From: a virus
Taxonomy: Duplodnaviria > Caudoviricetes
IMG/VR virus record: IMGVR_UViG_3300037439_000069
Span: 1 to 46,104 of that record
Length of the DNA: 46,104 nt
Direction: 5' to 3' (one strand)
Each line of letters starts with the position of its first letter. Position 1 is the stretch's first letter. Shown here piece after piece: positions 1-46,104 of the stretch. A model generated the notes under the pieces. That model saw only the letters and a program-made list of their open reading frames with translations, was not told the DNA's origin and searched no databases. Both the position numbers and the translations under genes were made by a program.

Positions 1-127
1 TTAATCTGATGGAAATTACTAACCCAGCGGCGAAGCGTCATGCGAAGATGTTGGTGTTTTCACCGCCTGGACATGGCAAGACGCATCTGCTCGGCACCGC
101 TCAGGACGACGAGCGCACATCGCCGAT
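1..127. repeat. Terminal direct repeat, copy 1 (circular assembly overlap)
   Basis: 1..127 is identical to 45978..46104. ORF 45798..45986 ends in a TGATG overlap with the ATG of the first gene, so the genes run continuously across the junction. Confidence 0.95.
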
Positions 128-1037
128 GCTGCTGCTCGACTTCGAGGGCGGGGACGAATCGCTCGCTGGGCTTGACATCGATGTAATGTCGATCAGAGCG
201 TGGGATGATTATGATGAGGCGTATGAACTCTTGTCAAGCGAAGATCACAGCACGTTTCCTGGATCAACGTTGCCAGAAGGTGGACGCTACCGGTCGGTAG
301 GACTTGATTCAACTTCAGAGACACATATTTGGGCGCTGCTTCAGATTCTTGACAAGAACAAAGCCCGTCGTAACGAACCTGATCTGATCGAACAGGGAGA
401 CTATGGTATTGCATCGACGCAAATGCGACGTTTGCTGCGCGAGTTCCGCGATCTGCCACTTCATATTTTCTATACTTCGACCTCGAAAGAGATCAAGGAA
501 CGACGTGTGGGTCAAGTCAAAGTACCGGCACTCGCAGGTCAGATGTCTGAGGAAATTGTATCATTGGTTTCAGTCGCTGGATACTTGGCCAAGGGTGTAA
601 ACGACGATGATGAGGAAGAACGTATCCTCATTTTGCAGAACTACCCGGGATTCAGGACTAAGGTTCGTACCAAGTGGTTCCGTGATGCACCTGATGAAAT
701 CATAAATCCTACAATTACATCGTTACTTGATGCTCTAGAAATTACCATGATTCCCCCGGGTACAGCGGACGAGTATGAAGAACAGTATGGCCTTAATGAT
801 CAAGAGGAGGAAACGCACGACAGCGATGGAATCCATGGGGACGTTGAGGGTAACGAACCTGTGGATAAACTTGAACAGGAAGATCATGGAATAGACTCTG
901 ATGAAGGAGTATTTACTCGGGAAAATTTGATGAAGCATAGTGCTAATGAATTGCGGGCGTTGCTCGATGATCGTGAAATCGAGCATAGTCTCGGTGACAC
1001 AAAGAGCACAATGGTTGCTCGCTTGATGGATAATTAA
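9..1037 (+). CDS. Sak4-like AAA ATPase / ssDNA-annealing recombinase with acidic linker and C-terminal HeH-like helical domain
   Basis: Walker A SPPGHGKT, LLDFEGG and a Walker B-like GLDSTSE. Lies directly upstream of an SSB-like gene and, across the junction, a few genes after a PD-(D/E)xK nuclease. Confidence 0.8.
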   Translation: MEITNPAAKRHAKMLVFSPPGHGKTHLLGTAQDDERTSPMLLLDFEGGDESLAGLDIDVMSIRAWDDYDEAYELLSSEDHSTFPGSTLPEGGRYRSVGLDSTSETHIWALLQILDKNKARRNEPDLIEQGDYGIASTQMRRLLREFRDLPLHIFYTSTSKEIKERRVGQVKVPALAGQMSEEIVSLVSVAGYLAKGVNDDDEEERILILQNYPGFRTKVRTKWFRDAPDEIINPTITSLLDALEITMIPPGTADEYEEQYGLNDQEEETHDSDGIHGDVEGNEPVDKLEQEDHGIDSDEGVFTRENLMKHSANELRALLDDREIEHSLGDTKSTMVARLMDN

Positions 1038-1048
1038 AGGAGAAAATA

Positions 1049-1570
1049 GTGGCTGGTGTAAAGATTAATTTTGCTGAAGTTGAAAGTAGCTTTGAACCGC
1101 TGCCAGAAGGACGCTATGAATGCGTCATTGAAAAGGTTGAAGTTCGGGATTCCAAGTCTTCAGACAACGATTACCTCAATTGGGAACTTAATGTCTTGGA
1201 TGATGAGTACGAAGGACGTAAGCTTTGGATGATCACGTCACTCAGTCCTAAGGCACTATTTCGTCTTAAGGATGTGTTCCTAGCACTTGGTGTTATCGAA
1301 GAAGACGAAGAACTGGACCTTGAATGGGAAGACGATGTAGACATTCAGCAGCAAGAAGGTCCACTTGTTACCAATCCTGAGCTAGAAGGCCTGGCGTGTA
1401 TTGCTGTGGTCGTCAACGAGATGTACGAAAGTCGCGAGCGTAATCGCGTAAATGAACTGCTAGATGGTAGTGGAGAAGTTCCTGAAAAGGCTCCTGCCGC
1501 GAAGAAAACGCCTGCCAAGAAGTCGGCTCCCGCACGGAAAGCTGGGACGAGGCAGCGCTCGCTCCGATGA
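1049..1570 (+). CDS. DUF669-type single-stranded DNA-binding protein
   Basis: FEPLPEGRYECVIEKVE...YEGRKLW...RNRV pattern. GTG start with AAAGGAG RBS. Follows the Sak4-like gene. Confidence 0.75.
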   Translation: MAGVKINFAEVESSFEPLPEGRYECVIEKVEVRDSKSSDNDYLNWELNVLDDEYEGRKLWMITSLSPKALFRLKDVFLALGVIEEDEELDLEWEDDVDIQQQEGPLVTNPELEGLACIAVVVNEMYESRERNRVNELLDGSGEVPEKAPAAKKTPAKKSAPARKAGTRQRSLR

Positions 1571-1950
1571 AGGTAACTAAGGAATTCACATTCCACGCTG
1601 CACACATTGATAGGGAGGCGCCCGCAGGTCACCAATGCGGGCGCCTTCACGGGCATACCTACAAGCTGGAACTCACGGTTTGCGGCATCGTTCCGAAGGG
1701 TGGATCGATGCTCATTCATGGTGACATTCTGAAAGAAGTGTACCGCGCTCAAATTGAACCGTTTGTCGAACACCAATACTTGAACGACACAATGAATTTT
1801 AATCCTACGATGGAGAACGTAGCACGTTGGTGCTTGCAGCAACTAGAAAAGTACATAAGCAACAACATAGAAACAACGAAGGTGATGTGGAGTTACAAGT
1901 GCTCCGTTCGTTTGTGGGAAACTCCGACCATGTATGCTAACTGTCCATGA
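1567..1950 (+). CDS. queD: 6-carboxy-5,6,7,8-tetrahydropterin synthase
   Basis: FTFHAAH, CGRLHGHTY, HQYLN, PTMEN and VRLWET motifs of the T-fold QueD family. Confidence 0.92.
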   Translation: MKVTKEFTFHAAHIDREAPAGHQCGRLHGHTYKLELTVCGIVPKGGSMLIHGDILKEVYRAQIEPFVEHQYLNDTMNFNPTMENVARWCLQQLEKYISNNIETTKVMWSYKCSVRLWETPTMYANCP

Positions 1951-2272
1951 CCAAATGTCTGAACAAGAATTTTTTCCAGTAGCACCTTTCGTTAACCGAT
2001 TTTACGAATTGCAACGTATGGGCGTTAATACGTCCCTTATTTGCAGGCGCTTAGAATGGGTCAAAAGTAAACCAGATCGTGTTAAACCAGCCGCAGAAAC
2101 ACAACGTTTGCTGCGCGTGCTTGGTTTAAAAACCTACAACGTAGGAACAATAAAGGGCGGTACTCGATGTAAACACATTTTTCCTCCCAATCCTAACAAA
2201 CAAGTTCGTAAACATACAGCGAAACAGTTATGTGATGCTATGGATATTCCTTATTCAGACGTTGGACTATAA
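1934..2272 (+). CDS. Hypothetical protein, possibly with a C-terminal HTH-like segment (start may be 1955)
   Basis: Fills the gap between queD and queE. C-terminus is TAKQLCDAMDIPYSDVGL. Confidence 0.55.
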   Translation: MLTVHDQMSEQEFFPVAPFVNRFYELQRMGVNTSLICRRLEWVKSKPDRVKPAAETQRLLRVLGLKTYNVGTIKGGTRCKHIFPPNPNKQVRKHTAKQLCDAMDIPYSDVGL

Positions 2273-2275
2273 TTC

Positions 2276-3046
2276 ATGATTGAAAAAACATTACCAGTTG
2301 TAGAAATATTTGGTCCTACCATTCAAGGTGAAGGGATGGAACAAGGTGTCCCTGTGCACTTTGTTCGCTTCGGGGGGTGCGATTATCGATGCGGATGGTG
2401 TGACACTCCGTACGCCGTGATCCCTGCGGAGGTTCGTGAGAACATTACGAAAATGACATCAAACGCCATTCGTCTGAGTCTTATGGTAAACGTACGAAAA
2501 AGTGCACCATGGGTCGTCTTGTCAGGTGGCAATCCCGCGTTGCTTGATCTCAGGCCCCTGATTAACGAGCTGCATCAGTATGGTTTTAAGGTGGCCGTCG
2601 AAACGCAAGGATCGTGGTACCAGGATTGGTTCTGTATGTTAGATCGGCTATGCATTTCTCCTAAGCCACCATCGGCTGGAATCACTGCGGAGCAGCAAGA
2701 TCATGCTCGCCGCATCATTCAAGAAGTGATGAACGTAGGACTTAACTCAATAACGTTCCTCAAAATTCCGATCTTCACCAAAGAAGATCTTGACTTCGCT
2801 GAGTTCACACATCTGACGTTTCACAATGTTCCAATGTACCTTACCGCTGGTAACGATGCAGGACGTACAGTAGGAGATCCCACACGCGAGGACAAGCGGG
2901 ACATTGGCGAAGTACAAACCGATTTGTGTGCTGGTTACGCTGAACTCGTAGAAGCCGTCTTGAGGCGCGAGACGCTTCGCAATTCTCGCGTCGTCGTACA
3001 AGCACAAATGCATGTTCTTGCTTGGGGGAACCAACGTGGCGTTTAA
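2276..3046 (+). CDS. queE: 7-carboxy-7-deazaguanine synthase (radical SAM)
   Basis: EIFGPTIQGEG, FVRFGGCDYRCGWCDT (CxxxCxxC), SGGNP, VETQG, ISPKPPS and QMHVLAWG. Confidence 0.95.
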   Translation: MIEKTLPVVEIFGPTIQGEGMEQGVPVHFVRFGGCDYRCGWCDTPYAVIPAEVRENITKMTSNAIRLSLMVNVRKSAPWVVLSGGNPALLDLRPLINELHQYGFKVAVETQGSWYQDWFCMLDRLCISPKPPSAGITAEQQDHARRIIQEVMNVGLNSITFLKIPIFTKEDLDFAEFTHLTFHNVPMYLTAGNDAGRTVGDPTREDKRDIGEVQTDLCAGYAELVEAVLRRETLRNSRVVVQAQMHVLAWGNQRGV

Positions 3047-3047
3047 C

Positions 3048-3269
3048 ATGGCTAACGACACAGGACCCGGTGACAAGAACACGTTCAGCGCGCGTCGTCA
3101 AGCGTGCGGGTGTTTGGGCCTTCCTGATGGTCAACATATGATAACGTGTATATATAACCTAAGCAAATCACCACCAACGTACGCTGCAAAGTGCGAGAAT
3201 TGTGGGTTCCATAGCAAAGCAGAACATGGCGTGTGTGACTTTTGCGGTAAAGAAATGGAGAAGGTATGA
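3048..3269 (+). CDS. Small Cys/His-rich putative zinc-binding protein
   Basis: CGC..H...C and CENC..CDFC motifs. Its stop overlaps the folE start (ATGA). Confidence 0.55.
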   Translation: MANDTGPGDKNTFSARRQACGCLGLPDGQHMITCIYNLSKSPPTYAAKCENCGFHSKAEHGVCDFCGKEMEKV

Positions 3270-3880
3270 CACCCGACGTATGGAATCCATATATGAATGC
3301 TGGCGATTCACAACGAATACGTACTAGCAATGTTGAAGAATCCATCCATAACATGTTGACAATGATATGTCCTGTGTCGAATCCTGGTATAGAAGAGACA
3401 CCAGATCGTGTCGCTCGTATGTGGATCAATGAGTTAACAACCGGATACGACGTTGACATCCCGTCACTGTTTCGTTTGTTTCCTGATGAGGCTTATAAGG
3501 GGATGGTGATTGTCAAGGACATCCCGGTTCGATCCGTTTGTGAACATCACTTGGTACCGATTATTGGATACGCACATCTAGGGTACTTTCCAGACGGACA
3601 CATCATCGGTTTGTCAAAGCTCGCGCGCGTTGTCGATGCGTACTCTCGTCGTCTGCAGGTGCAGGAACGGTTAACACAGCAGATACATGCAGCTATCGAC
3701 AAGTACATGGAACCGCGCGGTGCGATTGTGACAATTGAAGCAGAACACATGTGCATGACCATTCGTGGCGTGCAAGCACCCGGTACTCGAACTGTCACGT
3801 CAGAAGCTAGTGGCTTGTTTATCGAGGAAGATGGGGTCAAAGATGAATTCTTTGAATTGATAGGTAGGAACAATCACTAA
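3266..3880 (+). CDS. folE: GTP cyclohydrolase I
   Basis: ETPDRVARMW, SVCEHHLVP, GLSKLAR, RRLQVQERLT and AEHMCMTIRG. Confidence 0.96.
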   Translation: MTPDVWNPYMNAGDSQRIRTSNVEESIHNMLTMICPVSNPGIEETPDRVARMWINELTTGYDVDIPSLFRLFPDEAYKGMVIVKDIPVRSVCEHHLVPIIGYAHLGYFPDGHIIGLSKLARVVDAYSRRLQVQERLTQQIHAAIDKYMEPRGAIVTIEAEHMCMTIRGVQAPGTRTVTSEASGLFIEEDGVKDEFFELIGRNNH

Positions 3881-3890
3881 TGAAAGGTAA

Positions 3891-4637
3891 GTGATGAATC
3901 ATCCTCCACATCATCATGACGGTGCAGTAGTACTACATTCAGGAGGACAGGATAGCACAACGTGTTTGGCGTGGGCTATGCACCATTGGGGGCGTGAAAA
4001 TGTCTTTCCTCTTTCGTTTAACTATGGTCAACGTCATTTAGTTGAACTAAGTGCTGCTGTAATAACTGCTGAACGGTTAGGCGTTCGACAAAATCGTATG
4101 CTTCCAGTATCAGCATTGAATATTTTGGGAGCTGCGGCATTGACTAATCCTGATATTACGGTCAATGCTAATGCAGAAGGCACAGGCAATACATACGCCG
4201 AAGAACGTGGTTTGCCATCAACATTCATTCCCGGTCGAAACATGCTGTTCTTTACGCTTGGCATGGCGTACGCAGCGAAGCTCGGAGTACATAATTTGGT
4301 AACAGGCGTGTGCGAAACTGATCGTGCAGGTTACCCTGACTGCCGGCATGAGTTCGTCAACGCAGCGCAGCGGGCGCTCGCTCTCGCGTTGGACGACGAC
4401 AACCTCATCATTCATGCCCCATTAGTTCACAGGTCAAAGGCAGAAACATTTTTGCTAGCTGAGGATCTTGGTGTTCTCGATATGGTTATTGAAGATACAC
4501 ATACCTGTTACAACGGTAACCGATCTAATCGATTTGATTGGGGTTACGGATGTGGGGAATGTCCTGCGTGTCTTGAACGTTCGCGTGGATGGACGGAATA
4601 CGACGAGGATCTTGCTGACAAAGGTATAGTACAATGA
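3891..4637 (+). CDS. queC: 7-cyano-7-deazaguanine (preQ0) synthase
   Basis: SGGQDS PP-loop, YGQRH, PGRNM, YPDC, TCY and CGECPAC. No fused glutamine amidotransferase domain. Start may be the ATG at 3894. Confidence 0.96.
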   Translation: MMNHPPHHHDGAVVLHSGGQDSTTCLAWAMHHWGRENVFPLSFNYGQRHLVELSAAVITAERLGVRQNRMLPVSALNILGAAALTNPDITVNANAEGTGNTYAEERGLPSTFIPGRNMLFFTLGMAYAAKLGVHNLVTGVCETDRAGYPDCRHEFVNAAQRALALALDDDNLIIHAPLVHRSKAETFLLAEDLGVLDMVIEDTHTCYNGNRSNRFDWGYGCGECPACLERSRGWTEYDEDLADKGIVQ

Positions 4638-4897
4638 ACAAAACGGTACTAGAAGAAGCGGCATATATCGTTGAAACTAATCGTCAAGACATATATGGCG
4701 ACGCGGGTGTGACGGCAGAACTCTTTGCTAAAATTGCCAGCGCTGCAACAGGACTAACAATCATTCCTGAGCACCTTCCTCTTTTGATGATTTCATTGAA
4801 ACTGGCGCGCGGGAATCCGTACGAATGGAATCGTGACAAATGGGTAGATATTGCTGGATATTCGCGCGTTGCAGAACTGATTGAAAATGGTGAATAA
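4634..4897 (+). CDS. DUF6378-like small helical protein (putative nucleotide pyrophosphohydrolase-like)
   Basis: LEEA...RQDIYG...MISLKLAR...DKWVDIAGY matches the pattern I recall for the phage DUF6378 family. Confidence 0.7.
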   Translation: MNKTVLEEAAYIVETNRQDIYGDAGVTAELFAKIASAATGLTIIPEHLPLLMISLKLARGNPYEWNRDKWVDIAGYSRVAELIENGE

Positions 4898-5733
4898 TGA
4901 AGATTGCATACATTGCACCAATATCTGAATTGGAGTATACTAATCGTTCGGATTTGCATCTTGTCTTGCCTCATTTATTTAGCGAACCTTTCGGCGCTCG
5001 ATACCGACAACACTACAGACGACGCCGCTCACAAGGTGACTATTTAATCCTCGATAACGGTGCTGATGAATTTGGTTCAGCAACAATCAGGTTGCCGGCG
5101 TTGCTCGGTCACGCGCGCCGCATGCGCGCTCAAGAAGTGGTGCTACCCGATGTTCAACAGGACGGTCGAGCGACGGTGAACGCCGTGCAGGAAGCGTGTG
5201 AATGGCTCCTAACGGAAGCAGGTCGATCAGCGTATCGAAGCGCTGAGCGCCCACGTCTGATGATCGTTCCGCAGGGCAAGTCGTACGATGAATGGGTAGA
5301 TTGCTTTTCGTCCATCTTTGAATTGACACTTGGAACGGTGGCCCGCATTGATCCTGATTCAGAGTACGAAACGGAGAAAGATCCCATTGTTGTTGGTGTT
5401 GCCAAGAATCACGACAAGTTGGTCCTTGGTGGAGTCGTGCGTTTAGTACACACAATCAAGTCCAATTTGAAAACGGACATTCACATGTTAGGATGGCCTA
5501 GAAGTCCTTCTTCGATGACTCAAATTGTCAGAATGGATTGTGTTCGATCTGTTGACACGGCACGACCGTTTGTGTATGCGATGAATAGGCAAACAGTTAC
5601 ATCCGTTCATGGGCGGCATCGACCTTACCCGGGTCGTATGGACAATTACTTTCGTCGAACAATTGCACCTTCACTGCGTCCTTTGGTCCTCCGTAACATT
5701 GAATATTATGAGGATCAATTGACGCATGATTGA
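4897..5733 (+). CDS. Divergent TGT/DpdA-like TIM-barrel protein (putative 7-deazaguanine transglycosylase)
   Basis: Motif order LDNG - LPDV - VPQG - HMLG - SVDT parallels the tRNA/DNA-guanine transglycosylase motifs (DSG, D, QG, H/YxxG, D). Lies within the preQ0 operon. Confidence 0.65.
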   Translation: MKIAYIAPISELEYTNRSDLHLVLPHLFSEPFGARYRQHYRRRRSQGDYLILDNGADEFGSATIRLPALLGHARRMRAQEVVLPDVQQDGRATVNAVQEACEWLLTEAGRSAYRSAERPRLMIVPQGKSYDEWVDCFSSIFELTLGTVARIDPDSEYETEKDPIVVGVAKNHDKLVLGGVVRLVHTIKSNLKTDIHMLGWPRSPSSMTQIVRMDCVRSVDTARPFVYAMNRQTVTSVHGRHRPYPGRMDNYFRRTIAPSLRPLVLRNIEYYEDQLTHD

Positions 5734-8293
5734 AGATGCATGGTGTAACATATGTACAAAGTGTCCTTCAAACAGGCACAGTGTTGTTGATCGCAATGGT
5801 CTTGCGGGTGACACTGCTCTTGTTTTCGATTGGCCTTCTGAAATAGAAGATAGTCGAAATACATGGTTAGCAGGGAAACGCAATGGAGCGAATGATTTGT
5901 TCCGCGCGCTGCTCGAGGCTGAAGGAATTAACCTTGATGATTTGTACATGTGTTCTGCAGTTAACTGTCGACCGAATTCTAAGAAAAAAGTCATGCAAAA
6001 GAACGCGATGCTTGCGTGTCGTGAGCGTCTGGTCAGTGAGCTTAAAGAAGTTGGTATTAAACGTGTGCTATGTGTAGGTTCTTTAGGATACTCAGCATTA
6101 ATGAGTTCTAAAGGACTTGATGCAATTACGAAAGTACGTGGACGATGGTGCGAAGCGTACGGAATGAAGATTCTCGCAACTTTGCCACCTGGTTTTGTAC
6201 TTCGTTCACCTGATTACTTTCGAGATCTTGCGTACGATATTCATAAATTCTTTACTACAAATGGTCGCGACCCGTACCCTGATGTACAGCTGTGGGTACC
6301 TGAGACTGTCAAGGAAACTGATGAAGCATTTGAGTACTTGCGTGAACAAAAAACCATTTCAATCGATCTTGAGACAACTGGTTTATCCCCCATATCGAAT
6401 GCACCGTTGGCTGCGGGTTTCGGGGTGCTGCACGATGACAAGCTCAACGCGACAGTTGTGATTCTTGATGAGGGGATTCTTAGTAAAACAAAGCCATGGC
6501 GTCACATAGCGCAGCTCCTTAACGCTTCTGCGTGTGAAAAGGTGTTACATGTAGGTAAGTTCGACTTGCAATTCTTCAAAGAGCAATTCTTGCGTCACAA
6601 TTTGAAGTACGATCCGAAGAACATACATGATACGTTGCTATTGCACTACACAATTGATGAACGTCCAATAGGTCGTTTTAAGTCCCACGGATTGGAAACG
6701 CTTGCTCGCGTGCGATATGACGCGCCTGCTTATGGAATCGATGTTGCAAAGTTTCTTGAAACGTGGAAGACTGCAAGTGAATACGACAAGCGTGACATGC
6801 GCCGTAACTTGCACATATATTTAGGATTGGATTGTTACTATACAGCGCGCCTGTTTCCTGATTTGTGGAATGAAGCGTATAAAGAAGACCCGAAACTACT
6901 CGAACTTTACGAGGATTTACTCCTGCCTGCCTCATTAGCGATTGCTGAAATCGAACATCATGGGATACTTATTGATCGTGAATTTTACGAAAAGTCACGC
7001 GACAAGCTTGAGGGCAAATCTAAGCGTCTGCTGAAAAAGATCCAAAAAACAACAGGTATCATTGATTTTAACCCAAATTCACCAAAGCAAGTTAAGAAGT
7101 ATATATACGATGTTTTAAAACTTCCATTTGGTTTGGCGCAGGATAAAGATGGGAAAGTCTATCACACGGCACGCCGCGGCGGGTTGCAGGAAGGTGCGAC
7201 CGCGGCACCGGTGTTGAAGTCACTCGCGTATCGTTTTCCAGAACATAAAAAAATCATTGACGACATCTGCGAATACCGGAACCTGTCAAAGAACATCGGA
7301 ACGTACGTTAACGGGATCCTGCAACGTTGCGATACCGACGGACGTATTCGAACATCATTGAATCTTGCTGGTACATCAACAGGACGTTTGAGCTCAAGCA
7401 ATCCGAACCTGCAAAATGTACCTGATGCATCGCACACAGGCGTTGAAATTCGTGGGGGCTTTATACCGACACCAGGCAACGTTTTCATAGAAGCCGATCA
7501 CAAGCAACTCGAGGTTCGTGTCGCAGCGTGGTTGTCAGGTGACGAAGTCATGCGTGGCATCTTTGAATCTGGGCGTGACCCGCATCAGGAAATCGCGTAC
7601 TCGATTTACGGGTTACCTAAAGAACAGATCACTCATTATATGCGTTGGCTTGCAAAGAACATCCTGTTCGGATTGCTCTACGGACGCGGGTACGAAAGTG
7701 TCGCGACGGGACCCGAGCAGGAGGACATCGCAGCACGTGGCGGACGACGTTGGGGGCTCGATGAGGTCAAATCGTTTTACGACAATCTTCTCGCTGAGTG
7801 GGCTCAGTTTGCTGAATGGCAGCAAAATCAAAAGGTCATGGGGTACCGCGATGGTGAAATTGTCATGCCGACAGGACGGCGCCGGCGGTTTGGTTTCATC
7901 CCACGACACGACGCAGGATACGTTGGGCGCGCGTCCTTTAATAATCCCATTCAAGGTACGGCGTCAGACTTCACTTTGTACGCGCTCATTCGATTGCACG
8001 CGCGACTTCCTGAAGGCGCTCACCTTGTCCTCACGGTGCATGACTCCCTACTGATTGATTGTCCCAGACATTTGGTTGATGAAGTCTGCGATTTGATTCA
8101 TGAGGTCATGGAAGACGATACACTCTTCGACATCGATGTTCCCTTGTTGGCTGACATCGACATCGAGGAACGATGGGGCGAAAAGGAAGGTGCTAAACAG
8201 CACATTCCTATCGTGGAGCAGGAAGCGATTGAACGTGCTGAGAATGAGTCTAAGGTAAGAACATTGAAGACGGCAGAACCGTATTCATCATGA
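5726..8293 (+). CDS. Family A DNA polymerase with N-terminal family-4 UDG-like domain and 3'-5' exonuclease
   Basis: N-terminal CxxC...NCRP...C UDG-4-like segment. ExoI DLETTG, ExoII KFDL, ExoIII YLGLD. TGRLSSSNPNLQN, motif A DHKQLEVR, motif B KNILFGLLYG, motif C VHDS. Confidence 0.93.
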   Translation: MIEDAWCNICTKCPSNRHSVVDRNGLAGDTALVFDWPSEIEDSRNTWLAGKRNGANDLFRALLEAEGINLDDLYMCSAVNCRPNSKKKVMQKNAMLACRERLVSELKEVGIKRVLCVGSLGYSALMSSKGLDAITKVRGRWCEAYGMKILATLPPGFVLRSPDYFRDLAYDIHKFFTTNGRDPYPDVQLWVPETVKETDEAFEYLREQKTISIDLETTGLSPISNAPLAAGFGVLHDDKLNATVVILDEGILSKTKPWRHIAQLLNASACEKVLHVGKFDLQFFKEQFLRHNLKYDPKNIHDTLLLHYTIDERPIGRFKSHGLETLARVRYDAPAYGIDVAKFLETWKTASEYDKRDMRRNLHIYLGLDCYYTARLFPDLWNEAYKEDPKLLELYEDLLLPASLAIAEIEHHGILIDREFYEKSRDKLEGKSKRLLKKIQKTTGIIDFNPNSPKQVKKYIYDVLKLPFGLAQDKDGKVYHTARRGGLQEGATAAPVLKSLAYRFPEHKKIIDDICEYRNLSKNIGTYVNGILQRCDTDGRIRTSLNLAGTSTGRLSSSNPNLQNVPDASHTGVEIRGGFIPTPGNVFIEADHKQLEVRVAAWLSGDEVMRGIFESGRDPHQEIAYSIYGLPKEQITHYMRWLAKNILFGLLYGRGYESVATGPEQEDIAARGGRRWGLDEVKSFYDNLLAEWAQFAEWQQNQKVMGYRDGEIVMPTGRRRRFGFIPRHDAGYVGRASFNNPIQGTASDFTLYALIRLHARLPEGAHLVLTVHDSLLIDCPRHLVDEVCDLIHEVMEDDTLFDIDVPLLADIDIEERWGEKEGAKQHIPIVEQEAIERAENESKVRTLKTAEPYSS

Positions 8294-10080
8294 TTGATTT
8301 CGACGGAAAGAATCTTCTTGTCACCACGCCTCACGGACGGGGGAATGAAATCAAGGAGGACCTTGGTGGACAATGGGACAAAAATCGCAAAGTGTGGAAA
8401 CTCCCGCCAATTTCGCTCAACGTCCTGAAACTTGTTGAATGGTATGGTACTGATATTCTCGAAGGCGCGCCTGATGAGATACGCGAACTTGCTGAAGAAC
8501 CATGGGGGTTTTCCGGGTTTTCTGATGAAGAACGAGCGATCGCTCTAGGCCACCCGTCGTGGAATACTCTCTACCCATTTCAACAGGAAGGTGTCGAGTA
8601 CTTATATGCCAATCCTCATGGCACGGCGCTCTGCGCACTTTCGTGGGGATTGGGAAAAGGTGCTGTATCAATCGTAGCAGCTGACCTGCTACAGGTCGAG
8701 CGTGTATTGGTGCTGGCGCCACTCACGCTGGCGACCGCATGGGTCGGTGAATTCGAGCGTTGGAGCGCACGCACGCGCGACGTGACGAGGGCAACGGCCG
8801 ACAACCGTGAACCCGGTCCGGGCGTGACGATTGCCAATCATGAGGTCATACAAGAGGTCATTCTTCGCGATGAAGACGGAGAACTTTTCAAACCTGATTG
8901 GGTAACGAACGCACGCGCGGTCAAGCAGTGGCAACGCGACGGTCCTCAAACAGTCGATGCTCGAACACAAAAAGCAAAGCCCGAGCGTCAACGTATTGTT
9001 CGCGTTCGTCGGGACTACCTTGACATCGACTGGGATTTAATCATCATCGATGAATCTGTGCTGCTTAAGAATCGCAAGGCTATAAAGACCAACGTTCTCG
9101 CTCAGCTGCGCAAAGGCCGCGATCCGTTCATCTTTGAACTGTCAGGATCTCCGACGACAAAGTATCGTGACGACTTGTTCCGTCAAATGCAGATCCTTGC
9201 ACCGCGTGCGTTCAAATCGTATTGGCGATTCGCTGAGTTCTTCTGCGTTGTCAATCACGATGGGTGGGGATGGACGATTGAAGGTGACCGTCCTGATCGT
9301 GATCCACATCATTACCTACGAGACTTCATGTGGGTAATGTCCCAGGATCAGGCGCTGCTCGATCTTCCCGAGTACATTGAAAAGCACGTTCCGCTTGATG
9401 CGTTACCTAAGCAACGCAAAGCACTCGATCAAATGTTCAAGGATTGGGTTGTGGAACTGGAGGAGGATCCCGACGCGCTCGTTGCAGACAATTGGCTAGC
9501 ACGTAGCACTCGTTTACAGCAGATCACGTCGAATCTGGGATCGTTGCCGAAACCAAGTGAAGGATTTTTCAAACGAGAGTCGGCAAAAGAAGAACTCCTG
9601 TTCAAGTTCATCGAACAAGGTGACATCGAATATCCTCTTCTCGTCTGGACATGGTATGTGGAAACTACACGTGCCCTCATGGATCGTTTCACGAAAAGCG
9701 CGAAGCACTTGGACGTTGCATCAGTCATTGGTGAGGATTCGCGTAAACAAAAAGAGGATACTATCGCCGCTTTCAAAGGTGGAGAGCTCGATGTCCTCGT
9801 CATGCAGATGAACATCGGGAAGTTCGGTCACACATTTACGGGTACTAAAACCGTGTTCTATCATGATCGTACCTTTGATTCAGACGCATGGGTGCAGTCA
9901 CTGCACCGGGTTCGCCGGATCGGCCTCAAGCATCGCCCGGTACTTATCATACCGGACGTGCTTGATTCGGCCGATCAACTAATTAACGCGAACCTAGAGG
10001 GTAAGCTAGAATCCATCGCACGTATGACAAATGCAGATCTCATGCGACTTCTGCGTAGCTTGTATGTTACCAGTGGCTAA
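8290..10080 (+). CDS. SNF2-family (SF2) helicase
   Basis: LYPFQQEGV, Walker A-like WGLGKG, IIDES, LSGSP and motif VI QSLHRVRRIG. Confidence 0.88.
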   Translation: MIDFDGKNLLVTTPHGRGNEIKEDLGGQWDKNRKVWKLPPISLNVLKLVEWYGTDILEGAPDEIRELAEEPWGFSGFSDEERAIALGHPSWNTLYPFQQEGVEYLYANPHGTALCALSWGLGKGAVSIVAADLLQVERVLVLAPLTLATAWVGEFERWSARTRDVTRATADNREPGPGVTIANHEVIQEVILRDEDGELFKPDWVTNARAVKQWQRDGPQTVDARTQKAKPERQRIVRVRRDYLDIDWDLIIIDESVLLKNRKAIKTNVLAQLRKGRDPFIFELSGSPTTKYRDDLFRQMQILAPRAFKSYWRFAEFFCVVNHDGWGWTIEGDRPDRDPHHYLRDFMWVMSQDQALLDLPEYIEKHVPLDALPKQRKALDQMFKDWVVELEEDPDALVADNWLARSTRLQQITSNLGSLPKPSEGFFKRESAKEELLFKFIEQGDIEYPLLVWTWYVETTRALMDRFTKSAKHLDVASVIGEDSRKQKEDTIAAFKGGELDVLVMQMNIGKFGHTFTGTKTVFYHDRTFDSDAWVQSLHRVRRIGLKHRPVLIIPDVLDSADQLINANLEGKLESIARMTNADLMRLLRSLYVTSG

Positions 10081-10604
10081 GCACATACCCAGTTACCCGC
10101 GCCTGCTCCTCCTGCCCACAGCTCTTTCGCAAAGCGATGATGTGCGAGGCGATCAGCAGCTGACGTTACTGGCCATGGCACATTCCACCCAAGGAACTGA
10201 TATGGTCCCCGCGCGCCTGATGGATTGTACGCAGTCCATGAGTAACCGGATTCACATTTGATCACGTAACACGGGATCGCCCAGCGCCCCGCGCTGCCGC
10301 AGTCATACGGCGTGATGCTGCGGATCTCGACCCGACGACGATGCGCCTGACGTCTGACGTACATCGCATGCCTGTACTTCGCTCGATGCTTGCGCAACGC
10401 GACGCGTGCCCGAGGTTTGATTTGGCATTGAATGATGTGGCCTAACGTTCGCCTTTCAAAGCGAGTCGTTTGACCATGACCCCGAAAAGCCTTACGTGCG
10501 TACTGATGAAACGTAGACTGATCGTGGAGGTGTTGACATTCAACAGGTTTGGCTGGTACTGCATCTGGGACAACGAACATTGACAATGGAGCAAGAAACC
10601 CCAT
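10077..10604 (-). CDS. Rpf/transglycosylase-like domain protein, probably exported
   Basis: C-terminal AIPCYVIKCESG...NPSGARGPYQF...LW.GGAG..NW.C resembles the lysozyme-like resuscitation-promoting-factor domain. Hydrophobic N-terminus. Start is uncertain. Confidence 0.7.
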   Translation of the reverse strand: MGFLAPLSMFVVPDAVPAKPVECQHLHDQSTFHQYARKAFRGHGQTTRFERRTLGHIIQCQIKPRARVALRKHRAKYRHAMYVRRQAHRRRVEIRSITPYDCGSAGRWAIPCYVIKCESGYSWTAYNPSGARGPYQFLGWNVPWPVTSAADRLAHHRFAKELWAGGAGAGNWVCA

Positions 10605-10667
10605 TACTGCTATCGTTGCAACATGAATAGTAAAAACACCATTCCTATATCGGGTTCTATGAATAAC

Positions 10668-10706
10668 ACAAAGCGCCTTGTCAGTTACAACAACAAGACG
10701 CTTTGT
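10668..10706 (-). terminator. Stem-loop downstream of the holin (putative terminator)
   Basis: On the - strand, ACAAAGCGTCTTGT pairs with ACAAGGCGCTTTGT (one G-U pair) and is followed by T-rich sequence. Confidence 0.5.
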
Positions 10707-10718
10707 TTGGACTACAGT

Positions 10719-10937
10719 TTAGAGCTGCCGGGATTCGTGTCGCTGCAAACCTTCGAGCCACTTGTAAATGATTGGCACTACTGCGGCAGCCCCTGCAACA
10801 AAAACGGCTGTCAACTCACCAGCATCTAGATTTGGCGCTCCAGGAAGATGTTCCGCTGCGACGGTAGCAATCCAACCAGCAACTCCGGCAAACACCGGTG
10901 TTAGAAGAACTACGATACGACCAAGATATGCTTCCAT
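10719..10937 (-). CDS. Holin
   Basis: 72 aa with two hydrophobic helices and a charged C-terminus. AAGGAG RBS. Directly follows the endolysins. Confidence 0.75.
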   Translation of the reverse strand: MEAYLGRIVVLLTPVFAGVAGWIATVAAEHLPGAPNLDAGELTAVFVAGAAAVVPIIYKWLEGLQRHESRQL

Positions 10938-10954
10938 GGTACGTCTCCTTTTGG

Positions 10955-11614
10955 TTACGGGCGCGATAGCGCCTTTTCTGTGCAGAAAGATGTGACTCTA
11001 TCAATGTAAGCATTGATATGAGCTTCTTGTGTTGGCAACAACGTCTCGCCACGTGCCAACCGATCGGTCCATGCGGGTGCGTTCCACGACCCAGCAGCTA
11101 GTTTCCATGCATGAGCATGATTACCCACGAATTCTAGGTACACGTTTTTCTTCATACGGGTATGGTTTGCGATTTTTTCAATTGAGTCTGAGACATTGAA
11201 CGCTTCTTCCCACGTTGTGAATCGATCATTTCGTTGCACGATTCCAATATCCCGGGATCCATCATTGTAAGGAGCCGTATGATTTCCAACTAGCCACCCT
11301 GATTCCTTTTCAATTTGTCCTTTAAGCAAATTGATAGGTAACTGATACCGATCACGCCGTGGTATCGCAATAGCGGCCACGATGGCATGTTGCGTTGCTG
11401 GACCCACGATTCCGTCTACGACCAATCCGAAGTTGCGTTGTACAACGAGCGTACGTGCGTGCGTGTCAGGACCAAACACACCGTCCAGCGTTAAATTTTT
11501 TAACGCGGTCTGTAAAGCATACACATCCCACCCAGTTTGATATCGCTTACCTTCAGATACCAATCGCAAAGGACGATAAAGGTACGGCCCATTAGATAGA
11601 ACATACTCAACCAT
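10955..11614 (-). CDS. Endolysin: peptidoglycan-binding domain plus lytic transglycosylase/lysozyme-like domain
   Basis: DGVFGP and VDGIVGPAT PG-binding repeats, followed by KES..GIVQ..SWNA SLT-like motifs. Confidence 0.8.
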   Translation of the reverse strand: MVEYVLSNGPYLYRPLRLVSEGKRYQTGWDVYALQTALKNLTLDGVFGPDTHARTLVVQRNFGLVVDGIVGPATQHAIVAAIAIPRRDRYQLPINLLKGQIEKESGWLVGNHTAPYNDGSRDIGIVQRNDRFTTWEEAFNVSDSIEKIANHTRMKKNVYLEFVGNHAHAWKLAAGSWNAPAWTDRLARGETLLPTQEAHINAYIDRVTSFCTEKALSRP

Positions 11615-11651
11615 CTTTACCTTTCATTTACATACACAAATGATATCAGAA

Positions 11652-12308
11652 TCAGCGCCCTGACACAGAGAAATGAACCGGATCTTGAGCTCCAAGCAGA
11701 TTGTGAAGCGGTGCTCCGATCTCCCGCATGATGCGTCCGAATCGTGCGTAATCCGACACGTCGAGCGCGCCGTTAGGATACCCTTCATTAGCTTCCATGT
11801 TGTGATTTGACGATGCTCCTCCACATCTCCCTGGACACGACGAACGTCCGCACATGTTGTAACACAAGTGAATTGAATAGGCCTCTGAACGAACACCTGA
11901 TACAACTCTCCCAATCCATCCACGCGCACGCGCTCTGTTTAGCCATGGCACCATCCATACAGGAACCGTTTTGTCATCATACGTTGCATAGCCCTTCCCA
12001 TATATAGGCTTGCGTTCCAGTTCACGTTGTGTCTTACGTCGTGACGCAGCCGTTCGTAGCATCTGGCGAGTTGAATATCGTCGCGAATGTGGGTTATTCA
12101 TTCGCCGGACAAGTAGGCTAGTAAATTTGGCATTTCGTTTCTTGCCATAACCAAGGTAGAACTTCACGGTCATGATACGACGCTTGGTCGCATGACCGGT
12201 TACACCGTCCACAATCAATGGAGTAACATTTTCAAGATACTTCTTTGTCCATTTATTTAAACGTCGTTGTCGACGTTTACGTACAGCCTTTGCAATCCTC
12301 TTCAGCAT
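11652..12308 (-). CDS. Second lysin: M15-like zinc peptidase with PG-binding motif
   Basis: IVDGVTG, then SGVRS...SNH...ALD...DPVH (Hedgehog/DD-peptidase Zn-ligand pattern). Confidence 0.7.
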   Translation of the reverse strand: MLKRIAKAVRKRRQRRLNKWTKKYLENVTPLIVDGVTGHATKRRIMTVKFYLGYGKKRNAKFTSLLVRRMNNPHSRRYSTRQMLRTAASRRKTQRELERKPIYGKGYATYDDKTVPVWMVPWLNRARARGWIGRVVSGVRSEAYSIHLCYNMCGRSSCPGRCGGASSNHNMEANEGYPNGALDVSDYARFGRIMREIGAPLHNLLGAQDPVHFSVSGR

Positions 12309-12338
12309 TCTATGCTCCTTAATCTTAAGTGCCTTTTC

Positions 12339-12704
12339 CTATGAAGGACTCACGGCTATAAATGTAAATGGCGTATCAGACAATGAACCGTTTACATCAA
12401 ATATTCGAACCTCAAAAGCATCTGCGGTCAAACTAGTGATATGACATATCCACATCGGTAAAGCACCACTTATTAAAGCAGTAGCAACTGGTATAGGTGG
12501 GTCAGCAAAATCCATGTGATACGCAATACGATAATGTCCAGTGCCTAATTGACTCGATGTAAAACCCGATCCTGCTGCTGTGGTCCCATTTGAATTTATC
12601 ACACCCCGCATAGTACGTATGCTCTTAAGTTCTAAAGCAGCTAATCGGCTCTTTACATTTACAACATCATGAGACACATCAGATGGACGAGGATATTCAC
12701 TCAT
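12339..12704 (-). CDS. Small tail-tip/fibre-associated protein
   Basis: GTGHYRIAY...F..PP.P...F.FIA beta-rich pattern. Last gene of the tail module. Confidence 0.55.
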   Translation of the reverse strand: MSEYPRPSDVSHDVVNVKSRLAALELKSIRTMRGVINSNGTTAAGSGFTSSQLGTGHYRIAYHMDFADPPIPVATALISGALPMWICHITSLTADAFEVRIFDVNGSLSDTPFTFIAVSPS

Positions 12705-13762
12705 TCACCCGCCTCCGTCACCAATTCATGTGTCTCATTGTCATCAGCATCTAACGTTACAGTAATTCCATTCATTCGAGCAGATAATTCTTCAACAGCC
12801 GCACCATCACGTATGTTCAATGATACAGTATCACCAATCCCGTAGTCATCAAACGGTTGAGGAGCAATGTCAGATTCCGGCGTAAAACTAACAACACGCG
12901 TCCACCCACTGCGCAGGAGGTCGAGCGCGCGTTCATCCGCCGTGGCTTGTTCAACGGTGCCATCGGATAGTGATTCAATCATTTCCCAAACACCGAATTG
13001 AGTTATGCTGCTTGGTAAGGTTTTTAATGCGGCAAGTCCTTCTGTTGATATCGTTCGCACACGATTGATGGGTGGACGCCATTCCCGCGCGTACCCATTG
13101 ACATTTGCAAGTGTATCAGGCCCATATCCAAATATAGCATTGAGTTGATCCACACCTTGGTGATTCATGACATTTAGTTCCGCAAGTTTACCATCATTTT
13201 CTAGTGGATCTAGAGGAGCAAATTCAAAATCAGGACCATCTAATACAGCTGCCATTTCTTTAAACGCGGCACCTATGTTTTTGTAATCGTAAATACGATC
13301 TCTGAGTTTGGTAGGCTCAATTGTGCCTAAACGAATACGTGTGTCTGCGATGCTATTCGCGGTATCAACAAGTGACCAAAGGATTGCACCTTGATCAATT
13401 TGCGTGAAGGTCACGCCTACATCAGTGAATCGCCCAGTATTGTCACTGTCACCCATCAAGCGCGCTAAAGGATTGCCGAAAACAACGGTAACTTGCGATC
13501 CGGCTTCATTAACAGTTTCATTTATTCCCATAAGTTCCCCTGCAAATCGTACAATGCCGTCACGAAATACAATCAACAGAGGCGTTTCGCCTGTGGCAAT
13601 GACGTTTATTAAAGCAGCGTACTCAGGATCTAGGTATGACAATTCAAATGTAACTGTATGTTTGTCAGAACGTAAACCCGCAAGTTGACGGGATGGACTG
13701 TTACGAACCTCGATTTGAGGTGATCCTGACGATCTTGCAATAAGCCACGTCCAAGTAGCCAT
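12701..13762 (-). CDS. Minor tail protein (siphovirus Gp37-like hub)
   Basis: Position after the Dit-like gene. DYGIGDTV C-terminal motif typical of actinophage minor tail proteins. Confidence 0.7.
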   Translation of the reverse strand: MATWTWLIARSSGSPQIEVRNSPSRQLAGLRSDKHTVTFELSYLDPEYAALINVIATGETPLLIVFRDGIVRFAGELMGINETVNEAGSQVTVVFGNPLARLMGDSDNTGRFTDVGVTFTQIDQGAILWSLVDTANSIADTRIRLGTIEPTKLRDRIYDYKNIGAAFKEMAAVLDGPDFEFAPLDPLENDGKLAELNVMNHQGVDQLNAIFGYGPDTLANVNGYAREWRPPINRVRTISTEGLAALKTLPSSITQFGVWEMIESLSDGTVEQATADERALDLLRSGWTRVVSFTPESDIAPQPFDDYGIGDTVSLNIRDGAAVEELSARMNGITVTLDADDNETHELVTEAGE

Positions 13763-14716
13763 TTAAACAACCCCATTGTCAGTAACTTGTCGCACAAGTT
13801 CTTCCACAACAAAAACCAACGGATTTGCGGCAGTTGCTTCAAGCGTTGCTGACGCGCTACCAGAGTTCGCCCACCAAGGGGCAAAGAGATGTGATCCAGC
13901 AGCAGGAATTCCCTGCCATGACCACGTTTTACCATCATTAATAGTCATAACAGTAGATAGTGCGTTAAGCAACACACCATCCTGACGAAAGTTTACCTGT
14001 GCGTTGCCGCCCCCGTTTACGGACATACGTCCGGTCATAAGAATTCTAAGTGGTGCTCCTGAACATTCAATTCTAGGATTTAAATTCGTTGCATCTACTG
14101 CCGACTGCGTCGGAGTACTAGCTCCTCGTACGTAATCTCCCGCAGTTCTGGTTATGATATGAAAGGCTCCACGCGCCCATGGACGTCGATCTCGAATTTG
14201 TGAGTTGCTAATTGTAGTATCCGCTGCTGGAACTAAAACATCAGCAACACGAACAGCACTGGTTGGTAACGCGGCTGCTCCATTTCGATTGTCGAGGGTC
14301 GCCCCGCTTGTTGCGGTTCCCGTGACTACTCGACAAACGGCTTTCGTTAAACCGCTGCCATCATGCGCGGCATCTTTAACTTCTACAATAACCTGATCAA
14401 TGCGAGGTAACGTTGCGTGAGCAGTTGCTATATCGAGATTGGTCGTTGTGGAATGCGGGCGCACGACGTACAAACCTTGGTGTGTAACCGTGTCACCTTG
14501 CACACAGATACGGCCTGCCGTAGTAGCAACATCAACGGACAGGTTCGCCCCCGCGCTACGCTCCGACACTTTGTACGCTCCAGCTTCAACAGCGCCTTCT
14601 TGCAAACTAACTCCCCAGAACGCACGATCATCAATGGCATCATACCCACCTGGAAGACCCTGTGCCGAGATCACCGAGTGACCTAAAGAAGGGACAATAT
14701 CTATTGTACTAGCCAT
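13763..14716 (-). CDS. Minor tail protein
   Basis: LSVDVA.G...PRIDQV...VVTGT..SG...P...ADVLVPA...I.DRR pattern of actinophage tail proteins. Confidence 0.7.
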   Translation of the reverse strand: MASTIDIVPSLGHSVISAQGLPGGYDAIDDRAFWGVSLQEGAVEAGAYKVSERSAGANLSVDVATTAGRICVQGDTVTHQGLYVVRPHSTTTNLDIATAHATLPRIDQVIVEVKDAAHDGSGLTKAVCRVVTGTATSGATLDNRNGAAALPTSAVRVADVLVPAADTTISNSQIRDRRPWARGAFHIITRTAGDYVRGASTPTQSAVDATNLNPRIECSGAPLRILMTGRMSVNGGGNAQVNFRQDGVLLNALSTVMTINDGKTWSWQGIPAAGSHLFAPWWANSGSASATLEATAANPLVFVVEELVRQVTDNGVV

Positions 14717-14725
14717 AGTTTTCTC

Positions 14726-15589
14726 CTATGTATAAGCGTCGCGCCAAGTCACTCGTACGAGTGCTGATGCATCAAAATTATTAGCAAACATTTGTACTGT
14801 ATGAGATCCAGGTGCTAAATCAAACCATGACGTAACCGCGTAATTGACAAGATGACGGAGATCGGTCCCGTCGTCAAGAACCACGGTACGAGCATTCATG
14901 TCAATTTCAATCCAACGTCCAGGATCAATGACACCATCTAACCGAAATTCTTCACCAGTTGCTTGCAAAACCAAACGTGGTGTTGTCGCCTGTCCAAAGA
15001 CACGAAACACGGGATAAGCTTCTACCGTCCCGCCAACGGTAAATGCAACAGCACCACCGCCCGCCGGGGTGTAAAAACGTGTGTAAGTATACGGATATAC
15101 TTTTCCACCACCACTAACTGACAGTAACGACCCATCCAAAGTTTGTTCGGCCTGCGCGACGGCACGCGCGTCAGATACCCGCAAGGTTGCCATGTATTCA
15201 ATGAGATCGCGACTACGTTCAATAGGAGGTTCAAGGCTAACCAAACGTACAGATTGTTGCAACGCGCGCTTACCCGTCCACTTCAATAGACGATCAGTGT
15301 CAACCGCACCCGCAAATGCAAGAGCAATTGCTTCATAATGATCCCAGCAGTCTTCAGGTGTCTGTCCAAATATTTGTCCAGCAATAGTAATTGGACGACC
15401 ATCACGAAAACGAGTTCGATTCAAATTACCATGTCGTGAAGGCCGGGCGGTGATAACTTCACGCGCCGTAACGCCAATCAAACCTTCAACGCGGCTGAAT
15501 GTTCGTCCAGCAGGTGAATCGAGTAACACTACTGGTTGACCATCAGGTCCTTCAAGCGTCATTTCTGTTATCATGAATGGTGACAGCAT
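14726..15589 (-). CDS. Distal tail protein (Dit-like)
   Basis: Immediately follows the tape measure gene. GTVEAYP...IEIDM..RTV...WFDLAPG pattern. Confidence 0.75.
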   Translation of the reverse strand: MLSPFMITEMTLEGPDGQPVVLLDSPAGRTFSRVEGLIGVTAREVITARPSRHGNLNRTRFRDGRPITIAGQIFGQTPEDCWDHYEAIALAFAGAVDTDRLLKWTGKRALQQSVRLVSLEPPIERSRDLIEYMATLRVSDARAVAQAEQTLDGSLLSVSGGGKVYPYTYTRFYTPAGGGAVAFTVGGTVEAYPVFRVFGQATTPRLVLQATGEEFRLDGVIDPGRWIEIDMNARTVVLDDGTDLRHLVNYAVTSWFDLAPGSHTVQMFANNFDASALVRVTWRDAYT

Positions 15590-18500
15590 TTACGTAGCCC
15601 CGGTCCTAATTCTCCAAGCAATCTTTGCGGCCCATGCGTCTTCATCGAAAGTCTCACGTACGTTCATCTCACCAATTGCAACGAGCGGGCCACCACGATC
15701 ATCATCACTGACATGTTCCCCGCCGTGTACGACCGCCCACGCTGGCGCTCCGCGTGGCCCGCCAACAACACCACCGCCGGCAAAATTGCCCCCGAATGGC
15801 AATCCTCCAAAGAGGCCACCTTCACCAAATGCAGTATGAACGTGATCGTAATGATCCGCAACCGCGTAAGGTGCCGTACGTTTGCCATTCTTGATCGCCC
15901 ATCCAAGTGGGGAATGAATCAATTCAAGCATCTTACTGCCCATAAGTGTTGCAACGCTATTAGCAAATGTCAACATTTGCCGAGTCGGTTTGGAACTATT
16001 CGAGTAATCTTTTGCTCGATTAACGCCATGGTAACCATCATCACCAGCGCGATAACCAGACGTCATGGATAATCCAGATTTATTTGCCAGGGCACCAATG
16101 ACATCCCATGATGGAGTCATTCCACCAAGCTTCCCGCCGTCATCTCCTGATCCTCCAAATAAACTTTTTATCTTATCCTTAATCCAATCACCAATTTTAC
16201 TAACAGCCCAAGAACCCATTCCCTTAAGCCAATTTGGCAAAAGATCCGCAGGATTTGGTAACTTGTCAAGTAAAAAACTAGCACCTTGTGAAAACAACTT
16301 ACCAAGCACACCACCTAATGCACCAACAATATCTCCAATGCCACCTCCTTCTGGACCTCCACCAACATATTGAGCGGCTTGTGAAGCAACCTGATCATAC
16401 CGATCTGGGTACGCTGAACCTTGCACTTGTTGTGCAATCCATCCTGGTGAAAATCCCGAATACTGTGTAGCTAAATCAATCGCTCCTCCTCGGCCCCAAA
16501 ATCCTCGCTGCAAAAAGGCCATAGCAACTTGTCCAGGATTCATCGGATCAATCCCCATCGGCCCTGCCGTTGATCTACGAACTTGCAATGCACCTACAGA
16601 ATCAGCGTGTCCATAATTTAAATTACGAAGTCCTGACTCAACAATGCCTGCCATAAACAAAGCAAGCTTTGCTATACGGCCTGCTCCAGATCGATTCGCC
16701 GCACGATTAAAAGCACTAACCACACCACCTTCAGCAAATCCTATTTTATTAGCCGCTAGCGCAAGGAGTTCGCGCGCTCGCCCTCGATACGATGGATTCG
16801 TCGGTATTACGAATTCTGGATGTCGTGGAGCTTCTTCACCCATGAGTGCAATAGGGGCGCGGACAAATCCACCTGTACGACCAAATGCACCGCCGCGAGC
16901 GAATTCATCAGCGCCCGCAGATGATGCTTTGGCACCAAGCGGTTTGATCTTCCCGATGTCAACGCCTGGGATCTTGTTAATGACCCCGATAATCTTGTTA
17001 ACGAAATTAATGACCTTATTAACAGCACCTCGAAATGCATTGACAATTACATCTTTGACATTGCCTGCAAAGTTTTTTGCGGTATCAACAATGGATGAGA
17101 ATCCATTGGATACCTGATCTCGCAAGGTTCGGATCCTACTTATGACCCACTCTGCCGCTGAACGTATCGGATTAATGATAAGTTCTTTAATTCGTTGCCA
17201 TGCGTTGTTAGTATTCTCTCGTATTCCCGTCCATACGTTTGCAATACGCTCACGTATGGCTCCTACAACGTTACTTACAATTTCACGAATCGTTCGCACA
17301 GGATTCGTGACAAGTTCTTTAATTCGTTGCCACGCGTTGCTAGTATTCTCTCGTATTCCGGTCCACACGTTAGTTATACGTGAACGTATAGCCCCTACAA
17401 TGTCACTAACAACGTCACGAATCGCGCGCGCGGGCTTCGTGACAAGTTCTTTAATGCGTTGCCAAGCGTCTTGAGTAAAGTTTCGTATTCCAGAAACGTT
17501 TGTAATTATTGTTTTACTTATCGCAGACCATATGGCGCGAGTGACGTTTCGTATAGCGTTCCAAGCGTTACTAACGCCATTTTTAATCCTTTCTAGTACA
17601 TTTGACAAGAAAGTTTTAATCTTATCCCAATTATTGACGATTAGAATACCAACGGCAATGGTTGCTGCTATAACTGACAAGTAAGGATTTGCCATCATGA
17701 GAAGTTTTAAGGCTATGAACATTGCCTTCACTTTGCTGAGTGCGAAGAGTAACCCTCCCGTGCCAATCAGCACCATGATGAATGTCTTAACAGGACCTGG
17801 AATCTTTCCCAAGTTGTCCGTAACCCAGATCAATACATTTGCCAATTTGGTTAACCCATCAAAGACCATCATCGATGGCCGTTCTAACGCAAGCATGCCA
17901 CGATTTTTCAGGATCTGCAACTTTTCGGAGAAGTCCATTGTATCTTCTCCGGTGCCAATGATTGTTTCGCGTCCGCCATTCATCTGCTTAATGAGGTCAT
18001 TCAACTCGAAACGACCTTCACGAATTGCAGCAGCCATGTCAGGACCAGCGCGCGCTCCAAACACTTGGAACGCAAGTGCGTTGGCTTTCATCGTCGTCGG
18101 AGCATCTTTTATCGCCTTCATGATCGCGCGAAGTGCTACGTCAGGATCCTTTCCAGCGACACCTAGTTCCTTCAATTTCTTTTTCAGATCATCGGTTGGA
18201 ACTGAGAGGTTCTTAAGTGCCATCTTCAAACCAGGCATCAGGGTCTGAATATTGACGCCTTCCTTCTCAAACTTTGCGAACATCGCTGCAGCTGTATCGA
18301 AGTTAAGTCCTAACTGACGCAAGGGTGAACCGAAACGCACCATGTGACCTGATAGTTCAGTTACTCCGATGCCAGTTTTCTGTGAAAGACGAAACAACTT
18401 ATCAAGAACAGGTCCCTGTTGATTCATCTTGATGCCCCAATCACCATATAGACGTGTGACAACCTTGATTGATTCACCAAGATCCTCGCCTGTAATTCGG

Positions 18501-18904
18501 GACAGCTCGAGAAACTGTTTTGCACGTTCCTGCAACGGACGTCCAGTCAAACCTAAACGCCGATGCAAACCAGCCACGGCGGCCGACGCATCGTCAAAGC
18601 TTGCCGGGACATCTTTGACAACAGCGCGAAAGTCCTTCTTTAAACCTTCAAGTTTCTTACCTGTTACCCCAGTTTCCGTTTGGATCTTATCGTACGCATT
18701 GTCAAATTCCTTCCCGACCTTGTACAGACCCACACCAACCGCAACACCAACAGCCGCCATCGCAGCGACCATAGCACCCTTATTAGCCGCTGCGGTTGCC
18801 TTCATTTCTGCAAGCGACTTATGTCGAAACGCGGCCATCTGCGCGTACGCTCTGCGCGGATCCGTTTCGATATTCAGTACTGCGGTGCCGAGACTTTCAC
18901 CCAT
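15590..18904 (-). CDS. Tape measure protein with C-terminal cell-wall hydrolase domains
   Basis: 1104 aa, helical and Ala/Lys-rich, with Trp-spaced repeats. C-terminal IVESGLRNL..DSVG..Q (transglycosylase-like) and TSGYR..H..A.D..HYDHVH (peptidase-like) segments. Confidence 0.93.
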   Translation of the reverse strand: MGESLGTAVLNIETDPRRAYAQMAAFRHKSLAEMKATAAANKGAMVAAMAAVGVAVGVGLYKVGKEFDNAYDKIQTETGVTGKKLEGLKKDFRAVVKDVPASFDDASAAVAGLHRRLGLTGRPLQERAKQFLELSRITGEDLGESIKVVTRLYGDWGIKMNQQGPVLDKLFRLSQKTGIGVTELSGHMVRFGSPLRQLGLNFDTAAAMFAKFEKEGVNIQTLMPGLKMALKNLSVPTDDLKKKLKELGVAGKDPDVALRAIMKAIKDAPTTMKANALAFQVFGARAGPDMAAAIREGRFELNDLIKQMNGGRETIIGTGEDTMDFSEKLQILKNRGMLALERPSMMVFDGLTKLANVLIWVTDNLGKIPGPVKTFIMVLIGTGGLLFALSKVKAMFIALKLLMMANPYLSVIAATIAVGILIVNNWDKIKTFLSNVLERIKNGVSNAWNAIRNVTRAIWSAISKTIITNVSGIRNFTQDAWQRIKELVTKPARAIRDVVSDIVGAIRSRITNVWTGIRENTSNAWQRIKELVTNPVRTIREIVSNVVGAIRERIANVWTGIRENTNNAWQRIKELIINPIRSAAEWVISRIRTLRDQVSNGFSSIVDTAKNFAGNVKDVIVNAFRGAVNKVINFVNKIIGVINKIPGVDIGKIKPLGAKASSAGADEFARGGAFGRTGGFVRAPIALMGEEAPRHPEFVIPTNPSYRGRARELLALAANKIGFAEGGVVSAFNRAANRSGAGRIAKLALFMAGIVESGLRNLNYGHADSVGALQVRRSTAGPMGIDPMNPGQVAMAFLQRGFWGRGGAIDLATQYSGFSPGWIAQQVQGSAYPDRYDQVASQAAQYVGGGPEGGGIGDIVGALGGVLGKLFSQGASFLLDKLPNPADLLPNWLKGMGSWAVSKIGDWIKDKIKSLFGGSGDDGGKLGGMTPSWDVIGALANKSGLSMTSGYRAGDDGYHGVNRAKDYSNSSKPTRQMLTFANSVATLMGSKMLELIHSPLGWAIKNGKRTAPYAVADHYDHVHTAFGEGGLFGGLPFGGNFAGGGVVGGPRGAPAWAVVHGGEHVSDDDRGGPLVAIGEMNVRETFDEDAWAAKIAWRIRTGAT
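17180..17490. repeat. 132-bp (44-aa) tandem repeats within the tape measure gene
   Basis: AAGTTCTTTAATNCGTTGCCA recurs at 17180, 17312 and 17444 (protein AWQRIKEL). Confidence 0.85.
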
Positions 18905-19588
18905 GCTCTACTCTAATTCCTAGCGCTGCTATGTCGCGCTCGGTAGTCGGACGCTTCGGTTGACCTGCTCGTATAACCTTCAGTAGATTGTTAACCCATT
19001 GATTGCGATCTTCTTTCTTCATATGCCCTGTGCCAGCTGCCGTGGCTTGAAACAAAGCCATCACACGTTCAGCTTCTAATTTTTCTCGATGCCGTTCGTA
19101 CGCTAACAGTACTGCTGGTCTTACATCAAACCAAGCTTCTGGATCGCCACCATAACTAAATTGTAAACGGGCTACTAACTCTCCGAGAGGGTCGCCAACG
19201 CCTGTGCCATCTCCTCGCCCCCGGTTTCTTCGGCTAGCCTCTTGATCGTGTTCCCGAAGGCGTTTATAAAACCCAGAACCACAGCTTCTTTCTGGAAATC
19301 TGGAAGTCCTTCGATGACATCATTGTCAACTTCAGGCAACACAATTCGCGCGGCTTTATCAACAGCCTGCTTCATTTCCTGTACTTCATTTACCTTCAAA
19401 ACATTCTTCTCAGTCAGCTTCTCCATACGACGATGCAACGCCCACAGTTCAGCGCGCTGATTGATTGTCATTTCAACAGGACTCGCCATGTCATAAAGCG
19501 GTCCGTTTTCCTCAAAACGAACCTGTTGCCGCTTAGGCGCCAAGTCCGACAAATCGAGAATCTTACTGTTATCAATTTCTTCAGTCAT
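18897..19588 (-). CDS. Tail assembly chaperone, long (G-T) form made by -1 frameshift
   Basis: The -1 frame is open from the slippery G GGT TTT site (19274-19268) to a TGA at 18899-18897 that overlaps the start of the tape measure gene. It reads ...ELVARLQFSYGGDPEAWFDVRP...ALGIRVEHG. Confidence 0.8.
19175..19588 (-). CDS. Tail assembly chaperone (G form)
   Basis: Lies between the major tail and tape measure genes and contains the slippery heptamer. Confidence 0.8.
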   Translation of the reverse strand: MTEEIDNSKILDLSDLAPKRQQVRFEENGPLYDMASPVEMTINQRAELWALHRRMEKLTEKNVLKVNEVQEMKQAVDKAARIVLPEVDNDVIEGLPDFQKEAVVLGFINAFGNTIKRLAEETGGEEMAQALATLSES

Positions 19589-19790
19589 TATCCTGTGACC
19601 TTTCCGGGTCTATGGGAGTTGTCACTAACGTGATGCCAAGTTCCTTGCATACTGCTTCGATCTCAGCAAGGGCCTGCATGTTGCCTTTTGCAGCGCGACG
19701 ATGCGCATTTGCGGAGCGCTTATGCGCCCGCGCCCCTTCGCGGAGCTGCACCTGTGCCCTTTTAAGTGCGTCAGCTGTGGTGTCCGCCAT
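19581..19790 (-). CDS. Hypothetical protein
   Basis: Tightly packed ORF with AAGGA RBS in the tail operon. Confidence 0.6.
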   Translation of the reverse strand: MADTTADALKRAQVQLREGARAHKRSANAHRRAAKGNMQALAEIEAVCKELGITLVTTPIDPERSQDND

Positions 19791-19800
19791 TGCTTATTCC

Positions 19801-20397
19801 TTACGTCGCGACGGCCGTTTGCGTGCGGAGCACTCCGAAGCTGTCGCCATCACCAGCCGCGTCCATCGCGCGAAACTGTAGCTCTAGCATAGCTGGTGTG
19901 CCCTTCGTGTAAACGGGAGCCTGATTTGCGTCCTCGATGACTACCGGTGCTTCATACTGAGCGTTGAGAGCATTATCTACCGGACTCATGCCACGCGCGA
20001 GCAATGCGAACTGCGCGACATCAACACCACGGTACAAGGAGAAGCTCTTTTCACCTGCTACACCAACACCTGCGGCTACTGTCGTGATCGTGGCGTCGTT
20101 GATCATTGCCGCATACATCTCCGGTGACAGATCCACCAGAGAAAGTGCGAATAGCAGATCTTCCTCAGTACGCCATGCCTTTCGTGGAACAGTAGAATCC
20201 GCACCACGGAAGTACTCCAACGACTGTTCGTGCGAAGCAGTAACGCCTGCCTCATCGTAGTTCTTTGCACCTGACTTACCCAGCTTCAACCAGTCAGCAT
20301 CGAACGCAGCTTCCAGATCATCAATCGCTGGAAAAGCAGTAGTTACTGGTGCAATGTAAATCGTGTACGGCGCTGCTATGATCTCATGTGGTTCCAA
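19801..20397 (-). CDS. Major tail (tube) protein
   Basis: TTG start with GGAGGA RBS. IYIAP..TAFP...WLKLG..G...GVT pattern. Follows the tail terminator. Confidence 0.8.
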   Translation of the reverse strand: MEPHEIIAAPYTIYIAPVTTAFPAIDDLEAAFDADWLKLGKSGAKNYDEAGVTASHEQSLEYFRGADSTVPRKAWRTEEDLLFALSLVDLSPEMYAAMINDATITTVAAGVGVAGEKSFSLYRGVDVAQFALLARGMSPVDNALNAQYEAPVVIEDANQAPVYTKGTPAMLELQFRAMDAAGDGDSFGVLRTQTAVAT

Positions 20398-20409
20398 AGA
20401 TCAGTCCTC

Positions 20410-20655
20410 CTATTCGTGTGCTTCCCCGAAACGGGCGGATGGATCTATTTGGGATTCCCCAGTTTGATCTAGCGTTACCGGTTCCTGAACTTCAACCGGG
20501 TCCTCACCTTCAACAAGACTGACATTGACATATGGTGCCGTCAACAGTTCTGCAGCTTGTTCTGGTGTCACATTCAATGTCTCCCCACCGCAGCACTGAT
20601 TGTCACCGACTCTCAGTATATGCTTTGAGTTAGCATCGTAACGAATTACAGTCAT
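20410..20655 (-). CDS. Hypothetical virion-module protein
   Basis: AAGGAGG RBS. Lies between the terminator and tail tube genes. Confidence 0.6.
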   Translation of the reverse strand: MTVIRYDANSKHILRVGDNQCCGGETLNVTPEQAAELLTAPYVNVSLVEGEDPVEVQEPVTLDQTGESQIDPSARFGEAHE

Positions 20656-20668
20656 ACTTTATCCTCCT

Positions 20669-21091
20669 TTACACAACGGCGACTTCAGATCTAAAAACTT
20701 GCCAACTTGATAATACGAATGGCCAGTGTGTGTCGGGATCGCGTAAGCTTATGGGACCTCCTGATGGCTTCGCCCAATGCAAGAGTGTTTCAGCATGAAC
20801 TTCACGAAGAAGATCCTTCAGTGCGGGATGAACGGCCCGCCATACATCGTTTGCCAGCTTTGGGGTCGTCCCATACGCTCGCACATCTACACGCACGTCG
20901 CCGTATCGCTGGACGCCGTCACCAATTGCTGTCAAGCCACCTGCAGGCAGCAAAACCACGGCAGAACGCGGCATGAATGAAGTCTCGCTTTCTGGCAACT
21001 CGGCGCCGAACACTCGTGAAGCGGCCACGCTCGCTACGTCAGCGTCTAACTTGAGGAATGCCACCAGAGCTTCTATATGATCGGGAATCAT
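20669..21091 (-). CDS. Tail terminator (DUF3168/gp17-like)
   Basis: LVAFL..D..V...RVF..LP...VDVRAYG pattern and gene position. Confidence 0.7.
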   Translation of the reverse strand: MIPDHIEALVAFLKLDADVASVAASRVFGAELPESETSFMPRSAVVLLPAGGLTAIGDGVQRYGDVRVDVRAYGTTPKLANDVWRAVHPALKDLLREVHAETLLHWAKPSGGPISLRDPDTHWPFVLSSWQVFRSEVAVV

Positions 21092-21423
21092 ACATCCCCC
21101 ATAGCATCTTTGATACGATCCGCCAATTTTGGAACTTCAGCATCGAACGCTGGTCGCAGTGATGGACGCGCGGGCATACGCGAAGTTCCAATTTCAAGCC
21201 ACAAGAAATAATCGACACCGTAAGATCCGAATTCCCCACGAACGCGCTTATCCCCATCAACTGTAGCGGGTCGCATTTGAATTGACCCTTCTGCTGTACC
21301 CGTAACGTTCTGCCAGGGATGATGAACTTTTGCATGTTCAACACATGCTGCTGTTGTTCGATCTACTCCAAGCTTTGCGGCCTTTACCAACTTATCAAGA
21401 ACTTCATCACCACGCCAACTCAT
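21088..21423 (-). CDS. HK97 gp10-like neck/tail completion protein
   Basis: TG...SI...Y..WLEIGTSRMPARPSLRPA motif. Confidence 0.85.
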   Translation of the reverse strand: MSWRGDEVLDKLVKAAKLGVDRTTAACVEHAKVHHPWQNVTGTAEGSIQMRPATVDGDKRVRGEFGSYGVDYFLWLEIGTSRMPARPSLRPAFDAEVPKLADRIKDAMGDV

Positions 21424-21860
21424 GATACACCTTCAATGATAAGTTCTAGGAACGACGCACGTTCATACGGAGGATGCGTAACAAGGAATGGCCCTTCAAA
21501 CACGACAGTGTCATCTGCCTTACGAATATTACCTAGTTTATCCTTTGGTTTAATATCAGTTCCCGTTGGGAACAAAACATGAATGGGTTCAATTGAAATC
21601 CCGCCAGCAGGCTCACCAGGCACTTCACGACCACGTTCATCCTTTGTGTACCCAAGGCACGATTGATCCACAATGTGCGGGACCCACGTTTCCGGGCCAG
21701 GATTCCCCCATGAATCATTGCCAGAGCTTCCAGCATCACGTTCAATCGTCACTAAATGATCAAATGACGTTGTCACAACGTGAGCGCCAACGGCTCGCGT
21801 ATCTTCACCTGGAAATGGATCGGATCCTGGTAAACCTGACTTTACAACGGCGCGGGGCAT
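21420..21860 (-). CDS. Head closure (stopper) protein
   Basis: VTIER...DSWGNP...DIKPKD pattern. Follows the adaptor gene. Start may be downstream. Confidence 0.65.
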   Translation of the reverse strand: MPRAVVKSGLPGSDPFPGEDTRAVGAHVVTTSFDHLVTIERDAGSSGNDSWGNPGPETWVPHIVDQSCLGYTKDERGREVPGEPAGGISIEPIHVLFPTGTDIKPKDKLGNIRKADDTVVFEGPFLVTHPPYERASFLELIIEGVS

Positions 21861-22205
21861 TTAGTAACCTCTCAATTCACGTATCGAAAAGTGATCAACG
21901 CCCATCGCTGCAATTTCAAATTCAACATCGTCATCCTCTAGTACTTCTAAACGATCCGCAAGATCCATAAGCGATTTTGCAACCGCTGGGCCATCAGTTG
22001 ACAAATCGAGAAACTTGATTCGCTTCGATACTTGTGCTTCGTTACCAGCGATTGTACGCAAAGCAAGGGCCGATGCCATACGAACGCTAGGAGCGATATC
22101 AAGAAACGTTTCAACTTCCTCATCTGAAAAAAGAAATGAGCTCCCGTCTGACCCTCCCACATCTGATATGAGCAAGCGAACACGATCTTTATCAGTACTA
22201 ATCAT
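21861..22205 (-). CDS. Head-tail adaptor/connector protein
   Basis: DRVRLLISD...FSDEEV..FL motif typical of actinophage adaptors. Confidence 0.75.
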   Translation of the reverse strand: MISTDKDRVRLLISDVGGSDGSSFLFSDEEVETFLDIAPSVRMASALALRTIAGNEAQVSKRIKFLDLSTDGPAVAKSLMDLADRLEVLEDDDVEFEIAAMGVDHFSIRELRGY

Positions 22206-24237
22206 CGTAATCAGCAGTCCTTATCGAAGTACCGACGGCTTCCTCATACGTGGCAGCGCTCCCTGCATTATACACGGCATTGTCATCCACAGCATCATAG
22301 GATGCGCCTTGAATGAATCCTGTAAATGGCAAAATAACCGTTGTACACTGAACGGGAACGATAACATAAATTGACTTCCCACTAAACGACCGGGCTACAC
22401 CAATTTCATTAACAACCGTGACTGCCAATGCTCGTTTGTACGTTACACCCTGCACAGTCGCCGTTGACATTACAGATTGAATGTCAAAATCACTTGGTTT
22501 CTGAAAACTTAAAGGTACGACAACATCATCGGATACTGCGGGTTGAATCACCACGTCACTTGTTTGAGCGAATATCAACGCAACAGCAGTATCCGCGTTA
22601 AAAACGGGCACAAGCGTAACGTCACCAGCTTGTGCATACGTCAATGGCATCGCAAAACTAGTCGCTGCAATAGGTACGAGTGTAGCGCTGTTTGCCTTCG
22701 CGAACGTAACACCTTGCGCGTTTGTTACTTCACTTGCAGAAGTAATCTCAAATGTGCCTGCTTGTGAATACGAAAAAGTTTGAGTAACGCTAGTTTCTAA
22801 AACTAAATCAAGTGTAACCTGTATGACCTTTGTGACGCTGAAATTTTGACTGTTATCACTTTCAACAACAGTTCCCAAATCCTTGCGATGCTCCACGTTC
22901 AAAGCTTGCACATCGCTGTTCTCAACAGCAGAACTAAGCGCCACACCAAGACCATATTGAAGCATAATAACGTCGTCAGTTCTTTGTACGACACCCAAAG
23001 TTTGACGAATCGTTTTTGTTACAACGAAACTTTGTACGACTCCATTCTCCACTGCAACGTCAAACATTACCACTTGATGCAATATTAGAACTTGTTCTGC
23101 ATCTGTTTCCGCAACAACAGAAAGGTCAATGACCTTTGACAAGTTCAAACTCTGCTCGTTACCAAATTCCAGGATCACATGAGCATTACCATGTTTATCC
23201 TTGTTAAACTCCTGAACGGTAGCCGTTGATGCAACTAAATCAATGGTGTACGTTTTAGCAACTACCAAATCCTGAGATGCGGATGTACTTATAACAGGAT
23301 CAACAGAAACTTCCCGATGAACCCCAACCCCCTGCGCAGCGTTCGCGCTCGTCGCCGGAATAAGATCTTTGCGATGAACGACAATTATGTCAAACGTAAG
23401 CGCTTGTGCGGTGCTTGATGCAAGTTTAGGATTAACGCTAACATGCTTGGTTGCATCAAAGGATTGTGCTGTTGTTAGGGCTGAGTCGACACCAAGATTA
23501 ACATGTTTTTCAAAGGTCGGTTGCAGAACCGCTGTACTTGACGTGATAATCCCAAGTGTCTTACTATTAGAATCGGGTTCAGGAATCAGTGCTGCAATGA
23601 CTGTGACTGTGAATTCACTACTGCCAATTACCCATGTAAAGTTTCCTGTAGCACCTTGCGTTGCTTGTGCAACGTACGACAGGGATACAAGTGAATCAGC
23701 ATTCGGCCCGCCGCCTGAGGAAATACCTTCTACCAGTGTAACCATTCCAGGAACGTTTGCTACAGATTCTGACGTTACAGTAATGTCGTCGTCTTCACAT
23801 ACTGCAAGCAGAAGAGCACATCCATCGACTGTTGTGGTGAAACCTGTACGTGTTGACGTTGATGAGTTGTGCCCAGCCGCGTTAAATTGATTGAATGGGC
23901 TTCCGGTAGCAACGCATCCTCTAAACACGCTACAAGCCAATGAACCGGAACCAATGGTAGTCGCGATCACAGTTTGACCCGCGTGATCCCCGGTCGCGCG
24001 AACCCACCACATGGATCCATTCATGGTGGTTCCGTTTCCGGCAGCGCTCCCTGCCTTTATCCATGTTAAACCCCCTGTACTAACAGACGTGCCTGTTAAG
24101 GATGCCGGGTCCGAATTGGACCCACCATTCATTACAACGACAATTATAATGTCCCCAGCTACTGTAGCAGGCAAAGTAGCAATTGGGGCAACGTCTGCAT
24201 CTCCTGCATGACTAAATGAAGAGATAACCTCAATCAT
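22198..24237 (-). CDS. Large Thr/Ala/Val-rich putative virion fibre or decoration protein
   Basis: N-terminal beta domain (AGDIIIVVV...) followed by a degenerate ~20-aa repeat stalk. Lies between the capsid and adaptor genes. Confidence 0.6.
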   Translation of the reverse strand: MIEVISSFSHAGDADVAPIATLPATVAGDIIIVVVMNGGSNSDPASLTGTSVSTGGLTWIKAGSAAGNGTTMNGSMWWVRATGDHAGQTVIATTIGSGSLACSVFRGCVATGSPFNQFNAAGHNSSTSTRTGFTTTVDGCALLLAVCEDDDITVTSESVANVPGMVTLVEGISSGGGPNADSLVSLSYVAQATQGATGNFTWVIGSSEFTVTVIAALIPEPDSNSKTLGIITSSTAVLQPTFEKHVNLGVDSALTTAQSFDATKHVSVNPKLASSTAQALTFDIIVVHRKDLIPATSANAAQGVGVHREVSVDPVISTSASQDLVVAKTYTIDLVASTATVQEFNKDKHGNAHVILEFGNEQSLNLSKVIDLSVVAETDAEQVLILHQVVMFDVAVENGVVQSFVVTKTIRQTLGVVQRTDDVIMLQYGLGVALSSAVENSDVQALNVEHRKDLGTVVESDNSQNFSVTKVIQVTLDLVLETSVTQTFSYSQAGTFEITSASEVTNAQGVTFAKANSATLVPIAATSFAMPLTYAQAGDVTLVPVFNADTAVALIFAQTSDVVIQPAVSDDVVVPLSFQKPSDFDIQSVMSTATVQGVTYKRALAVTVVNEIGVARSFSGKSIYVIVPVQCTTVILPFTGFIQGASYDAVDDNAVYNAGSAATYEEAVGTSIRTADYDD

Positions 24238-24245
24238 TTAGATCC

Positions 24246-24710
24246 TTATGAAGCTCTAAGAAAATCACCTGCGTTTAGAACAACGTCATTACCATCCGTG
24301 GTCACTACAAAATCATGATGTGAAATTGGAATGATTGCTGAATCGGTACCGCCTGTCGTGTCCGGATCATAACATATAAGTAGACCCGTTGTATTGTTTG
24401 CTGCTGCTGGTGCTGTAAAAGTCACTTCTGGAACACCAATATCACCACGATTGTCGGTATCGTTCGGGCTGTACGCTGCAAGTTCCGCATCAGTTAAGAC
24501 CTTACGAACCCACCCACCTGTGGTACGTTCAGCAAAGTTTGCATCTGCTTCCACCGCTGCGAGCGTGTCGAGATCCTGTCCTTGTGCCTCTGATCCTGAC
24601 GCTGATAGTGGCACTAGAATCAGCGCAGAGTTAGCAGGATCGTTGCTTTTCACCCGATTGTAAAACTCGACAGCCCGTCCTTTGGCAATGTTAAACAAAA
24701 AGTCACTCAT
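24246..24710 (-). CDS. Putative virion structural protein
   Basis: RBS AAGGA. YDPDTTGGTDS.IIP...HDF.VT.DG pattern. Lies downstream of the capsid gene. Confidence 0.6.
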   Translation of the reverse strand: MSDFLFNIAKGRAVEFYNRVKSNDPANSALILVPLSASGSEAQGQDLDTLAAVEADANFAERTTGGWVRKVLTDAELAAYSPNDTDNRGDIGVPEVTFTAPAAANNTTGLLICYDPDTTGGTDSAIIPISHHDFVVTTDGNDVVLNAGDFLRAS

Positions 24711-24784
24711 ATCATTTTCCTTAAGATCAGATCAGTAGGTATCGACCACACGATTACTATTCGCCACGTCAATTTAACCTAATG

Positions 24785-25957
24785 TTAGGATCCATCGCCC
24801 TGTGAAGCGACAGTAGCCTTTGCACCACCCGTTTCCAGGAGACGAGCACCACCGAAGACGTGACGCACGCGCCACGCGCGCGAATCATCCTCGAAGGACT
24901 CCACGGCATCTCCACCACCAACGCGACGAGCATTCGGGAGACGCTCATACAGAGCAGGTTCCTCGTGACCACGAAGGAAGCCCATCTCAAGAGACGGACG
25001 ACCACCCGAATTCGGGTTGGACATAATGAACCATGAAGTGTTGCCATTTGCAGTACTAGCAATGACCGGGATGTACGGATTCACAACCAGCTTCAACCGG
25101 TTCTTCATCCAGTTAGCAGCGTGAACCACCTGTCCGGATGTACCACCAGCCTCCGTAACCTCAATCTCTAGCGCGTTCAGGATGTTCATTGCCGTAACTT
25201 CGAGGGCCGGAGGAACAACCAGAGTCGTACCATCGATGATGATAGGTTCTCCGTCCTCGTCCTTCTGCGCGGCAAGCACATTGAACGCAATCTGCAAAGC
25301 AGGAACACTCAGAACCGGGTTACCGGTCACGATGTTCGAGAATCCCGCATCATACAGCGATGCATGAGGACCATTAACATCCACGTACAGTTCAGTGGCA
25401 AAACGTTCCTCTGAACGACGTGCAGCACGGGCCAAACGCTCAGGCGCTGACCGGAACGCATCCAGATCATCGTTGATAAGCGTTTCCCAGCTGAGATCAA
25501 GACGACGACCGTACTTACGCACGGAATACTCATCCTGAGTCTCAGACAGCGGTTCCTCTGGGTACTCCTCAAGCTCATCGACCTCGGGAAGTACACTCTC
25601 TGCCCCATCAACCGCAGTACGCTTCACCTTGCGGAAATCAGGCACAACAGACCGACGAGCAACTTCCTTCCACGTCGCCGGAGTTTCCTTGTAGTTGGCA
25701 AGCAGCTGACGGTCGAGGATGTCCGCGAATAGAATCGGGAAATCACTCGTGCTCATAGCCTCCTTGAGATGGTAAAGTGGACGGCGTCCACTCTCTACAT
25801 CAGCAAGGAACACCGCGGCTTCAACCAGCTGCCCCTGATACTTAGGATCTCGGCGATTCGGGTCCGTGCGAACACGGGTTCCTTCACCCGAGAACAAAGA
25901 ACGAGCGTCTGCCGATTCAGCAGCCACCTGTTCTACCGTTTCTTTAAATGTTCTCAT
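24785..25957 (-). CDS. Major capsid protein (Mu gpT-like, HK97 fold)
   Basis: STSDFP.L...DF...KYGRR..LSWE.LINDDL.AF...LVVPPALE...GFLRG.EEP motifs. Confidence 0.9.
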   Translation of the reverse strand: MRTFKETVEQVAAESADARSLFSGEGTRVRTDPNRRDPKYQGQLVEAAVFLADVESGRRPLYHLKEAMSTSDFPILFADILDRQLLANYKETPATWKEVARRSVVPDFRKVKRTAVDGAESVLPEVDELEEYPEEPLSETQDEYSVRKYGRRLDLSWETLINDDLDAFRSAPERLARAARRSEERFATELYVDVNGPHASLYDAGFSNIVTGNPVLSVPALQIAFNVLAAQKDEDGEPIIIDGTTLVVPPALEVTAMNILNALEIEVTEAGGTSGQVVHAANWMKNRLKLVVNPYIPVIASTANGNTSWFIMSNPNSGGRPSLEMGFLRGHEEPALYERLPNARRVGGGDAVESFEDDSRAWRVRHVFGGARLLETGGAKATVASQGDGS

Positions 25958-25990
25958 AATTAGGCTCCTTAAACCCTAATTCGTTACCCC

Positions 25991-26356
25991 TTAGTAACCG
26001 ATTTTAACGACAATCGTTGCTGTCCCAGCCGAATCGACAGCACCTAGAGCATACCCGAATCGTACTCCGTTGGTCACATCCTTGTTGAGCTCTCCACCAT
26101 CATAGTAGATAATATCACCAGGGGAAACGGCTGAGTTTCCCGCGCCCGTAACACCCTTGACTGCGAGGCGAAAAGCACCATCGAACTGCACTGTTGCTTC
26201 TCCATCGTTAGCAACCGTATCATCTGCATCAACCAGCGCTACACCTGGAAGCTGACCAACGAGAACCGGGTCACCAGACAATGCAGTTGCACCAGGCGCG
26301 TCCGTAATTGGAACTGCAACCTGACAAGCTCTCTCATATTCGCGGTTCTTAGCCAT
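25991..26356 (-). CDS. Capsid cement/decoration protein (DUF2190-like)
   Basis: SGDPVLVG.L.GVAL.D...G.F.L.V...GD..Y...FGYAL pattern upstream of the capsid gene. Confidence 0.8.
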   Translation of the reverse strand: MAKNREYERACQVAVPITDAPGATALSGDPVLVGQLPGVALVDADDTVANDGEATVQFDGAFRLAVKGVTGAGNSAVSPGDIIYYDGGELNKDVTNGVRFGYALGAVDSAGTATIVVKIGY

Positions 26357-26361
26357 GTTGA

Positions 26362-27624
26362 TTACCGTCCTCCTGCCGCGATCTTTGCGGCGTCATCTGA
26401 CATACCGAGGTTCTTGAAAGACTCAACTAGCTTCTTCTGAGTCTCCTCAGCGCTGCCACCTCCGTTACCGCCACCGTTACCACCCAGATCCTTGACCTGA
26501 CCAGTACCGGCACTTTCAGCGAGGTAATCACGCTCTTCCTCAGCCGCCTTCTTCGCACGATCCTGAAGACGTTCAGTATCAAGCTTCCCACCTTCATCAA
26601 CAGGGAGCTTGCCCGACATTGCCGACTTCACCGCACGTTCGACCGCGCGCCCTTCCGGCAAGTCCTCAACCTTCTCGACAGCCTCACGAACGATCTTCTC
26701 CGAACCGACGCGCAACAGCGCATCCTCGGCGCGCTCACGGGCTATCTTTTCAGTTGCGAGGGCATTGGTTGCTTCAGTTACCTTGGTTTCAAGGCCCGCA
26801 ACCTTTTCCTCCAGTTCCTTGATTCGCTGTTCATTCTTCTCCACGAGTTGCTCCTTTTCTTCGACATCTTCGGTAGGAACGTACGTAACCTTTCGTGACA
26901 CCTGCGTCACTTCATTGGAAAGAACGATCCCACTAGTTTCGCCTTGCTGATAGCCTACGCGAAGATAGGTATCTGCTACGCCCTTCTTGTACACGCAAAA
27001 TATAGCCCAATTCTCGTCAACGTCGAAATCCTCGACGTACACACTGGTGTCCTCCGCACCAAATCGGGATGCTCCTGCGCTGTCCAAGTCACGACGAACG
27101 TCCGAGGACAGACGTTCCTTGACACGCACGGACTCGATCAACGCCCCCACCTTCCCACCCGCACCCGCCTGCGTGACGAAATCAACGGATCGACCCTCCG
27201 TTAAACGTGTGATAATCGGTCCTTCACGTCCTTCTGCCTCGCCCTGTTCGATTTCCCCGAACGCGCGAATCGAGACCCCGATGTCCTCAGCCAACGAATC
27301 GATAACTGGCTGCCAAACAGGGAAGATAACCGCCTCTGCTACCAACTCATCGCCGAACATTCGTGGCGTTGTATCGATGCGCGCCGCAAGGTCCTTGACA
27401 TCACGTTCGGGACGCTCAAACTCCTCACGCTCCGTCGGATGATTGAGGTACATATGAGTACCAGGACCAAAGATCGCCGGTCCATCACGTTCAAGCATCT
27501 CACGACTGTAATATCCAGAACTTCCCCATCCTGCAGTGATGATCGTCACACGCCTGCGTCCCGCACCCGCGGGGGCCTCCGCAACACGACCTGTTTCATG
27601 GAGTTTCTGCAGCTTCACCGTCAT
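26362..27624 (-). CDS. Capsid maturation protease / scaffold fusion
   Basis: IITAGWGSSGYY...MYLNHP...IGVSI...SVDFVT.AGAGG protease pattern followed by a coiled-coil, charged scaffold region. Confidence 0.85.
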   Translation of the reverse strand: MTVKLQKLHETGRVAEAPAGAGRRRVTIITAGWGSSGYYSREMLERDGPAIFGPGTHMYLNHPTEREEFERPERDVKDLAARIDTTPRMFGDELVAEAVIFPVWQPVIDSLAEDIGVSIRAFGEIEQGEAEGREGPIITRLTEGRSVDFVTQAGAGGKVGALIESVRVKERLSSDVRRDLDSAGASRFGAEDTSVYVEDFDVDENWAIFCVYKKGVADTYLRVGYQQGETSGIVLSNEVTQVSRKVTYVPTEDVEEKEQLVEKNEQRIKELEEKVAGLETKVTEATNALATEKIARERAEDALLRVGSEKIVREAVEKVEDLPEGRAVERAVKSAMSGKLPVDEGGKLDTERLQDRAKKAAEEERDYLAESAGTGQVKDLGGNGGGNGGGSAEETQKKLVESFKNLGMSDDAAKIAAGGR

Positions 27625-27628
27625 GTTA

Positions 27629-28519
27629 TCACCTAGTAACCGGGGAGAAGTTTAACGTACATTGAGGGTGCGTATCCATCATTGCAGCCTCTGCTTCTTC
27701 AAACGTAAATTCCCTACCATCCCGATCTTCACATTCCGGGTCGCTGTCACCCAGCAGTGCATCGTGTGCTAACAAGCTTATCACGTTGTCAGCGTCGCGG
27801 TAAACCTCAAACGACGATCTCCGAGATGCATGCAGCGTCTCAGAACGAGCTATCAATTCTGCTCGGTAACGAGAACCAGCATGCGGGAATGCCCCCTTAG
27901 GAACCTGAGACTGAATTTCACGCGCGATTTCTAGAGGTCCGAGTTGCTTCTCCCGAGCTATTGCAATCGTACGGTACAGAGCACGCCGAGTGTCACTCTT
28001 CAAATCAAGCAGACCTAAGCGACGACCACCCTCATCAATGATACGACTCGCCGCTCTGTCCCTCAATTGAACACCAACGTGCATTTCAGAGTTGATTACA
28101 TTCACAGAACGCTGAGCAACTGCCAACCAATGTGCTTCGTACGTAGGACGGATATGCAGATCCGCCCAATCACGAAGCCCAGCATTCGCCAGAATCGCCT
28201 CTACGCCATTCGCCTCACGATCTGTAATCTCAAACAGTTCTCCGTAATAAATCGGGTGAGAACTTGACTCTGAAAGATCATCAATCACCAATGGTTGCTT
28301 AGCCGCAATGTTCGCGACGTATCTACCCATCGACTCGAAGTTACGTCGCAGTTCCATCTTGAACTTGCCTTCCATACGCCGCTGACTCGCCAAGTTCCGC
28401 GATGCAAGCCGTGCTCCTGCACGATATCGAGCTGTTCTATTCAAGACTTCCACGACTTTCGCCTTGTCGCCTTCCCGTGCATGCTCGAATCTCCGTATAA
28501 GGACTGCATATTCCTTCAC
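27629..28519 (-). CDS. MuF-like minor head protein
   Basis: RAELIARSET...C..RDG...HPQC pattern. Lies between portal and protease. Confidence 0.8.
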   Translation of the reverse strand: MKEYAVLIRRFEHAREGDKAKVVEVLNRTARYRAGARLASRNLASQRRMEGKFKMELRRNFESMGRYVANIAAKQPLVIDDLSESSSHPIYYGELFEITDREANGVEAILANAGLRDWADLHIRPTYEAHWLAVAQRSVNVINSEMHVGVQLRDRAASRIIDEGGRRLGLLDLKSDTRRALYRTIAIAREKQLGPLEIAREIQSQVPKGAFPHAGSRYRAELIARSETLHASRRSSFEVYRDADNVISLLAHDALLGDSDPECEDRDGREFTFEEAEAAMMDTHPQCTLNFSPVTR

Positions 28520-28593
28520 ACTTAACCCTTTCTATCGAATCAAAACGACAACAACGACCACGACAATCAGAAGTACCACTAAGAATTCCATAA

Positions 28594-28851
28594 CTATACC
28601 TCTCTCCAAACTCCGTTTTCCAAGTATCCATGCCAATTATTCTCACCATGCGTCTTAATTGAAGGTGATACAGTAGCTGAACCATCAGCATTCCACGTTA
28701 CATTCCAACCTTTTCCAATGTGTCCTATGTCACCATTAGGCAAACGGATCCACAAACCAACCTCGATCTTACTGTACTCACCGATCTCCAGCTCATGGGG
28801 TTCAGTTCCATCGGGCCGTCGCTTACCAGGTGTCAAGTCACCGACTGCCAT
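28594..28851 (-). CDS. DUF6527-like small protein
   Basis: W.....TVSPSI...WHGYLENGVW pattern. Confidence 0.6.
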   Translation of the reverse strand: MAVGDLTPGKRRPDGTEPHELEIGEYSKIEVGLWIRLPNGDIGHIGKGWNVTWNADGSATVSPSIKTHGENNWHGYLENGVWREV

Positions 28852-28854
28852 GAA

Positions 28855-30381
28855 TCAATCCTCATCTTCTGGTTCATCTTCATCATCTGGAACCTTAGGT
28901 GCCAACGCCTTTGCCAACCGATCTGCCGCTCGCGCAAGCGCGTCGCCCTCTTCTGGATCAAGATCCTGCATGGCAGCCTCAACGTCCTCGATACCGATAG
29001 CCTGCATTAACAGACGCACCAAACGATCCCGCGGCAATGTGCCCGCTTCCATCTTCCCATCGAGTGTCGCTGCGCTGATAATCGACTTAACAGTGGACTC
29101 CACATCGTGTTCGAGGATGGGTGGGAACGATATGTCGATCTGTGGATCCTCATCCTTCATCTTCCCTGCTCGAATCTTCGACTCGATCAAGTGATCCATA
29201 ATTGACGAGTGATGATCCGCCCACATCGCTTGTCGTCCGGTAATCATGAGTTCTGTAGGACGATCTAAGGTCTTCGCTGTTGCATGATTGCCGACATCCG
29301 CGTCCCCGGACAGGATCGTGTCAGGTAGGTCCATTGCAGCACCGATCATCAGACGTGACGGGCGTCCATCGTCAGCTGACGTGGTCGCTCCTGTCTTCGG
29401 TATAGGTTCGAATTGATCTGCGCCTGATCCGATGAATACAGCGCCTGCAGGAGGTGGTTTATTCGTCTCGTGTGCGCTATCCTCAGTGATTGCAGAACTT
29501 AATTTGGTCTTTGCACCTTTAACCTTCGAGCCTTTAACAGTGGCTTTCCACGCAAACTTAGCCAGACTTGCGACAATCGTGTGCCAATCCTCGAGGAACT
29601 TACGATACGCACGCGCCCAATCGAGAGCTGCGTACGTTTCAGGAACGCCGAAAAGCATGTTCTTTCGTCCACCGGTCTTCTGATGAATGACAGGCGCATC
29701 CCATTTGATTTCGATACCACCGGATGTCTGTGGTTTCCGTGAAGGATTGAAGCGAAAATCAGGGTAAAGAACTTCCTTTTGTTCAATATCCATGCGACCT
29801 GTGTTGATATCGTAGCGCTTATTGTTCCAAACCCGACGATAGAACCATATCTCAGTCGAATCATCCGGTGACACGATGATCTCCCTGATTTCCTTTGCGG
29901 GAAGGTCCCTTATACGTACCATACCATCCCGAGGATCGGTGAACATAGCGAACAGGGTATTGCCGTCACACTGTTGATCGACATCCGTAAGAATCCTCGC
30001 CATGTGTGAAAACAATGAAGCTTGATTGCCCTTCTCTTCTAAAAAAGGCGTGATGATATTGTCCTGAACTTCCTTATCCTTGGATCTAATCGTCATCCCC
30101 TGTCCCCATGTGTAATAACTACGAACGTTGACCGCACGTTGTATCAACGGATGGGACAGGTACATAGCACCGCTAATATCTATAAGTTGATCTAATCCAT
30201 CGCGCGTAAAATCGGCATCTAAACGCGACGTAAGTCTACGCCATCCCTCATCAGACAATGCAAGTTCCATTTCCCGCATCGATTCTTCAAGATGCAGGTT
30301 TTGCGTTCGTTCTTCGCGTAACTCTTCACGAAGATCAACATCTGAACCATTACGTTGTCGAAGAGTTTCAAATAAACCCAT
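28855..30381 (-). CDS. Portal protein
   Basis: 508 aa, downstream of the terminase. PLI.RAV...DGN...FGVPE..AALDW...GN.ATAKTLDRPT...FPPI pattern. Confidence 0.88.
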   Translation of the reverse strand: MGLFETLRQRNGSDVDLREELREERTQNLHLEESMREMELALSDEGWRRLTSRLDADFTRDGLDQLIDISGAMYLSHPLIQRAVNVRSYYTWGQGMTIRSKDKEVQDNIITPFLEEKGNQASLFSHMARILTDVDQQCDGNTLFAMFTDPRDGMVRIRDLPAKEIREIIVSPDDSTEIWFYRRVWNNKRYDINTGRMDIEQKEVLYPDFRFNPSRKPQTSGGIEIKWDAPVIHQKTGGRKNMLFGVPETYAALDWARAYRKFLEDWHTIVASLAKFAWKATVKGSKVKGAKTKLSSAITEDSAHETNKPPPAGAVFIGSGADQFEPIPKTGATTSADDGRPSRLMIGAAMDLPDTILSGDADVGNHATAKTLDRPTELMITGRQAMWADHHSSIMDHLIESKIRAGKMKDEDPQIDISFPPILEHDVESTVKSIISAATLDGKMEAGTLPRDRLVRLLMQAIGIEDVEAAMQDLDPEEGDALARAADRLAKALAPKVPDDEDEPEDED

Positions 30382-30593
30382 TAGTCATCCTCGAGATTCA
30401 ATGCAGCATTCGCGATGGCTTCGCCCGCCTCAGGTGAGCGTATCACGGCTTCAAGCGCCATTTCGAGACGCTCTCTACGCTCAGCACTATATGCTAGTGA
30501 CTCCTGCTTATCACGACGGGAATGATCACGTTCGATATCAATGCTAAACTCCCAGCTCCCACATAACTTCGTCAATTGTCCTGTGATCTTCAT
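30381..30593 (-). CDS. Hypothetical protein
   Basis: Translationally coupled to its neighbours (TAATG overlap with the portal start). Confidence 0.6.
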   Translation of the reverse strand: MKITGQLTKLCGSWEFSIDIERDHSRRDKQESLAYSAERRERLEMALEAVIRSPEAGEAIANAALNLEDD

Positions 30594-30694
30594 TGTATTC
30601 TCCCTGAACCGAGTTGCTTAAACACTCCAATAACACAAACAATCCATAATACGTAGAAGAGTCCCACAACAGCATAGAACAAAATATCAATCAT
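30590..30694 (-). CDS. 34-aa membrane peptide (not in the ORF track)
   Basis: MIDILFYAVVGLFYVLWIVCVIGVFKQLGSGRIQ. ATGA overlaps with both the terminase stop and the next start. Confidence 0.65.
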   Translation of the reverse strand: MIDILFYAVVGLFYVLWIVCVIGVFKQLGSGRIQ

Positions 30695-32010
30695 ATCTGG
30701 GGACCAATCCTGACCGGTTCGTAGTGCTCGTACACCTCTTCCTCCTCCTCTTCCGCCAACAGAAGACTAGTAACAAGCCACACAAGCGCATCAAGCCTGT
30801 CAGGCGAATCTTCCATTCCCGGAACCCATGTGCATAGCTGATCCTCTAGCTCCGGAAACACACCCACATGGTGCACACGCGCGATACGGCGTTCAGAGCT
30901 ACCATACAGCGACGCAACGGGCTGTGCTCGCGTCTGCTTGCCACGACTTGCATGAACAGGTACAAACGGAACATAAGGGTTAATCGTTGAGATCACATGC
31001 TCCACCATCTCGCCGCCATTGTTAACTTCACCAACAATGCAGTCACCCTTCCAAGTCTCGTACGCTGTAACCGCACGTTCACCCCATCCGTCAGGACCGA
31101 GATGACACGTCTGATCGTCCAAGATGTACACATGTCCGTCATGACCAAGACCTCCTGCAACGATACCAGTGTCATCTGCTTCAGGGCCAGACGTCGCAGC
31201 CGGATCTAACGCGACTACCACTCTCACCAAGCGAGGTGCTTCCTTAACCCTAGACGCTTCAATGAGTTCATGTTTCCACAGCGCACCTTCGATGTCTCCG
31301 ATCAATTTCCCATATAGCTCCTGCTCGCCTAGGTGCGTGCCCTCAAAACGCTGAAGCATCTTCTCACGCCACGCCTTGTTAGAGTGTGGGTTATCGAAGA
31401 TAGAAGCATGGGTAATGATGGTAGCTGGCAACTCACGTATCGCTCGATACGGTTTAGTGTATCTAGGTGTAGTGGAACCTATCGCATGAGGATGATCACC
31501 AGAGCGCAATCCCAATGTCGCCTGATCCCAGGCCTTCTCCAGTTGAACGTTCGCCGCCATCTCCTCCCACCAATCGATATGACGGTTACCACCTGCTCGT
31601 AGACGATCAACGTCTTTCGGGAACGGTGTACCTAGTACCAATGCTTCAGACCCATTAGGCCATATCACCTTCGACCCACCAGGAGCAGACGGTAACCACA
31701 TAATCTCTGGATCAACCGACTTCAAACCTGAAGGTCCTTCAATGCACGACTCGACCGCGTCGCTGTATGTAGGTGCGATGATACGACCGCGGTGACCTGG
31801 ATGCTGGTGCATGTATTTGGCGAAGTATCGAGCGCAAGCTTCTGTCTTTCCTGCCCCTCGTCCAGCTTCTAGCAACCAAAAATCCCACTTCCCTTCAGGT
31901 GGTATCTGATGTGGTTCTAAGGCAGGACGACCAGGAGCTAACCACTCCTCAATAGGAGCGAACATCCTGGTAATGACCTGCTCAGTAGTGCCGGGGACTA
32001 GGTTTGGCAT
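30691..32010 (-). CDS. terL: Terminase large subunit
   Basis: AGRGAGKT Walker A, WWEE Walker B, STTP, nuclease VALDPA..DDTG, EVNNGG and SPDRLDA. Confidence 0.95.
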   Translation of the reverse strand: MPNLVPGTTEQVITRMFAPIEEWLAPGRPALEPHQIPPEGKWDFWLLEAGRGAGKTEACARYFAKYMHQHPGHRGRIIAPTYSDAVESCIEGPSGLKSVDPEIMWLPSAPGGSKVIWPNGSEALVLGTPFPKDVDRLRAGGNRHIDWWEEMAANVQLEKAWDQATLGLRSGDHPHAIGSTTPRYTKPYRAIRELPATIITHASIFDNPHSNKAWREKMLQRFEGTHLGEQELYGKLIGDIEGALWKHELIEASRVKEAPRLVRVVVALDPAATSGPEADDTGIVAGGLGHDGHVYILDDQTCHLGPDGWGERAVTAYETWKGDCIVGEVNNGGEMVEHVISTINPYVPFVPVHASRGKQTRAQPVASLYGSSERRIARVHHVGVFPELEDQLCTWVPGMEDSPDRLDALVWLVTSLLLAEEEEEEVYEHYEPVRIGPQI

Positions 32011-32180
32011 GAGTCAAGATATTTAAGAGCATCCTGTGCGGTTTGCTTCAAAGTTCGCACTAATCCATAAGCTCGGGGATCTGATGCTTGATGACCACCT
32101 GTTGGCAGATGAGCAAGAGTGTCTAACAATTCACGTATCCCGTTCAATGCTTCTTCACTTGTATATGTACCATTTCCCAT
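31998..32180 (-). CDS. Hypothetical protein
   Basis: Short ORF with AGGAG RBS upstream of terL. Confidence 0.55.
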   Translation of the reverse strand: MGNGTYTSEEALNGIRELLDTLAHLPTGGHQASDPRAYGLVRTLKQTAQDALKYLDSCQT

Positions 32181-32216
32181 TTAGATTGCGACTCCTTTCG
32201 AGTTACATATATTATT

Positions 32217-32486
32217 CTAGTCAACAATCATGATCTCCTTGCCATCATCGACCTTAGGAACGTACTCCCTCCAGAACGGACGCACATCGTGATCATGCCC
32301 GCACGCGGGACAGGAGATCGTCAGCTGTTGTTTGACCGTATGTGGATCCTTACGCTGCATACGAATCACCTGCCCTGCACCAGACCCGCATCCAAAAAAC
32401 CCAATCCTCGGCTTACGATAGCGCCTAACATTGCGTTCATGCAAGCTATCCATGCATTCAAGTGACATCCCTGATGTAATGCTCAC
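32217..32486 (-). CDS. Hypothetical zinc-ribbon protein
   Basis: CPACGHDH motif. GTGA-coupled to the upstream gene. Confidence 0.55.
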   Translation of the reverse strand: MSITSGMSLECMDSLHERNVRRYRKPRIGFFGCGSGAGQVIRMQRKDPHTVKQQLTISCPACGHDHDVRPFWREYVPKVDDGKEIMIVD

Positions 32487-32800
32487 TTTACACTCACTGT
32501 CTTTCGTGCTCTAGCCTGACAATTATCCACAATCACAAATGTTTCATTCACTCGCTTTATGAATGCCCTACTCCGTGGTGTATCCTCAGTAACAAGAGCC
32601 AACATAAAATCAATCAAAGTCTGATTCTGTTCATTCCTGCTTTCGCATGCAGCAACTGTCGCTTCATACCTAGACGTTTGCACGTTATCTTGCTCTGTGC
32701 GTAGCTGCACCAACGCTGTCATACCCACGAATAAAGCTCCCATTACTGCAAAAAGAGCTATAATTGTAACAATAAGTTGATATATTCTACGCTTAGTCAT
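32483..32800 (-). CDS. Membrane-anchored hypothetical protein
   Basis: Basic N-terminus, one transmembrane helix and two Cys residues. Confidence 0.65.
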   Translation of the reverse strand: MTKRRIYQLIVTIIALFAVMGALFVGMTALVQLRTEQDNVQTSRYEATVAACESRNEQNQTLIDFMLALVTEDTPRSRAFIKRVNETFVIVDNCQARARKTVSVK

Positions 32801-33051
32801 TGGTTCGTCACCACATATTGTAGTACTCCAAGAGCAAAAACTATTGCAGCAATAGCTGTTGTAATCGTAGCACCTGTAAGTAAACGGCGTAAACCCTTAA
32901 CCTCAATAACCCATTCTTCAAATTCTTTTCTACTCACCTGCTCCTTAGCAAGTAACCTTATAAACTCATCCCATTTCTCAAGTCGATCATCTATTCGATC
33001 TAAACGATAAGAGATCAACCCCTCTCTTTCCTCTTTATCGTGCGGTTCCAT
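32797..33051 (-). CDS. Coiled-coil protein with C-terminal transmembrane helix
   Basis: MEPHD... start immediately after the terS stop. Hydrophobic C-terminus. Confidence 0.6.
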   Translation of the reverse strand: MEPHDKEEREGLISYRLDRIDDRLEKWDEFIRLLAKEQVSRKEFEEWVIEVKGLRRLLTGATITTAIAAIVFALGVLQYVVTNQ

Positions 33052-33052
33052 T

Positions 33053-33778
33053 TCAATTCTCCCCTGACAGTATTTCCTCAGCAGTACTTTCAACAGCAGG
33101 AGCTTCGAGTGTCAACAGACGCTGTTTAACGATTGCAGGTGCCTTCGCCTGTTGATCCTCTGTTAACTGTAAGTCATCTAAAATACCCTGCAGTACAGGT
33201 ACGAGGACGCCCGCCATCCCCTCTGCCATACGTACCAGACGCTCATCCACGTCCGCGCTCAATGCCATCTTGCAGTACCGGGCTAAACGATCAATACACT
33301 CCTGCCGAATACGGATCCATATATGCAAATCCTCAGGACCCGCCATGACTGTCATCTTGTCCCCTCCACCACCTACCTTATCTTCATGTGTCTCAGTTAG
33401 CGTTACTGGACGCTGTAAAGCATCGGCTTCATTGATCTCCCGCAACTTCATATTGCAATACTCTACCTCACCACGCGTAACACTGATGCAGTACAGAAGT
33501 CCCTCATGTGGAGTAATGTCCAGAGGTGCCCCCATCACCACAGCCATCTGTCGACCGGCACTCAGCGCAGCGCCTTGCGTCGCTCCCCCATGTAACTTGC
33601 AGGCTCCATATCCTGCGTGGTCTGTACCCCATCCTGCTTCTTTGGTACAACGCTTGTAGGTATTCTTTCGCTTAGCGTTACAGATCCCATTGAGACCGAT
33701 CAAGGGATCTGCTCTGGACTTGGAATAGTTGGGGTTAGAGGTTACTGTCATCTGATCTCGTCCGTAGCTGATCGTCAT
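33053..33778 (-). CDS. Putative terminase small subunit (HGG-motif family)
   Basis: CNAK...C...GWGTDH.G.G.CKLHGG motif. First gene of the late operon. Confidence 0.7.
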   Translation of the reverse strand: MTISYGRDQMTVTSNPNYSKSRADPLIGLNGICNAKRKNTYKRCTKEAGWGTDHAGYGACKLHGGATQGAALSAGRQMAVVMGAPLDITPHEGLLYCISVTRGEVEYCNMKLREINEADALQRPVTLTETHEDKVGGGGDKMTVMAGPEDLHIWIRIRQECIDRLARYCKMALSADVDERLVRMAEGMAGVLVPVLQGILDDLQLTEDQQAKAPAIVKQRLLTLEAPAVESTAEEILSGEN

Positions 33779-33815
33779 CTTATCATACGTAAGGCCGTTA
33801 TGTTCAGGATCTAAT

Positions 33816-33829
33816 CGAACATATGTTCG
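33816..33829. promoter_or_regulatory. LexA (SOS/Cheo) box 1
   Basis: CGAAC-ATAT-GTTCG, a perfect match to the Gram-positive/actinobacterial consensus CGAAC-N4-GTTCG. Confidence 0.8.
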
Positions 33830-33855
33830 TAATTTACGTTTTTGCTGATAGTTCT

Positions 33856-33910
33856 ACGTTACTTGACTAACTTGCTATACGCGCGTATAGTGAGGTTGTA
33901 CAAGTAACGT
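33856..33910. repeat. Interrupted inverted repeat with a perfect 16-bp core CTATACGCGCGTATAG
   Basis: Arms ACGTTACTTG (33856-33865) and CAAGTAACGT (33901-33910). Core at 33875-33890. Confidence 0.9.
33863..33891 (+). promoter_or_regulatory. Sigma70/SigA-type promoter overlapping the palindrome
   Basis: TTGACT-N17-TATAGT. Confidence 0.55.
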
Positions 33911-33934
33911 GTAATACACGTCAAATCAGTAATG

Positions 33935-33948
33935 CGAACATACGTTCG
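33935..33948. promoter_or_regulatory. LexA (SOS/Cheo) box 2
   Basis: CGAAC-ATAC-GTTCG, a perfect consensus match. Confidence 0.8.
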
Positions 33949-34006
33949 TATTTATGCCAATCGTGTTCACAGCTCTACTGTTCATGCAGTTATACTGCTT
34001 ATCTCG

Positions 34007-34035
34007 TTGACGAACTGACAACGATGCTATATGAT
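34007..34035 (+). promoter_or_regulatory. SigA-type promoter for the primase gene
   Basis: TTGACG-N17-TATGAT about 45 bp upstream of the GTG start, which has an AAAGGA RBS. Confidence 0.65.
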
Positions 34036-34079
34036 GCAATGTTCAACGCCTTCTAGTAATTCGTAATAAAGGACGTTTA

Positions 34080-36428
34080 GTGGCTACCCAATCAAAGTCA
34101 ATGCTCGATCACGCATTGGCGTACGCAAAGCTTGGTCTCCCCGTCCTCCCGCTTCATAGTATTCTCAGTGACGGCACCTGTTCCTGTGGGGCTGCCAAGT
34201 GTCATTCACCAGGCAAGCATCCTCGTACGCAGAACGGGTTGAAAGATGCTACCACTCGCGAAGGTCAAATCAAAAAGTGGTGGGGTTCTACACGTTGGCC
34301 GAACGCGAACATAGGTGGTGTCGGTGGGGCTTATTTGTGTCTTGACATCGACGCTAAGTCAGATGGGTTCAGTTCACTTGAACGTTTGATAGAAGCTCAC
34401 GCCCCCCTGCCTGACACAGCTGTAGTTGCTACAGGGCAATATAACGGTGATCGTGGCAGACATTACTGGTTTAGAGTACCCGAGGATCATGAAACACCTG
34501 GATCACGCGCGGGTGTACGCGGGGGGATTGACATCAGATGTGCAGGAGGTTACGCCGTCCTTCCTCCAAGTCAGCATGTATCAGGAGTATCCTATGAATG
34601 GGAAATTGGATCGCTAGACGAGGTTGAACACGCACCAGATTGGGTTCTTAGCCTCACGCCTGAATTTGTTGAAGCGGATTGTGCTTGGGCTCCAAATCCT
34701 CACTTTCAGATGTCAAAGCAGGTCAAGCAGTTTCTTAAGGGTGAGATTGAAATTGACATTGGTGGGCAACGTGAATTCTTAGTAGCTGCGGCTCGTTCGG
34801 TGTTGGCCACGGGTCGCGATGTTGAAACGACAGCGACACTCCTCTGGGAAGGATATAATGGTGAAGGGGGTATTGAAAATTGTCCGTGGGAAGAAGATGA
34901 TCCGTGGACACCAGAAGGAATCTACGCGCTCGTCAGTGACATATATGCGAAACCACCCACGTCGCCTCTTGAAAAGGACTTTGCGAGTGATGAATTTTCA
35001 TTGGACGATACGGGCAATGGTAAGCGCCTCGTTGCGTCGTTCAAGGACAATCACCTGATCTACGTTCCAGAGCTCGAACGTTGGCATCAATGGGATGAAG
35101 AGGATCAATGCTTCAAAGCAACTTCGGATTCCTGGTTGAGAATGCGGTGGGAAGAGATCACTCAAGAACTCATGCGGCAGGCTCGGCAAATACGGGATGA
35201 AGGTGCTGAAAAAGCGCTCAGAACGCACGCCCGTAATTCACGTATGCGACCGCGTGTAGATGCTGCTGTTTACTTCGCGCGTGATTTCGTTCGTAAGAAT
35301 GAAGCAGAGCTAAACACTGACAAATACCTGTTCGCCGTCAAGAATGGAATCGTTGACCTCAAAACAGGTGAGCTCCTCGACAACACGCCGGAGCATTTGA
35401 TTACGCGGCGGTCGCCAATCAACTACGTGCCTAGGGCAAGGTCTAAACTATTCGACAACTTCCTCAAACAGAGCGTTCCCGATGATGAACTTCGCGAGTA
35501 CTTGCAACTCATCTGCGGGTACACGTTGACGGGATCGACCGACGAGGATGCTTTCTTCTACCTGTACGGACGCCCCGCGACAGGAAAGACCACGTTCAGC
35601 GAAGCATTGCATCATGTAATGGGATCGTACGCCATGACCGCGGACACATCGTCGTTCATGCGTGACTCACAACGCACAGGAAGCGGACCCAGCGAAGACT
35701 TGGCGCGTCTAGTCGGGTCGCGTCTGGTGACGATGGGCGAAGTCGAGCAGCACGAACGTTTAGCGTCTGCACTCGTGTCGAGGATCACCGGCGGGGATGC
35801 GATCACTGCGCGAGTGCTATATGGAAAAACGTTTGAGTATCATCCACAATTTAAACTCTGGATAGCGGCAAATGAACTTCCGCGCATTGCAGGCACGCGC
35901 TCTGGGATCTGGCGTCGTGTGAAGATCATCTCATTTGACCAACAGGTTCCATTGAAAAAGCGCGATCCGTTGCTGCGGCATAAGATCAAGGAACCTGAGG
36001 CTGCAGAAGCTATTCTTGCGTGGATGGTTGAAGGTGCTGTGAAATGGCGTCGGCAATATGATGAGGGGCATACGTTGATCGAGCCTGTTGAAGTGACGGA
36101 GCAGGTGACTGAGTACCAACGTGAGTCGGATCACGTATCGGCTTTCGCAGCTGAGGCGATTGAAGGGACAGGGAATCATAAGGACCGCGTGCCTGTGGCT
36201 GACTTGTATACGCATTACAGGCGCTGGTGTGACATCGAGGGGCGTGAGCGTCGTGAGCAACAAAAAGCGCTCGCGCGGAAACTTAGGACAATCGGGTTTA
36301 CTGCGAAACCAGCGAATGTCGATGGATCAATACGCAGGTGCTGGGTTGGCATGAAGTTGCTTGAACTCGAAGGTAGCAGCGGAGCAGTCAATATCAAAGG
36401 TGCCACGAAAAAGCATGACGTCAGATGA
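34080..36428 (+). CDS. Bifunctional primase-polymerase fused to a D5/P4-type SF3 helicase
   Basis: CSC..C..PGKHP, DID, GRHYWF and DIR..GGY...PPS.H prim-pol motifs. D.GN..R D5_N region, Walker A GRPATGKTT, ITGGD.I.AR and WRRV. Confidence 0.93.
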   Translation: MATQSKSMLDHALAYAKLGLPVLPLHSILSDGTCSCGAAKCHSPGKHPRTQNGLKDATTREGQIKKWWGSTRWPNANIGGVGGAYLCLDIDAKSDGFSSLERLIEAHAPLPDTAVVATGQYNGDRGRHYWFRVPEDHETPGSRAGVRGGIDIRCAGGYAVLPPSQHVSGVSYEWEIGSLDEVEHAPDWVLSLTPEFVEADCAWAPNPHFQMSKQVKQFLKGEIEIDIGGQREFLVAAARSVLATGRDVETTATLLWEGYNGEGGIENCPWEEDDPWTPEGIYALVSDIYAKPPTSPLEKDFASDEFSLDDTGNGKRLVASFKDNHLIYVPELERWHQWDEEDQCFKATSDSWLRMRWEEITQELMRQARQIRDEGAEKALRTHARNSRMRPRVDAAVYFARDFVRKNEAELNTDKYLFAVKNGIVDLKTGELLDNTPEHLITRRSPINYVPRARSKLFDNFLKQSVPDDELREYLQLICGYTLTGSTDEDAFFYLYGRPATGKTTFSEALHHVMGSYAMTADTSSFMRDSQRTGSGPSEDLARLVGSRLVTMGEVEQHERLASALVSRITGGDAITARVLYGKTFEYHPQFKLWIAANELPRIAGTRSGIWRRVKIISFDQQVPLKKRDPLLRHKIKEPEAAEAILAWMVEGAVKWRRQYDEGHTLIEPVEVTEQVTEYQRESDHVSAFAAEAIEGTGNHKDRVPVADLYTHYRRWCDIEGRERREQQKALARKLRTIGFTAKPANVDGSIRRCWVGMKLLELEGSSGAVNIKGATKKHDVR

Positions 36429-36517
36429 GACTTCGTGATTCAACGACCCATCAAGGAGCTTATTGGCAGCGATGGCTTAACCGTATCCTCGATTGGTTGC
36501 TTGACGTCAAGAAGTGA
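36425..36517 (+). CDS. 30-aa hypothetical peptide
   Basis: ATGA-coupled to the primase stop. MRLRDSTTHQGAYWQRWLNRILDWLLDVKK. Confidence 0.4.
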   Translation: MRLRDSTTHQGAYWQRWLNRILDWLLDVKK

Positions 36518-36657
36518 CTTTGTGCGGATCAGCCTCTGAATCTAAAGATTTGACATACGGGGGTGTATGCGTGTATGATACCTGTTCAACGCTCGCTTGT
36601 CAAGGAGCCATGGAGCATAGAGCGACTTTGTGCGAATCAGCCTCCAATTCTAAAGAT
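36516..36657 (+). repeat. 34-bp imperfect direct repeat (36516-36549 and 36624-36657), each copy preceding a TTGAC -35 element
   Basis: GACTTTGTGCGRATCAGCCTC.....CTAAAGAT, 30/34 identical. Confidence 0.85.
36550..36579 (+). promoter_or_regulatory. SigA-type early promoter
   Basis: TTGACA-N18-TATGAT. Confidence 0.65.
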
Positions 36658-36743
36658 CGCGTGAAGCGCTTGACGCTCGGCGATGATCTGTGATATACAT
36701 ACGACCTCAATCAATGCAGGACGACGGTAAGGAGCTCATGTAA

Positions 36744-37247
36744 ATGCCAGAAGCAACGAAGTCAAAAAAGGCTCAAGAGCAGGAGGCCGAGAAGGCTGCT
36801 GCCACTGAGCGTAAGGCCAAGGAGCAGGCTGAGAAGCAGGCAGCCAAGGAGGCCAAGGCCAAGGAGCGCGAGGCCAAGAAGCAGGCAGCGGAGAAGGATC
36901 GCGCGGCGAAGAAAGAGGCAAAGGCGCACGCAGCGCTTGAGGCGCGTCAGGCGCTTGTTGAGTCAGGTGACCTGATCGAGAACGACGGCACGGAGTTTCA
37001 TCGCGTGACGCGCGAGGACACGCCCACTGTCGAGTCACGCGCGGTTGCTGTGATTGCCGCGTTGCAGGCGAAGGGTCGTACCGTGCCCGTATCGGGCAAG
37101 GCACTGCAGGACGAGTTCGATGGCGGGTGGCCTCAGTACCTGTCATTTTTCGCGATGCTGAAGTCGCTTGGGCTCGTTCGCGAGTACAGGAGCCGGACGG
37201 GAGAGCGCGGCGGCAGCGGTGTCGCGTACCTGTGGATCGGTGAGTGA
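36744..37247 (+). CDS. Lys/Ala/Glu-rich protein with putative C-terminal winged-helix domain
   Basis: AAGGAG RBS. EAEKAAA/KEAKAK low-complexity N-terminus, then a helix-helix-wing pattern (LKSLGLV...YLW). Confidence 0.7.
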   Translation: MPEATKSKKAQEQEAEKAAATERKAKEQAEKQAAKEAKAKEREAKKQAAEKDRAAKKEAKAHAALEARQALVESGDLIENDGTEFHRVTREDTPTVESRAVAVIAALQAKGRTVPVSGKALQDEFDGGWPQYLSFFAMLKSLGLVREYRSRTGERGGSGVAYLWIGE

Positions 37248-37265
37248 CCGATAGGATGACGATGA

Positions 37266-37447
37266 CGTATCACCTGGGGGTTACCCTCGCAGGGTAACTG
37301 AAATGAGGCGGCGATTGAGTAACAGCACGCCCCAGGTGGTACGCCCGACACATAGCGACGTAGTTCGGAGGTCTTCCCCATTCCTATGGGACTAAAAAAG
37401 ACAAGACCTTGAAATGAACCATCGAGTGTTCGCCGAACTGCGTCGCT
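37266..37447 (+). ncRNA. Tandem three-way-junction structured RNAs (unknown family)
   Basis: Two adjacent elements with 14-15 bp closing stems. Both have an internal stem followed by TGAAATGA and then an AT(T/C)GAGT segment. A T-tract follows the second. Confidence 0.55.
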
Positions 37448-37474
37448 TTTTTACTGTTTGAGAAAGGAACCACA

Positions 37475-38380
37475 TTGAACACCACGATTACGAAGTTCGC
37501 ACGTGATGGGAAACGCTCGTTGACGATGCCAAGTCGCGTGGATTTGTCAAAGCGTTCAGATGAAACATACTTGCTGAAGATCGTTACGCAACTGATGCAT
37601 CGCGATGCGGATCTTTCGCGAACGGGCCTGTCGTACACTCAGCTCGTAAGGCTCGTTGACGATGGAAAAAGGCTTATAGCGGCCGCGTCGCAAGACGCAC
37701 CGCCCGTTCCCGTTCCTGAACCCGCTCCTCTGCCTGATCCTGCTGCCGGAGCTCGGTTAGTCGATAATATGTTGACTCCATGCACGGCCAAAGCGTTTTG
37801 GGATATGTCAGATTTTGGATTTTCAGAGAACCGTAACTGGTTTGCAGAATCAGGATCACTCGTGAATGGTCATGTACGCGAAGGTGTATTTCGTATTTGG
37901 ACCCGCGCGAAGTTTTCCACACCAATCACTGTAATTATGGATTTGACTGTTAATGAGTTCACAACGCAGCGCGCTGAAGCAGTTGCTGGATGGAACGGCG
38001 TGAAGTTCTGGTTGTGCCGTTCATTGCAGACACCAGGCCCTAGAGGACGCATTGACGACGGTGCGCAGTCTGGTTACACCGCTGAAGTTTGTCTACGTGA
38101 CGGCCGAGTCTACGTGCAAAAGAAGGTTGGTGAAACGTATCATTTGCTTGCTGGGCCCTCTATCGCTCCATTTGAACTTGGAAGGTCACATCGTGTTGGA
38201 GGGCGCGTTACTCCCAATCGTGATGGTTCTGTGAGGATAGAGGTCATGCGAAACGGCGTAACAATACATACGGCTGTTGATGACGGATCAAAGGGTGGCC
38301 CACCTCTAACAGGTGGTGGTCGTGTTGGTATCCGTGGGGACAACGTTGATTTCAATCTACGCAACCTGGAGATCATTTAA
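37475..38380 (+). CDS. Protein with Pro-rich linker and C-terminal ConA/LamG-like beta-sandwich domain
   Basis: TTG start with GAAAGGA RBS. PPVPVPEPAPLP linker, then WNGVKFW...RDG...GRVGIRGDN..F. Confidence 0.65.
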   Translation: MNTTITKFARDGKRSLTMPSRVDLSKRSDETYLLKIVTQLMHRDADLSRTGLSYTQLVRLVDDGKRLIAAASQDAPPVPVPEPAPLPDPAAGARLVDNMLTPCTAKAFWDMSDFGFSENRNWFAESGSLVNGHVREGVFRIWTRAKFSTPITVIMDLTVNEFTTQRAEAVAGWNGVKFWLCRSLQTPGPRGRIDDGAQSGYTAEVCLRDGRVYVQKKVGETYHLLAGPSIAPFELGRSHRVGGRVTPNRDGSVRIEVMRNGVTIHTAVDDGSKGGPPLTGGGRVGIRGDNVDFNLRNLEII

Positions 38381-38427
38381 GCCCTTGATGCTAATAAGCA
38401 TCAAATCCTAAAGATTCGCAGGATCGC

Positions 38428-38456
38428 TTGACATTCAGGTTCTCAGGCGCTATGAT
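38428..38456 (+). promoter_or_regulatory. SigA-type early promoter
   Basis: TTGACA-N17-TATGAT, preceded by CTAAAGAT and by the hairpin TTGATGCT-AATA-AGCATCAA (38385-38404). Confidence 0.75.
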
Positions 38457-38492
38457 GTGTTCATGAGGATGAATCGAACAGAGAGGATCAGC

Positions 38493-38687
38493 ATGAACAC
38501 CGATCTCATCGACCACGGTAGCTACCGCACAATCGCCCACTTGTCGGACGAGACGTTGGCGTACATCGCCAGTCGCCTCGACCCGACCGTCGAGTTTACC
38601 CGCTATAGCGAGCGCATGGAGTCACTGTTTCGTCGCGTTCGTCGCCGCGTCGGCGAGGATCGCCTTCGCACCTTGATGCTGGGCTAA
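38493..38687 (+). CDS. Hypothetical early protein
   Basis: GAGGA RBS, downstream of the promoter. Confidence 0.6.
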   Translation: MNTDLIDHGSYRTIAHLSDETLAYIASRLDPTVEFTRYSERMESLFRRVRRRVGEDRLRTLMLG

Positions 38688-38726
38688 ATGACCTTTATCA
38701 TTGACTGATCAAAGGAGTGATGCATC

Positions 38727-38942
38727 ATGACCGCATATCGGATCCGCATAGACGACGGAACGGTTCTCACGATCCCGGCGCTCAGCAAAGAGGATGCTGG
38801 CGTCCGGGCGCTGAACTACATGGCGACGCGCGACGAGCGCATATTGCGTCAACGAGCACAGACGTCAACATGTAGAAGCTGCGGGATGAAAAACGTTCGC
38901 GTAGACCAATGCACGTTTTGCATAGCGCACGGTCTCTCATGA
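38727..38942 (+). CDS. Hypothetical protein with C-terminal zinc ribbon
   Basis: AAGGAG RBS. CRSC...CTFC. Confidence 0.6.
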   Translation: MTAYRIRIDDGTVLTIPALSKEDAGVRALNYMATRDERILRQRAQTSTCRSCGMKNVRVDQCTFCIAHGLS

Positions 38943-39196
38943 GGCGCGTAATCGCAGGAGCGTGCGTGGCTGTCCTGCTCGTCGCAGGCGGCTGCGCGGA
39001 CCCAGTCAACGAGGACGCAGCGAACGCATTCACAGAGCAGCACAACATGACGCGCTTCTGCGAGTCGATCAACGCAGGAGGCATCAGCACAGACGACGCA
39101 GGCGAGCTTGTGCTCGTCACCGTCGGTCGGCAATGGTTCGTTGATCAGGGCGCGGAGCCGAACGAGACGGCACGCCTGATCGCAGAGAAGTGCTGA
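38939..39196 (+). CDS. Putative lipoprotein
   Basis: MRRVIAGACVAVLLVAGG-C signal peptide with lipobox-like Cys. ATGA-coupled. Confidence 0.65.
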   Translation: MRRVIAGACVAVLLVAGGCADPVNEDAANAFTEQHNMTRFCESINAGGISTDDAGELVLVTVGRQWFVDQGAEPNETARLIAEKC

Positions 39197-39465
39197 TGTA
39201 CGAACGATACCGACAAAATGATGATAGGGATGCCAAGGCACGACGTGCGACCGATCCTGACAGACGGGAGCCATTCGTGTTGACGCACGATGAGTTCGAC
39301 CGGATGCGAAACGGGCCGATTAATCCTGCTTCGATTCTATTTGCGACTGCTGAGACTCATTTCTACGGCGCGCGGTCGCGTGGGATCACCGACGATGAGC
39401 AGGCCGCGGTCGATACTTGCCATGACGTACGCCCTGATGCTGGTGACTACCTGGGTAACGCATAA
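39196..39465 (+). CDS. Hypothetical protein
   Basis: TGATG-coupled to the lipoprotein gene. Confidence 0.55.
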   Translation: MYERYRQNDDRDAKARRATDPDRREPFVLTHDEFDRMRNGPINPASILFATAETHFYGARSRGITDDEQAAVDTCHDVRPDAGDYLGNA

Positions 39466-39698
39466 GGATTGTCACACGTCAGGCTCCGGTTTGCGTCAAA
39501 GGGCGCAAGGTCCGGACTTGCGTGGGTACCCAGCCCAACCTGACGGTGACTCGCGTTATCGATAGTGCTGCGAGGCGAGCGTCGCAGTATCGGTCGCGTC
39601 GGCGTCATCATATCACATTCACATGTTGACAATCGGTGCTTGGTGCTGTATCGTCGCATGTGCGAGAGTTTTATGAACCCGAATCAAAGGATCTTATT

Positions 39699-39860
39699 AT
39701 GGCATTAAGTCGTAAGCAACTTGTCCACGCGCTTACAGCGTTAACCGAGGCTAACGATGCAGAGGTTGCACATTCAGCTGCCGACCAGCTTCTGATCGAG
39801 TACATTGACGACGAGGAGATCGCTGATCTCTTCAAGTCGATTGTGAAGTGGTACTCATGA
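39699..39860 (+). CDS. Hypothetical protein
   Basis: AAGGA RBS. D.EVAH..AD.LL....D...KWYS, a pattern I recall from small phage proteins. Confidence 0.6.
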   Translation: MALSRKQLVHALTALTEANDAEVAHSAADQLLIEYIDDEEIADLFKSIVKWYS

Positions 39861-40009
39861 CTTGGACGCTAGTTGGTCAAATCGTCGTGCTCATTGTGAT
39901 TGGTGCTTTTGCCATTGAGGGCATAATTAGTAGCATCGTTGTCGAATGGCATCGTTCCCGCGCGATGGCTGCTCGTCTAATAATGTCGATGGATGAGCAA
40001 ATGGAGTAG
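39857..40009 (+). CDS. Small membrane protein (not in the ORF track)
   Basis: MTWTLVGQIVVLIVIGAFAIEGII..., ATGA-coupled. Confidence 0.55.
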   Translation: MTWTLVGQIVVLIVIGAFAIEGIISSIVVEWHRSRAMAARLIMSMDEQME

Positions 40010-40031
40010 GACCCCCTCAACAGGAGAAGAA

Positions 40032-40451
40032 ATGACGCAACGACCACGAAAAATTGTTGGTATCCAACTACACCATTCAATCAACCTCAGCGACGCTTCA
40101 CGCAACCTTGCTAATGGAGCTCAATGTTTACAGGGTGCGATTACGCGGACTGGCGACCCTGTGCTGATTGCATTACGCCAGGATCTAATTAAGTTAATTC
40201 GTGTCGTGTCCGCGCAGGAGCGCGCCGCGACCGAACGACTGAGGAAGTTCTACGTCGATGACCCCGAGCGTTTCGTACGTTGTCGCGACGGCGCTGAGGC
40301 GTGGCCTGACGAAACGATTGGTGGCTTTCAGGCTCGTTGTACATGCGACGACATATGTCAGATCCATGACAATGGACGTGATGAACAAGGCTGGCTATGC
40401 AAGTGCAAGCAGTGCCCCGCGCATCCAGAAATAGAGCGGAGCGCTCCATGA
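40032..40451 (+). CDS. Hypothetical Cys-rich protein
   Basis: AGGAG RBS. CTC..C..H and CKCKQCPAH motifs. Confidence 0.6.
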   Translation: MTQRPRKIVGIQLHHSINLSDASRNLANGAQCLQGAITRTGDPVLIALRQDLIKLIRVVSAQERAATERLRKFYVDDPERFVRCRDGAEAWPDETIGGFQARCTCDDICQIHDNGRDEQGWLCKCKQCPAHPEIERSAP

Positions 40452-40717
40452 CTGAGCTAACACACGAGCAGGAAGTTGCTCTGGACTACCTCGCTGAGCG
40501 TTACGTTGGTGTTGCAGTCAGCGGGCCTGACGCAACGGGCACGGCACGCCTGGAAGCATACAACGATGAACCAGATCTTGATCCTAATGGCAATGTGAAG
40601 ATCGCAACGGCCCGTTGGATTGTGCATGCTAACGGATACGTAGTTGCGGCGTGGGATCCAGACCATCTCGTCGAGCCGTACGAGGTCGAGCGACAAGCGC
40701 GCGAGGAGTACTCATGA
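40448..40717 (+). CDS. Hypothetical protein
   Basis: ATGA-coupled ORF starting MTELTHEQ. Confidence 0.6.
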   Translation: MTELTHEQEVALDYLAERYVGVAVSGPDATGTARLEAYNDEPDLDPNGNVKIATARWIVHANGYVVAAWDPDHLVEPYEVERQAREEYS

Positions 40718-40814
40718 ATTTGATATGCCTGTTGTTCGGTCATATCTGGAAACCAAGTCATGCTTCTGGTCATCACCGCTGTGCACGATGCCACGTGTCT
40801 AAGGAGGAGTACTC

Positions 40815-41090
40815 ATGACTACGTTCACCGCGGCGAGCGACGAACTGCGCGGTAAGCGCGCGTCGTGCGTCGCAGGGATTCTCAAGCAACTCGTTGAGGC
40901 TGACGGCGATCCCGTTGCATGGGCGGACCTGTGCGACAACGTTGGCATGGACCATCACGGACAGCTGATGCCGGCGATGCACGCGCTAGAGATGGTAGGT
41001 GCTGTGACGCGCTTCGAGTACGTCGATGGTGAAGGCACGCGCAGCAAACCCGCATTTGCGATCTGTGACGGAGTAGAGGTGAGTGTCTGA
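40815..41090 (+). CDS. Putative winged-helix DNA-binding protein
   Basis: AAGGAGGAG RBS. Resembles the C-terminal domain of 36744..37247. Confidence 0.6.
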   Translation: MTTFTAASDELRGKRASCVAGILKQLVEADGDPVAWADLCDNVGMDHHGQLMPAMHALEMVGAVTRFEYVDGEGTRSKPAFAICDGVEVSV

Positions 41091-41246
41091 ATGAAAAAGC
41101 AAAAGTTACGCCCACAAGCAAATCCTGTGGAAGTCCTCATGTATGGACACTTTTTCCATCGTATGAGTTCAGTTGCAAATCGTGCGATTGAACAGTCTAT
41201 TCGGAACGCTGAAGAACGACGACGAAAGGCGAGGAACAATGTTTGA
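41091..41246 (+). CDS. Small basic hypothetical protein
   Basis: MKKQKLRPQ...RRRKARNNV. GAGGTG RBS. Fills the gap between neighbours. Confidence 0.5.
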   Translation: MKKQKLRPQANPVEVLMYGHFFHRMSSVANRAIEQSIRNAEERRRKARNNV

Positions 41247-41454
41247 GATGCCAGATCTCACGCCCAATGAGATGCCAGATCTGATTGGGCGTGTCGTGCA
41301 TTTCAGTGACGCGACAGTGTACATTGAAACTGACGATTGGCAACAGGCTGACGGCGCGTTGCTTACGCCCAACGATGAAGTCATACCCATGACGGTTCTA
41401 GCAGAAGAGGCTGTTGTTTCAGGAATTGCATTTGGAGGTGAGAAGCTGCTATGA
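41239..41454 (+). CDS. Hypothetical protein
   Basis: GAGGA RBS. Starts MFEMPDL. Confidence 0.55.
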   Translation: MFEMPDLTPNEMPDLIGRVVHFSDATVYIETDDWQQADGALLTPNDEVIPMTVLAEEAVVSGIAFGGEKLL

Positions 41455-41675
41455 CACTACGGCTTTTGCCACACATGTTAGAGTGTGATGTCAAAGTGAA
41501 TGAACTTCGTTTGAATACAGCACAACAGGCTGCAATTCGTGCGTTGACAGGTTCTCATCGTTGTGTGGATTTACAACAGACACAACATTCTGTTGGTGGA
41601 ACCCATTTGTACGTCACGGTGCAAGGTACGACGTATCACATCGCAAAAAGCGGAAACGTTCGGAAACTCGGATGA
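41451..41675 (+). CDS. Hypothetical protein
   Basis: GGAGG RBS, ATGA-coupled. Confidence 0.55.
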   Translation: MTLRLLPHMLECDVKVNELRLNTAQQAAIRALTGSHRCVDLQQTQHSVGGTHLYVTVQGTTYHIAKSGNVRKLG

Positions 41676-42013
41676 GCGCGCTTGCAATCGACGTACGGCG
41701 CTTGGATTTGATCATCGGGCGTGCGGATGCGATCAAGGCGCCAAGCGCGGGAGGAGGCGGCAGGACGCCGCACACGGCAACGGTCAGCGAAGCTGTCCTC
41801 GCTGAAACGCGCGCGCGTCATCCTGACTGTTGCTGCGAGGAGATCGGCGGCTACGGTTACCACGGTCGCATCACTGTGCTTCGCGTGGGCATGACGATGC
41901 GGGAACTGAGTGAGTTGGGATCTGGATGTACGGACACACGGCACGCCGGGAACGAGCGCGTCCATGGAATCTGTACGCGACTCGATACGATACGACGGAG
42001 GTACGGGCGCTAA
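41672..42013 (+). CDS. Hypothetical protein
   Basis: ATGA-coupled. Starts MSALAID. Confidence 0.5.
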   Translation: MSALAIDVRRLDLIIGRADAIKAPSAGGGGRTPHTATVSEAVLAETRARHPDCCCEEIGGYGYHGRITVLRVGMTMRELSELGSGCTDTRHAGNERVHGICTRLDTIRRRYGR

Positions 42014-42192
42014 TGCGATGCACATGTCATAGCACGGATCATCCACGACGAACGAGTCGCGATGGATGCTCACGTGACGCGACGTTACGTTGTAACGAAT
42101 GTGGTGACCTATTGTGCAAGCGCTGTGCGCGCGAACATCATCATCACAATCGGAACCGTATCGTCCCGCTACATGGAGTAACAGGACAATGA
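42013..42192 (+). CDS. B-box-like zinc finger protein
   Basis: CTC..H...C...CNEC...CKRC..H. TAATG-coupled. Confidence 0.5.
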   Translation: MRCTCHSTDHPRRTSRDGCSRDATLRCNECGDLLCKRCAREHHHHNRNRIVPLHGVTGQ

Positions 42193-42479
42193 ACCTCTTT
42201 CAACCGTTTCAGGCGCTCCAAAAATTTTTGTTGCATGCAGATCATCGTCATCAAGGTGCGTTGACGCCCACGCGGACGCCAGCACAACCGCCACCTAAGG
42301 CGAGTCTGCAACTGTTAGCAACGTCGGGCCCGCCTGATTCAACGTGGACGGCGTTGAATGCACCGTGCGAAACGTGCGGTTCCATTTTCATGGAACTCTA
42401 CAATTACAGTGAGATGTGGCACGACGGTGATGTGTACTGTCACAATGGGCATTGGGTAAGGATGTACGATGCAGGGTAA
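42189..42479 (+). CDS. Hypothetical zinc-ribbon protein
   Basis: CETC...WHDGDVYC..GH. AGGA RBS. Confidence 0.55.
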   Translation: MNLFQPFQALQKFLLHADHRHQGALTPTRTPAQPPPKASLQLLATSGPPDSTWTALNAPCETCGSIFMELYNYSEMWHDGDVYCHNGHWVRMYDAG

Positions 42480-42668
42480 ATCTGAGAAACTGTCGGCGCT
42501 GTAAGAAAGAATGGAAGGTGAAGCAGTGAATTTCGATTTAACAGGTTATGGCTACGGTTCACGCCGATCTGTTAATTGGATTCTTACATGGAGCATTGGG
42601 ATTTTTGTCAATTGCATTTTTGCATTACGAGCGTACAAATACTATCAACGGCATCCAGGAGGATAATT

Positions 42669-42848
42669 ATGCGATTTGATTTAGGAACTTATATATTGGG
42701 CATTGCGAGTGGCCTTGGTTTAATAATTGGAGGAACAATTTTGCTAATGCTTAACAGTGAAAGAGAAGATGCAGCGCGGCCAATTCGCAACGCTAATCGC
42801 TTCCGGGATTTTAACCTAGATCCTGCATCATGGGAAGGATCGAATTAA
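42669..42848 (+). CDS. Small membrane protein
   Basis: AGGAGG RBS. MRFDLGTYILGIASGLGLIIGGTILLML. Confidence 0.55.
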   Translation: MRFDLGTYILGIASGLGLIIGGTILLMLNSEREDAARPIRNANRFRDFNLDPASWEGSN

Positions 42849-42958
42849 ATTATTATATTCCCCTCTACCATTGCATTAAGTTATCTGGCATGAGCTACGG
42901 GAATAATTAGTACCGGCTATGGGGTAAGGTAGAGAATCCCTATATGCCAAATTTTAAT

Positions 42959-43031
42959 GGCCCTGTAGTCTAACGGTTAGTGACGCCGGCCTTTCAAGCC
43001 GGAGATTCGGGTTCGATTCCCGGCGGGGCTA
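42959..43031 (+). tRNA. tRNA-Glu (UUC), CCA not encoded
   Basis: Cloverleaf with GGCCCTG/CGGGGCT acceptor stem, CCGGC-CTTTCAA-GCCGG anticodon arm and GGTTCGATTCC T-arm. Confidence 0.93.
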
Positions 43032-43060
43032 TATTCAAAACCAAATCCCAGGAGGCTACG

Positions 43061-43333
43061 GTGACTTACACAATGACGGATCTCGCACAAGCTAAAGCAG
43101 GTGCGCTTGAGGATACTAAATGTTATCCTACTAGTCCTAACCAATTAATTGAAGAAGTGTATGAACTCAATGCAAAAATGTTTATACAAGATGTTGCGAG
43201 TATTATTATGCTAAATTATAATCCGCATGATCCATTGGGACACGCGCTCTCATGGTTCCATTATGGATACGCATGGCGACGTTACCAAGACAGTATAAAC
43301 ATACAAGCCGAAGATGGTGTCGATCAATCATGA
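43061..43333 (+). CDS. Hypothetical protein
   Basis: AGGAGG RBS before a GTG start. The upstream part of the tracked ORF overlaps the tRNA. Confidence 0.55.
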   Translation: MTYTMTDLAQAKAGALEDTKCYPTSPNQLIEEVYELNAKMFIQDVASIIMLNYNPHDPLGHALSWFHYGYAWRRYQDSINIQAEDGVDQS

Positions 43334-43791
43334 GTCGTGACGTTCTCAGCCCTAAGCAGCTAGCAGAAGCTCAGTCGAAAATGTTGGTCATACACCGCGG
43401 TCAGTACCGTTTGCATTTTTACAGACGTAAGTCAGATCAGTTACGCTTCCGACATGTACGTTCATTTCCTATTGCGATAGGAGCGATTGGGTATGAAACG
43501 CCATCGGGTATGTTCCTTATTAAACGTAAGGCGTTGAACCCAGATTGGACGGCCCCATATAGTGAATGGGTACCTGAAGATTTACGTGGTGTCACGTTTG
43601 ACGGGTACGATCCGCGTAACCCAATCAAAGCTGCGTTCCTTGACATATGGGATGGGGTCGGAATACATGGCACAGACGACCTCGCGTCGCTCGGCACCCA
43701 AGCAAGTCACGGATGCATACGAATGACTCCCGCGGACGTGCGGCTATTGTACCGTCGCATTCCCGTCGGGACCCCTGTTTATATTACTTGA
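43330..43791 (+). CDS. L,D-transpeptidase (YkuD) catalytic domain protein
   Basis: IAIG...ETPSG...K..NPDW...GIHGT...SHGCIRM...VGTPVYI, with the catalytic His and Cys intact. Confidence 0.9.
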   Translation: MSRDVLSPKQLAEAQSKMLVIHRGQYRLHFYRRKSDQLRFRHVRSFPIAIGAIGYETPSGMFLIKRKALNPDWTAPYSEWVPEDLRGVTFDGYDPRNPIKAAFLDIWDGVGIHGTDDLASLGTQASHGCIRMTPADVRLLYRRIPVGTPVYIT

Positions 43792-43869
43792 AAGGAATTA
43801 GTTGACGACCGACTTGACATCTGCAATAATGATGCGATCAATGGCGTTGATTACCCATCAGAGGATCTC

Positions 43870-44274
43870 ATGTATTTAGTTGTTATCGACCCCGGTCCAA
43901 GCACCGGAGTCGCGGAATTTGCGGGAACAACGCTTGTAGGAACCTTCACTACCCAAACCCCGCACACAACACTGCGCAAGCGCCTTCGCAATTTGCGTGA
44001 AACGCATCCGGGCCTTGCCGTTGTGTGTGAAGAAGGTCCACAAATTCGACACCTGGCAGAAGCATGCGAAAGGGTCGAGGCATTAGTGCGAGAAGAATCG
44101 GAATCCATTTACTGGGTTAGACCGAGTCAGTGGAAAGGACATCCAGCGGCTAAACTGAATGGGTTAAAAATGCTGACCCGTCATGAGGCTGACGCTGTAT
44201 GTATCGGAAACTGGTTTATCGCCCGAGGAAGGTATCACCGATATGAGCGATGCGTCGCTACTTCTGAAAATTGA
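43870..44274 (+). CDS. RuvC-like Holliday junction resolvase
   Basis: VIDPG.STG, VVCE, PSQWK and HEADA acidic motifs. Confidence 0.75.
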   Translation: MYLVVIDPGPSTGVAEFAGTTLVGTFTTQTPHTTLRKRLRNLRETHPGLAVVCEEGPQIRHLAEACERVEALVREESESIYWVRPSQWKGHPAAKLNGLKMLTRHEADAVCIGNWFIARGRYHRYERCVATSEN

Positions 44275-45448
44275 GCCGCAGAACGCGACTCACAATCTGC
44301 TCGATGTCTCAGTCACCGAGCGCGGTGGATTTCGTACATGTCGTCGTCAATGGTTTTATGAGACAATTGAGAACCTGCAGCGTAAGGGCGCGCCGCCATG
44401 GCACTTTGAGTTCGGCACATGGTTCCATGAGCTCCTGGCAGGTATATACGCTGGTGAACCGTTGTCGTTTGAGGCCTTAAAAGTTGACGCCAAGCAGTGG
44501 ATCGCTGCAATGGTAGAGAAGTTTGACCCAGATGCTGAATCACATGAAGAACTTTTGGCATTGAGTGAACTTGGTATTGCAATGTACAGAGAGTACCAAG
44601 AATATGACATCGTTGCACCTGTGCAACTCGGTACACCCCTCGCAGTCGAGGGTAAATGGATCGGAAAAGCACCCGAAGAGTCGCGTCTTCCAAAAGGTTA
44701 CCCAAAAAGCGCCCAAGCAGTCCTACATGAATCAGGGCGCTTCCTCGTTCCTATTGTGCATCCTGACACAAAGGAACCTGTCGTGTACGGCGGTCCACCC
44801 CCTTGCCTATCAGCCCGGATCGACCTGCTTACGGAACGTAAGACGCCGAAGAAGGGGCTCTGGATTGTCGATCACAAAACAACGGCCTCATCCCCGAATG
44901 ATCGTGGCCTCGACTTTGACGATCAAATAACGGGGTACTGTTACGTCGTGTGGCGGTGGACGGGGGAGATCCCGCGTGGAGTAGTCTTCAACTATGCGGT
45001 CAAAAAGGTGCCAAAGGAACCTCGATACGTCCAAGCCACCAAGAAGAATCCATCAGGCTTGTCTACAGCCAAGGATCAATTGACGACGCCTGACGCTTAC
45101 CGTGAAGCGCTCAAGGATGAAGGGCTCATGATCGGTAACAAAGTCACGTCAGAATCACATGCTGATTGCCTTGCAGCGTTACTTGAACGTGGATGGGATC
45201 CATTTTTCAAACGCTTCGAGGTCATGCGTAATGAGCAAGAGTTGTTGAATTTCGAGAAGCGTCTGTTTTGGGAGTATCGCGATATGTACACAGCGTGGGA
45301 GCAGGAGGAGCTGCGCTATCCGAATCCGAAAGCTTTCTGGTGTCCGGGTTGTTCAGTGCGGGAAATTTGTCAAGCGATGGAAGATGGGTCCGACGCGGAC
45401 GACGTAATTGAAAGTCAATTCGTTATCGGGGAAGATCGTAAGGCATGA
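44243..45448 (+). CDS. PD-(D/E)xK (Cas4/RecB-like) exonuclease
   Basis: F.TCRRQW, FGT.FH, RIDL...IVDHKT, Q...Y and a C-terminal CPGC...C. Confidence 0.85.
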   Translation: MSDASLLLKIEPQNATHNLLDVSVTERGGFRTCRRQWFYETIENLQRKGAPPWHFEFGTWFHELLAGIYAGEPLSFEALKVDAKQWIAAMVEKFDPDAESHEELLALSELGIAMYREYQEYDIVAPVQLGTPLAVEGKWIGKAPEESRLPKGYPKSAQAVLHESGRFLVPIVHPDTKEPVVYGGPPPCLSARIDLLTERKTPKKGLWIVDHKTTASSPNDRGLDFDDQITGYCYVVWRWTGEIPRGVVFNYAVKKVPKEPRYVQATKKNPSGLSTAKDQLTTPDAYREALKDEGLMIGNKVTSESHADCLAALLERGWDPFFKRFEVMRNEQELLNFEKRLFWEYRDMYTAWEQEELRYPNPKAFWCPGCSVREICQAMEDGSDADDVIESQFVIGEDRKA

Positions 45449-45810
45449 AAACACGCGAAGATGTTAAAGGTGTAACTCACAAAGTTACAATTGGCAGTTT
45501 CAAAGGATTCATTACTATCAACGTAACAATTGATGGTGATCCTTTAGAAGTGTTCATCCATGATTTTGGCAAACTTGGTTCTATTATGCAAGGATGGGCA
45601 GATGCATTCGCGATCATGCTCTCTATTTACCTTCAATCGAATGGGGACATCAGTCGCCTCGCACATCGCTTTGCTCGTAAGAGTTTTGAACCTTATGGGA
45701 AAACGGACAATCCTAATATCCCGTGGTGCGATTCGTTACCCGATTACGTATTTCGGTATCTTTCATTGATATACCCCGACCTAAATTTAGGATCGATATG
45801 GATCGCATAA
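45445..45810 (+). CDS. Stand-alone TSCPD domain (class II ribonucleotide reductase C-terminal-like)
   Basis: G.ITIN...PLEVFI...K.GS...DAFA...S..LQ...FEP.G.T.NP.I..C.S..DY. Confidence 0.75.
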   Translation: MKTREDVKGVTHKVTIGSFKGFITINVTIDGDPLEVFIHDFGKLGSIMQGWADAFAIMLSIYLQSNGDISRLAHRFARKSFEPYGKTDNPNIPWCDSLPDYVFRYLSLIYPDLNLGSIWIA

Positions 45811-45986
45811 CTATACGTAAATTTTTAATGCCTATGTTTTGGGAAGACGTTTGTCGAATCGTCAACATCGTGCAGTCTGAAAAGATGCGAAAGGTTGAAA
45901 GTTCTAGCCACGGAATATCGTTCAAAGTTTATGAGGTTCCAGGCGAGATAATAAGAATAGACATACCAAGAAAGGATTTAATCTGA
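45798..45986 (+). CDS. Hypothetical protein
   Basis: AGGA RBS. Stop overlaps the start of the Sak4-like gene. Confidence 0.55.
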   Translation: MDRITIRKFLMPMFWEDVCRIVNIVQSEKMRKVESSSHGISFKVYEVPGEIIRIDIPRKDLI

Positions 45987-46104
45987 TGGAAATTACTAAC
46001 CCAGCGGCGAAGCGTCATGCGAAGATGTTGGTGTTTTCACCGCCTGGACATGGCAAGACGCATCTGCTCGGCACCGCTCAGGACGACGAGCGCACATCGC
46101 CGAT
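45978..46104. repeat. Terminal direct repeat, copy 2 (circular assembly overlap)
   Basis: Identical to 1..127. Confidence 0.95.

Follow-up and report, generated by a model that had tools for sequence, protein, structure and literature searches.

A predicted guanine-replacing 7-deazaguanine operon of known type, with DpdA3 and a DUF6378 gene, in an uncultured tailed phage

FolE, QueD, QueE and QueC are enzymes that make preQ0 from GTP, and protection from restriction has been shown for other phages with deazaguanine in their DNA. In the DpdA1 systems (phages 9g and CAjan), preQ0 genes and a TGT-fold enzyme without CxCxxC lie near replication genes, as they do in the locus described here; modification there is partial and at the DNA level, and no kinase-type partner is present. 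The DpdA3 subfamily was assigned to post-replicative exchange by its defining paper, in which every G was replaced in the three DpdA3 phages measured, free ADG nucleoside was found in CP220-infected cells, and reconstitution of DpdA3 in E. coli failed (PMC10516641). Bacillus phage BSP7 is already listed there with the same gene set as ours (Cui et al. 2023, PMC10516641, Data S1). Full base replacement also occurs in the Z-genome phages (PurZ, DatZ, MazZ or DUF550/DUF5664, DpoZ), whose nucleotide-pool enzymes are interchangeable (PMC12884076).

The window (the whole stretch of DNA analysed, 46,104 nt) contains a 127-nt terminal repeat as well as terminase, portal, head and tape-measure genes and thus represents a whole tailed-phage genome. 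This uncultured phage has an operon of the published type and is predicted to replace guanine by 7-deazaguanine in its DNA. All genes of the unit are on the plus strand: queD (CPH4 synthase, 1567..1950; PTPS PF01242, E 8.5e-24), a 112-aa ORF without Pfam or PHROG match (1934..2272), queE (CDG synthase, radical SAM, 2276..3046; phrog_2076, E 5.5e-41), a 73-aa zinc-ribbon-like ORF with sub-threshold Zn-ribbon Pfam matches (3048..3269), folE (GTP cyclohydrolase I, 3266..3880; PF01227, E 6.4e-61), queC (preQ0 synthase without Gat domain, 3891..4637; PF06508, E 1.8e-63), the gene of an 87-aa DUF6378 protein (4634..4897; PF19905, E 1.5e-14), dpdA3 (transglycosylase of 278 aa with a TGT-type barrel, 4897..5733; no Pfam match, phrog_20335, E 6e-9) and a UDG-3'exo-PolA gene for a family A DNA polymerase (5726..8293; PF00476, PF01612, PF03167). 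Junctions are overlaps of 1-17 nt or gaps of 1-10 nt, and the gene order and tight coupling proposed in the sequence-only reading are borne out by coordinates and profile matches. Its bounds of 1567..8293 enclose the core, but the unit is longer. Upstream, a Sak4-like ssDNA-annealing ATPase (9..1037; phrog_124, E 5.2e-34; AAA_24) belongs to the same coupled run, followed by a DUF669 ssDNA-binding-like (SSB-like) protein (1049..1570; PF05037, E 1.1e-10) whose gene overlaps queD by 4 nt; downstream, an SNF2-type helicase (8290..10080; phrog_62, E 2.1e-66) overlaps polA by 4 nt.

QueD carries CxxxHGH, the QueD motif, and not the LxxxHRH of DpdL (PMC10516641), and a DpdL gene was not found in the operon. 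QueF, Gat-QueC and ArcS, likewise read as missing, were not found in the operon either (elsewhere, part of the ORFs was scanned); the one QueF cross-match fell on FolE and was sub-threshold (E 0.022). Among the 84 other DpdA3 loci, no relative of the 112-aa ORF was found, and the 73-aa ORF has a single relative among other DpdA3 loci, in L006.

The 278-aa protein is a member of DpdA3. Its best match among cultured phages is the founder of the subfamily, CGPG_00065 of Cellulophaga phage phiST (tblastn: 22.7% over residues 1-275, E 1e-4; hhalign: probability 99.8%, 246 columns); tblastn also matches AYJ76173.1 of BSP7, and all three proteins fall into one BLAST cluster. Within the phage genome, dpdA3 is linked to the deazaguanine synthesis genes. 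With the AF2 model (pLDDT 94.4), the top Foldseek matches were all TGT or DpdA, and VIA aligned it with archaeal TGT (Z 15.3, rmsd 3.4, 234 aligned) and with DpdA 7ui4 (Z 15.1, rmsd 3.7, 233 aligned); the TGT fold and the role in deazaguanine DNA modification suggested earlier are thereby supported. Residues D53, D85 and D220, invariant in 50 of 50 DpdA3 proteins, would correspond to D95, D130 and D256 of DpdA as judged by order and motif rather than by residue-level superposition. DNG in place of DSG and the missing Zn-binding CxCxxC had been read correctly. They do not mark a non-canonical or divergent TGT, however, but a DpdA3 protein: DNG (LDNGA in our protein) is the signature of the subfamily (65/71), and CxCxxC is absent from all 71 DpdA3 and all 75 DpdA1 proteins. 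Assignment to DpdA1 was rejected, as DpdA1 proteins have DSG in 75/75 cases, unlike the LDNGA of the window protein, and hhalign to the 9g DpdA/DpdA1 family gave a probability of only 10%.

Bacillus phages BSP7 and BSTP5 and Weizmannia phage Youna2 resemble the window in having FolE, QueD, QueE, QueC and DpdA3 but no QueF, and in that dpdA3 overlaps a family A polymerase gene at its start. Their que gene order is different, and just upstream of dpdA3 they carry a P-loop kinase-like gene, whereas the window has DUF6378. Phage phiST shares the enzyme family, with a full-length match and the same invariant D53/D85/D220, and has nucleotide enzymes near dpdA3 (MazG CGPG_00068 and the AAA_18-type CGPG_00066). 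It differs from the window phage by having DpdL, by its dDG product, and by the lack of QueC and of a PolA beside dpdA3.

The 87-aa protein had been called DUF6378-like; scoring 54.4 bits against a curated PF19905 cut-off of 27.1, it is a full member of the family, and the ESM Atlas value for PF19905 is 0.95. Its AF2 model is all-helical (pLDDT 87). Foldseek with this model returned nothing at E<=0.001, VIA gave at best Z 4.7, to unrelated helical proteins, with MazG-like chains no better than background (Z 3.6), and the ESM Atlas yielded no usable match outside PF19905; a MazG fold is therefore neither shown nor excluded. D69xxD72 is present, and K56xxR59 occupies what we take to be the place of the first acidic MazG-type motif. 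Homology was not detected to DUF3310 (hhalign probability 0.3%, shallow alignments), so that this link is positional only, nor to the unnamed family c10 (1.3%); a word-index search retrieved only three DUF6378 homologs. The domain is common without DpdA3: it is present in 475 phage records (mycobacteriophages account for 444), and no DUF6378 mycobacteriophage is among the 13 DpdA3 tblastn matches.

Partner genes were surveyed from -4 kb to +1.5 kb of the marker gene, with DpdA3 loci taken as 70%-identity clusters (n=51). Forty-two of these have one of five small partner genes nearby, namely a P-loop kinase (9), DUF3310 (5), c10 (13), DUF6378 (6) or an Nmad1-like gene (12); c10 and Nmad1-like matches are different ORFs. 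The partners are nearly mutually exclusive, two kinds occurring together at 3 loci versus 10.9 expected, and the partner label switches 23 times on the DpdA3 tree. At three of the six DUF6378 loci (L018, L049, L063), the gene lies inside the que cluster and not beside dpdA3. No partner was detected at the other 9 of the 51 loci, although one of them, L026, has a MazG-P-loop fusion missed by the P-loop motif. The partner-family profiles had no match in 86 DpdA1 loci, and with an added P-loop motif test a partner was found in none of the 9 DpdA1 clusters, a control low in diversity; MazG is present in 4/86 DpdA1 loci, its count of 0 among the clusters being an effect of representative choice. 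At loci selected by PolA, partners occur in 12/21 with DpdA3 versus 3/25 without (Fisher p 0.0016), where the profiles had DpdA3 loci as their seed and three of the 21 are contigs of the first set (10/18 without them). The DUF3310 domain is that found in T7 gp1.7 (E 4.5e-23), which is described as a dTMP/dGMP kinase (PMC11897194). Since such partners stand near DpdA3, nearly exclude each other, are absent at DpdA1 and are rare at PolA loci without DpdA3, a nucleotide-level route is favoured; and since related phages have nucleotide kinases where DUF6378 stands here, the base swap is likely to take place on free nucleotides before the DNA is copied, as far as gene neighbourhoods can tell. Neither MazG nor a P-loop kinase was found in the window genome, which counts against this route; the DUF6378 gene is the sole match in this genome to the six partner-family profiles.

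A pre-replicative option had been raised before, and gene neighbourhoods now lend it indirect support, but the coupling of an atypical polymerase is not a sign of either route. The enzyme does have a UDG-like domain at its N terminus, with degenerate catalytic motifs (motif comparison), and at 32 of the 51 DpdA3 loci no more than 100 nt separate PolA from the dpdA3 stop. Adjacency does not discriminate, however, because DpdA1, shown to modify plasmid DNA, shares it in kind by adjoining a clamp and a polymerase, and DpdA3 is missing from 25 of the 46 related PolA loci. A locus search with a single PolA sequence found nothing. Two further candidate signs of a small-molecule substrate were rejected, namely net charge (medians of -2.7 for DpdA3 and -2.6 for DpdA1 per 100 residues, p 0.92) and the missing zinc motif, which is also missing in DpdA1.

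According to our proposal, FolE, QueD, QueE and QueC would supply preQ0, DpdA3 would exchange it for guanine by the three-aspartate mechanism of TGT/DpdA, most likely on dGMP, the DUF6378 protein would handle the nucleotide pool, and the modified dNTP would be built into DNA by the phage PolA, all of which would serve to protect the phage from restriction. The predicted DNA product is dPreQ0. That most or all guanine is replaced by preQ0, and by such a swap on the free deoxynucleotide before replication, we consider an evenly balanced proposition. From its position, the DUF6378 protein may tentatively be seen as a kinase acting on the modified dNMP, which fits at least as well as the dGTP depletion suggested earlier; a dGTP pyrophosphatase supplying dGMP is a possible but somewhat less probable role, and it is rather unlikely that the protein has no part in base replacement. 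The comparison with Z-genome phages is one of working principle: the pairing face of the base is unchanged in the deazaguanine case, unlike theirs, DUF6378 has no shown homology to their DUF550/DUF5664, and PurZ and DatZ were not found among the window ORFs scanned.

The alternative that guanine is swapped for preQ0 in new phage DNA, perhaps with the replisome, while DUF6378 and other small neighbours do no more than adjust the dNTP pool, is a serious one, to which we give appreciably less than even weight. It is the published proposal (PMC10516641), and bacterial DpdA uses the same three aspartates for exchange at the DNA level (PMC10164549). The plasmid-modifying DpdA1 shares the que-dpdA-polymerase layout and the lack of CxCxxC, its median net charge is about equal, and both DUF6378 and MazG are also found without DpdA3. 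Against a nucleotide route it also counts that, to our knowledge, the tested relatives (TGT, DpdA1/2, bacterial DpdA) all act on polymers or protein. Post-replicative exchange would, however, have to reach 100% without sequence specificity, whereas DpdA1/2/4 attain about 30% at most (PMC10516641), and it leaves unexplained why DpdA3 loci retain kinase-type partners and exchange one for another again and again, while such partners are missing beside DpdA1.

That the base is not dPreQ0 but dADG (through a QueC variant), dCDG or a product extended by the host, or that substitution is only partial, appears doubtful to us. In Campylobacter DpdA3 phages that have QueC, the modified base is dADG, and insertion of preQ0 by DpdA3 is questioned by Cui et al. 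(PMC10516641); we found no published DNA measurement for DpdA3 phages with the minimal gene set. CG-containing 6-mer palindromes are depleted in the window, and CGATCG has 2 sites (observed/expected 0.12); complete protection would not require such depletion, which thus counts against full replacement. The full-length Pfam match of QueC, the canonical QueD motif and an operon without DpdL, QueF and ArcS speak for dPreQ0 nonetheless. It is very improbable that the 278-aa protein belongs to DpdA4 (DUF6610) or has tRNA or a protein as its substrate rather than DNA or DNA precursors. TGTs and Cap10 do have the same fold (Cap10-CdnD, a structure title among the fold matches, is read as a protein-acting relative), and 4/43 homologs weakly match PF20314 (best E 2.1e-6). 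The protein itself has no PF20314 match at E 0.1, its gene sits in a replication operon, and in BFVD the phiST DpdA3 is the top match (predicted-structure TM 0.73, E 9e-17), while a 387-aa protein of HCTV-1, taken by its length and virus to be the DpdA4, reached E 0.019.

Returning to the nucleotide-level swap, the interchange of DUF6378 with DUF3310 near dpdA3 is an addition from this locus. Should DpdA3 depend on a nucleotide as substrate and on a partner that handles the pool, this would account for the failed tests in E. coli and would overturn the view that deazaguanine DNA always arises post-replicatively. Since the 87-aa protein is the single partner and neither MazG nor a kinase was found elsewhere in the genome, the locus is a minimal test case and a direct route to the function of DUF6378. 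A bolder reading, for now rather unlikely, is that DpdA3 is the first nucleotide-level member of the TGT superfamily, swapping the base of free dGMP so that DNA with deazaguanine throughout is made much as in Z-genome phages, and that DUF6378, Nmad1-like and c10 proteins are nucleotide kinases or phosphotransferases not yet recognised as such, for which P-loop kinases and T7 gp1.7 can stand in and vice versa. If this were true of the partners, it would provide a function for a domain present in hundreds of phage records.

The window is a complete tailed-phage genome, with a 127-nt terminal repeat and genes for terminase, portal, head, tape-measure and primase. The gene cluster recognized in the sequence-only reading (queD-orf-queE-orf-folE-queC-DUF6378-278-aa gene-UDG-PolA, 1567..8293) was confirmed, including junctions that overlap or almost abut, and is part of a larger run of replication genes, preceded by Sak4-like and SSB-like genes and followed by a helicase gene. 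A stand-alone TSCPD domain, which is associated with ribonucleotide reductases, was found at 45445-45810 (E 1.1e-9). The operon's QueC lacks a Gat domain, and neither QueF nor ArcS is encoded in the operon or in the part of the other ORFs covered by our scan. Its QueD carries CxxxHGH, the motif separating QueD from DpdL according to Cui et al. (PMC10516641).

The 278-aa protein (4897..5733, plus strand) belongs to the DpdA3 transglycosylases. A Pfam scan of the protein gave no match, and tblastn matched 13 phage records. Full-length matches include phiST CGPG_00065, given as the DpdA3 founder in PMC10516641; also matched was BSP7 AYJ76173.1, entered as DpdA3 in Data S1 of that paper, with FolE, QueD, QueE and QueC but without QueF. 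A 43-sequence profile of the family scored 99.8% over 246 columns against CGPG_00065, but only 10% against six DpdA1 proteins. The TGT-like fold suspected earlier is supported by an AlphaFold model (pLDDT 94.4), which matches TGTs and bacterial DpdA and has the 259-aa phiST protein as its best viral structure match (TM 0.73, E 9e-17). D53, D85 and D220 occur without exception in 50/50 family members, including those of phiST and BSP7; judged by order and motif, these residues would be the counterparts of Salmonella DpdA residues D95, D130 and D256 (PMC10164549). The label "non-canonical", in contrast, has to be dropped: DNG and the missing CxCxxC are DpdA3 family traits, with DNG in 65/71 DpdA3 versus DSG in 75/75 DpdA1 proteins, and CxCxxC in 0/71 and 0/75, respectively. 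With 4,712 representatives at E<=1e-10, this is a large family. Two surveyed phage loci, L063 (5890-7367) and L077 (5932-7761), carry a tandem pair of DpdA3-like genes, one copy per locus being without the LDNG motif.

Co-occurrence was surveyed, as the sequence-only reading had proposed, in the best 80 of 88 IMG/VR DpdA3 loci, to which the window and four cultured phages were added; 51 loci were left once they had been clustered at 70% identity and those with <4 kb upstream removed. At least one small partner gene lies within -4 kb/+1.5 kb in 42/51 of these: a P-loop kinase (9), DUF3310 (5), the unnamed family c10 (13), DUF6378 (6) or an Nmad1-like gene (12), the last label being based on a common K..R / D...Y pattern and sub-threshold PF07659 matches. 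Two of these partner kinds are kinase-type, since T7 gp1.7, whose domain is DUF3310, is a dTMP/dGMP kinase according to PMC11897194. MazG is present in 23/51 loci within the same range. Two partner kinds occur together in only 3 loci versus 10.9 expected from a permutation ignoring relatedness. On the DpdA3 tree (50 of the 51 rows, truncated L050 left out and L026 labelled kinase by hand), the partner label switches 23 times, with c10 and DUF6378 forming clusters and the labels for kinase, DUF3310 and Nmad1-like genes scattered over the tree. Family c10 (~105 aa, pattern RH..G..YG ... E..D..NY, no Pfam match; L024:2559-2885 and 29 other loci) has, in a single large clade, MazG on one side and dpdA3 on the other. 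A MazG-P-loop-like domain fusion lies immediately upstream of dpdA3 in L026 (5123-6001). A nucleoside 2-deoxyribosyltransferase-family or phosphoribosyltransferase gene adjoins or is near dpdA3 in L064 (5582-6001), L081 (5294-5932) and L013 (3591-4070); the former family is found in the DpdA1 loci L183 and L220, too.

As a control, 79 loci selected by polymerase similarity (from the best 80 of 588 scanned) gave 46 clusters after the same filters. Partners were seen in 12/21 clusters with DpdA3, three of which are contigs of the first survey set, versus 2/25 without; an added Pfam scan of 162/170 ORFs of the DpdA3-less clusters contributed one kinase (3/25 versus 12/21, p 0.0016). The 86 DpdA1 loci (the best 80 of 466 plus six cultured phages), which form only 9 clusters, gave no match to the partner profiles and had MazG in 4/86; Pfam detected no kinase, DUF3310, DUF6378 or DUF1599 in 46/61 ORFs from 16 of them. 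Clamp and polymerase genes adjoin DpdA1 as well, so that polymerase linkage is uninformative on timing and the "coupled atypical polymerase" favours neither route. The UDG-like domain of the window's PolA (5813-6211, residues 30-162) retains four cysteines; FDWPS replaces the usual GEAPG and LPPG replaces HPA, as also in locus L006, and the domain is probably inactive as a glycosylase. Motif A of this PolA reads DH, versus DY in 15 relatives. Tandem full-length family A polymerase genes with a ~65-aa ORF between them were seen in L010 and, downstream of dpdA3, in L011, L015 and L019.

DUF6378 (4634..4897, 87 aa) is the sole match in the window to the six profiles of partner or MazG-type families, and a search of this genome for P-loop motifs found one in the primase only. 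Close relatives keep the protein: the protein collection contains a copy 90% identical to it, and in L005/L006 it forms a C-terminal domain immediately upstream of dpdA3. It could stand in for kinase or MazG, because 0/6 DUF6378 loci carry either. Its structure model is all-helical; fold searches with it gave no match, and comparing profiles revealed no relationship to DUF3310 or c10. The domain is present in 475 phage records; most of these are mycobacteriophages, and none is among the DpdA3 matches. This spread is slightly more in keeping with a general kinase than with an enzyme that destroys dGTP, a preference tempered by the occurrence of DUF5664 pyrophosphatase homologs in canonical genomes as well (PMC12884076).

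The operon very probably serves deazaguanine DNA modification. The analysis shows which genes are present, that the 278-aa protein is a DpdA3 with a TGT-type fold and conserved aspartates, and which genes recur around it. In the proposed route, preQ0, whose synthesis is established, would come from the que/folE genes, DpdA3 would carry out the exchange on dGMP, DUF6378 would act within the route and PolA would incorporate the modified nucleotide, giving dPreQ0 in DNA. We give such a nucleotide-level route an even chance. Exchange after replication appears somewhat less probable; it is the term used by the authors of PMC10516641 for the complete G replacement established in three DpdA3 phages, CP220 (dADG), phiST (dDG) and immuto_2-6A (fdPreQ1). 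The same paper reports unsuccessful attempts to test DpdA3 in E. coli and mentions free ADG nucleoside in infected Campylobacter, and its main text does not use the word "kinase". For Campylobacter phages, an earlier proposal, which PMC6884629 cites, was a modified-dGTP route. Our literature search, which covered few subscription papers, yielded no relevant DpdA3 paper besides PMC10516641 and no assignment of a nucleotide substrate to DpdA3; for DUF6378 it turned up three phage descriptions. Across the window CGATCG is strongly depleted (2 sites, observed/expected 0.12), and further CG-containing 6-mer palindromes (ACGCGT, TTCGAA, CTCGAG and GTCGAC, 0.2-0.4) are depleted as well, whereas 4-mers show no such depletion; the CGATCG depletion counts against complete protection.

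The operon is a further example of a published system type, nearest to the BSP7/Youna2 layout. The window's own contribution is to show that P-loop kinases trade places with DUF6378, DUF3310 and Nmad1-like genes; it also offers a minimal system for testing.
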